A stretch of DNA of 62,880 bases, filler included, from Basidiobolus ranarum (taxonomy: Eukaryota): the NCBI GenBank assembly GCA_040143965.1. It is 27 parts of 27 records of this genome, joined end to end, with 100 filler letters (N's around TTAATTAATTAA, not from the genome) between each part and the next. Parts side by side here need not be neighbours in the genome. Positions count along the whole stretch, not along the records: positions 53,689 to 55,912 come from JASJQH010003614.1; 26 more parts are not named here. One strand, given 5' to 3'. The position numbers were made by a program, and so were the translations under genes. Under the pieces are notes generated by a model, which saw only the letters and a program-made list of their open reading frames with translations, searched no databases and was not told the origin of the DNA. This document shows, in pieces, positions 1 to 62,880 of the stretch. The number at the start of each line of letters is the position of its first letter. Positions within the stretch are counted from its first letter, which is position 1.

Positions 1-304
1 TATTCAGGAGAATATATCAAAGAGACTAGGGATTTCGAAGGTGACAAATTAGCGTTCAAGTGGTAATTGTGTAAAATTTGAGTTACGTTTTTTGCACATG
101 TGTTGATCCATTGTTCTCTGAGATTTTAGCCAATCATTTGCAACTATTTTGTGAGATCTTGAAATTTCACTCCTGAAACTGAAAAAATTGATTAAAATCA
201 AATCTAACTTGACGATTTTATGACGGTAAGTAAACGGTCAACCCCAAATGGATTAAAATTGTGACGGTTTTCCTACAATAACAATCCTCAAATTTCTGTT
301 AGGG
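1..304 (-). mobile_element. CACTA/EnSpm-like transposon end A (young, CpG-retaining copy)
   Basis: Ends in ...CAAATTTCTGTTAGGG (reverse complement CCCTAACAGAAATTTGAGG). The same end recurs at 2070, 23887, 39540, ~40410, ~41265 and 41722. Confidence 0.75.
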
Positions 305-2069
305 AAAATAAATTGACTAGCTGCTTCCTCGCAGGTAATGGAGTATCTGAGCCATATTATTTCTCAAATATTGCTTCTGGGATGGTGATAGGAAGGCCAG
401 TAGTTGCTTGTGGATGAATGAGGAATACCACTTAGAGTAGATGGAGAGCATGATCCTAATCTTGTATTGTGCTGGCAAGATACTAATTGATTGGCCTCAC
501 ATGAGATAATTATCCAAGAATTTCAAATACAAAGGTAAAATTCCTAACATTCTGTATAATAAAATCTCTGTTTGTGTTTATTTTCTGGATTTATTTCATT
601 TATGTGAAATTATATAATACACTGCATAAGCAAAGTTAATCACAGCTCAGTCAGAATCAATTTATTTTGCATACATATCAAACAGCTCAATATATATCTC
701 AAACCAGAATGCATTATGCTTGATCACACTATAGGAAAGTAACTTTGACATTTTAACCAATAATATAAATAGATCCCTAATTCTGATTGAAATCAATGAA
801 ATCTAACATTATAGATATATATAGTAGTTAAATATCATATCAAAACAGATTCTTCCTGATTCACATCCTACTTTGGTACAGGAAATCACCATTTCCAAAA
901 TTCCATGCATGCAGCCAAATGAAGGTGTAGGTGGTGCAAAGCTGCATGCACCTAATGATTTTATAAGTGCCCATGTATCCACTGTGAGTTCATGCTTGGA
1001 TGTATGGGAGTTATTGATAAATATAACAGAAGCTGGGGAAGGAGGCATTAGACAAAAGTGGAAGCTGCTTTCAACTCTACTTTGGAGAGAATACTATATG
1101 TTCATGGCTTCAGAAGTCTGCAAGAAAGTATATATTATAACTCATGAGGATAAAAAGCATGAATTGAGAAATAGGAATGTTGATTGTGAGTCCCAAAAGT
1201 CACAATACCAATTGCATTTTTGCTTGTATGAACTGGAAGTAAACATTGCACCCTTAACTTTATAGACAAAAAATGTTCCAAGTAGATATCTACCACTAGA
1301 TATTTCCAAAACACCTCAAATGCTCATCCATGCTTTACAGGTGTGTTTGTGAGGATCCAAACTTGGCTAACAGTCAAATTTCAGTGCAAACTCCACATAC
1401 AACATATTCAAAGTTCACACATCAACTGTGTTGGATCCACAAATAAAATTCTTGGCCAGTCACTTCCAAATCACTGACAAACTTTTCTCATGGATTAGTT
1501 GCTACCCAGCTGATCTTCAGATCATGTATAAATCCTGAGTATTCCTCTTGATAAGCTCCTGTCCTATTTTAGCATATGCAATACTAGCTTACTCAACCCT
1601 CCATTACTCTTGGTGACTTAAGAATTATAGCACATTGAGTAGATTGGTTTCTTGCATTACTTGCAAACAATTGATTTCATTTTAGAGGCATCTTTATTGA
1701 ACACTGTTTGAGGTATAATATCTATAATAAAAGCCTGGTGTGCAGTACATTACTGTTGATTAGACATTCTTGATTTTTATTCAAAGCCTGCCATCGACTT
1801 GTTACATTTGCAAAGAACTGATGTTGATTATAGGGCAATCACAAGGTAGCCAACATCATCTGGCATGCTGCAAGGAGCTCCATAGCTATGTTATCTTTCA
1901 TTCTATATTTTCCAATCAATAGATGCTCTTTTGTCATAGTTTGGAACCAATGTATATGCACATATATATAACAACCTGATTTCATCTGCTTGGAGAGTTC
2001 TTTTTGCTCAAGATATATTTTATTAGCTAGACTTTTAGTATCACATACTATCTCAACCATAGTTCTAAT

Positions 2070-2243
2070 CCCTAACAGAAATTTGAGGATGTTATTGTTA
2101 GAAAACTGTCACAATTTTAATCCATTTGGGATTGACCATTTACTAACCAGCATATAATCATCAAGTTATATAATTTTAATTAATTTTTTCAGTTTCAGGA
2201 GTGAAATTTCAAGATCTTGCAAAATAGTTGCACATGATTGGCT
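2070..2243 (+). mobile_element. CACTA/EnSpm-like transposon end A (decayed copy)
   Basis: Starts CCCTAACAGAAATTTGAGG and matches the reverse complement of 1-304, with CpG changed to TG/CA. Confidence 0.75.
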
Positions 2244-2343
2244 NNNNNNNNNNNNNNNNNNNNNNNNNNNNNNNNNNNNNNNNNNNNTTAATTAATTAAN
2301 NNNNNNNNNNNNNNNNNNNNNNNNNNNNNNNNNNNNNNNNNNN
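2244..2343. other. Artificial contig spacer N44-TTAATTAATTAA-N44 (first of 26)
   Basis: The identical 100-bp linker, with stops in all six frames, also starts at 4586, 6927, 9268, 11609, 13949, 16288, 18626, 20963, 23300, 25636, 27970, 30303, 32635, 34967, 37298, 39627, 41956, 44285, 46612, 48939, 51265, 53589, 55913, 58236 and 60559. Confidence 0.98.
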
Positions 2344-2859
2344 TTCTACAGTGCCCAACACATGGATAGTTTGGTTCCTATTAGGCACCACTGGGTTTTG
2401 GGACTGTTGGTTTGCTATTTTCCCACTTTGAACACTATCTTTGCTTCTTCTGGTAGGTATATGTGGGAAGCAATCTTGATTTTTTGTGCATGATATTGCT
2501 TGAACCTTTAAATAAATAATCTTTGAGAAGATATATCCATAGTTATATAGCAAAGGCAGAAATGAAGCATGCTTCATTGTTTCAGCTATCATACCTAGCC
2601 ATGATCTTTACTCTCATCTTTCATCAATAGTATATTTTATAAATGTTGACATGGCAGCTTTTATCATAAAGTATAGCCATTTTATTTCTCTGGAGTAATT
2701 GTAATGTACAGTGACTTGTCTGTAATCATCATGTTAATCATTAGTAGTCACTTGCACCACCCTATTACAGTGAATATGGAAATTCAATAACTTCAAATAT
2801 TTTCAGGCTAGAGATATCACATGAAGAGCAAAATTACAATATGGTGATTGTATTACATA

Positions 2860-3660
2860 TGCCAAAAAATAAAGTTTTTAAAAAGTTCATCACATTAGTC
2901 ATACGCATTTAATGATTTATGATCTTCTTAACTCCTACATAATCAGAAATAAAATATAAAGACATAGTATCTGCTATAAAATTGCTAAAAGTAAACAAGT
3001 TTTTATAAAAAAGTTGCTCACATTTGTAGTGCGCATTGAGAGATGTATAATCTTGTAACCCCAATAAAGTCAAAAGTGAAATGTCATTACAGGGTATGTG
3101 TTATATGCATGCCAAAAGTTAGTATGGTTTTAAAAAGAGACTCACATTTGTAGTGTGCATCAAGGGATGAGAAGTCTTTGTAACTCCCTTAAATTCAAAA
3201 GTAAAAAATATCATGACATGGTCTAAGTTATACTCATACAAAAAGTAAATAGGTTTTTAAAAAGAGGCTCATGTTTGTAGTGCACATCAAGGGATGAGCA
3301 GTCTTTGTAACTCCTATAAAGTCAAAAGTAAAAAATAACAATGTGGTATCAGTTATATGCACACCAAAAGTAAATATGTTTTTAAAAAGAGGCTCATGTT
3401 TGCAGTGCATGTCAAGGGATGAGTGGTCTTTGTGAGTCCTATAAAATCATAGGGGAAAATATTGACATGGCATCAGTTATATGCATGCCAAAAGTAAATA
3501 TGATTTTAAAAAGAGGCTACATTTGTAGTGCACTTTGAGGGATGAGCAGTCTTTGTGACTCCTGTAAAGTCAGAGTTTCAATATAATGACATGGTAACAG
3601 TTATATGCATTAAGAAAGTAAACAAGTTTTTAAAAAGAGGCTCATGTTTGTAGTGCATGT
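2860..3660. repeat. Degenerate tandem repeat, unit about 125 bp, about 6.5 copies
   Basis: The anchor CCAAAAGTAAATA..TTTTAAAAAGAGGCTCA.TTTGTAGTGCA recurs near 2865, 2988, 3113, 3241, 3365, 3490 and 3615. Confidence 0.85.
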
Positions 3661-6600
3661 TGACAGTCTACCACCAAGATAGCCTCTATAAAATTGGGGG
3701 CAATGCATAAAGGCATGTTTCCAGTACTATGCAGCTTGAAAGTTAGTATGTTTTTGAAATTATAGTGGGTTCTGTTATGTGCATTGCTTTTATTTATATA
3801 ATTGGAATACCTTAGTTACAAATACATTGCATTTTATACAACTTTTTAGATTTGTAGCACCTTCGTGCTGTGCAGGTTACATAGACCAAAAGTTTATTTT
3901 AATGACTATTTTGTTGTTTTGTATGTAAATAAATGTATATGGAGCTTAGTGCTAGTGATATGTCAATATTTGTAAAACATGAGTAGAAAGCTTTAATCAA
4001 CACTTTCAATATTTTTAGATTTGTAATATATTTATGATATATCCAATATTCACTTTCTTCTTTATTTAATTTTGTAAACCTCACAAAGTTCTTACAAATA
4101 TTACTAATTCATAATGTTAATCAAGTTTCCACATTACTCTCAATAGTATATAAAGGATATTCTCAATAAGTAATTTATGAATTATGAAGCTAAAAAGTAG
4201 CCAGTTTACTTATGGTAAAATTATAATACTTAAAAGCTTTAAGAGTCTGAAGGAAAACATCTCCATTTTGGTTTCCCAGAGACTTGCAAATTTATAAAAA
4301 TTAAAAAAATATTCAATATCTGTGAAATTTCTCTAAATTTGTAAAAACTTTGAAAGCTAGAATAGGTTGTGTTATAATTTTGGAAATAGTGTCTCTTCCG
4401 CAGTGGTGTCAAAGATCAGAAATCTGACCTTTGGAAAATTTGGGCAAGCCCAATTCTTCCCATATACTAGTGACATGAGTATATTGTGACAGAAGGGTGT
4501 ACAAGGGGGATTGCATCCCCCCAAACCCCCTACTTTGATTTTTACATTAGGGATTGCATCCCCCAATCGCCCTCCGTACTTTTTANNNNNNNNNNNNNNN
4601 NNNNNNNNNNNNNNNNNNNNNNNNNNNNNTTAATTAATTAANNNNNNNNNNNNNNNNNNNNNNNNNNNNNNNNNNNNNNNNNNNNTAAGTGATTTTTAAA
4701 GAATGATTTGCTATTTGTATACTATTACTTATTTATTATTCATTTATAAAAGTAATTTCTCGATGGTTATAACGATCTCAATTCTATAGCGTAAAACGGA
4801 TATTGTGTGCTATTGTTGACTACACTTATTGTAAATCATTCCATCAGACCTGGAGTAACTGTTTACCAGAAACCCCTTACTCCTCACCCAAAGATTCCCC
4901 TTGCTGTTTCTGCAACTGATTGAGTAACCAAATATTCAGGGTGAAGATGATGGCTCGGGATAACTAAACTAGTATAATATAAGGGACCCAACATTCGTTA
5001 TACACAGTCAGGGCTACCCTGTCTAATAGATTAAATATCAAGTAGCGCTGGCTTCTTTATCGAGGGTCTAGACCGCTTGTGTCTTCCTCCACTGAAGATC
5101 ATAACGTCAGTGGCGTAAATATACTATATGCCTAAAATTGTTACTGCACCCAAAGACTGTCACAGTTCTTCATGAGGTTTTCTTTAACAATCAAATGAGT
5201 ATTCTTCCGTCGCAAATCTTGCATAAATTTCACTAAGAGCCAATGGAAAAAGAAACATCTGTTGGGTTGTTGTTTTTAAGGGTCAAACTAAGTCTTGACT
5301 TGATATTGGAATCACGATGTATTACATAAAAAGCAAAACAGAAGCTTCCTTGAATATTTCGGACTGAGATTATCAGCTGTCGATAGAAATTCATCAGTGT
5401 TACAATGTACATGAAGAAAATCCTAGTTTAGTATAGCATAGGTGCGCATTTGTCGTACCTAGTTCCTAAAGGAAAATGATCTATACATTAGGTCTTCATT
5501 TTGCAGGTCAAGTTTTATCCCAAATGAGTGATTGCAAATAGGAATTAGTGAGCTGTTGCTGTTAGTAGAATGGAAATGATTTTTCTGCAACTGTCGGATT
5601 TGGACTAGGGGAATGTGCTACAGAATTTAGTTATGCTTGGATTTAAGTTGATATACTGAGGCATTATAAAGCTGTGGAATAGTTTTGCTTTAACCAATAT
5701 ACTGTTTCAAGGGTTTGTCGACATATCCGGGATGAAAGCCAAGTAGAGTGATCCAAAGCTATAGATTAATGATATGATAATGACGGGTGCTTGATACCCC
5801 ACCTAGCACTTGGTTCACTCAGATTCTACACCGAAAAGGAGATATGCTAGACTCAAGGTGTTGTGAATTTGTTCATGTTTGAGAAATTTAGAGCACATGT
5901 CGCAAACCTACGAGCTACTTTATTCGTATCACTAGTGTTATCAGAGGCTATACAGATTATCGATTTCAGGATTTCTTCCTGCCTATTCATATGAGAGTCA
6001 AGGTGGTTATTGGGGGTTGTTCTTCATTATTATGGGCACTGGCAACTCCTGGAACTGCGTAGTGTACAAATTGCACTATTAATTCGGAAATTATTTTTAT
6101 CTGATATGCAGAAGGAAAACTAGTGCCTTGATTTTTTAGGACTAGAATACCGATCGTATAAGGAAGTTTACATTCCATTAAATCGTCGGCTAATTGACAG
6201 CATTCGTACGACTACTCGATGGTGTTCTAGGTTGATGAGTTACCGTCAAGGCTCCTAGCAGATAAAACATGCTTTGGATATTTAATGAAAGGTTACAGCA
6301 ATTCATTAAGGAATATTGTTCAGGTGCGAGCTATATTCGCAGTCTTTCGAATGGCCCGTAACGATGGGGTGATGATATCTCAGGGATTTTCCTGAACACG
6401 AATATTCTTTAGTTCATTCCAAATGCATCAACTCACGGTAAGTTAGCCATTCTGGGCCATTCGAGTGTAGATGATTTTAAACCCGCAGTCTCGGGTTGAA
6501 CAGTCCATCGTCCAACCAACATTCGTTCAGATTGCCTTTCTTTGGCGGCATTCGAGGCCGTTGGGAGTGATACAGAAGTGAGCAACGGCCAGTAAAGTAT

Positions 6601-7026
6601 AGTTAACATTGGCATTGTTGATGGATGTTGGTGTTGTAGCATAATCTTCCAAGTCAGTACATCACAAGAGTAAATCCCTGAATGCAAGAGGTGCATGGAC
6701 ACAAGCATAAGAATGACTCTTCCATCATTGCGTGGAAAGTGTTGTATGAGCTCAAGTTCCATTCTAGTTGATATAAGCATCATCTTTGTGATATTCAAAC
6801 TTGCTGATCACTGCGGGTATGCTGAGCTGAGCTTGGGGGACAGCATGTTCAAGGCAAAGACCTCATGAGGCCTCGCATTATCAATAGTGGGCCTTGACAT
6901 CAGTGGAAGCCTAGGTGAAAAAGGAANNNNNNNNNNNNNNNNNNNNNNNNNNNNNNNNNNNNNNNNNNNNTTAATTAATTAANNNNNNNNNNNNNNNNNN
7001 NNNNNNNNNNNNNNNNNNNNNNNNNN

Positions 7027-7592
7027 CAACCAATGTTTTCATCTGGGCTCTCACGTTCTTTCTTCTTAAGACGATTAAAGTATTCTCTCATATTTTGATT
7101 TGTCCATGATTGATCATCCAGCCCCTGAGCAATGTTATTAAAATCACTTACATGTGGATACATACCTATCATCGCGTTATGGATTGTACAACCACCCAAA
7201 CCACCAACACGTGGATACCAAACGTGCTGTCGTTGTCCAGTGGATTCAGGGAATTGCTTGATGAAGTAATCCCAACTAATATTGGGATCTTCAGTAGCCG
7301 ACAAACTAGATGCTGGTATGGTAATATTAGGACTAATATAATCAGGTCCAGCCTCGATAAGCAGAGTTTTGTAACCAGCGAGTGCCAATCGACTGGCCAA
7401 AGGACCTCCACCAGCACCACTACCCACTACGATATAATCGTATTCAGATTCGCATTGGTTCCCCCTTGTACTGTTGCTAGGGTCAAAGTACTTAGTAGAG
7501 CAAGCGACACCAGTAGCGTATTTCTACTCGCCACCTGTGATAGTATGGATGTGATCTCAGTCTATCTAGACAAGGTCATCCAGGAAGACCAT
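7027..7592 (-). CDS. Secreted GMC oxidoreductase (choline dehydrogenase-like), N-terminal part, with one apparent frameshift
   Basis: EYDYIVVGSGAGGGPLASRLA...LLIEAG (FAD-binding GxGxxG motif) and YPRVGGLGGCTIHNAMI. A signal-peptide-like stretch, VASRNTLLVSLALLSTLTLATVQG, lies in the adjacent frame. The start is uncertain and the gene is truncated by the contig end. Confidence 0.88.
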
Positions 7593-7899
7593 AGGTAATT
7601 ATTATATAAGCAAGATATCTGATACACAGTTTCTGTGTATGACCTAGCTAAGTGGTTTGTATATAACTTAGCAATATCCGGACTGTTAGTTTGAATCAGG
7701 GGATGGCGAAACAAGCCTCCAAACGTGATTTAGAAACGCGTCGGGGTAGCAATCAATGTGGAGTCGATCATAAATACAATTGAATTATATATATATATAT
7801 TTTAAACGCTCCAATCTGAAATCACTCATACACCTACCGAGCAGAACAAGAGCAAATGCGATAAGTATAGTTTTGTATTTATTGAATAGGGGGAAGTGT

Positions 7900-9096
7900 C
7901 TATGCCACTACAAACTCCATCTCTTTGTTCATAAGTTGACATCCTAAGCGATGGAACCACTTTCGTAATATTGTCTTATCTTCTTGATTGAATTGGGGCT
8001 TACAAATCCTCCAACTACAATCTAATTCCAATTGAGACATTCCCCACTCACTTAATAAAGGTCTCCAGTACTTCACTTCGAAAGCTTCATGCTCGTCATC
8101 ATCTAACCTTAATTTGGTACAGGGTGGTGGGTATATCGAACGATGTAACGCTGAGATCCACTTAGCCTTTAGAAATGACAATAAATGGATTGAGGCCGAG
8201 TTCATATCTGATATGCAGTGATCAAAATCTGCGCGAAAATACGGGTCATCTGCAAACTCTCGAAGTCCGGGGAAATCTAAAGTAGAAGCCAAACAATGAG
8301 CAAAACCTACCTAAGAGGAAAATGGTTGAATTAGAATCAGAACTTTATAAATGGATTACGTTAACATAAAACCAAATATGACCAGAATTCTCTTACTTGT
8401 TCAAAATATAACGATGGCTCGAAGAAAGCTCGTAGATGCTTCAAGTCGTGCACCATAAAACCAACATTATCTCGACTCTCATATGGTGGGTAAGTGTCGG
8501 TAAGTGTACGCTCCAGCTCAACCTGTTTTAAAAAGCAAGTCGCAATTCTCGTGCCTTGAGCTTGTAATTTGAGAACTCGAATGGAGGACGGAATATTAAA
8601 TAATAACTTTACATCCGGTGCACCTAGAGCTGGAAAATCGGTTGGTACTACGGAATTTTAAAAGGGGGAGTAGACTATTTACCCAAGTCGATGATGGCTT
8701 GATTGACATAACGCTCGATTCCAAACACGGCTGCATACTGAAATATGTGAGTAAAAGTCAAGGCTTGAGAGGAAATCTCTTTTGGCAGCATTTCTCTAAG
8801 TCTTGTGAGATCTTGTTCGGAGATCCCTAGTTCATTCTGATATTTGGTTAAAAGGGAGGTAGATGTAAAAGTGGTCTCTGGGCGTAACCAAGAAAGTTGA
8901 TATTCGATTGACGGTTTAGCTTCCTAGTAAGCCATTTGTTTGGTCTTTTATTGGCGGCGAAGAGAATAATATAAGCAGCAAGAAAGTCGGATATGGTTAA
9001 TACACCGTTTTTGTATTCCACTTGGAGAAGTTTCAGTATCTCAGCGAGCTCTGCTGTATTTCTCTTTGGTTCAACTGTTGAGCGATTTTTATCCAC
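7900..9096 (-). CDS. Uncharacterised protein with RD..GF..HDLKH..FF..EQ.GF and DFDH.ISDMN motifs (at least 3 exons)
   Basis: GT-AG introns at about 8682-8630 and 8396-8311 join AIIDL|ALGAPDVKLLFNIPSSIRVLKLQAQGTRIATCF...HDLKHLRAFFEPSLYFEQ|VGFAH...DFDHCISDMNSASIHLLSFLKAKW. One frameshift is needed near 8915. The 5' end is unresolved. Confidence 0.7.
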
Positions 9097-9368
9097 AGAA
9101 CCTTCAAAATAATTTTCACCTTACGACCCAACCCCCCTTTTAAGCAGATCTTTTATGATAAATTGCCTATCCCAGAAATTACTAGTAAACCCGTGAATCA
9201 ACATAACAATCGATTTCACTACAGTTATAACTACTGATGTGCACTAGAGCGTGTAAAGCGTGGAAGGNNNNNNNNNNNNNNNNNNNNNNNNNNNNNNNNN
9301 NNNNNNNNNNNTTAATTAATTAANNNNNNNNNNNNNNNNNNNNNNNNNNNNNNNNNNNNNNNNNNNNT

Positions 9369-9635
9369 CCAATTACCAGAAAAATGGCAGCTGTTATGAT
9401 TCAAAACCTCAAAAATCCCGCGCCTGAATCACAGATTAGATTGGCTGTTCAAACAAATACGTGGGCAGCAGAGGCCATCGCCGCGCTTGTGTCTCAGGGC
9501 ATTGTGGATCCAGATACAAAGATAAGGCCCAATCGTACTGTGGATTTTCGGCCAGAACAGAATTTAAGTCGCCAAGAAGCTAGCGCGTTACTTGATATAG
9601 GTTTCGGCTGTTATACATTACCAAATAGGCATTAA
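9369..9635 (+). CDS. C-terminus of an S-layer homology (SLH) domain protein, Firmicute type
   Basis: PITRKMAAVMI...WAAEAIAALVSQGIV...FRPEQNLSRQEASALL follows the SLH pattern W-A..AI..L...GI....F.P...TR.E.A.L. Truncated at the 5' end. Confidence 0.75.
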   Translation, partial: PITRKMAAVMIQNLKNPAPESQIRLAVQTNTWAAEAIAALVSQGIVDPDTKIRPNRTVDFRPEQNLSRQEASALLDIGFGCYTLPNRH

Positions 9636-10429
9636 TATTGCTATGTAACTAAGGATATTACCAAAACCATGTATATTTGATCTGCTTATATGTCACTCCT
9701 TGATTTCTCGATTCTTATATGTTCTCTCACCTTTTTCAATAACGAATTGCAAGATGAGAGAAAAGTACACCAATAATATCAATTACTCATGTATCTATTG
9801 CCCACATTAACATATTTAATTAAACATCTCCGGATCTTCACTCCAATCCAGTTATAGACACTTATCTCAGATTAGGCGCAATAAGGGTGGATCTCAGATT
9901 GAGCCAACCAAGCAACGCAATTGGCTAGGTAAAATCACCTTTATGTAGTTCATTTATATAGAGCATAAATATATACTGTAAACCATCGTGAAACGTTATG
10001 TCAAAGATAGAATGGCTCATTTTTAAATTGTTCATGTACAGGCACAATGGCTTTGATTACTCGTAGATAAAGACAAACGATCATTTACTTCTGATATTGT
10101 AGCACTATGCTCTTTTACTGATATTGTAGCTCTTTGCTCCTTTGATACGTTTTCAGACATATCCAACATGGAAACTTTCACTAGATAGCATTCTTTCAAA
10201 AAGCATCTGTATATGCTTGTGTTATATCGGATTTGAACACACGACTCCTGGTAATAAGCAATTGAGCAGCTTGGTGTGTTTGGGTACTGCCCCTTGTGGC
10301 TCAAAGCATCATTGGAATGGGTTAATGCCAATATTTTGTAAGTCTATAATGGTAAGGGTAAATATTATGGTCCTCAGTGGTACATCTGTACTCCCAGATT
10401 GTAGAAACATATTTAAGCTTTTAAACTAG

Positions 10430-10718
10430 TAGAGTTGGTGGTTTTCACTTAATGAGTGATGAGTGTAAGTTGGCATTTATACTTTTGTCAAGAGGTCGGT
10501 AAACCAACGTGTAGAATATGCTAAGAAGGCCCCAGGAACACGTGTACCAAGTTTGGAGTCTCTTGGGTAAGTTTGAATAAATCATATAATCTGAGAATCT
10601 TCAAGTTGGTCTCAATATTGAGCGTAAATTCCTCATGAAGATATCTCATAATAACGTAGTAAAGTTTAGGTATCTAGCTATATGACTATATAGATGCTTA
10701 AGCTATGTCACTTTCAAT
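10430..10718 (-). mobile_element. Degenerate copia LTR (family C)
   Basis: Reverse-complement similarity to 11035-11362 and 24313-24660. Confidence 0.6.
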
Positions 10719-11034
10719 TTCATCGAGCAGATGTCTTGGCAATAGTTGAGTGGTGGAATTGATGTGTATTGATAATGCAAAAGTGATTAATGATTGAGTA
10801 GGCACGCATGAAAAAAATAGTATAGCTTCAGATAGAAATCAAAAGATATAATGAATATTAGGCAGCATTTATTACTGTTTGAACGCTAGGCAAGACAAGG
10901 AATAAGTAGTAGATTATTGATAGTAAAGAGAAAAAAGCTTGTGGAGCAGTGACAAGAAGTGTCACTTTTTGAGTAAAGTAGCAAAATAGTAAAGTTTGTA
11001 ATAAAGAGAAACACATATTAAGCGGCGCTAACTC

Positions 11035-11362
11035 TGTTGAAATTAGCATTGCCTAAACATCTATATAGTCATATATAGCTTTGTATTTAGTCATTCTATA
11101 TATCACTAAAACATCACTCACTGTTCTCAAGGGGAATTTACTCAGAAGTTCTCAGATATATAGATTTTTTAGACTTGTGCTAGAAGCCCCAAACTTTGCA
11201 AACATGATCCTGGACCCTTCCTTACAATATTCTACACGTTTTTTTGTTTACATCTTGACAAAAGTATAAAAAACTTTCTATTCAATTAATCAGTAAGTAA
11301 AAGCCATCAAATTCTTCTGGTTCTCCTAACCACTTCCAACAAGCTCCCAAGATACTTTAACA
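11035..11362 (+). mobile_element. Solo LTR (copia family C) with 5-bp TSD AACTC
   Basis: TGTTGAAA...TTTAACA flanked by AACTC at 11030-11034 and 11363-11367. Homologous to the PBS-adjacent LTR at 24313-24660. Confidence 0.85.
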
Positions 11363-11708
11363 AACTCTAGCTGCATGTCAATGAGAGAAATATTTCATTT
11401 AAAATGCTGATCATAACCCTAAGTCATACTTGAAATACTAAAGTCGTCCAAATTAACCCTAAAATAGCACATTCAATTTGCGCAACACGAACCTTGTTGA
11501 GATCAGCATGAGTATTTGTATGCGAAGCAATTTAATGGCCTTCGTCATAAGCCTGCTTAAGCTCAAGTGACTGTGATAGAATTCAGTTAGAAAAACTTCA
11601 TTGTATTCNNNNNNNNNNNNNNNNNNNNNNNNNNNNNNNNNNNNNNNNNNNNTTAATTAATTAANNNNNNNNNNNNNNNNNNNNNNNNNNNNNNNNNNNN
11701 NNNNNNNN

Positions 11709-13130
11709 ATTGATAATATATGGGTGCTGAGACTGAAACTTAACTCAGATGGATCTATCAACTGGTACAAAGCAAGATTAGTAGTAAAAGGCTATGCTCA
11801 GAAACATGGCATTGACTATGATGAAACATTTTCTCCAGTTGCTAAGTTTACCTCAATCAGAGTAATCCTAGCCATTGTTACCCACCAAGGAATGCTGATT
11901 GAACAAATGGATGTCAAGACAGCATTTCTTAATGGAGAAATTGACAAAGATATATACATGGAGCAACCAGTGGGATATTTTACAAAAGGAAAACAGCACC
12001 AAGTATGCACGCTACAGAGAAGTCTATATGGTCTGAAACAGGCTCCTTGCACATGGAATACCTAAATCAATCAGATCTTCTTGAAACATCTTTTCCAACA
12101 TAACAAGGCTGATCACTGCATATACTTCAAGACTATCAAAGCCACCAAAGTTATAATTGCTCTCTATGTTGATGATATCATAATAGTTAGTAATTGCTCA
12201 AATCTGATGAAGCAAACTAAGACCTGGCTATCTACCAAGTTTGAAATGCAAGATCTTGGACCACTTACATATTGTCTTGGATTGCTGATAGATCAAAATT
12301 CCACTATTGGAACACTCTGTATTTTGCAAGAAAAATATATTGGAGATGTTTTAAACAAATTCAATATGTCAGAATGTTAAACAACTTCAAATCCACTATA
12401 TAGGTGGAAACTCACCAAGAATATGGAATCAAATACCTCTGGAGATATTGAAAGCATGAAACATATTCCTTACCGTAGTGCAGTTGGAAGACTCATATAT
12501 GCAACAACAGGTACTAGGCCTGATATTGCTACAGCAGTAAGCATAGTAAGGAAATAAATGGAAAATCCTGCAATGGAACATTGGATAGCTGTGAGACAGA
12601 TAATATGCTATGTGAAAGCAACAATACATCATGGAATCCAATTTAGTAAGCCATACAACATGTCACTTATTTTGGGAGGATATGCTGATGTAGACTGTGC
12701 TAACAATACAGAAGACCATAAATCCAGAACTGGATATGTGTTTAAGATAGCTGGTGGGCCAATAAGCTGATTTAGCAAGAAACAACAAACTGTTGCATTA
12801 TCAACTACTGAAGCAGAATATATGGCAAGCTCTATGGCTGTTCAAGAAGCTATATGGCTAAGGAGTCTTCTCAAGGAACTGGGATATGATCAAGTTAATC
12901 CTACCCCATTATATCATGATAATATCAGTTGTATTCAGAACCAAGAATCCTGAACATCACTCAAGGATGAAACAATTAACATAAGGCATCATTTTTTACA
13001 AGAGAAAATTCAAGACAAAGAAGTGAACTTTATTTATTGTATTACTGAAAACATGCTTGCAGATATACTAACAAAACTACTCAAAACTTCAAGCTTTGAG
13101 AAGTTAAGAGCAGGAATAGGCATTAGTTAA
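11709..13130 (+). pseudogene. Ty1/copia reverse transcriptase-RNase H, degenerate
   Basis: [60 protein letters not shown] and ADILTK, with in-frame stops. Confidence 0.95.
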
Positions 13131-13165
13131 TATAAGCACAATGCAGCATAAGAATCAAGGGAAGG

Positions 13166-13481
13166 TGTTGGTATATTAAACTTTATTCAACATCATAGTT
13201 AACTTTAGTTATGATCCATATAGCTGAAATAGAAAGCAATGTACTTATAGCCCCTGTAGTCTAAATAGGAATATCTCTATATCTATATAACAAGTATGTC
13301 TTATTATCTCCACTTATCTATTATATCTTATTACACTGACTCCTGAATATCTCAAACAGTTGATTTACTTTTCTACTATATAAGTCACCATATACTCTTA
13401 AGAATATAGTAACTAAATACACTATCATAAGTTGTTTCTAGTACTCAAAGTCTATTCCCATTACATTGAGATCCTCCAACA
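13166..13481 (+). mobile_element. 3' LTR of the copia element
   Basis: TGTTGG...CCAACA directly after the polypurine tract AAGGGAAGG that follows the RNase H stop. Confidence 0.85.
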
Positions 13482-13948
13482 GAACCTTCTGACCCTTCTT
13501 TATTGGAAGCTTACAAGAAAAAGACAAGAAGGCCTTTAATGTCATTTGTCAAAGTTTGAAGGATTCATAACTTGTGAATATTCAATATGCAAAGACTTCC
13601 CATTAAGCTTGGACTATATTGGAAGAGTGTTATAAAGCAAAGAGTTTTGCTGATAGACTCTTTCTCAGACAAAAATTCTTCAATATAAAGATGAAAAGTC
13701 TGAAAGCATGGTTACTCATATTGCAAATGTGAGATCTTTTGCAAAACAACTAGAAAAAAATTGGTCTAACTTTATATGAAGTTGATGTCATTACAACTCT
13801 TCTAAGTAGTCTGTCAGAGCAGTATTCAAAGTTGCCCACAGCTTTGGAAGCAAGATCTGACAAGTTGTGTTTGGAGTTTGTGATGGCAAGGCTGATGGAT
13901 CAACATCTCAGAAGTAAGAATTTGGAAAAAGAATCTGAGGAAGTGGCT
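13482..13948 (+). pseudogene. Copia gag (UBN2-type) fragment into which the preceding element inserted
   Basis: AWTILEECYKAKSFADRLFLRQKFFNIKM and DVITTLLSSLSEQYSKLPTALEAR, with stops and frameshifts. Confidence 0.75.
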
Positions 13949-14049
13949 NNNNNNNNNNNNNNNNNNNNNNNNNNNNNNNNNNNNNNNNNNNNTTAATTAA
14001 TTAANNNNNNNNNNNNNNNNNNNNNNNNNNNNNNNNNNNNNNNNNNNNA

Positions 14050-14184
14050 TATTTAGTGGACTGGAAGGGATACTCAACAAATGATCAATCATGGGAGGCA
14101 GCAACAAATCTTTCCAATTCAAAGGAACTTTGCCAGGAGTTTCATGAAGCCTACCCAGAAAAACCTAGCCCTATGATGTCTTGA
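14050..14184 (+). mobile_element. Chromodomain at the end of a Ty3/gypsy (chromovirus) integrase
   Basis: YLVDWKGYSTNDQSWEAATNLSNSKELCQEFHEAYPEKP, followed by the PPT AAAGAAGGGGATAA. Confidence 0.9.
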
Positions 14185-14208
14185 AGCCATCACTAAAGAA
14201 GGGGATAA

Positions 14209-14695
14209 TGTCATGATTCTGATCTTGGCATACTGATCCACTGCAAATAGAACTCTTCTATTATTAGATAATGACATCATATCTGCTGTGCCATCTCTTC
14301 TTGGCAATCCGGGGTTAGTTCATCCAGATTACCTTCTATGGAAGTCATGTTCTTTGGAACATTCCATGAAACCTGACCAATCATGTCATCCCACACATAG
14401 TGTCTTTCTGCCTCTTTGTATTGGTCCTTGTAGTACCTAAAACCCCAACTCTCAAACTTGCCACAGTATATTCCCTATTCAATATATTATATTTCACCTT
14501 GCAATATCTAAATAAGCCCCATGTATTCCTTGATCAGATCTCAGTCTGATCAATGCCAGTTATCAATAAAGATTCTTGCCAAAAGTATCTTCCTTGTCCA
14601 GTCTTGTCTTGTCATGTGGTCTACAACCAAGTACTCTCCTGCCTTCTAGCCTCTTGTTGTTGTTTCCAATCCTTGTCCAGTTCCTTATTGTGACA
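14209..14695 (+). mobile_element. 3' LTR of chromovirus (family E)
   Basis: TGTCATGA...TGTGACA right after the PPT. Other copies at 16388-16670, ~17905-18287, 30459-30993, 32735-32960, 46712-46938 and 60659-61371. Confidence 0.88.
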
Positions 14696-14924
14696 AGTAT
14701 GCAGAAAGTGTCTTGAGAAGAAAAACATTCAACTGAACATTCAGTCTGGTGTTGACTAAGCGGACTTCTGAGAAGACCTTAATACAGATTGGCACAATAT
14801 TGCAGGGTATTCACCAGATAGCTGGAGTAATGCTGATTCAGCAACATTAATACAATGATGGGCTTTGATGGAGATATTGATATAAGCTTGTGTTGGATAT
14901 GAGCTATACTTTGGGTACCAACTG

Positions 14925-15442
14925 CTGGATGGCTTGGCTCTAGATGTTTTACTTCAAAGCAGCATGCATACCAGGAAAAACAAATGTTGTTGTTGATGTA
15001 CCTTGAAGAATGGGATGAAGACCTTGTAAAGTACACTCTGATGACAGCTTTGAAGTTTCCCTTGATGCTGACATACACTAAGCCTCTAATAGTTTCCCTA
15101 TGCCTAAAGAATGGTGGGATATTGTGCATTATTTGGCCACTTTATAGATACACTACTCCTTAGATCTGCAGCAATTCAGAAACCTCAGGATGAAAGCCTA
15201 TCACTTTCTTGTCAGGGATGGATTACTTTTCAAATGGGTCAAGGAAGGACAGGTACCAAGAAGGATCACATTTAACTTCCAAGAAAAGCAGAGAATCATT
15301 AGAGAGATTCATGAAGGAGAACCAGAAGGACACCATGGCAGAGAGGCTACATTCAAGAGATCAACACCAAGATGCCATTGGAGCATTGAATATCAGGATA
15401 TTAAGGAATATATGGAAACATTTGATGCATGCCAAAGCAAAT
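14925..15442 (+). pseudogene. Gypsy pol fragment (RNase H end and H2C2 zinc-binding integrase domain)
   Basis: IPGKTNVV and LVRDGLLFKW...IIREIHEG...GHHGREATF...W...YQDIKEY...DACQ. Confidence 0.75.
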
Positions 15443-16287
15443 TATTTGGAAAATATGGGCTGTTTGGAAGAACTTTAGAAAGGTGGAGTTGTGAATAGCT
15501 TTGTGAGATAATTATTAATTGTCGAGAAATGAAGCATTTAAACATTTTGGTCAAAATACAGAAAACTAACACAGGGGTTGTGTTCAGAACATCTGTGGGA
15601 GTAAAATGAGCTATCTTCAGGGCAATTTGGACAAGTTTGAAATTTCCAATATGGAATTGCTAAGTCTCACATTATTCACATATATATATAATATATGTTC
15701 CAATTTTCAGCTAAGTGATATTTGACCAAGTAATGTTAACTAACTTATATATGATATATGAAATAGTTAGGTGTATAAAGATAGAGATAACAAATATAAT
15801 AAAGGCAATAAACTTCAACACTCCTACTCAACTAAATATTCATATATCTTAATCCTAACTTAAATCTTAATTCTTCACATTTTGGCCTAAGTAATGGTTT
15901 GTTAAGGATGTCAGCAATCATGTCCTCACTTGGTCAATACTCCAGTTGGATGTGCATATTCTCAATAGCTTCCCTGACAATGCTGTCATGCTGTAAAGGT
16001 TAGAACATAGGGCTCATAACCTATTGAGAAAATTTGGGCTGTTTGGAGGAACTTGAGAAAAGTGGAGTTGTGAATAGCTTTGTGAGATAATTATTTATTG
16101 TCCAGAAATAAAGAATTTAAACATTTTGGTGGAAATACAGAAAACTAACACAGGGGTTGTGTTCAGAACATCTGTGGGAGTAAAATGAGCTATCTTCAGG
16201 GCAATTTGGACAAGTTTGAAATTTCAAATATGGAATTTCTAATTCTCACATTATTTTCATATATATACAAGACTTGTTCCATTGGAC
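15443..16287 (-). mobile_element. Miniature copia derivative (family D): 5' LTR, PBS, ~200-bp internal region, PPT, 3' LTR
   Basis: LTRs at 16022 to ~16268 and 15443-15820. PBS GGTTATGAGCCC at 16021-16010 and PPT GAGTAGGAG at 15829-15821. The internal part matches the RNase H tail at 52320-52477. Confidence 0.8.
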
Positions 16288-16387
16288 NNNNNNNNNNNNN
16301 NNNNNNNNNNNNNNNNNNNNNNNNNNNNNNNTTAATTAATTAANNNNNNNNNNNNNNNNNNNNNNNNNNNNNNNNNNNNNNNNNNNN

Positions 16388-18625
16388 GGACTGCGAGGAC
16401 CAATACAAAGAGGGATGATGTAAGGATGATGTAAGGATGATCAGGTGACCTTCCATGGAAGGTCTTGGCGGAAATACACTATGTGAGGGATGACATGATT
16501 GGTTAGGTTTCATGGAATGTTCCAAAGAACATGACTTCCATATAAGGTAATCTGGATGAACTGACACCAGATTGCCAAGAAGGGATGGCACAGCAGATAT
16601 GATGTCATAATCTAAGAATAGAGGAGTTCTATTTGTAGTGGATCAGTATGCCGAGATCAGAATCATGACAACTGCAAGTTAGCGATATATTGGCCAAACC
16701 CTTTATGGATCTTTGCCAAAATCCAAGGACTCATTCTCATGGTGAATGGTAACAAAAGTCAGCTATTTGCCAAGTGTCAGTGGTATTCAAAATTTAAGAT
16801 GTTTAGCAATTTTTTCACCATTACTTTGCTGATAAAGCATATTGATGTTGTTGAGTTATGTCTAATCAGTCAAGTATGTGCATATGTAGAGACTAAACAC
16901 AGCAAGATTCTTGTATTTTTTGACTCTCATTATGGCTGGAATACAAAGCCTAGAATATCAAAAAAAAGGCATGCATATTAAATCAAATTCCTACAGCAGT
17001 AAATCCAGTAGTTTGCCATTTGAAAATTATATTTTTGCAAAAATTGCCGGATATTGAATAATGCATGCCAAATTTGAGGATCAATATTTTAACATGTATG
17101 AATACCACTACAATACCATCAAGATCATGCATTTCAAACTTGGTAGATAGCCAGGTCTTATTTGTTTCATCAGATTTGAGCAATTACCAACTATAATGAT
17201 GTCATCAACATAGAGAACAATTATGACTTTGGTGGCTTTGAGAGTCCTGAAATATATGCAGTGATCAGCTTTGCTACAATGTAAAAGATATTTTAAGAAG
17301 ATCTGATTAATTTTAGTATTCCATGAACTAGGAGCCTGCTTCAAATCATAAAGACATCTCTGTAGCTTATATACTTGATGTTCTTTTCATTTGAAATAAA
17401 TACCTCTAGTAGATCTATGTATATATCCTGATCAAATTCTCATTAAGAATCTTAACAAAAGTAAAATCAGTTAGATCTGGTTTGGATCCACCAGGTGGAT
17501 AGCAAAACCACCTGAGAGCCATCACAATATTTAAGGCTTGCATTCTGCAAGGGATTTTAATGGTATGACAATGGCTTCTTGAAGATCTTTTGATAGTATT
17601 CATATTAGGAAAATATGGGCTCTTTGGAGGAACTTTAGAAAAGTGCAGTTGTGAATAGCTTTGTGAGATAATTATTTATTGTCCAGAAATAAAGCATTTA
17701 TACATTTTGGTGGAAATGAAGAAAACTAACACTGGGGTTGTGTTCAGAACATCTGTGGGAGTAAAGTATGCTATCTTGGGGGCAATTTGACCAGTTTGAA
17801 ATTTCAAATATGGAATTGCTAATTCTCACAACAATCACATATATAACTATAATATATGTTCCAATTTGCAGTTAAGTGATATTTGACTAAGTAATCTTTT
17901 TTTTTTTTCCATGAAATCTAACCAATCATGTCATCCTACACACAGTATATTTCAACCAAGACCTTCCATGGAAGGTCACCTGAGCATCCTTACATCATCC
18001 CTCTTTCTATTGGTCCTTGTAGTCCCTAACAGCACAAGACTAGAACTTGCCACAGTATGTTCCTTATTCAGTATATTATGTTTCACCCTGCAATATATAT
18101 ATAAGCTCCATGCATTGCTTGATCAGACTAAGGTCTGATCAACACAAGTTATCAATAAAGATTGTTGCCAAAGTATCCTCTCTGTCCAGTCTTGTCTTGT
18201 CTTGTCTTATGGTCTACACACAAGTACTCTCCTGCCTTCTAGCCTCTTATCATTTTTCTAGTCCTTGTCCAGTTCCTTATTGTGATATTTTTATTAAACT
18301 ACTTACACTTGCCTGTAGACTCCTCTCCATCCCTGTTCTCTAACCTTGAAACCCCTCAAGGTTGGCTTCCCTCTCATTACCCATCTTTCCCAAGCTTCCA
18401 TGCTAAGGCAAAGGTACCTTCAACCTTTGGATAATTGCTCTAATGGCATCCTTGTCAAGACACTACTGGTTGAATTACATTTTGTTTTTGATCAAAGAAG
18501 CTTTAGTACTTGCTCAAGCTCGAAGGACATTGATACCAGCATATTTTTTTGTCAAGGTGCCAATCATTTCTTCAACAGAAAGTTGAAAATTGCATTGTAA
18601 TCAACACAGAGATGGAGGGATCCAT
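16388..18625. mobile_element. Mosaic of nested TE fragments (LTR E, CACTA end B, copia RT, LTR D, gypsy pieces)
   Basis: LTR E at 16388-16670 (-) and ~17905-18287 (+), CACTA B at ~16680-17117 and ~17450-17603, copia RT KQAP..LYVDDII at ~17118-17400 (-), LTR D at 17604-17895 (-). Confidence 0.8.
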
Positions 18626-18725
18626 NNNNNNNNNNNNNNNNNNNNNNNNNNNNNNNNNNNNNNNNNNNNTTAATTAATTAANNNNNNNNNNNNNNNNNNN
18701 NNNNNNNNNNNNNNNNNNNNNNNNN

Positions 18726-18835
18726 AGGTTAGTTATTACCGTTGCACCCCAGAAACTCATTGTACCCCATACTAGAGTATAACCTAAGAAAGCAGTACCC
18801 ATCATAACTATGAAAATAATTACTCCTATTGACCA
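18726..18835 (-). other. cob: Mitochondrial cytochrome b fragment (NUMT or chimeric contig end)
   Basis: [36 protein letters not shown] corresponds to cob helix C and the Qo region, with A/T-ending mitochondrial-style codons. Confidence 0.88.
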
Positions 18836-18865
18836 TCTAGCACATTCTAGGATATCAGTCAGTAC

Positions 18866-20962
18866 CTCAACTTCTAAGAGTTCAGGAAGTGGTGGCTCCA
18901 TTTCCTTGATTCGGAGGTACTCCGGTTTCAGGACGTATCCACACCCACCATTGTTGTAAAACATGGCTTCATAGATTTGCATGCATCGATCTAACAGAAA
19001 TGGTTAAGCAGATGATTCAAATGGTTTAGACAATGATCTTCATACATACCGTAGGTTTGATAATTTAAGGCAACCACTTGGGTTCCCGAAAGCCAATGTA
19101 TCATAGGATCAAAATTAGACGAGTTTAGTCGCATGGTTTTCGGGTAGACGCGAGTGAGCTGAACCTTGTTATGTTCAATAAAAGTAGCCATCTCTTTCTG
19201 GCATAGCTTTAGAGCTTTACTCTCGTTCATCGAAATAATTTTATCGTGTTTCACTGGGAATGGCGTACAATTGTTGGTTAATTTTCTCTTCGTTTCTGGC
19301 AATTAGATAAGCAGTGAAAATACTAACAATGATTAAGATCGAAAAATTTAAAGTGGGTTGCCTTGCAATACACAACCATATCAGAAAGTAGTTTCGCAAC
19401 TTTAGGTTTACGTAGTTTAACGGCTTTCTCAACTGTTTAGTAAGTAGATTTAGGGATATGGACAAGTCTCGTATTGTTTGAAGAATGCTTACTTTTGACC
19501 GTTGCTTCGTATCCATTTTCGTCTATAGAATCTTCTTCAGAGGTGGAACTAAAAGCCTCATCGGATTCAGGAGTGATTGTTTTGTTCTACCAAACACAAC
19601 GTTAGATCTCCACACAGCTGATAAACAGACAATAACTCACTCAGATAAGAACCTTGATTAAAATCTTGTAAAGTAACTGATTGGGTGTAGGGAGTTGTGA
19701 CGTTTGCTCTCCTAAGGGCTTGAGCAAGAGAAGACCATCTAAAACTTGAAGGAGTATCTTGGCCATAACTTCCTGCTGCAAGGGAGAGCAATGCGTCTCA
19801 AACGAGAGAATTAAGGGAAAGGGAGACGCAACGAAGGCGTACTTTCTGATGGCTTCCACGGCATCACGGAAAAGGATTTTAGATGTTCTACACACAGAGG
19901 TCATTAGTGTTCAGTCACATCTTGAAGTTCACATATGGATACATACAAAGTTCTCCCATGGTAGATGATAGGCTCATTATTTGGACCATCCCAGCAATCT
20001 ACTAAATACAATTCCACAACCGTTAACACTATACTCTGGAATCCATGCAGAAAAAATATATTTACGTTCTACACATCTACAGCCTTTCTGCAGAGCACGG
20101 ATATAACCTTCGACGGATGATTCGCTGACTACTTGGTCACCTAGTAGATATCTATAGAGCCAACATTAGCCAATGGTATTCGTAGAGGATATCTTGATTC
20201 AATGAAGCACTTACGTATTATGTGAGGATGCAATAAAATAGTGGCTTAGAGGTTGGTCCATATCTTGATACACTCTAGTGGTCTCTGAACGAGTGGGCAA
20301 GTTATCTGAGAGCAACAGAAAGTTCAGGAACCCTTTGATATCCATCATGTTCGATCCTTCCTCGCAGTATTTGTAGAAAATGTGCTCAGCATCTTCAAGC
20401 CTTTCCTGGATAAGAACTTTAGTCTATTTTCTTGGCGCTTTCTCCACAATCAATGGCAAATCGCTTACTTTTTGTACATGAACTCGAAAATAAATGAACT
20501 CTTCTAAAGTAAGATAAGGTCTACATTCTTTAGCAATGGAGTCAAAAAGTTCGCCAATATCGTTGCGATGACGAAGTAAATGAATGATCTTAGCGAATCC
20601 ACTGAAATCAATGAACCCTTGGTTCTGGCTATCAATCATCTAAAGATGCAAAGTCAGTCAATATTTCAATACAAGTATTACATGCATTAACATACGTTGA
20701 AAACTCGCACTAGACTTTCGGCAGGACAATTGATGTTAAGTTTTTTACAAAGTTGCGTAATTTCACCAAGCGAAAGAGAATCGTTTTTGTCTTTATTGGC
20801 ATCGTGCCAAGCTTGACGTAACCAAGCGTCTACTCGCTCACGTAACACATGTGGTCCAGCCATCTCTTTGCTTTTCGCGATTAGGGACTCGAGTGTGGCC
20901 ACCCACTCCTTTAGCAATTCCCTCGGTGGTGAGACAAGATTTAATTTCTTATATTTTCATCC
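18866..20962 (-). CDS. PLC1: Phosphoinositide-specific phospholipase C (PH end, EF-hands, X and Y boxes, start of C2), multi-exon, partial
   Basis: [88 protein letters not shown] and GYVLKP, with GT-AG introns. Confidence 0.95.
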
Positions 20963-21062
20963 NNNNNNNNNNNNNNNNNNNNNNNNNNNNNNNNNNNNNN
21001 NNNNNNTTAATTAATTAANNNNNNNNNNNNNNNNNNNNNNNNNNNNNNNNNNNNNNNNNNNN

Positions 21063-21150
21063 CCACCAATATTGTGACAGTTCTCTGAAGGTTTTGCTAT
21101 TTCAGAGGGGGGATCCAATCCGGATCAAATCAATTTTATTTTTGTTAGGG
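21063..21150 (+). mobile_element. CACTA/EnSpm-like transposon end B
   Basis: Ends ...TTTTATTTTTGTTAGGG, the same as 37398-37963. Confidence 0.75.
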
Positions 21151-22193
21151 TAACTATAATATCCTAAGGGTTTTGTGAGGTGTTCAAAGGGTGCAATAAC
21201 CTTGGTTGAATAACTCTGGGATGTACTCTAATATAGGTCTGTCTCTTGCCTCTTGGGTCTTTGTGAAAGGGTATTAAGACTCTAGAAATGTCTAGGGACT
21301 GATAAATCACAATGCAATGTGCAGCTTTCTGTTGAATAATATGCTGGCCCTTGACAAAAGAATATACTGGCTTCAGTGTCCTTTGAGAATCATCAGATAA
21401 AAAGGGTATATCCAATCAAAAACAACTGTAACTCAGCCAGCAGGGTCTTGAACAAGGATGTACTAGTAGTGATTCATCCAAGGATACAAAAAAGTTCCTT
21501 GCCCATGCCCACAAAGCTACGGAAAAAATATAAAGTATCAAAATTATAACACCTACCTCTCAGTACTTTCTTTGAGCTGGTTAAATCCTTTCTAGTCACA
21601 CAGTAGCTGGTAATTGCCTCTAGTAGTCTCTCTTGAGCTTCCTCTTCAAAGGTCTTGTAAGCAGTGGTGAGAATAAGGGGTGATCACAAGTAGTAATTGT
21701 TAGTTGAAAACCTGGATGATTTTTATTAGAAAAGATATGGCTCCTATTCATACTTTTATGGTTATAGATATGATTACTAATGAGAATTTCCGGAAAGTTC
21801 CAGAGAATTCTATTGGTGGGGATCTGGGGTTATGATATCATCATAAATCATAAGAATAGTAATCCATGGAATGTTCCAGAAGGTTGTAGAATAATCCAAA
21901 AAGTCATGGAATGTTCAGGCAAAATCAAGTTTTGAATGGTGAAAACTCAATCAATCATCAAATATTCTAAGAATCTTATGGAATTTTCCTGAATATTGTA
22001 TAATTTTCCAGAAAACAACAAGGCTAATGTGCGTTAATACTGATAAATCTGAAGTAATAGGGGATAATACTAGTAGTGAGATATGACTGGCTATAAAATA
22101 TGGCTAAGTCAAATAAGGATAATAAAATAGATATTGTGCAATAGTGATGATATGAGCTAATAGTGGAATAAGTCAAACAGCCAGTGGGTAACA
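21151..22193 (-). mobile_element. Probable long LTR (family F)
   Basis: On the minus strand a PPT-like ATAGGGGGGCAGCA precedes TGTTACCC. Part of it recurs at 32415-32634. Confidence 0.5.
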
Positions 22194-22265
22194 ATGCTGC
22201 CCCCCTATAATGTAATTAGGGAATTACAATCTCTTCACTTGCACTATTGCTGGAAAGGAACATAC

Positions 22266-22449
22266 CTGGTTAATTGATTAATGCTTCATCATTACTTGAG
22301 TTAGGTTCTGGCATGTTAATGCCTTCCAAAGTGGATAGTTGATCACTAGACTGCTCATCAACTAAGTACTCTGTTCTTGCTGGTTTTTTTCCATTTGTGA
22401 CACAGGTTTTGGCTTGGAAGCCAATTTTGATTTACATTTTGAATGGCAT
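22266..22449 (-). pseudogene. First exon of a second ORF transcribed divergently from the CACTA transposase
   Basis: ATG...GKKPARTEYLVDEQ..LSTLEGINMPEPNSSNDEALIN followed by a CAG|GTATGT donor. A homologous copy at ~32965-33355 reads LASKPKPAGTKGKKPARTEDLIDEQ. Confidence 0.5.
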
Positions 22450-22675
22450 TGCAATTTTCAGATGGTAAACTTGGTGTAATGAAATTGCATAGAAACAGCT
22501 TACTATAAACCAAAATTGCCATCCATTACCATAAATATCTTGTAAATCCCCTGATGACTCATTTATCACACCATCTCAAAATCAGCTGATGATATTGATG
22601 GCCTATACCCAAAATACCACCCTTATTTAGAAGGTGTTTGCTTTTTTATAATATCCTTCTCATGCTGCAACACAA

Positions 22676-23299
22676 ATGTTTAAAGGAGCCCTGCTATTAT
22701 TGTCACAACTTCTTGTGCTATGAAAGCAGGAGGCTTCACAGAAAAACTAATCACAAGTATGGTCACTGTACAAAGCCTGGTGTATAAAAACAGTAATAAG
22801 TGCACTAAATCAACTTTAGCTTTGCCCATTGAGTCCACTGACTGTACTTTTCCTCAAAGTTTTGGTAATGCTGCCAACAATCAAGATACCATGGAGTTAC
22901 CACAGTTATATGATCACAATGATGTAGGTAGAAATTCAACTTTGATTGAACCGGTCTGTACAGACAACTCTTGGGACTTTCTGCTAGATGCTGACCTTGA
23001 TTATTCCAGTACCAATGATAGTATATCCAAAGTTGAAGAAGAACATGACAGTTTTGTTACAGACTCTTTGTTATTGGCAACTATTAGTCCACTCATCACA
23101 CTTACTACAAAGGAAGCAGCTTTAATTATTGAGGAGTGGAGAGTTCAATCCAATCTTAGCTACCAGGTGTTTATTGGTTTTCTTACACTTTTACCACAGT
23201 TGATTGGCAACTGTTGCTTGCCACAGACCTGATAAAAGTAGAAAACACTTATCAATAGTATGACTTATAATCCTTGAGTAATTAAACTACCTTGATGTC
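22676..23299 (+). pseudogene. CACTA/EnSpm transposase, N-terminal region, degenerate
   Basis: KEPCYYCHNFLCYESRRLH and ALIIEEWRVQSNLS. Colinear with 33460-33930 and 46940-47260, which continue into Tnp2 motifs. Confidence 0.7.
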
Positions 23300-23399
23300 N
23301 NNNNNNNNNNNNNNNNNNNNNNNNNNNNNNNNNNNNNNNNNNNTTAATTAATTAANNNNNNNNNNNNNNNNNNNNNNNNNNNNNNNNNNNNNNNNNNNN

Positions 23400-23887
23400 T
23401 GACCATGCAGATATCTGGGAAGAACATAATATGGAATGGCACAATATTGCAGGGTATCAGCCAGATAGCTGGAAGAATGTTGATATAGCAATGTTAATAC
23501 AATGGTGGGCTTTGATGGAGATATTGATACAAACTCTTGTTAGATACAAGCTAAAATTTGGGTATGAAGAACTCTGCAAAAATATTCAGGAGTTTACATC
23601 AAAGAAACAAGTAATTTTGAAGTTTACAAATTCACATTTGAGTGGTATATGTATAAAACTTGAGTTACATTTTTTGCACATGTGTTGATCCATAGTTCTT
23701 TAAGATTGTAGCCAATTGTGTGCAACTATTTTACAAGATCTTGAAATTTCACTCCTGAAACTGAAAAAATTGATTAAAATCAAATTCTAACTTGTCAATT
23801 TTATGACAGTAAGTAAACACTCAATCCAAAATGGATTAAAATTGTGACTGTTTTCCTACAATAACAATCCTCAAATTTCTGTTAGGG
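23400..23887 (-). mobile_element. CACTA end A with subterminal degenerate coding sequence
   Basis: Ends CTGTTAGGG. Its start is homologous to the end of contig 56013-58235 and to 39920-40410. Confidence 0.72.
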
Positions 23888-24312
23888 GCATCTGTGGGAG
23901 TTGTGTGAGTTATTTTGGGGGCACTTTGGACAAGCTTGAAATTTTCAACATAGAATTGCCAATTCTCACATTGTTCTCATATACATGAAATAGGTGTTCC
24001 TAATTTCCACTAAGTGCTCCTTGACTAAATGATGTTAATTAATGTAATTGTAATATATGGAATAGTCAGGTGTATAAAGATAAACATAAGCTCCCATGAC
24101 ACAGTGACATTGAATCTCAATGTGCTTACTAGTGGCATGAAATTTGGGATTGTTAGCCAAAGAAATGCATCTTGAATAGTCTTTGAAGTTTATAATGAAT
24201 GAGTTTTGAAAAATGCCTAGTAATTAAAGAGTTTCCTTATTGGTATAGCCTCCTTCAATGTATGTGATGATACTCTGCTTTAGTTGTAGAAAATGATATG
24301 GTTGATTGTTAC

Positions 24313-25060
24313 TGTTGAAATTAGCATTACCTAAACACCTACATAGTCATGAATAGCTTGGTAGTTAGTTTTCTTATATTTACAAGAATATTATCTATTA
24401 TTCTCAATTAGAAATTACTTAGAATATATTTACCAACTTGGAAGTTTGCAAATGTATAGATTTTTTCAAACTTGAGCTAGAAGCCCCAAACTTTGCACAC
24501 ATGTGCCTGGGACCTTGCTTAAAACAATGTATATGTTAGTATAATTACATCTTGACAAAACTATACATGTTAACTTTGTACTCAGTAGATCACTAAGTGA
24601 GAATCACCAATTTCTCTAATTCTCCCAACCACTTCCAACAGGCTCCCAAATTGTAGAACAGGTTATAAGCCCCAAGCTTGTACTCTCTGTAATGTCTAAT
24701 TCTCATATTTATGGATATTTCCCTCTTTGAACAATTGCATGGCACCAATTATCAAGTTTGGAAAATTAAAATGACAATGCTGCTGCAAGAAAAAGGACTT
24801 TGGGACACTGTTGTAGGAGAAGAAAACAATGTAAAACTATCTGGAACTGAAGTTTTACTCCAGGTTAACAAAGAACAAAGTGCCTTTAACAAAATTTGTC
24901 TTAATGTTAATGAAAATTGCTAATTCAATGATCAAGAGCTACAATGGCCAAGAAGGTATGAAAGGCCTTGGAAGACACCTACCAAACATGTTCTGCTGCC
25001 AGCAAGATGTTTCTAAGAAGACAATTCTTTAGCATAAGGATGAAGGCAGGAGACATCATT
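24313..25060 (+). mobile_element. 5' end of a copia element: LTR C (24313-24660), PBS and gag start
   Basis: TGTTGAAA...GAACA, then GGTTATAAGCCC (tRNA-iMet half-type PBS), then FEQLHGTNYQVWKIKMTMLLQEKGLWDTVVG. Confidence 0.88.
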
Positions 25061-25061
25061 A

Positions 25062-25622
25062 CCCTAATTAAAATAAAATTGATTGGATCCACCCTTCTAA
25101 AGTGCAAAACCATCAGAGAACCATCACAATATTGGGGGCTTGCATTCTAACAGGGATTTTGATGGTGTAATGGTGGTTTCTTGCTGGTATTTTCATGGTA
25201 TAACTATATATTAAAATATTAGTCCTCATGTTTGGCATGTATTGTAAATTTCCAACAATTTTTGCAAAAATATAATTTTTGAGTGGCATATTACAGGGTC
25301 TACCGCTGTAGGAATTTGAATCAACAAGCATGCCTTTATTTAGATATTTTTAGCTTTGTATTCTAGCAATAATGAGAATCAAAAAATACAAGAATCTTAA
25401 TGTGTTTAGTCTCTACATATGCACATACTTGACTGATCAGACACAACTCAACAACATCAACATGCTTTACCAGCAAACTAATGGTCAAGAAATTGCTAAA
25501 CATCTGAAATTTTGAATAGCACTGACACTTGGCAAATAGCTGGCTCTCATTACCATTCACAATGAGAATAAGCTCTTGAAGTTTGGCAATTTTTTGTAAA
25601 GAATTCAGCCAATATATCCCCA
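25062..25622 (-). mobile_element. CACTA end B inserted in copia gag
   Basis: Starts CCCTAATTAAAATAAAAT after TA and is the reverse complement of 37398-37963. Confidence 0.75.
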
Positions 25623-26167
25623 ACTTCCAGCCAACNNNNNNNNNNNNNNNNNNNNNNNNNNNNNNNNNNNNNNNNNNNNTTAATTAATTAANNNNNNNNN
25701 NNNNNNNNNNNNNNNNNNNNNNNNNNNNNNNNNNNTCATACAGTCTGTACCCTTTTCTGATAGAATGAATGTATCTTAATGCAGGCAAATCGGTCGCACG
25801 AATATCAAGATGTGCAATAGTAAAAGCGCAGTAGTGGCAAAACAAGTGCTAGTGCGTAGTCAGTGTTTATCCTGAGAATAATAATTAACAAGTGATGAGT
25901 GATGGGTGTGTGAATGATGGTGATATAAGTACTCTTTCGCTTATCCTACCCCGGATAAGTGAAACTGAGTAATTTGTACAGTAATAATGCAGCATTAATA
26001 GAGTACAAAGAAAAGGATTGATTGGATAATAAAGCCCCTTTCTACTGATTCAATATAAAGAAAAGTAAAGTAATCAATTTACATGAGGAGGTGCTTTTCT
26101 AGGATGCAACTTAAGATGCAACATTAAATCTAGGATGCAATATTACATTTAGGTATTGGAGTTGGTG

Positions 26168-26217
26168 AATTTAGGGATTTGACGATTTGGCGATTTAGCG
26201 ATTTAGGGATTTAGGGG
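26168..26217. repeat. Short 8-bp tandem (C/G)GATTTAG, about 6 copies
   Basis: gaatttag ggatttga cgatttgg cgatttag cgatttag ggatttag. Confidence 0.6.
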
Positions 26218-27535
26218 ACAAAGCGCCCAAATTAAACATCGTTAATCCACCTACTGAGACACTCTGGTATTCTTAATTTGCTTATGACAAGATCCTTTCA
26301 GACCACGACTTAAACAACAAATCAAACTGACTCACCGAAATCCGGCTATTTGCATGAGCTGCTGCCATTTGGATAAAACATTGTCAGAATATTAAGGAGA
26401 AGATAATGGTATAATAACGTTAATTTCAAGGGTGCCATACCGGAGGTCGACAGGTTCGCCCACCGGTTCATTCACTCTGTTTTGTGTTATAGAACTAGTA
26501 TTATGCTGCAAGCATTAATTACCAATTTTGCATTGTTTTTAACCTTTGCTAGATCTGTAAATTTAAATCACTACCTGAGATTTCATGCATGTACTAAACC
26601 TGATTGGCCTTCGAATCCTTAGGGTTTTTGCCATTATTAACCACCCAAACTTCTATCAAGTGAACTGACAACCAAAGTGCTTGTCTTCACGCTGAAAAGC
26701 CCTCATCATTAGGTTACTAGGAAGACCAACTTACCTACGAACCCACATATTCTCCGCACGGATGATTCATATGCATCGATCGATACCAGCAGACTTCCTC
26801 CCCAGCATGGAGTTAAGCACAAACAATCGCATATGCCTAATGATGCTAGCCTCCACGGGTGCTAAGGGTTGACTCGAAACAAATCGACATTCAATTGAGG
26901 AACTAAAGGGTGAGTCCATAATGGCCAGCACTCATTCATCAATTATACCGTTTTGGATCAATCAGAAAGTAAATAGTAATCTTCCTCGTATCCTTACTGT
27001 TGGAAGCCAAGACACCGGTACAAGTTACGTTCAACAGTAAGGCTTCATACACTCAAGAAAGGGAATAGTGGTAGGGGATATGGTGATAGTGACAGGGGTA
27101 GGGAAGGGTAGGGGACATATCTCTTAAACATATGCAGTGTCTTAGCGCCACCAGATTTCTCCTGAAATTTATTTTTTTGAATAAGGCCACATCAAGCAGA
27201 CGTGTAGCTCAATGACATATCAACAGGCGCGTAGCTTACGGATCTCATCAAGACTAGCGCAGTGATTCAATATATGCGAAGTTATCTTCCGGGAATTCAT
27301 ATGGTTTCACATCGCTAGAACATGTGGATCGTCGGTGGACGTTTATGGATAGGCTTTTTTTAAAACGAGAAAAAGGCGATATTGATTTGATCTTTCAATT
27401 TATTACTTATTACGAAGCTAGTCCATTACTCAGCACGAAGCTAGTCCTTGTATGTTTCAAATAGTGAAAATGGATAGTGAAAATGGATATTACATCATTG
27501 GTTTTTGTTTGATTTCAGGTGGACTATGCCGCCCT

Positions 27536-27600
27536 ATACTATTCCCTTACTATTTCCTTACTATTCCCTTACATATACTATTCCCTTACTATACCCTTAC
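27536..27600. repeat. 11-bp minisatellite TATTCCCTTAC, about 5 copies
   Basis: Visible directly in the sequence. Confidence 0.65.
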
Positions 27601-30458
27601 ACATACCATCCACCCTAGTCCTCTCCCTCCCAATGCTAGATTTTAGCTGACTGATTCATGCTATATTCTAGTTCGCTACTCTATAAACAGATTAACAAGC
27701 TGTTTCATACCAGAAGATCGGTTCCGACCATGTTACGCTTATTCTCACAAAGCTTCCATTCATAATACGCGTTGATGCCCTTGTAATATTCTTGGAAATA
27801 TCTTCACTTACAATACGCGTTGATGTATGCCTTGATCTAGTTACCTTTACTAAATCTAGACTCCAATTACTGATTTATAAATATCCCATTTGCACTGATA
27901 GCTGATAATTTTCTTGCCAGTTTTCATTGATTTAATTCTTCTCCTGATATGTCGTAGTAGGGAATTCGCNNNNNNNNNNNNNNNNNNNNNNNNNNNNNNN
28001 NNNNNNNNNNNNNTTAATTAATTAANNNNNNNNNNNNNNNNNNNNNNNNNNNNNNNNNNNNNNNNNNNNCTTGGCAATCAGACACAAACAATTGTTAATA
28101 AAAGAACAGGTTTTTAGATAGTTTACAACAATTCTATTATTAATTATTCTTAGATGTACAAGTCAAATTTTATGTCTATTATAGTAACGCGGACTGGTTT
28201 TCCATTTACTTCATCGATAAGTCGGTAAATATGTTCCATGTAAAATTATTAGTAAAATTCACTATCGCAATGATTTTTTGTTTTTATCTCTGTAATTGTA
28301 CTTTTATTATTAACTGCTTGTGTCTGATTGCCAAGTTCCAATGATAGCATGCCTGTTCATAACTAATCGCTTGGTCACTTACTCGAAATGGTAAAACCTT
28401 CATATAAACAGGAGTCTCTTCAATCAAGTTACATCTATCTCTATAGCTTCGGTCATTCCTAGTCAGTTGTTCCATTCTCTCGGGTGATTTCTCTACATCA
28501 AGATCCATCGACCTTGGATCCTTATACTCGTCATCATTACCATTTCCGAGAAAGCTTCGTCCAATGGAAGTACATCCCATATGCCCATCAAGTGTCATCT
28601 GACCAATTTTCAACATTAACGTTTCTGTACTTTGACACATTTAGATCAATTAATCCGCGTTTCAATGTAATGACCAACTTGTGCTAATTTTGCGTTAGGT
28701 ATGGGCTTGGATGGTGTGTGAGTGCGTGAGTGAGTGAGTGAGTTAGTGAGTTGGTGCGTGCGTTTGTACAGGATGACGACACAGTGGTTGGAGTATTAAG
28801 TGAAGTGATTGAGTGCTGCCTCGAATGTGGATTGTTTGAACTGAGGATGGATATGTGCTTGAAGGCCTCAGTCTTTTGATTCAGAATGTAGGCTACCGAA
28901 GAGACTGATTGGTGGCTTGGTGGTTGGTTGTAAGTGCCAGTGTGAGGGTGAGTATAGATGTGTACGTGTGGGTGGGGGTGAATGTATGAGTATCGGAATT
29001 CAAGGAGGAGGCGAGTAAGTTGCTTGGTGCAAAGGTAGAAGGAATCCGGAAAGCTTGCAAAATCAAAGCTGGATTTGAGTGGGAGGGTAGAGGATGGTAC
29101 ATATATACTCGAGACTTGCATACTCGATCGAATGAAACCAGGCACCAACCAGACTCTATTTAGTGTATTCGATGGCCATTGAGCGAGTGTAATGCATCGT
29201 CATAGTGCGTCTGGAAATGGCAGCAATCTGCACGGTTTGAAGAATCAGAAACTATGTGTAAATAAGCGAGTGAGGAGGAGGAGAAAGCGGGCGATGACAT
29301 CATGACTCGAACATGAGCATACAAGTAGGAGTGATTTGTGGATTCCATTATTCTAGAAGGAGGCCAATAAGGTAAATCCAGCGAGTAGGTGCTGAAATTC
29401 TTACTGATCGAGAATATATCATGATGGAACCCGTGGCTCTTGACGTCAATATGAGACGAGATCAGGGAAGAATGGGTGAAACAAAACTGGATCGTGCTTG
29501 GTAATCACGTTTGCAACTCTCTGCATGTATTATCAATCGTCGTGATTGATTTGGCAGATATGGTGTAGTAGTTGTAGTTGAGGCGATGACTGTGGCTATG
29601 GCGGTCTGCTCGAATGAGGGATTCAACATCGAGTGGTGAATAACACTGGGTAATAGGTAGGTCCACCCAAGATGAAACCATTAAAATCGTCATTTCTCTT
29701 TCTCCGAGTTGTACTTGGTTATCGGTATGTTTGTGATGACTATATCCGAGACAGATGTCAGAGCTGTTACTGGCAATCAAATCAATGTCAAGAAGGCAAC
29801 TCTGACCAACCCTACCCCTTCTTCCACCTACACATACTCTGCCTTCTCAAGATGAATGTTGGGACAGGGTATTCGGGGCACTTACTCATAGTGATGCCCA
29901 TAAGGTACTACTAAATATGTTGATAGCAAGCGATAAATCCAGGTAAATCGCAACTCTTAACGATGGATGGCCTCAGCTTACTCATCCCTCATACTGCTCA
30001 CTGAAGTGACTTGGTCACACCACAATCTGGCACTTCTCAACTATATCATGACTCGCATCTAGATCTCGAGAAAGGATCGTCACTTACTGAATCACCAGCA
30101 ATGATGTGGAGAATCGGCTTGTGGAATGAGAATCTCAGATGATCGGGGAGAGATATAGAGATACACCCATTCCAGTATGTGTGCAAATCCAGCTTCCAAC
30201 CTCTAATTGGAGTTAGTGAAGGAGGGTGGGAATTAGGTTTGGAACTACTGTGAGATTTTCAGCATGATTACTCTGCGTCATTAAGATGACAAACAAAATT
30301 GTNNNNNNNNNNNNNNNNNNNNNNNNNNNNNNNNNNNNNNNNNNNNTTAATTAATTAANNNNNNNNNNNNNNNNNNNNNNNNNNNNNNNNNNNNNNNNNN
30401 NNTTGGAGAACAGGGATGGAGAGAAGTCTACAGGCAAGTATAAGTAGTCTGATCAAAC

Positions 30459-30993
30459 TGTCACAATAAGGTACTGGAAAAGGACTGGAAACAACAACAT
30501 GAGGCTAGAAGGCAGGAGAGTACTTGGGTGTAGACCACAAGACAAGAGAAGACAAGACTGGACAAGGAAGATACTTTGGCAAGAATCTTTTTTGATAACT
30601 GGCATTGATCAGACTGAGGACTGATCAAGGAATACATGGGGCTTATAAAGATATTGCAAGGTGAAACATAATATACTTAATAGGGTATATACTGTATCAG
30701 GTTCAAGAGTTGGGGTGTTGGTGGCTATAAGGACCAACACAAGGAGGGATTATGTAAGTATGATCAGGTGACCTTCCATGGAAGATCTTGGAAGAAATAC
30801 ACTATGTGTGGGATTACATGACTGGTTAGATTTCATGGAATGTTCCAAAGAACATGACCTCCATATAAGGTAATCTGGACAAACTAACACAAGATTGCAA
30901 AGAAGAAATGGCATTGCAGATATGATGTCATAATCTAACAATAGAGGAGTTCTATTTGTAGTGGATCAGTATGCCAAGATCAGAATCATGACA
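30459..30993 (-). mobile_element. Complete 5' LTR of chromovirus family E followed by its internal leader
   Basis: TGTCA...TGACA termini. The leader at 30458-30403 matches the sequence after the LTR copy ending ~18287. Confidence 0.85.
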
Positions 30994-32415
30994 TTGATTG
31001 TGGGGTTTGAATGGTTATCTAATGTGGTTCAGATGGGTGAATATTTTATTAAAGCTAATGTCATTGTATGTATTGGTATTACTCCTGCCATCAGTAAACT
31101 TGGAGGTTTTTGCATACACAATGCTCTATCTTGCTGTTAATTTTGTCAAATCAATGGAGTTTACTCTAAAAGGCATATGCACTACTACTATCTAAATACA
31201 ATACTAAACTTCATGATTTTACCATCAAAAGCTTGGTCAGATTTCAACAAGATTACTGATATCAATTCACCAAATAGTCAGTCTAACATCAAACTTGGTA
31301 TTAGCCATAAGCCAAAGATTATTTTAATAAAGGGGTCAGTTGGAGCCAGAGCTTCCCATCAGGCACTATGCATTTACTATTAAAAAACATTTTGATACCA
31401 CTTACTCAGCTATATAGTGGAAAATTCAATATGAATGAGCCATTCAAGATAGAATCAAAGTTTGTACCAATTGGGAAAATGATAGAAAACATCAAGATAT
31501 TATCAAATTTTACCAGAATTCCCATGAATATCCACTCATCTAGGTGTTTATTCAAATGCAAAGACTGGAAGTATTGAATTTGCTTATATTCAAGTGGAAC
31601 TTTGAAAAGATTTCTTCCTGATAAGTATTGGCAAGATTTGGACTTGTTTCTGGATATTGTTAATATGTTTTTTTGGCATCAACTCACATTGGCAGATCAC
31701 AGGCAGATACAGCAACTGTGCAAAGATTTTGTAATTGGATATGAAAAGCTTTATTACATGCTTAAAGAAGATAGACTGAATCTATGCTGGTATTCAATAC
31801 ATTCCCTGCTGAATCTTTCACAATGCTTAGAAATTAGAGGCCCTTGCTATACATTCCAGCAGTTCCCAATGGAGTGCACCTGTGGTGTAATGATGCTTGG
31901 TGAGAAATTGTTAGTATTACCATATGCTAATCTGATCAACAATGTATCAGCAAAATCAGTCATGGGTGTTATGCAATGGGTTAAGGAGACTCCAGAGTAT
32001 ATTCACCTGCCAACAAAGGACTCTTTTCAATGAGCTCATGCATTTTTGCATTGTTTGAGCACAATAACAGCAACAAAGCCAAATCCACGGGCACAGAATA
32101 AGTACCTCTATAATTGGACTAAATTACTTATGTGATAATTGGGTGGTATTTTTAGGAAAGCTGCAAGATAGACTTGTTGGTGGGATAGATTAAGATACAT
32201 AGTATTATTGTTTTAGCCATGGGGTAATCTATTCAATCAATGACACATCTACTTGTGGCAGGGCATTTGTTTACTTCAAGTCAGGGATATATTGGCTGAA
32301 TTCTTTATGGAAATTTGCCAAAATCCAAGAGCTTATTCTCATTGTGAACAGTGACAAGAGTCAGCTCTTTGCTAAGTGTCAGTGCTATTCAAAATTTCAG
32401 ATATTTAGCAATTTT
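30994..32415 (+). pseudogene. CACTA/EnSpm transposase C-terminal part running into end B
   Basis: SCC.FCQING, MHLLLKNI, FKCKDWK, FVIGYEKLYY, SIHSLLNL, GPCYTFQQFPMECTCG and PYANLINNV. From ~32285 it matches 37398 onward. Confidence 0.8.
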
Positions 32416-33163
32416 TATCCTTATCTGACTTACCCATATTTTCAGGCCAATCATATCACACTATTAGTATTATCCCCCATTACTTCAGATTTATCAGTAT
32501 TAACCCACATTAGCCCTATGATTTTCTGGAGAATTCTACAATCTTCCGGAACATTCCACAAGATTCTTGGAATATTTGACAATTGATTGAGTTTTGACCA
32601 ATCAAAACTTGATTTTGCCGGAACATTCCATGACNNNNNNNNNNNNNNNNNNNNNNNNNNNNNNNNNNNNNNNNNNNNTTAATTAATTAANNNNNNNNNN
32701 NNNNNNNNNNNNNNNNNNNNNNNNNNNNNNNNNNCAAGACTGGACAAGGAAGATACTTTGGCAAGAATCTTTATTGATAACTGGCATTGATCAGACTGAG
32801 GTCTGATCAAGGAATACATGGTGCTTATATAGATATTGCAAGGTGGAACATAATATACTGAATAGGGAATATACTGTGGCAAGTTTGAGAGTTGGGGTGT
32901 TAGGGAATACAAGGACCAATACAAATAGGGATGATGCAAGGATGCTGTAAGGATGATCAGGTGGAAAGGTATACATCTGGTAAATTGATTAATGGTTCAT
33001 CATTACTTGAGTTAGTTTCTGGCATGTTGACACCTTCCAAAGTGGATAGTGGATTGCTATACTGCTCATCAATTAAGTCCTCTGTTCTTGCTGGTTTTTT
33101 TCCTTTTGTACCAGCAGGCTTTGGCTTGGAAGCCAATTATAATTTAGATTTTCAATGCTTATT

Positions 33164-33343
33164 GGACTTGTTCTCTGTAATAGTGCCAGATTGTGCTGTA
33201 TATATCCTATTGGATCAAGTATTTGAAATTTTGCAGTGCAATTTGGCACCATCCATCACCCTAGGGCATGATCAATTTCAATCACATTTATTCTAATACA
33301 TTGCTCCAAGATCCAATAAATCCTGGCACAATGGAACAAGTCT
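33164..33343. mobile_element. MITE (~180 bp) with (G/A)GACTTGTTC TIRs
   Basis: Absent from the homologous site at ~22440. A second copy lies at 60867-61048. Confidence 0.8.
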
Positions 33344-33459
33344 AATCAATGGCATTGATATTTTCAGATGGTAAACTTGGTGTAACAAAATTGCTTAGAA
33401 ACTGCTTATAATAAACCAAAATTGCCATCCAATGCTGGAAATATCTTGTAACAAAGCCA

Positions 33460-34966
33460 CCAGCTGCACAAAGCCTGGTTTATAACAATAGTGATGAGTG
33501 CACTAAATTGACTTTAATTTTGCCCATTGAGTCCACTGACTGTACTTTGCCTCAAAGTTTTGTTACACTGCCAAAAGTCAAGATACCATTGAGTTAGCAC
33601 AGTTATATGACCAGAAAGAAGTAGTAAAAATGCAACTTTGGTTGAACCGACAAGTCCAGACAACTTTGAGGACTTGCTGCTACATGTTGACCTTTGTTAT
33701 TCCAGTACTGATGGTAGTATTTCAGAAGTTCAAGAAGAAGACAACACTTTTGTTAAAGACTCTTTGTTATTGGTAAACATTAGTCCACTCATAACACTCA
33801 CTGTTAAGGAAGCAGCTTTGATTATTGAGGAGTGGAGAGTTCAATCCAATCTTAGCAACCAGGTGTTTGTTGGTTTTCTTCCACTTTTACCACAGTTGAT
33901 TGGCAACTGTTGCTTGCCACCGACCTAGTACAAGTCAAAAACACTTGTCAATTGTATGACTTATAATCCTTCAGTGATTAAATTACCTTCATGTCCAAAT
34001 AGTTCTTTGGCTTTTACTGCAGATCTGAAAAACCTGCAGTCATGTACTGTTTGCATACAATTGGCAATCACTGAATCAGGTAAATATTGTTCATATTTGG
34101 CTTACATACCATTGATTCCCTATCTTAAAGTATTGATAAAATCACCAAAGTATAGATCATTGATCCAATACCAAAGAGCTCACCACAAAGCTGATGGTAT
34201 TACCAATATACTTGAAGGATATCCCTACTAGAATCTGAAAAGTCAAGGTTTCTTTGAGAACATGTATGATCATGCATATGCATTGGCTCTGGATGGTTTC
34301 TTGTTAAACAAATATACTGTTGGAAAGGCTTGCTGGTCAATAATTTTAATTAACTTAAATCTTCCTCCTTCTGAATGGTATAAGAGTTAAAATATTTTGA
34401 TGATATCCATCATATCTGGACCTGAGTCACCAGTGCTTATAGATAGCTTCTTGGAGCCTTTCATTGTGGAATTTGAATAGTAATCACCATCAGTAAACTT
34501 GGAATTTTTGTGGGCACAAGGCACTATCTTGCTGTAGATTTTGTCAAATCAATGGAGTTTACTCTATTAGGCATATGCATTACTACTATCTAAATACAAC
34601 AATAAGCTCCATAATTTTACCATCAATAGCCCAGTCAGATTTCAACATGATCACCAATATCAATACACCAAATAGTTGCTCTAACATCCAACTTGGTATT
34701 AGCCATCAGCCCAAGATTATATTGTTAAAGGGGATCAGCTGGAGCCAGAGCTTCCCATTAGGCACTATGCACTTACTATTCAACAACTTTTAATACTACT
34801 TACTCAGATATATAGTGCAAAATATAATATAAATGAGTCATGTGAGATAGGATCATAGTTTGAATTGATTGAGGAAATGCTTGAAAACATCAAGATACCA
34901 TCATATTTTACCAGCAATCTCATCAATATTTACTCATATAGGCATTTATTCAAATGCAAAGACTGG
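33460..34966 (+). pseudogene. CACTA/EnSpm (Transposase_21/Tnp2-type) transposase, degenerate
   Basis: CPNSSLAF..L..CTVC, AYIPLIPYLK and ALALDGF..CWSIILINLNLPPSEWYK..NILMISIISGPESPVLIDSFLEPFIVEF. Confidence 0.85.
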
Positions 34967-35066
34967 NNNNNNNNNNNNNNNNNNNNNNNNNNNNNNNNNN
35001 NNNNNNNNNNTTAATTAATTAANNNNNNNNNNNNNNNNNNNNNNNNNNNNNNNNNNNNNNNNNNNN

Positions 35067-35150
35067 CTTTTTAGGTTGAGTATCTTCAGGAAGATAAAGG
35101 TTTCCGGCAAGCTTGATACCTTGGCTTTGGAAAGTTACTTTGCTTGGCAT
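35067..35150 (-). CDS. N-terminus of a probable alpha/beta hydrolase (YcjY/peptidase S15-like), truncated
   Basis: MPSKVTFQSQGIKLAGNLYLPEDTQPK fits the V.F.S.G..LAG.LY.P start pattern, and TATAAA lies ~50 nt upstream. Only 28 codons are visible. Confidence 0.6.
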
Positions 35151-35814
35151 GTTTAAATGTATATGATAGTTCTACTCTTCAACAATCGACTGGCAGTGTA
35201 TTTATATCAGTCAACAAACAATATTCACAGAATTTGGAGAATTTCAGATTACTATAAAAGATTAATCGAGTATTCTTCACGAGATTTCTATTGCGTGAGA
35301 TTTCTACTGACGTTATCATTAATTCAAAATGATTAAAATAATTTTCCGTTTAACCGTGATGGACAAACCGTGATGGATGGAATTTCCGCAGTTATCGAAG
35401 TTCTATTATTTCATGTCTATCATAGCTTTTTATAGAAAATTCAGTATTCCATATCCCTCTCGCCATATTTTTGTCTAACTTCAATTACTTGGGTAAATTT
35501 TTGTTGAAGTGGTTTACTTATATCTATTATATTAATGTTACGAAAGCTACGAAGAAATTGATGTGTGTTATTCACATTAGTCAATCAAGTAAACACTTTG
35601 TTTATTTATAGCATTAAATATCTTTTGAGTAATACACTGAATTCCAAACTTTAAACAATCTTTTTAATCGTCACTGTTATTGAGAAATGCGGATCAAATG
35701 TGTTAGTAGAGGTGAATGTTAAGAGAAGTAAGAATAGTTGTATATATCTGAATCACCAGAATAGCTCAGTAACATTCTGAACATTGACACTAGAAGAAGC
35801 CATATAGTTTATTT

Positions 35815-35884
35815 AAGTATTATCCCTTAGCAGTTCCTTAGGAATTAGCAAGTATTATCCCTTAACAGTTCCTTAGGAATTAGC
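35815..35884. repeat. 35-bp tandem duplication
   Basis: AAGTATTATCCCTTA(G/A)CAGTTCCTTAGGAATTAGC twice. A 19-bp duplication also lies at 36752-36789. Confidence 0.85.
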
Positions 35885-36917
35885 CACAAAGCACTCTGAC
35901 ATTTCAAGGTTGGTTAAATTTATCGCTGGTTAAATTCGATGAATGAATCTGTTTCCGATGTTGTTATATTCAATACACATATCAATACATATTCTGCTAT
36001 TTCTATCCGATACTTGACTTGGTTTGTCTATTTAGATAATTTGTCAATTGTTGAAAGTCAGATATTGCATGCATTACTTATGACGACTAAATATTCTCTT
36101 CGCTCTAGGTTATAATTTCTGTGAGTTTTACCTGAATTTTACCTTACTGACTAGTTATTCACCCTTCACACCTTGGCAACTGATCGATCATTGTTTCTTT
36201 GATCGAGGTACCAAGTGTCACCCAATAAGAACTGGAGTAAACAAAGATAAAGTGTATCATAAAACAGACCCAATCAGTTATCACTATATCATAGTTCATA
36301 GTTGTATAGACGAAAGTGCATGAAAAGTGATTATTGACTATCCTTGATTGGTTACAGGTAACTCTTGGTCAAGGGTTGTAGTTACTAAGAACCTCTCGTA
36401 GGTAGTGTAATTGACCTAGTATTAGTGTAATTCTCAGGGTAATATGGATGGAGATGTTAGTGCGAATATCAGGTTCTTGTGTTATCGTCAGAGTTTATAA
36501 ACTTTCACTGAAAATAGTGACTTGTATGATCTAGGTAGAAGCGAGGGAAAAGTAGAAGTTGAGGTAGCTGCGAAACTAGATTATTGTTACAAACATCTTG
36601 TTACCCCAACAGTTACAACACTAAAATGTTTCAGCCAATCATATCTGCCAAGAGTTGTGGCAAGTTCTATATATATGTTTCTATAGAATATAGAACGATA
36701 GTGGTATCTGCATGAGCATTTTAAAACCAATTCACCAATAACACCGTCCTCACTGGTTCAGCACTTAGGGACTGGTTCAGCACTTAGGGATCTCGAAATA
36801 AAATAAATTCATAAAAAAATATCCAGCATACATATCATAGCTTCCGTAATGCATCGGCTATGAGTGGATCGTTAAGCGGAAAACAAATAGATGAATATGA
36901 AACTAGCATCTAGAGTG

Positions 36918-37110
36918 GCTATAAATAGCGAGTGGTAGTAAGTTATATTCATCATTCATACTCACTCTATACCACAACTAACTATCTTACATCTGAACCA
37001 CTAGAGATCAATACTTTCTAAATAGGTAAGAAATTATATCACATGTTGGCAACGTAGATATACAACTAACCTTATCTTGCAATTAATCCCTTTTTAGCAT
37101 ATTTTACAAC
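36918..37110 (+). promoter_or_regulatory. TATA box and 5'-UTR intron of the downstream gene
   Basis: TATAAATA at ~36920, intron GTAAGA...CTAAC...TTTTTAG at 37026-37097, and ACAAC-ATG start context. Confidence 0.65.
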
Positions 37111-37297
37111 ATGTCGAAATCAATCAACAATATGAACTTACTACAAGCCCTCGTTGGTACAGCCAAAAACTATCCAACCCGTGGCGTTTACTATATCAAT
37201 AGTTCCGACGATATTGCAAATCCTTCCTTCGACAGCTACTCCAGTCTTCTTACGCGGGCATATAATATTGGCCAAGAGCTACGCCCACTCACACAAA
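37111..37297 (+). CDS. N-terminus of a probable adenylation-domain enzyme (NRPS-like or acyl-AMP ligase), truncated
   Basis: NLLQALVGTAKNYPTRGVYYI...FDSYSSLLTRAYNIGQEL resembles the A-domain start (L..AA..YP...SY.EL..RA..IA..L, core A1 region). Confidence 0.55.
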
Positions 37298-37397
37298 NNN
37301 NNNNNNNNNNNNNNNNNNNNNNNNNNNNNNNNNNNNNNNNNTTAATTAATTAANNNNNNNNNNNNNNNNNNNNNNNNNNNNNNNNNNNNNNNNNNNN

Positions 37398-37963
37398 ATA
37401 TTGGCTGAATTCTTTACGGAAATTTGCCAAAATCCAAGAGCTTATTCTCATTGTGAACAGTAACAAGAGTCAGCTATTTGCCAAGTGTCAGTGCTATTCA
37501 AAATTTCAGATGTTTAGCAATTTTTCCACCGTTAGTTTGCTGGTAAAGCATATTGATGTTGTTGAGTTATGTCTAATCAGTCAAATATGTGCATATGTAG
37601 AGACTAAACACAACGAGATTCTTGTATTTTTTGATTCTCATTATGGCTGGAATACAAAGCCTAAAATATCTAAATAAAGGCATGCATATTAATTCGAATT
37701 CCTACAGCAGTAAACCCAGTAATTTGCCATTCGAAAATTATATTTTTGCTAAAATTGCTGGATATTGAATAACGCATGCCAAATTTGAGGATCAATAATT
37801 TAACATGTATGAATACCGCCAAGATACCGTCAAGAAACCGCCGTCACATCATCAAAATCCCTGGCAGAATGCAAGCCAACAATATTGTGACGGTTCTCTG
37901 ACGGTTTTGCTATTTCGGAGGGTGGATCCGATCCGGATCAAATCGATTTTATTTTTGTTAGGG
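37398..37963 (+). mobile_element. CACTA end B, young CpG-rich copy
   Basis: Terminal TTTTGTTAGGG and repeated TGACGGT subterminal motifs. Continuous with the transposase 3' flank at 32285-32415. Confidence 0.8.
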
Positions 37964-38039
37964 TTAATGCATGCTCTAAAGGCATGTTTATAATGATCTA
38001 AGCTTGTCCAATAGACCTGTTCCATAGTAAACTATCAAT

Positions 38040-38705
38040 GGGACACATTCTATTCCATTAATCTCAAGTGTCTGATTCACAAGTCCAAATCTTTTCCATG
38101 ACACTTCCATATGCCATAAACACTTGTGCTATTTTAACAAAACCTTTTCTGCCACAGTTTCAGTTTAGCTTCTTCAGAGCAACCTCAGTACTGTGGGCTG
38201 TACATAACTTCAATTTGCCTCAAAAGGATGTAGAGTTAGCCTTTCTGAATGAATATCTGCAGGCAGAGATCCATAGGGAGCAATTCAATCAATTGGTTGA
38301 CTCAAAATAACCCAATATGGTCTATAAGCATTAGAAATTGCTACATAGACTCAAGCAAACATCCATGGCATTGTAAAACAACATGGATATCTCATTGGAA
38401 TAACCGGAAGTAACAGAATTCAGAGCAGATCTGAGTCTTTACATTGAAGCATGTAGGAGGCATACATTTGTCTTGGCACTATATGCAAATGACCCAATCC
38501 AAGACACAAATGATCTATATGCACTCAATCAGACCAAGATCAGCTTAGCAAACCAAATTCAGAATATTGAAATGCATTAATTCAGTTATTTCCTTGGTAC
38601 CCAAAACAAGAGAGATAATCCAACTCAGAAAACCAAGTTGAATCAGTCTTGAAATGTCCTAGGCATTCTAAAACCCTTGAACATGGAGAATAGCAAGCCA
38701 GCATA
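38040..38705 (+). pseudogene. Highly degraded copia RT
   Basis: QKDVELAFLNEYLQAEIHREQ, a HRLKQ remnant and LALYAND (YVDD equivalent). Confidence 0.65.
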
Positions 38706-39726
38706 TGATAAAAGTGTTTAGGCAATTTGGACATGATTTGGGCAAGATTTGGATTTGGGAATTAGACACTGTGGTTTTATTCAATTGAATAGGTCCTATT
38801 TATAGTTGACTATGAAATAGATCTATTGGATGTGTTTACAGCATAACCAGCATGCTTGTAAAGCATGGGTGAGAATTTGAGGTGATTTGGGAATGTTTTG
38901 AGACAATTATGAAATTGATAACTATGATCTAATTGACATTTCTATCAATTTACAAAATGAACACTCATTTTGAAATGGCAGAATTGAGTGCTAAATAATC
39001 AGAGTAGCAGTAAACCAACTACTAAATAATAAACTTGTTTCAATGGACCATGTCATATCATGCCACTTGATCCAGCCTGCTAACATGCTATCTGGCACAA
39101 TCTGTCAGTCATTATGACTAGGTCCTGTGACACTTGAATGGACACTATTACTAACAATATGGCACCATTCCAACACAATTGGACACAATAATTTTTCTGG
39201 AGATATTACACCAGCTTGTACCAAGTTAACCAATTCAGTATTGCCAAATTAGAATTTTGGTTAACTGACAATGCTAGTTCATCCCCTAGTTTGTAACTTA
39301 CCAATTATTGAATGTGTATCAATAAGCAATTTATACTGTAACTTACCCAATCAAATGTACAACCAAAACATTCACATGTTTTTAGGCAAACCATTTGTCT
39401 ATCACTCATATAATCTCCTGATCTTCAATCAGTCCCAATGGCTGCTGCATTATGAATTGCCAGTAGTTTAGTGCACTAGTGACAAATCACAGCACTTATT
39501 GATGAATTGATCTGCAGTATGATAGTACTTATCAGGATACCCTAACAGAAATTTGAGGATTGTTATTGCAGGAAAACCATCACAATTTTAATCCATTTGG
39601 GATTGACCATTTACTTACCATCATAANNNNNNNNNNNNNNNNNNNNNNNNNNNNNNNNNNNNNNNNNNNNTTAATTAATTAANNNNNNNNNNNNNNNNNN
39701 NNNNNNNNNNNNNNNNNNNNNNNNNN

Positions 39727-41955
39727 CTTTGATGTTCTTTGTGGGTTCGTGCATATCTTGACATCTCATCAGTAGTATAGGCATCTATAGCATCGTGGTC
39801 ATACACCATACTTCAACCATAAGCAATAAATAGGGAGTATTTTCACAAGTATGAAAGGAAAAACAAAGCGCAAATATGCAGATGGTGGCTTTAGAAGAAG
39901 AACAATCAACTTGACTTTGAGTCTGGTTTTGACCATGTAGATATCTGCAAAGAACTTGATAGAGGGTGGCACAAAATTGCAGGGTATCTGCCAGATAGCT
40001 AGTAAAATCTCAATTCAGTAAAGTCAATACAATGGTTGGCTTTGATGGAGATATTGATACAAACTTGTGTTGGATACAAATTATACCTTGGTTATGAGGA
40101 ACTCTATAAAAATATCCACGAGACCATGTCAAAGAAATGAGGGATTTTGGAGAAGACAAATTAGCATTCAAGTGGTAATTCTTAAAAATTTCAGTTATGT
40201 TTTTGCACATGTGTAGATCCATAGTTCTCTAAGATTGTGGCCAATCATGCACCACTACTTTGTAAGATCTTGAAGCCTCACCCCTGCAACTGAAAAAATT
40301 GAATAAAATCAAATCTAACTTGACAATTTTATGATGGTTAGTAAAAGGGCATTCCCAAGTGGATTGAAATAGTGACAGGTTTCCTACAATAACCATGCTC
40401 AAATTTCTGTCACCGGTGTAAAATTAGCTAAAAATCCCATGAAAAATGATCAAAACTGGCCAAATGGGGCTCATAAAATATAATTTGAAAGACCCATGTC
40501 TTGAAGTATTTGGAGGGCCTGTTGGAAGTGGGCAGGAGACTTAGTAGATTTGGTGATTTTCCATTGTTGATTTATTGAGTACAAAGTTGACTCTTGTACT
40601 GTTCTCAAGATGTAAGCAAACTAATGGGAAGAATGTACTAAGGAAGGTCCCAGAAAAATGTGTTCAAAGCTTGTAGCTTCAAATACAAGTTTGCAAAGTT
40701 TTTATATCAGGGATGTTCAAAATTGGTAACATATTCCTAGTAAATTCTAATCAACAATAATGGGTAATATCCTAGTTTAATATATGATAACTAAGTATTG
40801 AGCTATATATGACTATTTAGAAGCTTACACAATGATGATTTAACCACTCTCCCTCAACTAACTGGTCATATTAATTAATTGTAAGTCTACAAGTTGATTT
40901 GCTGTAGCCTTGCTAGTGAAATGATGCCTAATATCTACTTGCTTGCTTCAATTTTTAAGCATGAGATTTTAAGTTGATTTCATTCAACTTTGATTATCTT
41001 GAAGTATTGTCGTTGCTAGGTTTTGAGAATATTCTAAGTCTGTTAAGAGCCTTCTTAACTTGCCTTTTTCCATCTTATTGAGCCAGATCAGGCCAGCTAA
41101 AAAGTGTGCCAGCACAAATTGGCACAATTGGGCATTATTTAGCCCAATATAATTTACCATTACAGAAACAGTAGTTTTATCCATGAGGTATATTTACAAA
41201 AGTTCTTTTAGACATTATAACCTATTCACAAGATGACAAAAGCTTCATTTATAGTGTCTCAAGTCCTTAACTGAAATTTGAGGATAGTTGTTGAAGGAAA
41301 ACCATCACAATTGTAATCCATTTGGGATTGACTGTTTACTTGACATCACAAAATTGTCAAGTTAGATTTGATTTTAATCAATTTTTTTGGTGTTTGGAGT
41401 GAAATTTCAAGATCTCACAAAATAGTTGTGTATGCTTGGTGACAATCTCAGAAAACAATGGATCAACACATGTGCAAAAAATATAACTCAAATTTTACAC
41501 ATTTACAATTTGAATGCCAATATGTCACCTCCAAAAACCCTAGTTTTTTTGATATGTTCTCATCAATATTTTTATAGAGTTCTTCATACCTACAATTTAG
41601 CACACACCCAACACAAGTTTGTCTCAATATCTCCATCAAAGCTCACCATTGTCTTAAAGTTGTTGAATCAACATTCTTCCAGCTATCTGGCAGATACCCT
41701 GTGATATTGTGTCACTATGTACCCTAACAGAAATTTGAGGATTGTTATCGTAGGAAAACCGTCACAATTTTAATCCATTTGGGGTTGACCGTTTACTTAC
41801 CGTCATAAAAACGTCAAGTTAGATTTGGTTTTAATCAATTTTTTCAGTTTCAGGAGTGAAATTTCAAGATCTCAGAAAATAGTTGCAAATGATTGCTAAA
41901 ATCTCAGAGAACTATGGATCAACACATGTGCAAGAAACATAACTCAAATTTTACT
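39727..41955. mobile_element. Nested TE mosaic: three CACTA end-A copies, LTR C, copia RNase H remnant, Harbinger end
   Basis: End A at ~39830-40410 (-), ~41265-41715 (+) and 41722-41955 (+, CpG intact). LTR C at ~40500-40845 (-). 41068-41265 matches 45963-46160. Confidence 0.78.
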
Positions 41956-42951
41956 NNNNNNNNNNNNNNNNNNNNNNNNNNNNNNNNNNNNNNNNNNNNT
42001 TAATTAATTAANNNNNNNNNNNNNNNNNNNNNNNNNNNNNNNNNNNNNNNNNNNNAGAAGAGAGAAGCAATTAGCGGGTTCTTCATAATTTACTACTTTG
42101 TATTCAATCCAAAATAAACACTCACCTTTTGGTTATGACACATTGTTAATATTTCGAAAGAGCAAATTCTAAAGTGTATTTAAGTGGCAAACACAATGTG
42201 ATTTTTAATACTTACTGAATATAGTTGAGTATTCAACTGTGTTTTAATGGTATTAGTCTGACTTTGGACGAAGTTTCTAATAGCTATTGCCATTATCCCA
42301 ACAGAACCACATCCGTCTTCAGCTCCATAGGAACATTAACGATCGCTAGTGAACAACAAATAGCCAGGCCCATCTTTGGTAATTATGTATATTAATAACA
42401 TTTCAAAGAAAAAAGGAATCAGTCACTATATAATTAATCTGTTTAAATCATTATAAAAAATTAAGCCTGGATTAGCACATTTGCAGTCTAAAAGATTAAA
42501 GGATAAAATTCAAGTAGACTCGCAAAAGGCTCAGCTATTTGTTGCTAAGTAATCATATTGAAATACCGTAAGCTACCGTGATTGAAGGAAGGATTCGGTT
42601 TACCCTTCCCCTGCTCTTTTCCTATTCCCTATCTTTCATTGGGCGATATTTAATACAATGAAGACCCGAATTTGCACTACTATTACTACATTATTGAGAC
42701 CAGGCTAACTAAGATTCAATATTGACCATCATACTAATGTATCGTGAAGATTCATTTTGAAAGATATATTTGTAGCAAGATAGGTGTTACAAGAAAATTA
42801 ATGTGAAAGGAGAGAGAAGGCAAAGAACAAAAGAATGTCAGAGTCACTTGATAACATGCATAGGATTGGAACTCATGAATGTTCTGGGGGAAGACGGTAA
42901 ATGAATTACTGTAGCAGTGGGCCAATTCTATGTAAATACGTGGTATACCGC

Positions 42952-44273
<1,322 letters not shown>

Positions 44274-45299
44274 CTAGATTGGGGNNNNNNNNNNNNNNNN
44301 NNNNNNNNNNNNNNNNNNNNNNNNNNNNTTAATTAATTAANNNNNNNNNNNNNNNNNNNNNNNNNNNNNNNNNNNNNNNNNNNNCACCAAAATGTATAAA
44401 TGCTTAATTTCTGGTCAATAAATAATTATCTCACAAAGCTATTCACAACTCCACTTTTCTAAAGTTCCTCCAAACAGCCCATATTTTCCCAATAGTTATA
44501 GGTACTTCAGTACACAAAATGTTGGTTGAAGGGTCCACAAGAATGCAATTTTCTTCATTATTTTGTTTTGAATCCATTTTAACGATTGGATCAGGAGAAA
44601 ATTGCTTTTTGTCATCAACTTGGGTCATTTTGGGTGAAACTTTTCATTTTCATTGAACAAAACAACCATGGACTTGATTAACTTGGAATTTTGTATCAAA
44701 GAGTCTGTAGACCTTGTTTTGAGTACAATAACCCAGAAATATGCATTTATTACTTTTTGGATCAGTTTAGACCAATTTTTGGTCATAATTTTGAGATAAG
44801 CAGTTCATCCAAAGATCCTCAAATGTTATATATCATGCTGAGCTTCAAACCAAGCTTGATATGGTTGAGAGTTAGACAGACTTCTAGTAGAACTCCTGGT
44901 TTTTGTGGGCACATTGCACTATCTTGCTGTAGATTTTGTCAAATCAATCAAGCTTACCCCACCAGGCATACGCATTACTACTATCCAAATACAATACTAC
45001 CAATGGAACACACCTGTGGTGAAATGATGCTCTGTGTTAAATTGTCAGTACTACCATATGCTAATCTGATTAATAATGTATCAGCAAAATCAGTGATGGA
45101 TGTAATGCAATGGGTTAAGGAGACTGCAAAATATGTTAACCTTCCAATAAAGGAATCTTAGATTGGAAATACATAATAAAAGAAACAAGGTTGGCAAAAT
45201 GGGAAATAGGAAGGGAAAAAATTATATTTTTAAAGGAAAAAAGGATGGCACACCTATATATATAAATAAATAATCCTATAAAATATATACAATAGTTTT

Positions 45300-45955
45300 G
45301 TCCCCCATATATATCCCATCTGCATGGATTTCATAACTGATCTACACTTGCATGCCAAATATGATTCAGTTTGGGTAATTGTTCACCTTCTGAAATATGG
45401 CCCAACTTGGGCCCTGCAACAAGTCAATTGATGCAAAACAAACAGCAGAATTGGTAACTCAAGATACATTCAGCCTACATGGACTATCCAAAACTATGAT
45501 CTCTGACAGAGGACCTTGGTTTGCCTCCAAATTCTGGAAAAGTCATCTCCAAACCTTGTGTATCTCTGGCAATTTCTCCACTGCCTTCCATCTCCAATAT
45601 GATAGCCAAATGGAGAGAGTCAATCAAGTTTTGGAGCAATATTTGCACTGCACTATTAATTATAGTCAAGATAACTAGACACAACTGTTGTCTCTGGCTG
45701 AATTTGCTTACAACAACTCTTATCAAATCTCAACAAAACAAACTCCTTTCTTTACAAATTATTGATTGCATCTTCAATTCATAAATCAGCTTCCATCCAA
45801 TCTACCTTGCCCTGCTGCTGCAGATCATGCCACTTTCCTTAAAGACATCTATAAATAGTTATTGTCCATGTTGGCGCATGCTCAAACCCAATACAAGAAC
45901 TTTGCTGATGACAAAAGAAAGTTAAACTGAGATCTCAAGCCAAGAAATTATGCAT
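45300..45955 (+). pseudogene. Gypsy integrase (rve) fragment, degenerate
   Basis: ICMDFITDL, LHGLSKTMISDRGPWFASKFW, STAFHLQYDSQMERVNQVLEQYLHC and AEFAYNN. Confidence 0.85.
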
Positions 45956-46611
45956 AGACTTGTTCCATTTTATTGAGCCAGATCAGGCCAGCTAAAAGGT
46001 TTGCCAGCACAAGTTGGCACAATTTGGCACTATCCAGCATGCTGTTGTTTACTATTTCAGAAACAGTAGTTTTACTTATTTGATATATTTAGGAAAAGTA
46101 CTTTAGACATTATTGCACATTCAAAAGATGATGAAAGCTCTATTAATAGTGTCTTAAGTCTAGAGCTCTTGATGGATATCTTTGAGTATGAAGGTATTGA
46201 GAATTAATCAAGATTTTGACTACTTTGCCTAACTTTGATTGTGGCCCACAAAATGATTTCCTCTATACTTTCCTGCTACATTGTTACATCTCTTTAGGAA
46301 ACCAACGCTATGTTCAACTCTTGCTGTCAAATAGGATAAAATATCAATATAAAGCTTGTGCCTCTCTGTGAGTATCCCTCCTGTGAGCCTCTTGTTAGCT
46401 GCGACACATCCTAGCCTTCTGCATTCTTCCCAAACATATGCCAAATCAGCCATAGCCTTCTCATATCTTACCAATGGTGCATGCATCTCAACCCAGGGCC
46501 TGTTGTCATGGTGTCTTCCTGGATGTGGCCCACTAAACCAAACAATGTTTCCTTCCAAATCTGTCAAAGCCTGGAACTTTACACAGTTGGCTTTGTACTT
46601 AGCAGATTAGA
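45956..46611 (-). mobile_element. PIF/Harbinger-type (DDE_Tnp_4-like) transposase 3' part and element end
   Basis: CVKFQALTDLEGNIVWFSGPHPGRHHD, MADLAY and RVEHSVGFLKR. Terminus AGACTTGTTCCAT at 45956. Confidence 0.8.
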
Positions 46612-46939
46612 NNNNNNNNNNNNNNNNNNNNNNNNNNNNNNNNNNNNNNNNNNNNTTAATTAATTAANNNNNNNNNNNNNNNNNNNNNNNNNNNNNNNNN
46701 NNNNNNNNNNNATTCCCTATTAAGTATATTATGTTTCATCTTGCAATATCTATATGAGCCCCATGTATTCCTTGATCAGACCTCAGTCTGATCAATGTCA
46801 GTTATCAATAAATATTCTTGCCTAAGTATCTTCCCAATCCAGTCTTTTTTTATCTTGCCTTGTGGTCTACACCCTAGTACCCTCTGGCTTTCTAGCCTCT
46901 TGTCTCTGTTTCAAGTTCTTTTCCAGTTCCTTATTGCAA

Positions 46940-48938
46940 CTGATGGTAAAATATCCAAAGATGAAGAATAATACAATGGTTTTGTTGCAGACACTTTGTT
47001 ATTGGCAAACATTAGTATACTCATAATACTTACCATAAAGAAAGCAGATTGGATTATTGAGGAGTGGAGATTTCAATCAAATCTTAGCAACCAGGTGTTT
47101 AATGGTTTTCTTACACTTTTACCCCAGTTGATTGGCAACTGTTGCTTGCCACAGATCTGGTACAAGTGGAAAACACTTGTCAATGGTATGACTTATAATC
47201 CTTCAGTAATTAAACTACCTTCATGTGGAAATGGTTTTTGGCATTCACTGATGATCTGAAAACCCTGAAGTCATGTACTGTTTGCACACAATTGCCAATC
47301 ACTAAATCAGGTAAATATGATTCATATTGGTTTACATGCTGTTGATTCTCCTACTTAAAGTTTGGATGATATCACCCAAATACAGGTCTTTGATCCATTA
47401 CCAAGGGACTCACCATTAAGTTTATGGTACTACCAATATACTTGATGAATATCACTACAAGAATCTGAAAAGTCAAGTTTACTTTGAGAACAAATATGAT
47501 CATGTATTTGAATTGGCTCTGGATGGTTTCTCTTTAACTAACTATACTGTTGGAGAGGCTTACTGGCCAATACTTTTGATTAACTTATATCTTGCTCCTT
47601 CTTAACGGTTTAAGAATCACAATATTTTGATACTATCCATCATATCTGGACTTAAATCCCCAGTATCTATACAAAAGTTCTGGGAGCCTTTGATTGTGGA
47701 ATTTGCACAGTTATAAAATGGGGTTCACATGGGTGAATATTTTTTAAAGCTAATATCATTGTATGAATTGGTGACACTCCCACCATCAGTAAACATGGAG
47801 GTTTGTGTGGGCATAATGTACTATCTTGCTGTATATTTTGTCAAATCAATGGAGTTTACTCTACCAGGCATATGCATTACTACTATCCAAGTACAACAAT
47901 AAACTTTATGATTTTACCATCAAGAGCCCAATCAGATTTCAACATGATCACTAATATCTATTCACCAAACAGTCAGTGTAATATCAAACTTGGGAGTAGC
48001 TGTAATCCTTGGATTGTATTGCTAAAGGGGATCAGCTGGACCCAGAGCTTCCATTAGGCACCATGCACATACTACTCAAAAACATTTCAATACTACTACT
48101 CAGCTATAGAGTGCAACATGCAGTGGGAATGAGACATTCAAGACAGGATTAAAGTTGGAATTGATTAAAAAATGCTTCAAAATGTCAAGATACTGCCATA
48201 TTTTACTAGGTCCCCCAGCAATATCCACTCATCAAGGTGTTTATTCAAATGCAAAGACTGGAAGCACCAGATTTGTGTATATTCAAGCAAAATCTTGAAA
48301 AGATTTCTGGCTGATAGGTATTGGTAACATTGTAAGCTGTTTGTGGATATTTTGAACATATACTTACAGCATCAACTCACATGGGCAGATCTCAGAAGGA
48401 TTAAGCAATAGTGCAAACATTTTGTAATTGCATATGAAAAACTTTATTACGTGTTGAAAGAAGATAGAAGGAATATATGCAGGTATTCAATACATTCCCT
48501 GCAGCGTATTTCACAATGCTTAGAGATTTTGGGCCCTGGCTATATATTCTGGGAGTTCCCAATGAAGCACATCCATGGTGAAATGATGCGCTGCATGAAA
48601 ATGACAGTATTACTATATGCTAATCTAATCAACTATATATCAGCAAAATTGGTGATGCATGTAACCTGATGGGTTCAGGAGACTACATATAATACTAACC
48701 TTGCAACAAAAGGGCTTTTTTCAATAGGCGCACAGGTTTTTGCATTGTTTGAGCATAATGAACTACAACAAAACCCAATTGATGGACTCTGAGTAAGTAC
48801 CTCTAAAATTTGAACTTTTTGTTGTTTTGATAATTGAAGAGTATTTCTAGGAAGGCATCAACACAGACTTCTTTGTAACATAGATTAAGATGTGCAATAT
48901 GATTGTTTCAGCCAAGAGGTAATATATTCCAACAATGA
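46940..48938 (+). pseudogene. CACTA/EnSpm transposase, longest degenerate copy
   Basis: LALDGF, WPILLINL, SGLKSP..KFWEPLIVEF, IGDTPTISKHGGLCGHN..SCCIFCQING, FKCKDWK, YEKLYY and SIHSL; colinear with the other copies. Confidence 0.85.
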
Positions 48939-49038
48939 NNNNNNNNNNNNNNNNNNNNNNNNNNNNNNNNNNNNNNNNNNNNTTAATTAATTAANNNNNN
49001 NNNNNNNNNNNNNNNNNNNNNNNNNNNNNNNNNNNNNN

Positions 49039-49149
49039 TCTTGACAAAACTATAAATGTCAACTTTCTACTCAATAAATCAATAAGTGAAAACCACCAAT
49101 TCCTCTAATTCTCCAAACCACTTCCAACAGACTCCCAAATACTTTAACA
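49039..49149 (+). mobile_element. 3' part of LTR C
   Basis: Ends TACTTTAACA and is nearly identical to the reverse complement of 62682-62790. Confidence 0.8.
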
Positions 49150-49473
49150 TCCACTTGGTAGGATTTCTGAGACCTAATTGCCTGAATTTTGTGATTGATT
49201 CAGTACTTGTTGTGATTGATTGCTTACTTCAAATAATTGATTGCATTCCACATCAGTCATATTGAGAGTTGGATGTTTTTTAGGTACATGATTGGTCAGA
49301 AAGTTATTGCCTTGTTTCTGAGCCTAACTCCCTGATTCCTGATTGGCTGGAAAAACCATATTTTTCATTGGCAGAGATAATATGCCAATTTCCAGAAGCT
49401 GGTTCTAAATCATTAGTACCCTCAGAATAATTTTCAGATTTTCTGGTACAAAATTGTGCATTTCCAGTGTTAC

Positions 49474-51264
49474 CTAATTTTTACTACTCATATAGCTGCT
49501 TGATTCCAGAAAATTATATAATAGCTCATTCTCCTTGGTTTCAGTACTCATAGTGAAGTTTGAGACAGGATTATTGCTTGTTGGCTTTCTGCTAGGAATA
49601 TTTACCACAAGGATTGGTAATGATTGGAACTTAGTCATATATTCATTGGTGGCTGATGTTTTGGACCTTGATCCAGATGTGATATTTTCTGAATTTGGAT
49701 AATGTTGATAAGTAGATTCAGATGCTAAATTTGGCCTAATTCTAGTATCCATTTCCAATGTAGCATTTTCCAAGTTAGTTTCAGTACTTATTAGCTTAAG
49801 ATTGGTTTCAAAATTTGTTAACTTAGAATTTAAGTTATTGAAAAATTGATTTTCTGCCAAAATTGTATTTCCTTGATTAGGAGATTTGAGATTTTCTTCA
49901 ATGAATGTAGTATCTCTAGAGTTGATGATTTCATTTGTGCCATCAATTAGGAGATGATAGCCTTTGTTCAGATATCCTAATAGAATACACTTAATTACCT
50001 TTTTGTCCAATTTCCTATGCTGAGACTTAGGAATATGAGCATATAGTTTTGATCTAAATATTCTGAGATGATTCAGATTAGACTTGTTTCCAGTCCAGAG
50101 TTCAATAAGAGTTTTAAAGTCATGGTTGCCATATGTTGGACTTCTATTTTGGAGATACATAGCTGTTAAAATAGCTTCACCCCAATAGGTCTTAGGCAGA
50201 TCTAAATCAATCAGCATTGTATGTGCTTTCTCTACCAAAGTCCTATTCATCCTTTCTGCAACTCCATTTTGTCTTGCACTATATGGAATAGTTAATTGCT
50301 GCTGAATTCCCTTTTCTCAACAAAAGCTAGTCATGGCTTCATTGCTAAATTCAGTTTCATTATCACTGCATAAGTATTTGATTCTTTTTCCTGTTATGGT
50401 TATGACTTTTGTATCATATATCTTGGAATATTGAAACACTTCTCCTTTGCTCAACAGAAGATATGACACTGTGAAGTGAGATTTATCATCAATAAAGATG
50501 AGTAAATATCATCACTTACTTGGTGTCAGAGTATGTATTGGGCCACCAAAGTCTCTATGAATAAAATTCAATAAATCTATATGACTATGTAAGTGCTCAG
50601 GCAATGCTAATTTCCACATAAGTCTGTATGAATATGATCTAATAAATCTTTGGCTTTGCTAGCTCCTTCTTTTTGAAATGGTTTTCTGTTGATTTTCCCT
50701 TGAATATAGCTTTCATATTTAATAATATCTCAGGGCTCAAGATCCATTCCAGTACATAGGCTATTCTTATACAATAGCTTCATACTATTATAGTTAAGAT
50801 AACCCAAGCACTGATGCCATGTCATCAAGTTTCCAGAAGTAATTGTTGCAAAGTTAGAAATAGTCTCAGTTAATGGTGCAATATCCAGGTGATATAGATT
50901 CCCAATTCTTGTTCCAGTTACTACTATCAAGTCCTTCCATTTGTATATGGTTGCTTTTCCTTGGCTGAATTTGACATCATAATGTTTCTATTCAATTGCT
51001 CAAATTGAAAACAGATTTGTTATAAATGATGGAATATATAAGACATCTTCTAAGGTTACTGTTACACTCTTGGTTTTACTCATTTGTAAATCAAATGTCA
51101 CTTTTCCCATTCTATATGTAAACAGTTTGTTTCTTACAGCTACCATGATGTCCAGAGGTTCTATTTCCCTATAGTGATGCATTATGTTTCTATTGTGATA
51201 CATATGATCACTTGCACCAGAATCCAGAATCCATACATCAGCAGAGTCATTTCCTGATTTAGAG
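49474..51264 (-). pseudogene. Copia protease, gag-pre-integrase and integrase, degenerate
   Basis: WILDSGASDHM, TWHQCLGYLN, IFIDDKSHF, QNGVAERMNRTLVEKA, YWGEAILTAMYLQNRSP and KLDKKVIKCILLGY. Confidence 0.92.
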
Positions 51265-51364
51265 NNNNNNNNNNNNNNNNNNNNNNNNNNNNNNNNNNNN
51301 NNNNNNNNTTAATTAATTAANNNNNNNNNNNNNNNNNNNNNNNNNNNNNNNNNNNNNNNNNNNN

Positions 51365-52466
51365 TTCTGGCTAGTCAGGATGTAGCGTTTGATGCCTTCA
51401 AGAAATTCAAAGCAATGGGGGCGACTGAAACAGGTCAAAAGATTAGATTATCCATACTGATAATGGAGCTGAACATACCTCAAAACTCTTCTCTAACTTC
51501 TGCTCAACATATGAGATAAAAGAGCAGCCTATAGTGCCATATTTTCCACAGCAGAATGGAGTAGCAGAACATGCAAACAGATCAATAATGGAAAGGCAAG
51601 AGCAATGCTTCATGATTAAGATTTGTCAAAACAGTTCTGGGCTGAATTGATCTCAGACAGTACAGGAGGGAGAACTACAAGCCAATAGCAACTCCAATGG
51701 ATCCAGGTGTGAAACTGGCCAAAAGTCCCATCAAAATGATGAAAAGTGGCTAAATATGGCTCAAAATATGTCATTTGAAAGCCCTGAGTTCCCTTATCAA
51801 TCAATGGTGGATAGTTTAGTCTATGCTTTGACTGAATCTCAGCCAGATGTATCTTTTGTGGTGGGAGCAGTTAGCCAACATGTGTAAAACCCAGGATCTG
51901 AGCATTACTCAACAGTTGAGTGATATTTCAGATATTATGAAGGGGACAATTGATCTAGGATTAAGATACACATATTTTATGTAAATAAGGATCTAATTGG
52001 GCTTAGTGATGCAGATTGGGGTTGTTACATTGAGGACAGAAGATCTATTGCTGGATATACTTTCCTCTAAAGTGAAGCAGCCATATCTTGCAATAGCCAG
52101 AAACAACCCACCATAGCAAATTCAACAGCTGAAGCAGAGTACATGACAGCATCACATGCCACAAAGGAGGCTTTGTGGTTAAGAAAACTGTTCAAAGATT
52201 TGCACATTTTTCAAAGTTCACCCACCACAATTTTCAAGGATAATCAAAGTTGTTCTTATTTAGTTAAAAATCACAAATTTCAAGCTACAAGTAGGCACAT
52301 TGAGATTCAACATCACTTTGTTAGGGAAGCTATTGAAAATAAGCATGTCCAACTACAGTACTGCTTAACTGAGGACATGATTGCTGATATCCTTACCAAA
52401 CAATTACCCAAGCCAAAATTTGAAGAATTAAGATTTAAGTTAGGATTAAGATATATGAATAGTTAG
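51365..52466 (+). pseudogene. Internally deleted copia pol (integrase piece joined to RT end and RNase H)
   Basis: PQQNGVAEHANRSIME, SDADWG..EDRRSIAGY, STAEAEYM, DNQSC, RHIEIQHHFVRE and MIADILTK. Confidence 0.9.
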
Positions 52467-52477
52467 TTGAGTGGGAG

Positions 52478-52855
52478 TGTTGAAGTTTATTGTCTTTATC
52501 ATATTAGTTATCTCTATCTCTATATACCTAACTATTTCATATATCACTTATAAGTTAGTTAGGATTACATTGTAAATTATCACTTAAATGCAAATGGGAA
52601 CATATATTATATATATATGAGAATAATGTAAGAATTAGTAACCCTATATTCAAAATTTCAAACTTGTTCAAATTGCCCCAAAGATCACTCATTATACTCC
52701 TACAGATGTTCTGAACACAACCCCAGTGTTAGTTTTCTGTATTTGCACCTAAATGTATAAATGCCTAATTTCTGGACAATAAAATATTATCTCACCAAGC
52801 TATACACAACTCCACTTTTCCAAAGTTCCTCCAAACAGCCCATATTTTCCCAATA
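52478..52855 (+). mobile_element. 3' LTR of copia family D
   Basis: PPT GAGTGGGAG, then TGTTGAAG...CCCAATA. Copies at 15443-15820, 16022 onward, 17604 onward, ~23890-24085 and 44385-44494. Confidence 0.85.
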
Positions 52856-53240
52856 CCAATCAGGATCAAATTAATTTTACTTTTGCTAGGTAAACTTGTC
52901 TGGCAGGCTCCCAAGTAGTGTCAGGACTTATTAATCTTCATTTAGAGTTGCTCCAATGGATGAGAGCTGATCTGTCATAGTTTTGATCTAATTTTCATGA
53001 TTCTATATAGAATCATCAGAATTCTTCTAAATAGCAATTAACTTTAGTCTTAGAAATAGCCTATTGGCAGCTTTAGTCTCATGTAGTTCCACAAGGTTTT
53101 ACAAGCTGTTTATACATTTTTGGCTATGTGTATACATCTTAATTGAGAGTCTCTAAGATGTAGACAAAGTGTAGAGAGTGCTTTCCACTACTTCTGGTGG
53201 TCCCTTTGGCTCTATTTCTTCTCCCCTAACAAATCCCAAG

Positions 53241-53588
53241 CCTTAAGAAAAATAATATTGATTTGATCTGGATCAGATCCACCCTTAGAAATTGCAATAC
53301 CATCAGAAAACTGTCACAATGTTGGTGGCCTGCATTCTGCCAGGGCTTTTGATGGTGTGATGGCAGCTTGTTGATGGTATCTTGACAGTATTCATATATG
53401 TTAAAATGTTGATCCTCATATTTTTGCCTGCATTATATGATATCAGGCAATTTTTGCAAAAATATAATTTTCAAATGGCAAATTACTGGGTTTACTGCTG
53501 TAGGATTTTGAATTAATATGCATGCCTTTATTTAGATATTTTTGGCTTAGTATTCCAGCCATAATGAGAATCAAAAATACAAGAATCT
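53241..53588 (-). mobile_element. CACTA end B, CpG-free decayed copy
   Basis: Aligns to the reverse complement of 37615-37963. Confidence 0.8.
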
Positions 53589-53688
53589 NNNNNNNNNNNN
53601 NNNNNNNNNNNNNNNNNNNNNNNNNNNNNNNNTTAATTAATTAANNNNNNNNNNNNNNNNNNNNNNNNNNNNNNNNNNNNNNNNNNNN

Positions 53689-53871
53689 GGGTCTGGAGCT
53701 TTATATGGCGGTGGTAGTGGTGGTGGTGGTGACTCCAGCGGTAGTGGTTCTGGTGGGAAATATGCTGGTGGTGGTGGTTCAGGAGGTGATTATAGCGGAA
53801 ATGGTGGCGGCTCAGGTGGAAAATATGGTGGCGGAGGTTCTGGCGGTAACTATGGAGCCTATAAATATTAA
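53689..53871 (+). CDS. C-terminus of a Gly/Ser/Tyr-rich low-complexity protein
   Basis: GSGALYGGGSGGGGDSSGSGSGGKYAGGGGSGGDYSGNGGGSGGKYGGGGSGGNYGAYKY*, with third-position variation in the GGN codons. Confidence 0.75.
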   Translation, partial: GSGALYGGGSGGGGDSSGSGSGGKYAGGGGSGGDYSGNGGGSGGKYGGGGSGGNYGAYKY

Positions 53872-54162
53872 GAAGCCAAATTTTGATTCATGTATTCACA
53901 AGACCCACTATAGAATTATTTAAAGATTACACGTAGTAGTACACATAGCAGTACGCAGAACCGATTTTTATCAAAATATCAAATAAATTATACTATCTAG
54001 TCATACAAAGGCCACTCAAAGGAAATTTACTGAGCGATTTACATTCGACACATACAATACAATACAACATGGATAAATGATAAAATAACCTAAGCCAATA
54101 AGAATGATGAGATGGCCAAACCAAAATAGTGAAGCTAATGTTGAATGCGATACTGATGTGAT

Positions 54163-55912
54163 TTATTGATCTTGAGAACTAGGCTTTGATATGACCCGAG
54201 CACTAGAATCAATTACGCAACTACTGGAGTCACAATAACGTTCCATTTCGGGGTCCTTCGCCTCCTCTTTAACATGACGGAAATCGGGTTTCGGTATCTG
54301 GACCCCGCCATCAGCTACCAGACGTTTTAGTAACTTTTGGTGGGTACGAGGAGGCTTGGGAGAGTGTGGGGGTGGGTTGGAGATTCGTGAAGTCAGCTCA
54401 TAATATTTTTCTTCATCTATAGCCTCATATGGCATCTGAGGATATGCCCCGAGAGGTAAGCGAGGCAAGAATGAAACACCTAAGGAAACCACTTTTAATG
54501 ATTGTTAAGCGAAGATATAAAATCAATGCAAGGCTCACCTTTGAGCTGATATTGGAAATAGTCTAAAGCATGTTTCAAATGTGGACCTTCGGTCTTCGGA
54601 TCCAGTGTTACAGTGCAACTAACTTGGTTGTCTGACCAATATTTTTGCATGAACGCGCACAAACTTAGTTGTTCCCACATACTGACTTCTTTGAGGCCTC
54701 TAATCCCGTCGCCATGGTCAATTGGAATCTCAACCACCACAGAACTAGGTTCCACTAAAATTAAAATACGTGTTACCATTGCTATTTGAGGAATTAAGAA
54801 GTACCAACTGTCACATACCAACATCTTGTTCAATCAAATACCCGGCCTTGCTTAGAGCCCCAATCATTTCCGACCCTTTGGATAATCTCACACGACGAAG
54901 ACAATACCGGCTCTCGGGATAGTGCATACCAGGAGTGGCTATATGGGAATGGATTAGCATGCAACCTCATCCACTAATTGGAAGGATAACAAACCTCCGG
55001 CCAACAAAGAAACCGTTCCACTTGGCTTCACAGTTGTGGTTTTGATCGAACGAGGAATGCAAAACCATTCGGAAACTCTGAAATTAGAAATCAATTAGAC
55101 GGATCCTAAGATATCAAACAATTCTTAGCGAACTGACTGTTTGTCGATTTGTTGGACTGCTTTGTATCCTTCTTCACACCAATTCTTGAACTCGTTTAAT
55201 CCTAAGAACAATCATTAACAACTGCATCCTAGTGTTTATCTATGTTTGTCTATGAACAGATACCTCTTTTGCTGATGAATTGAGCTATTCCACTAAGACC
55301 AGTGCCAATGCGTCTATTTCTCAACATGACTTGATTACTCTCCTTCCAGTGAGTATTTCCCAAGGTCACTGTCTTTGCATAAAGAAAAGCAGACTCTAGG
55401 GTTTCTAAGAAATCCTCCAGAGAGCTATGGTTCGATGGAAACACTTCAACTAAGCAACAGAGCTCGTAAGACTCCAAGGTTTGCTCCAAACAAGGATTTC
55501 CCCCCTTGGCACGAGCATCTTTCATATTCTAAGTAGGACGGAAACGTGGGCGTAAGTACCGCTAAACCATACAAAGTCACTACATTAGAGGACTTACCAT
55601 TGGTTCGCTCATACGTCCATAGTTACGCGCATTCTCTAACCATGCAAATCCAGGTTCTCCGTTTTTGACCACTCGACTACATACTTTCGTGTAGTCCATA
55701 CCAAGGTTAGCAAAAACCTACGACATGGCCATTAGGGTTAGGGTTGGGGTGTTATTAGAAAGCAAAGCTACTTACGGAATTGTTACTTGTCCAGCCATAC
55801 TCACTACGATGTGGATTGACGTCGTAGTTTTTGAGGTCAATGTACTCGTCATCCATAGGATCACCGAAAGCAATCTCGGCTGTTCTTCTAACATTACCGC
55901 TCACTATGCATT
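54163..55912 (-). CDS. nrdJ: Adenosylcobalamin-dependent class II ribonucleotide (triphosphate) reductase, monomeric type; 8 exons visible, 5'-truncated
   Basis: [105 protein letters not shown] and C-terminal YCDSSSC. Seven GT-AG introns preserve the frame. Confidence 0.93.
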
Positions 55913-56012
55913 NNNNNNNNNNNNNNNNNNNNNNNNNNNNNNNNNNNNNNNNNNNNTTAATTAATTAANNNNNNNNNNNNNNNNNNNNNNNNNNNNNNNN
56001 NNNNNNNNNNNN

Positions 56013-56951
56013 ACACTGTAATGATTTGTATGCAATCATAAGTAAAAACTATGAAGTTGCTATACAGGCCATGACAAGCAATAACGCCGCAATATCGCAA
56101 TTAATGCAGTGTTTGGAAGCAACTAGTCAACAGTTAGAGAGTCACTCAACAATGATACAAGATCTTCAGAATGCTGTACTTGAGCTACAGCAACATGCTG
56201 CTCCCTCCATCCATTCTCATACGGGATTTCAATCAATCCCACACCATGCATACAAACATCACCGTGACAATCTAGCAGAGCAGGTTATGACTTGGACCAT
56301 TAGGCCTACACAGCAACCTGAAATTGCTTGGGCATATAAAAGTAGTAATCTCATAGGAAAAACAGCAAACCAATAGACTCTGAATGTCAGAGCTGCCATG
56401 ACTTGCTCTGATGATGAGTGGTTGAACATTTTGGAAAATGTGCTGAACCTTGCCCGGAATCACCTGAATTTGAGCCAATCATGGAAAAATCAAAAACTAG
56501 GCGTTACTTTAAAGGTTCTGGACTTATTTCATGTGGCTTATCTTGGGTTTTTGCAAGCAACTGGCAATTGGGCTTGTATAGGCCTATTCATGAAACATCT
56601 CAAAAATGTACCCAATTATTGACTTGGAAAAGAAGGAAAGCAGCTAAAGAAGTACTAAAGGAGCAGGAAATTAGCAAACCCAAGGGAAAAGCAAAAGAGC
56701 TAGTAAGTTTAGGCTGTACTGTCCCACGTACTAAATTCTTCACACCATTACAAATATCTGCATTTCCAGAGTTAGATATATTGGCAAAAAAGCTTAATTT
56801 CACTATGGAACCAGGTACACCAGTTGGAAGAGTGCTAAATTTGGAAGTTTATCCAACACCTGGCATCTCTCAACAAGCCAAAAAACCAGCAAATAAATCT
56901 TACAGTGTAGTGTTGGAAGTATTCCAACAACATCTTGCACAGAATAAGTAG
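56013..56951 (+). pseudogene. TE-associated ORF (coiled coil plus HLNLSQSWKNQ..FL..GNW..HLKN domain), probably the CACTA second ORF
   Basis: The frame reads through a stop at 56376 and a frameshift near 56620. The contig's right end (~58110-58235) matches CACTA end-A subterminal DNA at 39830-39950. Confidence 0.45.
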
Positions 56952-59900
56952 GAAGAATATTAACTATTGCTATGTTATAATATTTTGACAGATCAAGATA
57001 AAAGAGCAAGAATATTCAAATGCTCATAGTCACATAAATACTTTACTCAATACAGAAACTTTAGCTGCAATCCCAAACTCCTGATTTATAGCTTTGCAAC
57101 CATCCAAGAATTGCAAGATTTGATCAATTATTGGTACAGCTACAACCATTTCAAAATCACCAACACAAAAATCAACACTAGCATATATTGAGGGCAAAGG
57201 AATTCAGGACCTCAAGATGCTAACAGAAGCAGTGCTAACTTTTGAACCAGATAACAGACTCTCTAGATAGTTTGCACAGAGTTGTGACAATACTTGATGC
57301 CAATGTGTTCAAAGTTTCAAAGACACAGCTGATATATTAGTGATCTTATTGGCACTTTTATGCTAAGTCACCCACTCTCAGCATTTATTTGCAGCCACCA
57401 ATTCATAGCATTTAGTCTAAGCTGTTTCTTTATATAAGCAACCCTTCCCCCTAGTGAAAAAGCTACTAGCCTTAGCACCATCCAAAACTGCACCATATCC
57501 TTTATCTTTTCTTTAACCAGATATTCTACCCTGCATGATAGCAAGATAAAAAAGATTCCTATAGCAACTCAACTAGGCTTGACTATTGAGGATTGCCATA
57601 CACATTCCTTTATAGTTATCTTCACTTTTACAGCCCTTGAATGTATCTAACTCTTAATCAAAGTCTTTGCCAAGCTCAAAAGAACTATATCCTTTTCTTC
57701 AGACTTCAAGTTAGAGAAACCACCAGAGTTTTATCAACCCTGGTAGTATTGAAGATTCTTCATAATTCTATTATGAAAATTATCTTTTCTCATAAAGTCT
57801 TCAAGCTATTGACATACCAAAGTTTGTCTTTACCCTTTGAAGATAGAATGACAAATATATATCCTATTGATAATCTTAAGCTTCCAGTATAAAAAAATTG
57901 GCTTTGCTGGAGATTTGTAGTGTGGTTAAGCTTTATTACCAAATATTTAAGTTAACACCCATACCTCACACTACAATGGCTCTCCAGCCTTGTCTGGTAC
58001 TTTTCAAAGTGTTGAAATTAGCCCCAGACTTAAATGCAAGCAAAAAGCCACATCGGCACTGCACAGCACCCTCAGTAGTGTCACACTACAAGGATGTACA
58101 AACCTAGTCAAAGTGCTTGAGGAGTATTTTCAAGAGTATGAAGGGAAAAATGCAGTGTAAGTATGCAGAAAGTGGCTTCAGAAGAAGAACATTCAACTTG
58201 ACATTGAGTATGGTGCTGACTGTGCAGATATCTGGNNNNNNNNNNNNNNNNNNNNNNNNNNNNNNNNNNNNNNNNNNNNTTAATTAATTAANNNNNNNNN
58301 NNNNNNNNNNNNNNNNNNNNNNNNNNNNNNNNNNNAATAAACTTTTACATTAAATACTTGCACCACGATCGAGGGTACAGGTTGAGCAAATCCGTTATGT
58401 CATCAAAGTACGATAGAAACAGCAGTTTTGCCTAGGAAATAGTCTTGGGTAATGATTTTCAGTTAGGACTTGCGATAAAGTTTTCAATTACATGGATGCA
58501 TTTGATAACCATCCGCGTTCATGGATATGCCCAAGCAATCCCATATCACCTAGTAGAAGAGAATCCCATTTATGGTAGGTAAGAAATAAGTGGCTTGGTC
58601 ATGGTTGGTTGTAAAGGGTAATTTCGGATAAGCAGAACAAATACGTATCCAACACACGTTTATCGTTCAAACACATAGTTGCCGATATTCGAAAGCAAAT
58701 CGAATGATACAGATAAGCGTATCTGCTCCATCTCACACTGAAGCCGTTTGTAAGGCTTGAAATTCAATTACTCCCTCATCAGATATTGGGGCTCATGAAC
58801 GCGTTGAAGTCTAGAAGCCGATTCAATTGATAGGTTGAGGAGATATTCACTGAAATGATCAGCTTCAAATGGAATATGGTGGGTGCAATCCTGTATTAAC
58901 TTTGCCACCTGCTATGAAGATCATAGTGCTTCTCTTAAGATAGCAACGTACTTTGGGTTTCTACCAAGCCACCATATCAGCCATACCATCGGGGCTGTGC
59001 AACAGACAGGTAAAGGCATTGCTGATCAGATAAATAATATAGCCATACATATCGCATACCTCGGTCGATATTTCCAATACACCGATCAATGCATTTGGAG
59101 TTTAAATGAGATTCACTAGATATTTAGATAGAAAGATTCTGGAATGAAAATTAACATGCATCATATCTTAATTTAGTAGAAATGGTTTCTGAAATAGCTT
59201 TTTTACTCACTAGACAGTAACATTCACTTACGCCCAATGAACAATCCAAGTGTTCTCCTTAGGGTCAGGGCTCAATATTCAAGTCACAGCCTTCCACTCT
59301 TTTGTTGGCTCCATTATCAAGAACCCTTCAAGCCTTCAATGTCATGATGGCTGCCAATTCTGAGGAGTATATGGAAATTATGGCGTTGATGTATGGTTTC
59401 TTTCATTTGACGCAGACCTCTCCATCCAGACGCCTTAAGACCTTCACACAGTTGAGCAAGACATCTAATATCTTGCTAATCGATTGCATCTCCATCAGAG
59501 GCCTCTCGGTTCAACATCAATGACGCACAAACTATACCACGTTCTATGCTTATGGCAGCCACTCGACTCAAATCAATCTGAGTGACAACGGATATGGCCT
59601 GTACTTGGCTAATCATACACTGCATTATGCTAAATTTCAACCAAATGTTTCATTGTGTGAGGAAACGGCAGTTAACAAGGTCAATCCTGTTATTGTCCAA
59701 ACCTGCTTCTAATCTTGTGTCTAGCTATCGATATTGAATCTAGGTGTGGTAACGGTGATGGTGACTAGGATGAACTCTTTGATTTGGTAATGGGCTACTC
59801 TGACCACTACCGCTGAGTCAGCCATCTTCTCTCCAGGCTCTTTGTAGACGTAACCAACGATGGGCCCGATCCAATGTCTCAGTCGATATCACGAACCTTA

Positions 59901-60658
59901 TCAAATCCTATCGCTCACTATGTGACAACTTCAGGGTTGGAGCGTATTGTAAGGTTAAGTGGGAGTCAGTGACGCCATAGAGCCAGACTGGATGGACAAT
60001 CCCCCGAAAGTGCACTAATTCCATCCCCATTTGTTGCACTTCAGATAGGTATGCATACATTCTTGACATCTAACTTCCTTTGTATAAATTCGCGTAGCGC
60101 CTTCAGATTTGTTGCTAGTGTTCGATACTATTAAACCCGAAACAATCATCTCGACCTTTTCCATTTGATTTGCGTGAACTAATGTAATCTAATTGAATGG
60201 AGTTTGGTAGTCTAATATATATATGTATGGTTCAATTCCGCACTATCTACCTCCAGCTTAATCAGATTAAGGGAAAACCTGATAACGCCTGCTGACCAGC
60301 TGCAACGCGTTTGATTTCATCTACAAGTTGGAGCCCATGAATCTATACTAGTAATGATGATCAACGATCACTGATCTCATTTATTGTGGAGCCTGTTCAT
60401 TCGGGTATCCGATATCAGAGAAATTTCCATCCCCTCTGCGCACATACTTTAATTATTGCAAATTAGTCGAAGTGACTTCTCTACCCATATCGCCTCCTTA
60501 CCGCTATCACAACATTTCCTGGTTACTGTATCATCAGCTGCTGGAGGTAATGTGTCAANNNNNNNNNNNNNNNNNNNNNNNNNNNNNNNNNNNNNNNNNN
60601 NNTTAATTAATTAANNNNNNNNNNNNNNNNNNNNNNNNNNNNNNNNNNNNNNNNNNNN

Positions 60659-61371
60659 AACTGGACAAGGACTGGGAATAACAACAAGAGGCTAGAAGGC
60701 AGGAGAGTACTTGGGTGTAGACCACAAGACAAGACAAGACTGGACAAGGAAGATACTTTGGCAAGAATCATTATTGATAACTGGTGTTGATCAGACTGAG
60801 GTCTGATCAAGGAATACATGATGCTTATAAAGATATTGCAAGGTGAAACATAATATACTGAATAGGGGACTTGTTCTCTGTGATAGTGCCAGATTGTGCT
60901 GTATATATCATATTGGATAAAGTATTCTAAAATATATGCAGCACAATTTGGCACTAACCATCACCCTCTGTCATGATCAATTTCAATCACTTTTACACTA
61001 AAATATTGATCCAAGGTCCAAAAAATCTTGGCACAATGGAACAAGTCCAGGGAATATTTTGTGGCAAGTTCAAAAGTTGGGGTGTTAGGGACTTCAAGGA
61101 TGAACACAAAGTGGGATGATGTAAGAATGATGTGAGGATGATCAGCTGACCTTCCATGGAAGGTCTTGGTGAAAATACACTACATGTGGGATGACATGAT
61201 TGGTTAGGTTTCATGGAATGTTCCAAGGAACATGACTTCCATATAAGGTAATCTGGATGAACTAACACCAGATTGCCAAGAAGGGATGGCACAGCAGATA
61301 TGATGTCATAATCTAATAATAGAAGAGTTCTATTTGCAGTGAATCAGTATGCCAAGATCAGAATCATGACA
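60659..61371 (-). mobile_element. Chromovirus LTR E interrupted by a MITE
   Basis: Matches the other LTR E copies on both sides of 60867-61048. Confidence 0.85.
60867..61048. mobile_element. MITE with perfect 10-bp TIR GGACTTGTTC/GAACAAGTCC and 3-bp TSD AGG
   Basis: The empty site in other LTR E copies reads AATAGGGAAT; here it reads AAT-AGG-[insert]-AGG-GAAT. Confidence 0.88.
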
Positions 61372-62450
61372 GCTCTATTATAGCAAAGAAATAAGTATCC
61401 TGTTGTAGATCCCCTGTCTTCAATATCTCTTCCCCAATTTGCATCTGAATAGTCTATCAGATAAAAGTTTGATTCTCAATATATATATCTCAAGCACAGA
61501 TCATAGTATCTTCAAATATCTGAAAATCAGCTTAACTGCTATGATTTGACCAGATCCATAATTTTGAAGATATTGGCACATAGCTCCCACAGAATATGCA
61601 ATATCTGGCCATGTTCCAACCTTGATATATATCAAACTACCTGCCATATATTTGTAAGTAAATATCTGGCATTCATTTGAATCCAAGAAAATCTGATTTG
61701 AGCAATATTTGGTCAAGTTAAAACTTGTCTAAATTGGGGCAGATACTGAATTACATTCTTCCATTTTAAATTTCTTTAGTATAACTAGGATACACTTGGA
61801 CTGTTTCAAAGTTATTGCTTTGATATTTCTATCTATCTTAACTTTGATTGCAAAATTATACATCTGTTCTCCAAGACCAGTCTTTTTGAATATGACAGAT
61901 AAGCTGGACTTGGTTCTCTCCAGAGTCTTTAAATAATTGGCCGCTATAATAAGGTCATCTACATATAAGGCTACCAGTACTGAGTTTGTCGTATCTGGCC
62001 TGAAGTAGATACTATGATCAGCACTACTCTTTTGGAATTTGAGTGTTTCCAAAATTATGCCCACATTGCTATTCCAAGCACTTGGAGATTAGTTTAAACC
62101 ATAGAGTGTTCTCTGGAGTCTGCAAACCTTTTTAGGGTTTTTGTGGTCCACAAATGCATATGGATGGCTTATATAGAACTTCTCAGCAAGCTCACCTTTC
62201 AACAGTAGTTTTAACATCCATTTGATATCTAAAAAACTGATATTTAGTTCAAATTGCTAAAATCAATCTATTGAATTAACTTTGCTACCAATGCAAAAGT
62301 TTCTATATAATCTATTCCTGATGCTTGGGAATAGCCCATGGTTACTAGTCTAGCCTTGTATCATTTATATTACCATCAGAGTTGTATTGAACTTTCAACA
62401 TTTATTGGCAACCAATTGAATTTGTGCTATAATGTAAGTTGGTTAAAATC
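61372..62450 (-). pseudogene. Copia reverse transcriptase, degenerate
   Basis: YKARLVTMGYSQ, LQRTLYGLN, ALYVDDLIIA, GTWPDIAYSVG and YSDANWG. Confidence 0.9.
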
Positions 62451-62681
62451 CAAGTTTGATTATCAATCAAAGCCTAATACTCATTGACCAATGTATATCT
62501 CCAAAATTTCATGTGATGACCATTCAGGGCCTGTTTAACAGTCAGGGGCTCATGTATTTGAGCTGTGCAGTCATAGGCTTAATTGTGGAATTGATTGATA
62601 TTTTAATCAGTGCTGTTTGTGATCTAACTTCTGACATTGTATTTGGCATTTCAGCAGGCTTAATTTTGATTGAAGGGTTCA

Positions 62682-62880
62682 TGTTAAAGTATTTGGGAGC
62701 CTGTTGGAAGTGGTTTGGAGAATTAGAGGAATTGGTGGTTTTCACTTATTGATTTATTGAGTAGAAAGCTGACATTTATAGTTTTGTCAAGATGTAAACA
62801 AACTAATGTGTAGAATATGTTAAGGAAGGTCCCAGGAACATGTGTGCAAAGTTTGGGGCTTCTAGCACAAGTTTGAAAAA
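62682..62880 (-). mobile_element. LTR C, partial
   Basis: Reverse complement of the 3' half of 24313-24660 and 11035-11362. Confidence 0.8.

Follow-up and report, generated by a model that had tools for sequence, protein, structure and literature searches.

The chemistry of class II ribonucleotide reductases (RNRs) needs no O2, and the dNTPs of mitochondria are generally considered to be imported or salvaged. The class II enzyme of Euglena gracilis is reportedly adenosylcobalamin (AdoCbl)-dependent and monomeric, in work attributed to Torrents in 2006. In the accessible text of Crona 2013 (PMC3605638), the one in vivo study noted of a eukaryote having both RNR classes, the E. gracilis protein is the one eukaryotic enzyme of the type cited as biochemically studied, and the dictyostelid genomes carry one nrdJ gene each, with a class II role called 'enigmatic'. 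The monomeric insertion and the C-terminal cysteine pairs of RNRs are described in the accessible part of Burnim 2022 (PMC9669993), where neither 'BED' nor 'mitochond' occurs. For fungi, the accessible part of the survey of Orlowska 2021 (PMC8085122) reports 24 class II proteins in 13 species and class I RNR in all the genomes analysed. Five of the class II entries belong to Basidiobolus meristosporus and include ORX89267.1 (P0001 in the following), the orthologue of the gene presented here, so the core claim has already been published at the genus level. No discussion of N-terminal signals, location or paralogue classes was found in that part of the survey. The original prediction, made on DNA of Basidiobolus ranarum, described a B12-dependent class II RNR in a fungal-type genome, cobalamin enzymes having been reported from non-Dikarya fungi with little experimental study; the kind of enzyme was confirmed, but it is not new, since it had been catalogued in the genus.

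The window, i.e. the whole stretch of 62,880 nucleotides of B. ranarum DNA that was analysed, consists of contigs of some 2.2 kb that are unrelated to one another and are connected by N44-TTAATTAATTAA-N44 linkers; what lies beyond a linker is not a genomic neighbour of the RNR gene. The assembly amounts to 65 Mb in 13,754 contigs, and the part of the gene in the window lies on contig C3614. Only the 3' 439 codons are carried by the window, on the minus strand, in 8 exons separated by 7 GT-AG introns (Table 1). The spliced frame is free of stops and terminates at a TAA at 54165-54163. As only two of the seven intron lengths are multiples of three, the reading frame depends on splicing. The exon and intron numbers of the original prediction were reproduced independently. 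The same 7 introns were recovered by a spliced aligner guided by P0001 without prior intron input, and the public 421-aa model P0121 (B. ranarum, 'hypothetical protein') is identical to the spliced window product from its first Met on. All seven introns are found at the same site and in the same phase in a duplicate of the gene (A2), and six of the seven in both copies of a second paralogue class (B1 and B2), which indicates that the exon-intron structure is not due to chance.

The gene is cut at 55912 by the contig end and not by a lesion. The first 78 nt of its contig overlap exactly with the last 78 nt of contig C4, which bears exons 1-7 with the start codon at C4:69051. The joined gene, referred to as copy A1, consists of 15 exons, 14 introns with canonical splice sites, and 773 intact codons, with no stop or frameshift. 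A disrupted 5' part had been named beforehand as evidence that would count against the prediction, and on C4 this part was found intact.

Table 1. Positions of the exons, introns and motifs of A1 and of the adjoining linker, counted along the window.
Feature	Position	Strand	Basis
Exon 8 of 15, 5'-cut by contig end; 55835-55912 is the C4 overlap	55776..55912	-	Splice alignment and P0121 match
Intron, 58 nt, phase 0, GT-AG; same site in A2, B1, B2	55718..55775	-	
Exon 9	55598..55717	-	Splice alignment
Intron, 69 nt, phase 0; same site in A2, B1, B2	55529..55597	-	
Exon 10, finger loop and active site; 97% identity to B. meristosporus P0001; sole PDB match 1L1L	55264..55528	-	
NPCLE (N430, C432, E434), equivalent to L. 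leichmannii N406, C408, E410	55484..55498	-	Alignment
ELCCLVE; first Cys, C443 (55459-55457), equivalent to L. leichmannii C419	55445..55465	-	Alignment
Intron, 62 nt, phase 1; same site in A2, B1, B2	55202..55263	-	
Exon 11	55138..55201	-	Splice alignment
Intron, 60 nt, phase 2; same site in A2, B1, B2	55078..55137	-	
Exon 12, TVKPSGT at 55034-55014	54995..55077	-	
Intron, 56 nt, phase 1; same site in A2, B1, B2	54939..54994	-	
Exon 13	54819..54938	-	Splice alignment
Intron, 64 nt, phase 1; same site in A2, B1, B2	54755..54818	-	
Exon 14; alone gives a weak RTPR (TIGR02505) match	54539..54754	-	
Intron, 59 nt, phase 1; common to A2 only	54480..54538	-	
Exon 15, barrel end (Phe-Leu in place of class I Tyr-Tyr), tail, stop codon	54163..54479	-	
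CDSSSC (C751, C756), predicted C-terminal Cys-x4-Cys redox-shuttle pair	54217..54234	-	
Artificial contig linker (N44, TTAATTAATTAA, N44) cutting the gene in the window	55913..56012	.	

Judged by profiles, aligned residues and predicted fold, A1 is a monomeric class II (adenosylcobalamin) RNR of the Lactobacillus leichmannii type (RTPR), as had been predicted. The scores with the family profile TIGR02505 were taken on A2, which is 87% identical to A1, and on the paralogues and orthologues, A1 itself being scored as the fragment P0121 only. With the curated cut-off at 340.05 bits, A2 reached 358.7 bits, and B2, the class C paralogue, P0001 and P0009 were also above the cut-off with 351.6, 367.7, 367.4 and 354.3 bits, respectively. 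The scores of B1 (334.9), P0006 (337.2) and the fragments (171.9 bits for P0121) were below it. PF17975 matched the first exon of A1 with 45.4 bits (cut-off 26.4), and P0001 matched both PF17975 and PF21995, the alpha and insertion domains that imitate a dimer interface, above cut-off. The best PDB sequence match of A2 was the L. leichmannii structure 1L1L with an E value of 3e-101, compared with 4e-4 for the dimeric T. maritima NrdJ. The fold comparison was performed with the AlphaFold model of A2 (mean pLDDT 82) and not with A1. The closest structure was 1L1L (TM 0.74/0.79, E 1.8e-55), with about 31% identity in the fold alignment, and the other chains listed reached at most 0.48 by query length.

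Two other identities were rejected. The class I alpha profile (TIGR02506) gave no match at E 1e-5 with P0121 or A2, compared with a score of 717.8 for the genome's own class I alpha, and no class I match was present among the matches listed for A2 and P0001. A1 has Phe-Leu where the class I alpha of this genome has Tyr-Tyr, and this site presumably corresponds to the Tyr-Tyr radical-transfer pair of class I alpha. A dimeric class II enzyme (NrdJ_Z, TIGR02504) was rejected by profile, A2 scoring 58.4 bits against a cut-off of 399.95, and by fold, the TM to T. maritima NrdJ being at most 0.46 (by query length, A2 model).

The motifs NPCLE, ELCCLVE, TVKPSGT and CDSSSC, named in the original prediction, are all present, NPCLE exactly at its predicted position. 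Residues C185, N430, C432, E434 and C443 of A1 align with C119, N406, C408, E410 and C419 of 1L1L, respectively, and each of them is kept in 97 or 98 of the 98 aligned rows. C185, the counterpart of C119 and partner of C443, is encoded on C4 outside the window. In the C-terminal pair, the first Cys (C751) was found in 97 and the second (C756) in 94 of the 98 rows, and the Cys-x4-Cys tail is the same in A1, A2 and C. In L. leichmannii, C408 is the thiyl-radical cysteine, and the same role is assumed for the aligned C432. By the chemistry of the family, the homolysis of AdoCbl would generate a thiyl radical on C432, C185 and C443 would reduce the ribose, and the C751/C756 tail would re-reduce both of them from thioredoxin. 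The substrates would be ribonucleoside triphosphates and, as expected for the family, no O2, iron centre or second subunit would be needed.

The phylogenetic trees were quick searches without bootstrap in which the support was given as SH-aLRT. Most of the metagenomic matches, 37 of 74 genome loci, two of six viral loci, the fragments and the partial copy B3 were omitted, and the L. leichmannii, Dictyostelium and Euglena sequences are absent from the trees. In the 98-row tree, A1 was placed inside a 24-row clade of Zoopagomycota and Mucoromycota (SH-aLRT 99). This clade was nested in a 31-row clade (98) of fungi, one aphelid and two further rows, which in turn was nested in a 48-row clade (98) comprising three long-branched MAG rows and all 45 eukaryote-classed rows, 13 of which were assigned to this category by tree position. 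In the smaller tree, the eight Basidiobolus rows grouped together (support 93, not starred), whereas they were not resolved in the larger one. The nesting of A1 among fungal and eukaryotic sequences argues against a recent bacterial gift. A recent bacterial or Asgard-archaeal donor was considered and found unsupported, the Asgard rows forming a distant clade. Marine metagenomic, viral and MAG proteins are mixed in the sister group of the eukaryotic clade, so that no particular donor is indicated. The description of the gene as 'domesticated' would, by this tree, be true only in the deep past and does not hold as a recent acquisition.

Contamination, or a recent horizontal transfer from gut bacteria, could be proposed from the close prokaryotic and viral relatives, which share up to about 65% identity. 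This explanation has a negligible probability. A1 contains 14 spliceosomal introns, 11 of which are common to the B paralogues, it has eukaryotic neighbours on C4, and it is nested among other fungi with SH-aLRT values of 98-99. Taken together, the introns, synteny and tree refute contamination and recent transfer and point to a spliced nuclear gene of a fungal clade, in agreement with the original prediction.

A1 and A2 have all 14 intron sites in common and their upstream neighbours are alike, a desaturase and a secreted-type gene in both cases, which indicates that the two copies are duplicates of a larger segment. The dN/dS between A1 and A2 was 0.045 overall and 0.024 in the window part (Nei-Gojobori), values that are rough as the synonymous sites are near saturation. 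Such low ratios indicate that A1 is under purifying selection and has kept its function. A1 has Glu at position 334, a column in which Lys is found in 75 and Arg in 16 of the 98 rows (91 with either), and every other Basidiobolus copy has Lys there. This substitution and the syntenic duplication could mean that the function rests with A2 and that A1, weakened by Glu334, is a duplicate in decay. Such decay is highly improbable given the 773 codons with no stop or frameshift, the 14 canonical splice sites and the low dN/dS; moreover, the tip branch of A1 (0.051-0.057) is not longer than that of A2 (0.065). The Glu334 codon is situated at the contig overlap, beside a G run, and may therefore be an assembly error.

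The N-terminal extension of A1, which is encoded on C4 outside the window, is 67 residues long, compared with a median of 10 in the prokaryotic and viral proteins. A1 and A2 both start with Met-Gln-Tyr at the same place. Their leader of about 65 residues is disordered, basic and Arg-rich: residues 1-62 have mostly pLDDT values below 50 in the A2 model, the net charge of the first 30 residues is +6 in A1 and +5 in A2, and the first acidic residue is at position 49. The leader evolves fast, with a dN/dS of 0.46. From its sequence and from the data on the orthologues, the leader of A1 is predicted to be, probably, a cleavable mitochondrial presequence.

A crude presequence rule, requiring in 30 residues a net charge of at least 3, at most one Asp/Glu and at least two Arg, was set after the sequences had been viewed, and one row per group was dropped for having no start Met. 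Of the eukaryote-clade proteins, 22 of 44 passed the rule, as did 2 of 52 prokaryotic or viral proteins and 395 of 5789 internal windows. Both of the controls expected to be mitochondrial (the mutase and MMAB1) and none of the four class I subunits passed. The rule was also passed by the BED-type paralogue B2 and failed by half of the eukaryotic rows, including both Umbelopsis, Amoeboaphelidium and the B. meristosporus orthologue, the public model of which starts about 29 residues later than A1. This result is suggestive only, given the post hoc rule, the relatedness of the rows and the fact that B2 passes too. An Arg-x-Phe-Ser cleavage flag was discarded because it was triggered by a conserved core motif in short proteins.

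Stronger evidence than that of the rule comes from the mitochondrial proteomes of two amoeboid protists, Dictyostelium and Naegleria, which contain orthologues, although both proteomes can comprise organelle-associated proteins. In the accessible data of PMC9118663, the Dictyostelium RTPR Q54CW7 has a mitochondrial enrichment ratio of 0.703 (cut-off 0.392) and a TargetP mTP call, and belongs to the 936-protein mitochondrial compendium. One table of that source has the gene and protein ids interchanged, with mTP given in both rows, and RTPR is not mentioned in the main text. In the accessible data of PMC8134430, the Naegleria gruberi protein XP_002679146.1, the public model of which has no leader, is listed with 15 unique peptides in the set of 946 putative mitochondrial proteins, out of 4198 proteins that were detected. 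No mention of class II RNR was found in the readable supplementary files on Andalucia or in the main text of the Euglena proteome.

The genome of B. ranarum contains class I alpha at two loci (one with a frame break) and class I beta at three, as well as both MetH and MetE. Adenosylation genes, the presence of which had been expected from the original prediction, were found in the form of two adenosyltransferases, along with methylmalonyl-CoA mutase, MeaB, CblC and CblD, and B12 handling is thus complete in the genome. The presence of class I RNR and MetE makes B12 optional for Basidiobolus; an obligate B12 dependence of DNA synthesis was ruled out by class I alpha, class I beta and MetE. Inspected by eye, the adenosyltransferase on C13 begins with a presequence-like leader, and the one on C7217 has six residues followed by a basic stretch and the conserved core, with no presequence. 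Accordingly, AdoCbl could be made both inside and outside mitochondria.

The explanation that is considered probable is that A1 is a working monomeric class II RNR that is imported into mitochondria and supplies dNTPs for mtDNA when B12 is available. A1 would be imported into the matrix, lose its leader and bind the AdoCbl made there. With such a leader, the enzyme would reach the site of AdoCbl synthesis and have the mitochondrial adenosyltransferase and methylmalonyl-CoA mutase as neighbours. A1 would then feed mtDNA and class I RNR would serve the nucleus, the B12 coming from bacteria of the gut, dung or prey.

A rather unlikely alternative is that A1 is a cytosolic, O2-independent backup to class I that would meet the bulk demand for dNTPs in dung or in the gut of amphibians or reptiles, where oxygen is low. 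The coexistence of class I and class II in the genome agrees with such a backup, RNR-II is stated to be cytosolic in the accessible part of PMC11439496 (2024), and hypoxia tolerance is offered as a guess in that of Crona 2013 (PMC3605638). The leaderless paralogue C together with the presequence-free adenosyltransferase could do the job; however, the explanation fits paralogue C better than A1, the leader of which is kept by both duplicates. The co-purification of the Dictyostelium and Naegleria orthologues with mitochondria, as seen in the accessible proteome data, also speaks against a cytosolic A1. Furthermore, added AdoCbl did not rescue the hydroxyurea inhibition of class I in Dictyostelium according to the accessible text of Crona 2013 (PMC3605638), which fits a separate compartment for class II RNR. 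The O2-independent dNTP synthesis of the original prediction is therefore possible but not needed, as class I alpha and beta are present and no rescue by AdoCbl was seen in Dictyostelium.

A dual location, in which a weak or conditional leader and alternative starts or splicing would give both mitochondrial and cytosolic pools, is improbable. The second Met of A1 at residue 16, the shorter isoforms in the public models of A2, B1, B2 and C, and the fast evolution of the leader could be read in its favour. However, a start at Met16 would retain the Arg-rich stretch, the short public isoforms begin within the folded alpha domain and look like incomplete models, and the genome has dedicated leaderless and basic-signal paralogues.

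In a wider version of the mitochondrial explanation, possible but on balance doubtful, the whole clade of eukaryotic class II enzymes would ancestrally have made dNTPs de novo within mitochondria. Some published statements speak against the mitochondrial explanation, that for A1 included, among them the cytosolic RNR-II of PMC11439496. In the accessible text of Crona 2013 (PMC3605638), class I is suggested as the mtDNA supplier in Dictyostelium, and Euglena and Blastocystis are described as apparently lacking class I. As these two seemingly have no class I, their class II must feed the nucleus.

Three N-terminal classes of class II RNR (A, B and C) were found in B. ranarum, and B. meristosporus has all three as well. 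For A2, B1, B2 and C, the spliced models are identical, letter for letter, to the public P0123, P0124, P0126 and P0128, respectively. Class B is represented on C7300 and C8580, with a probable third copy in pieces on C13041 and C7886. Its extension of 174 residues is encoded in the same exon as the enzyme start and contains a BED-like Cys2-His-Cys finger and a Lys-Lys-Arg-Lys stretch, a basic nuclear-type signal. The Trp-x2-Phe, Cys-x2-Cys, His-x3-Cys pattern of the finger is visible in B1, B2 and P0006. With PF02892, the finger scored 13.3-16.5 bits, below the cut-off of 20.6; it also draws zf-BED clusters in Atlas with a feature score of 0.93, a match that is a lead only. The dN/dS of the finger was 0.056 compared with 0.32 for the linker, so that it is conserved like a domain. 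The cysteine tail of class B is altered: Tyr occupies the second position, and a further Cys follows the first at a distance of 11 residues.

A gene-model artefact was rejected as the source of the fusion because a single open exon encodes both the finger and the enzyme start in each of the two copies that extend over this region. In a finger search among proteins of 484-1540 residues, only the B. meristosporus orthologue was returned (one of two candidates), and within this size range the predicted fusion of a BED-like finger with RNR is found only in Basidiobolus. Class C (on C1103) has a short N-terminus, is leaderless and contains only two introns. As a separate observation, two non-RNR genes of the B. 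ranarum genome bear a related finger with 33-37% identity.

The N-termini allow a more tentative proposal, a B12-dependent dNTP system of three compartments, which is possible but on balance doubtful. Class A would act in mitochondria, class B in the nucleus, perhaps on DNA, and class C in the cytosol. Class B would be retained in the nucleus by its BED-type zinc finger and the Lys-Lys-Arg-Lys signal, and the two adenosyltransferases, only one of which has a presequence-like leader, would provide AdoCbl both inside and outside mitochondria.

A mitochondrial class II RNR, if true, would bear on how mitochondria obtain their dNTPs, and the retention of both RNR classes by many microbial eukaryotes would be accounted for by a mitochondrial ancestral role. 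The matter can be tested cleanly within the single genome of Basidiobolus, whose three paralogue classes have the same core and three different N-termini. A DNA-tethered RNR, if true, would be relevant to the long-standing question of a local supply of dNTPs where DNA is replicated or repaired. In the literature covered, consisting of titles and abstract openings with few subscription journals, no proposal of a mitochondrial class II RNR and no discussion of Basidiobolus RNR were found; the targeting supplement of PMC11439496 lay outside this search and may hold mitochondrial RNR-II predictions. Thus, the gene type is already catalogued in Basidiobolus, and the probable mitochondrial address and the three-way N-terminal split were not found in print in the literature covered.

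Among the known systems, P0001 of B. meristosporus is the direct orthologue, with 97% identity in exon 10 and 89% to A2 overall; unlike the P0001 entry of the fungal catalogue, the public model of the window gene is the 421-aa fragment P0121. L. leichmannii RTPR (1L1L) and A1 are alike in the PF17975, PF21995 and PF02867 architecture, the active-site residues, the TVKPSGT loop and the predicted fold. In contrast to the L. leichmannii enzyme, A1 is a spliced nuclear gene with a basic leader of about 65 residues and a longer Pro- and Lys-rich C-terminal stretch; it is known from its gene sequence, and its AdoCbl-dependent activity is expected from the family. Dictyostelium Q54CW7 and Naegleria XP_002679146.1 resemble A1 as eukaryotic monomeric class II enzymes that, in the accessible data, appear in mitochondrial proteomes. 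The coexistence of class II with class I is shared with Dictyostelium, whereas Euglena apparently lacks the class I that Basidiobolus keeps. Basidiobolus differs from the dictyostelids, with their one nrdJ gene, in having three paralogue classes with different N-termini.

In the finger search (proteins of 484-1540 residues), the combination of a BED-like zinc finger with class II RNR was found only in Basidiobolus. The finger lies at the N-terminus of both class B paralogues (L010, L012) and of protein record P0006, together with a Lys-Lys-Arg-Lys stretch, both being encoded in the first exon. The C-terminal cysteine tail is altered in all three. The fragments on C13041 and C7886 are near C8580 in sequence, yet not identical, and look like a third B-type copy. 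The finger of the non-RNR genes L108 and L109 shared 33-37% identity with that of class B RNR, and this gene family is a possible source of the fused domain.

The class C paralogue had only 2 introns, compared with 12-14 in the other class II RNR paralogues. Its protein starts with Met-Gly in both Basidiobolus species, which might, as a guess, be a myristoylation site.

Features in the window and on contigs (C) of the Basidiobolus ranarum assembly (G000)
Feature	Location	Strand	Locus
Gly/Ser/Tyr-rich ORF, 3' end	window 53689-53852	+	
Decayed copia-like retrotransposon pieces	window 49474-52466 and 61500-62256		
Class II RNR paralogue without leader (class C)	G000:C1103:3420-5613		L013
Class II RNR paralogue, class B	G000:C7300:4111-7548		L010
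Class II RNR paralogue, class B	G000:C8580:1831-5124		L012
Probable third B-type copy, fragments	G000:C13041 and C7886:7745-8138		
Non-RNR gene pair with related BED-like finger at start	G000:C7236:7680-7880 and C219:7975-8181		L108, L109
Cobalamin adenosyltransferase	G000:C7217:7246 onward		L020
Cobalamin adenosyltransferase	G000:C13:22110 onward		L022
Second class I alpha gene	G000:C7177, near 9930		L018

The two adenosyltransferases differ, as judged by eye, in a presequence-like leader, present on C13 and apparently absent on C7217. The class I alpha copy on C12 is intact; the reading frame of the second shifts at a short C run, which may be an assembly error or indicate a pseudogene.

In the window, the Gly/Ser/Tyr-rich ORF and the RNR gene are convergent on one contig. 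The copia-like pieces, with frames which we take to be integrase, RT and RNase H-like, sit on nearby but unrelated contigs.

Three MAG rows (L086, L087, L092) fell inside the eukaryotic clade of the class II RNR tree. The L086 protein, from a MAG labelled Proteobacteria, begins with a presequence-like stretch, and its contig may be eukaryotic and assigned to the wrong bin. The eukaryotic class II RNR of Amoeboaphelidium occidentale (P0139) carries an intein-like insertion (PF14890) of ~350 residues. Monomeric-type class II RNR is also present in Asgard archaeal MAGs (Hodarchaeota, Promethearchaeota; L036-L051, L101), where it has an N-terminal extension of ~100 residues and lies far from the eukaryotic clade.
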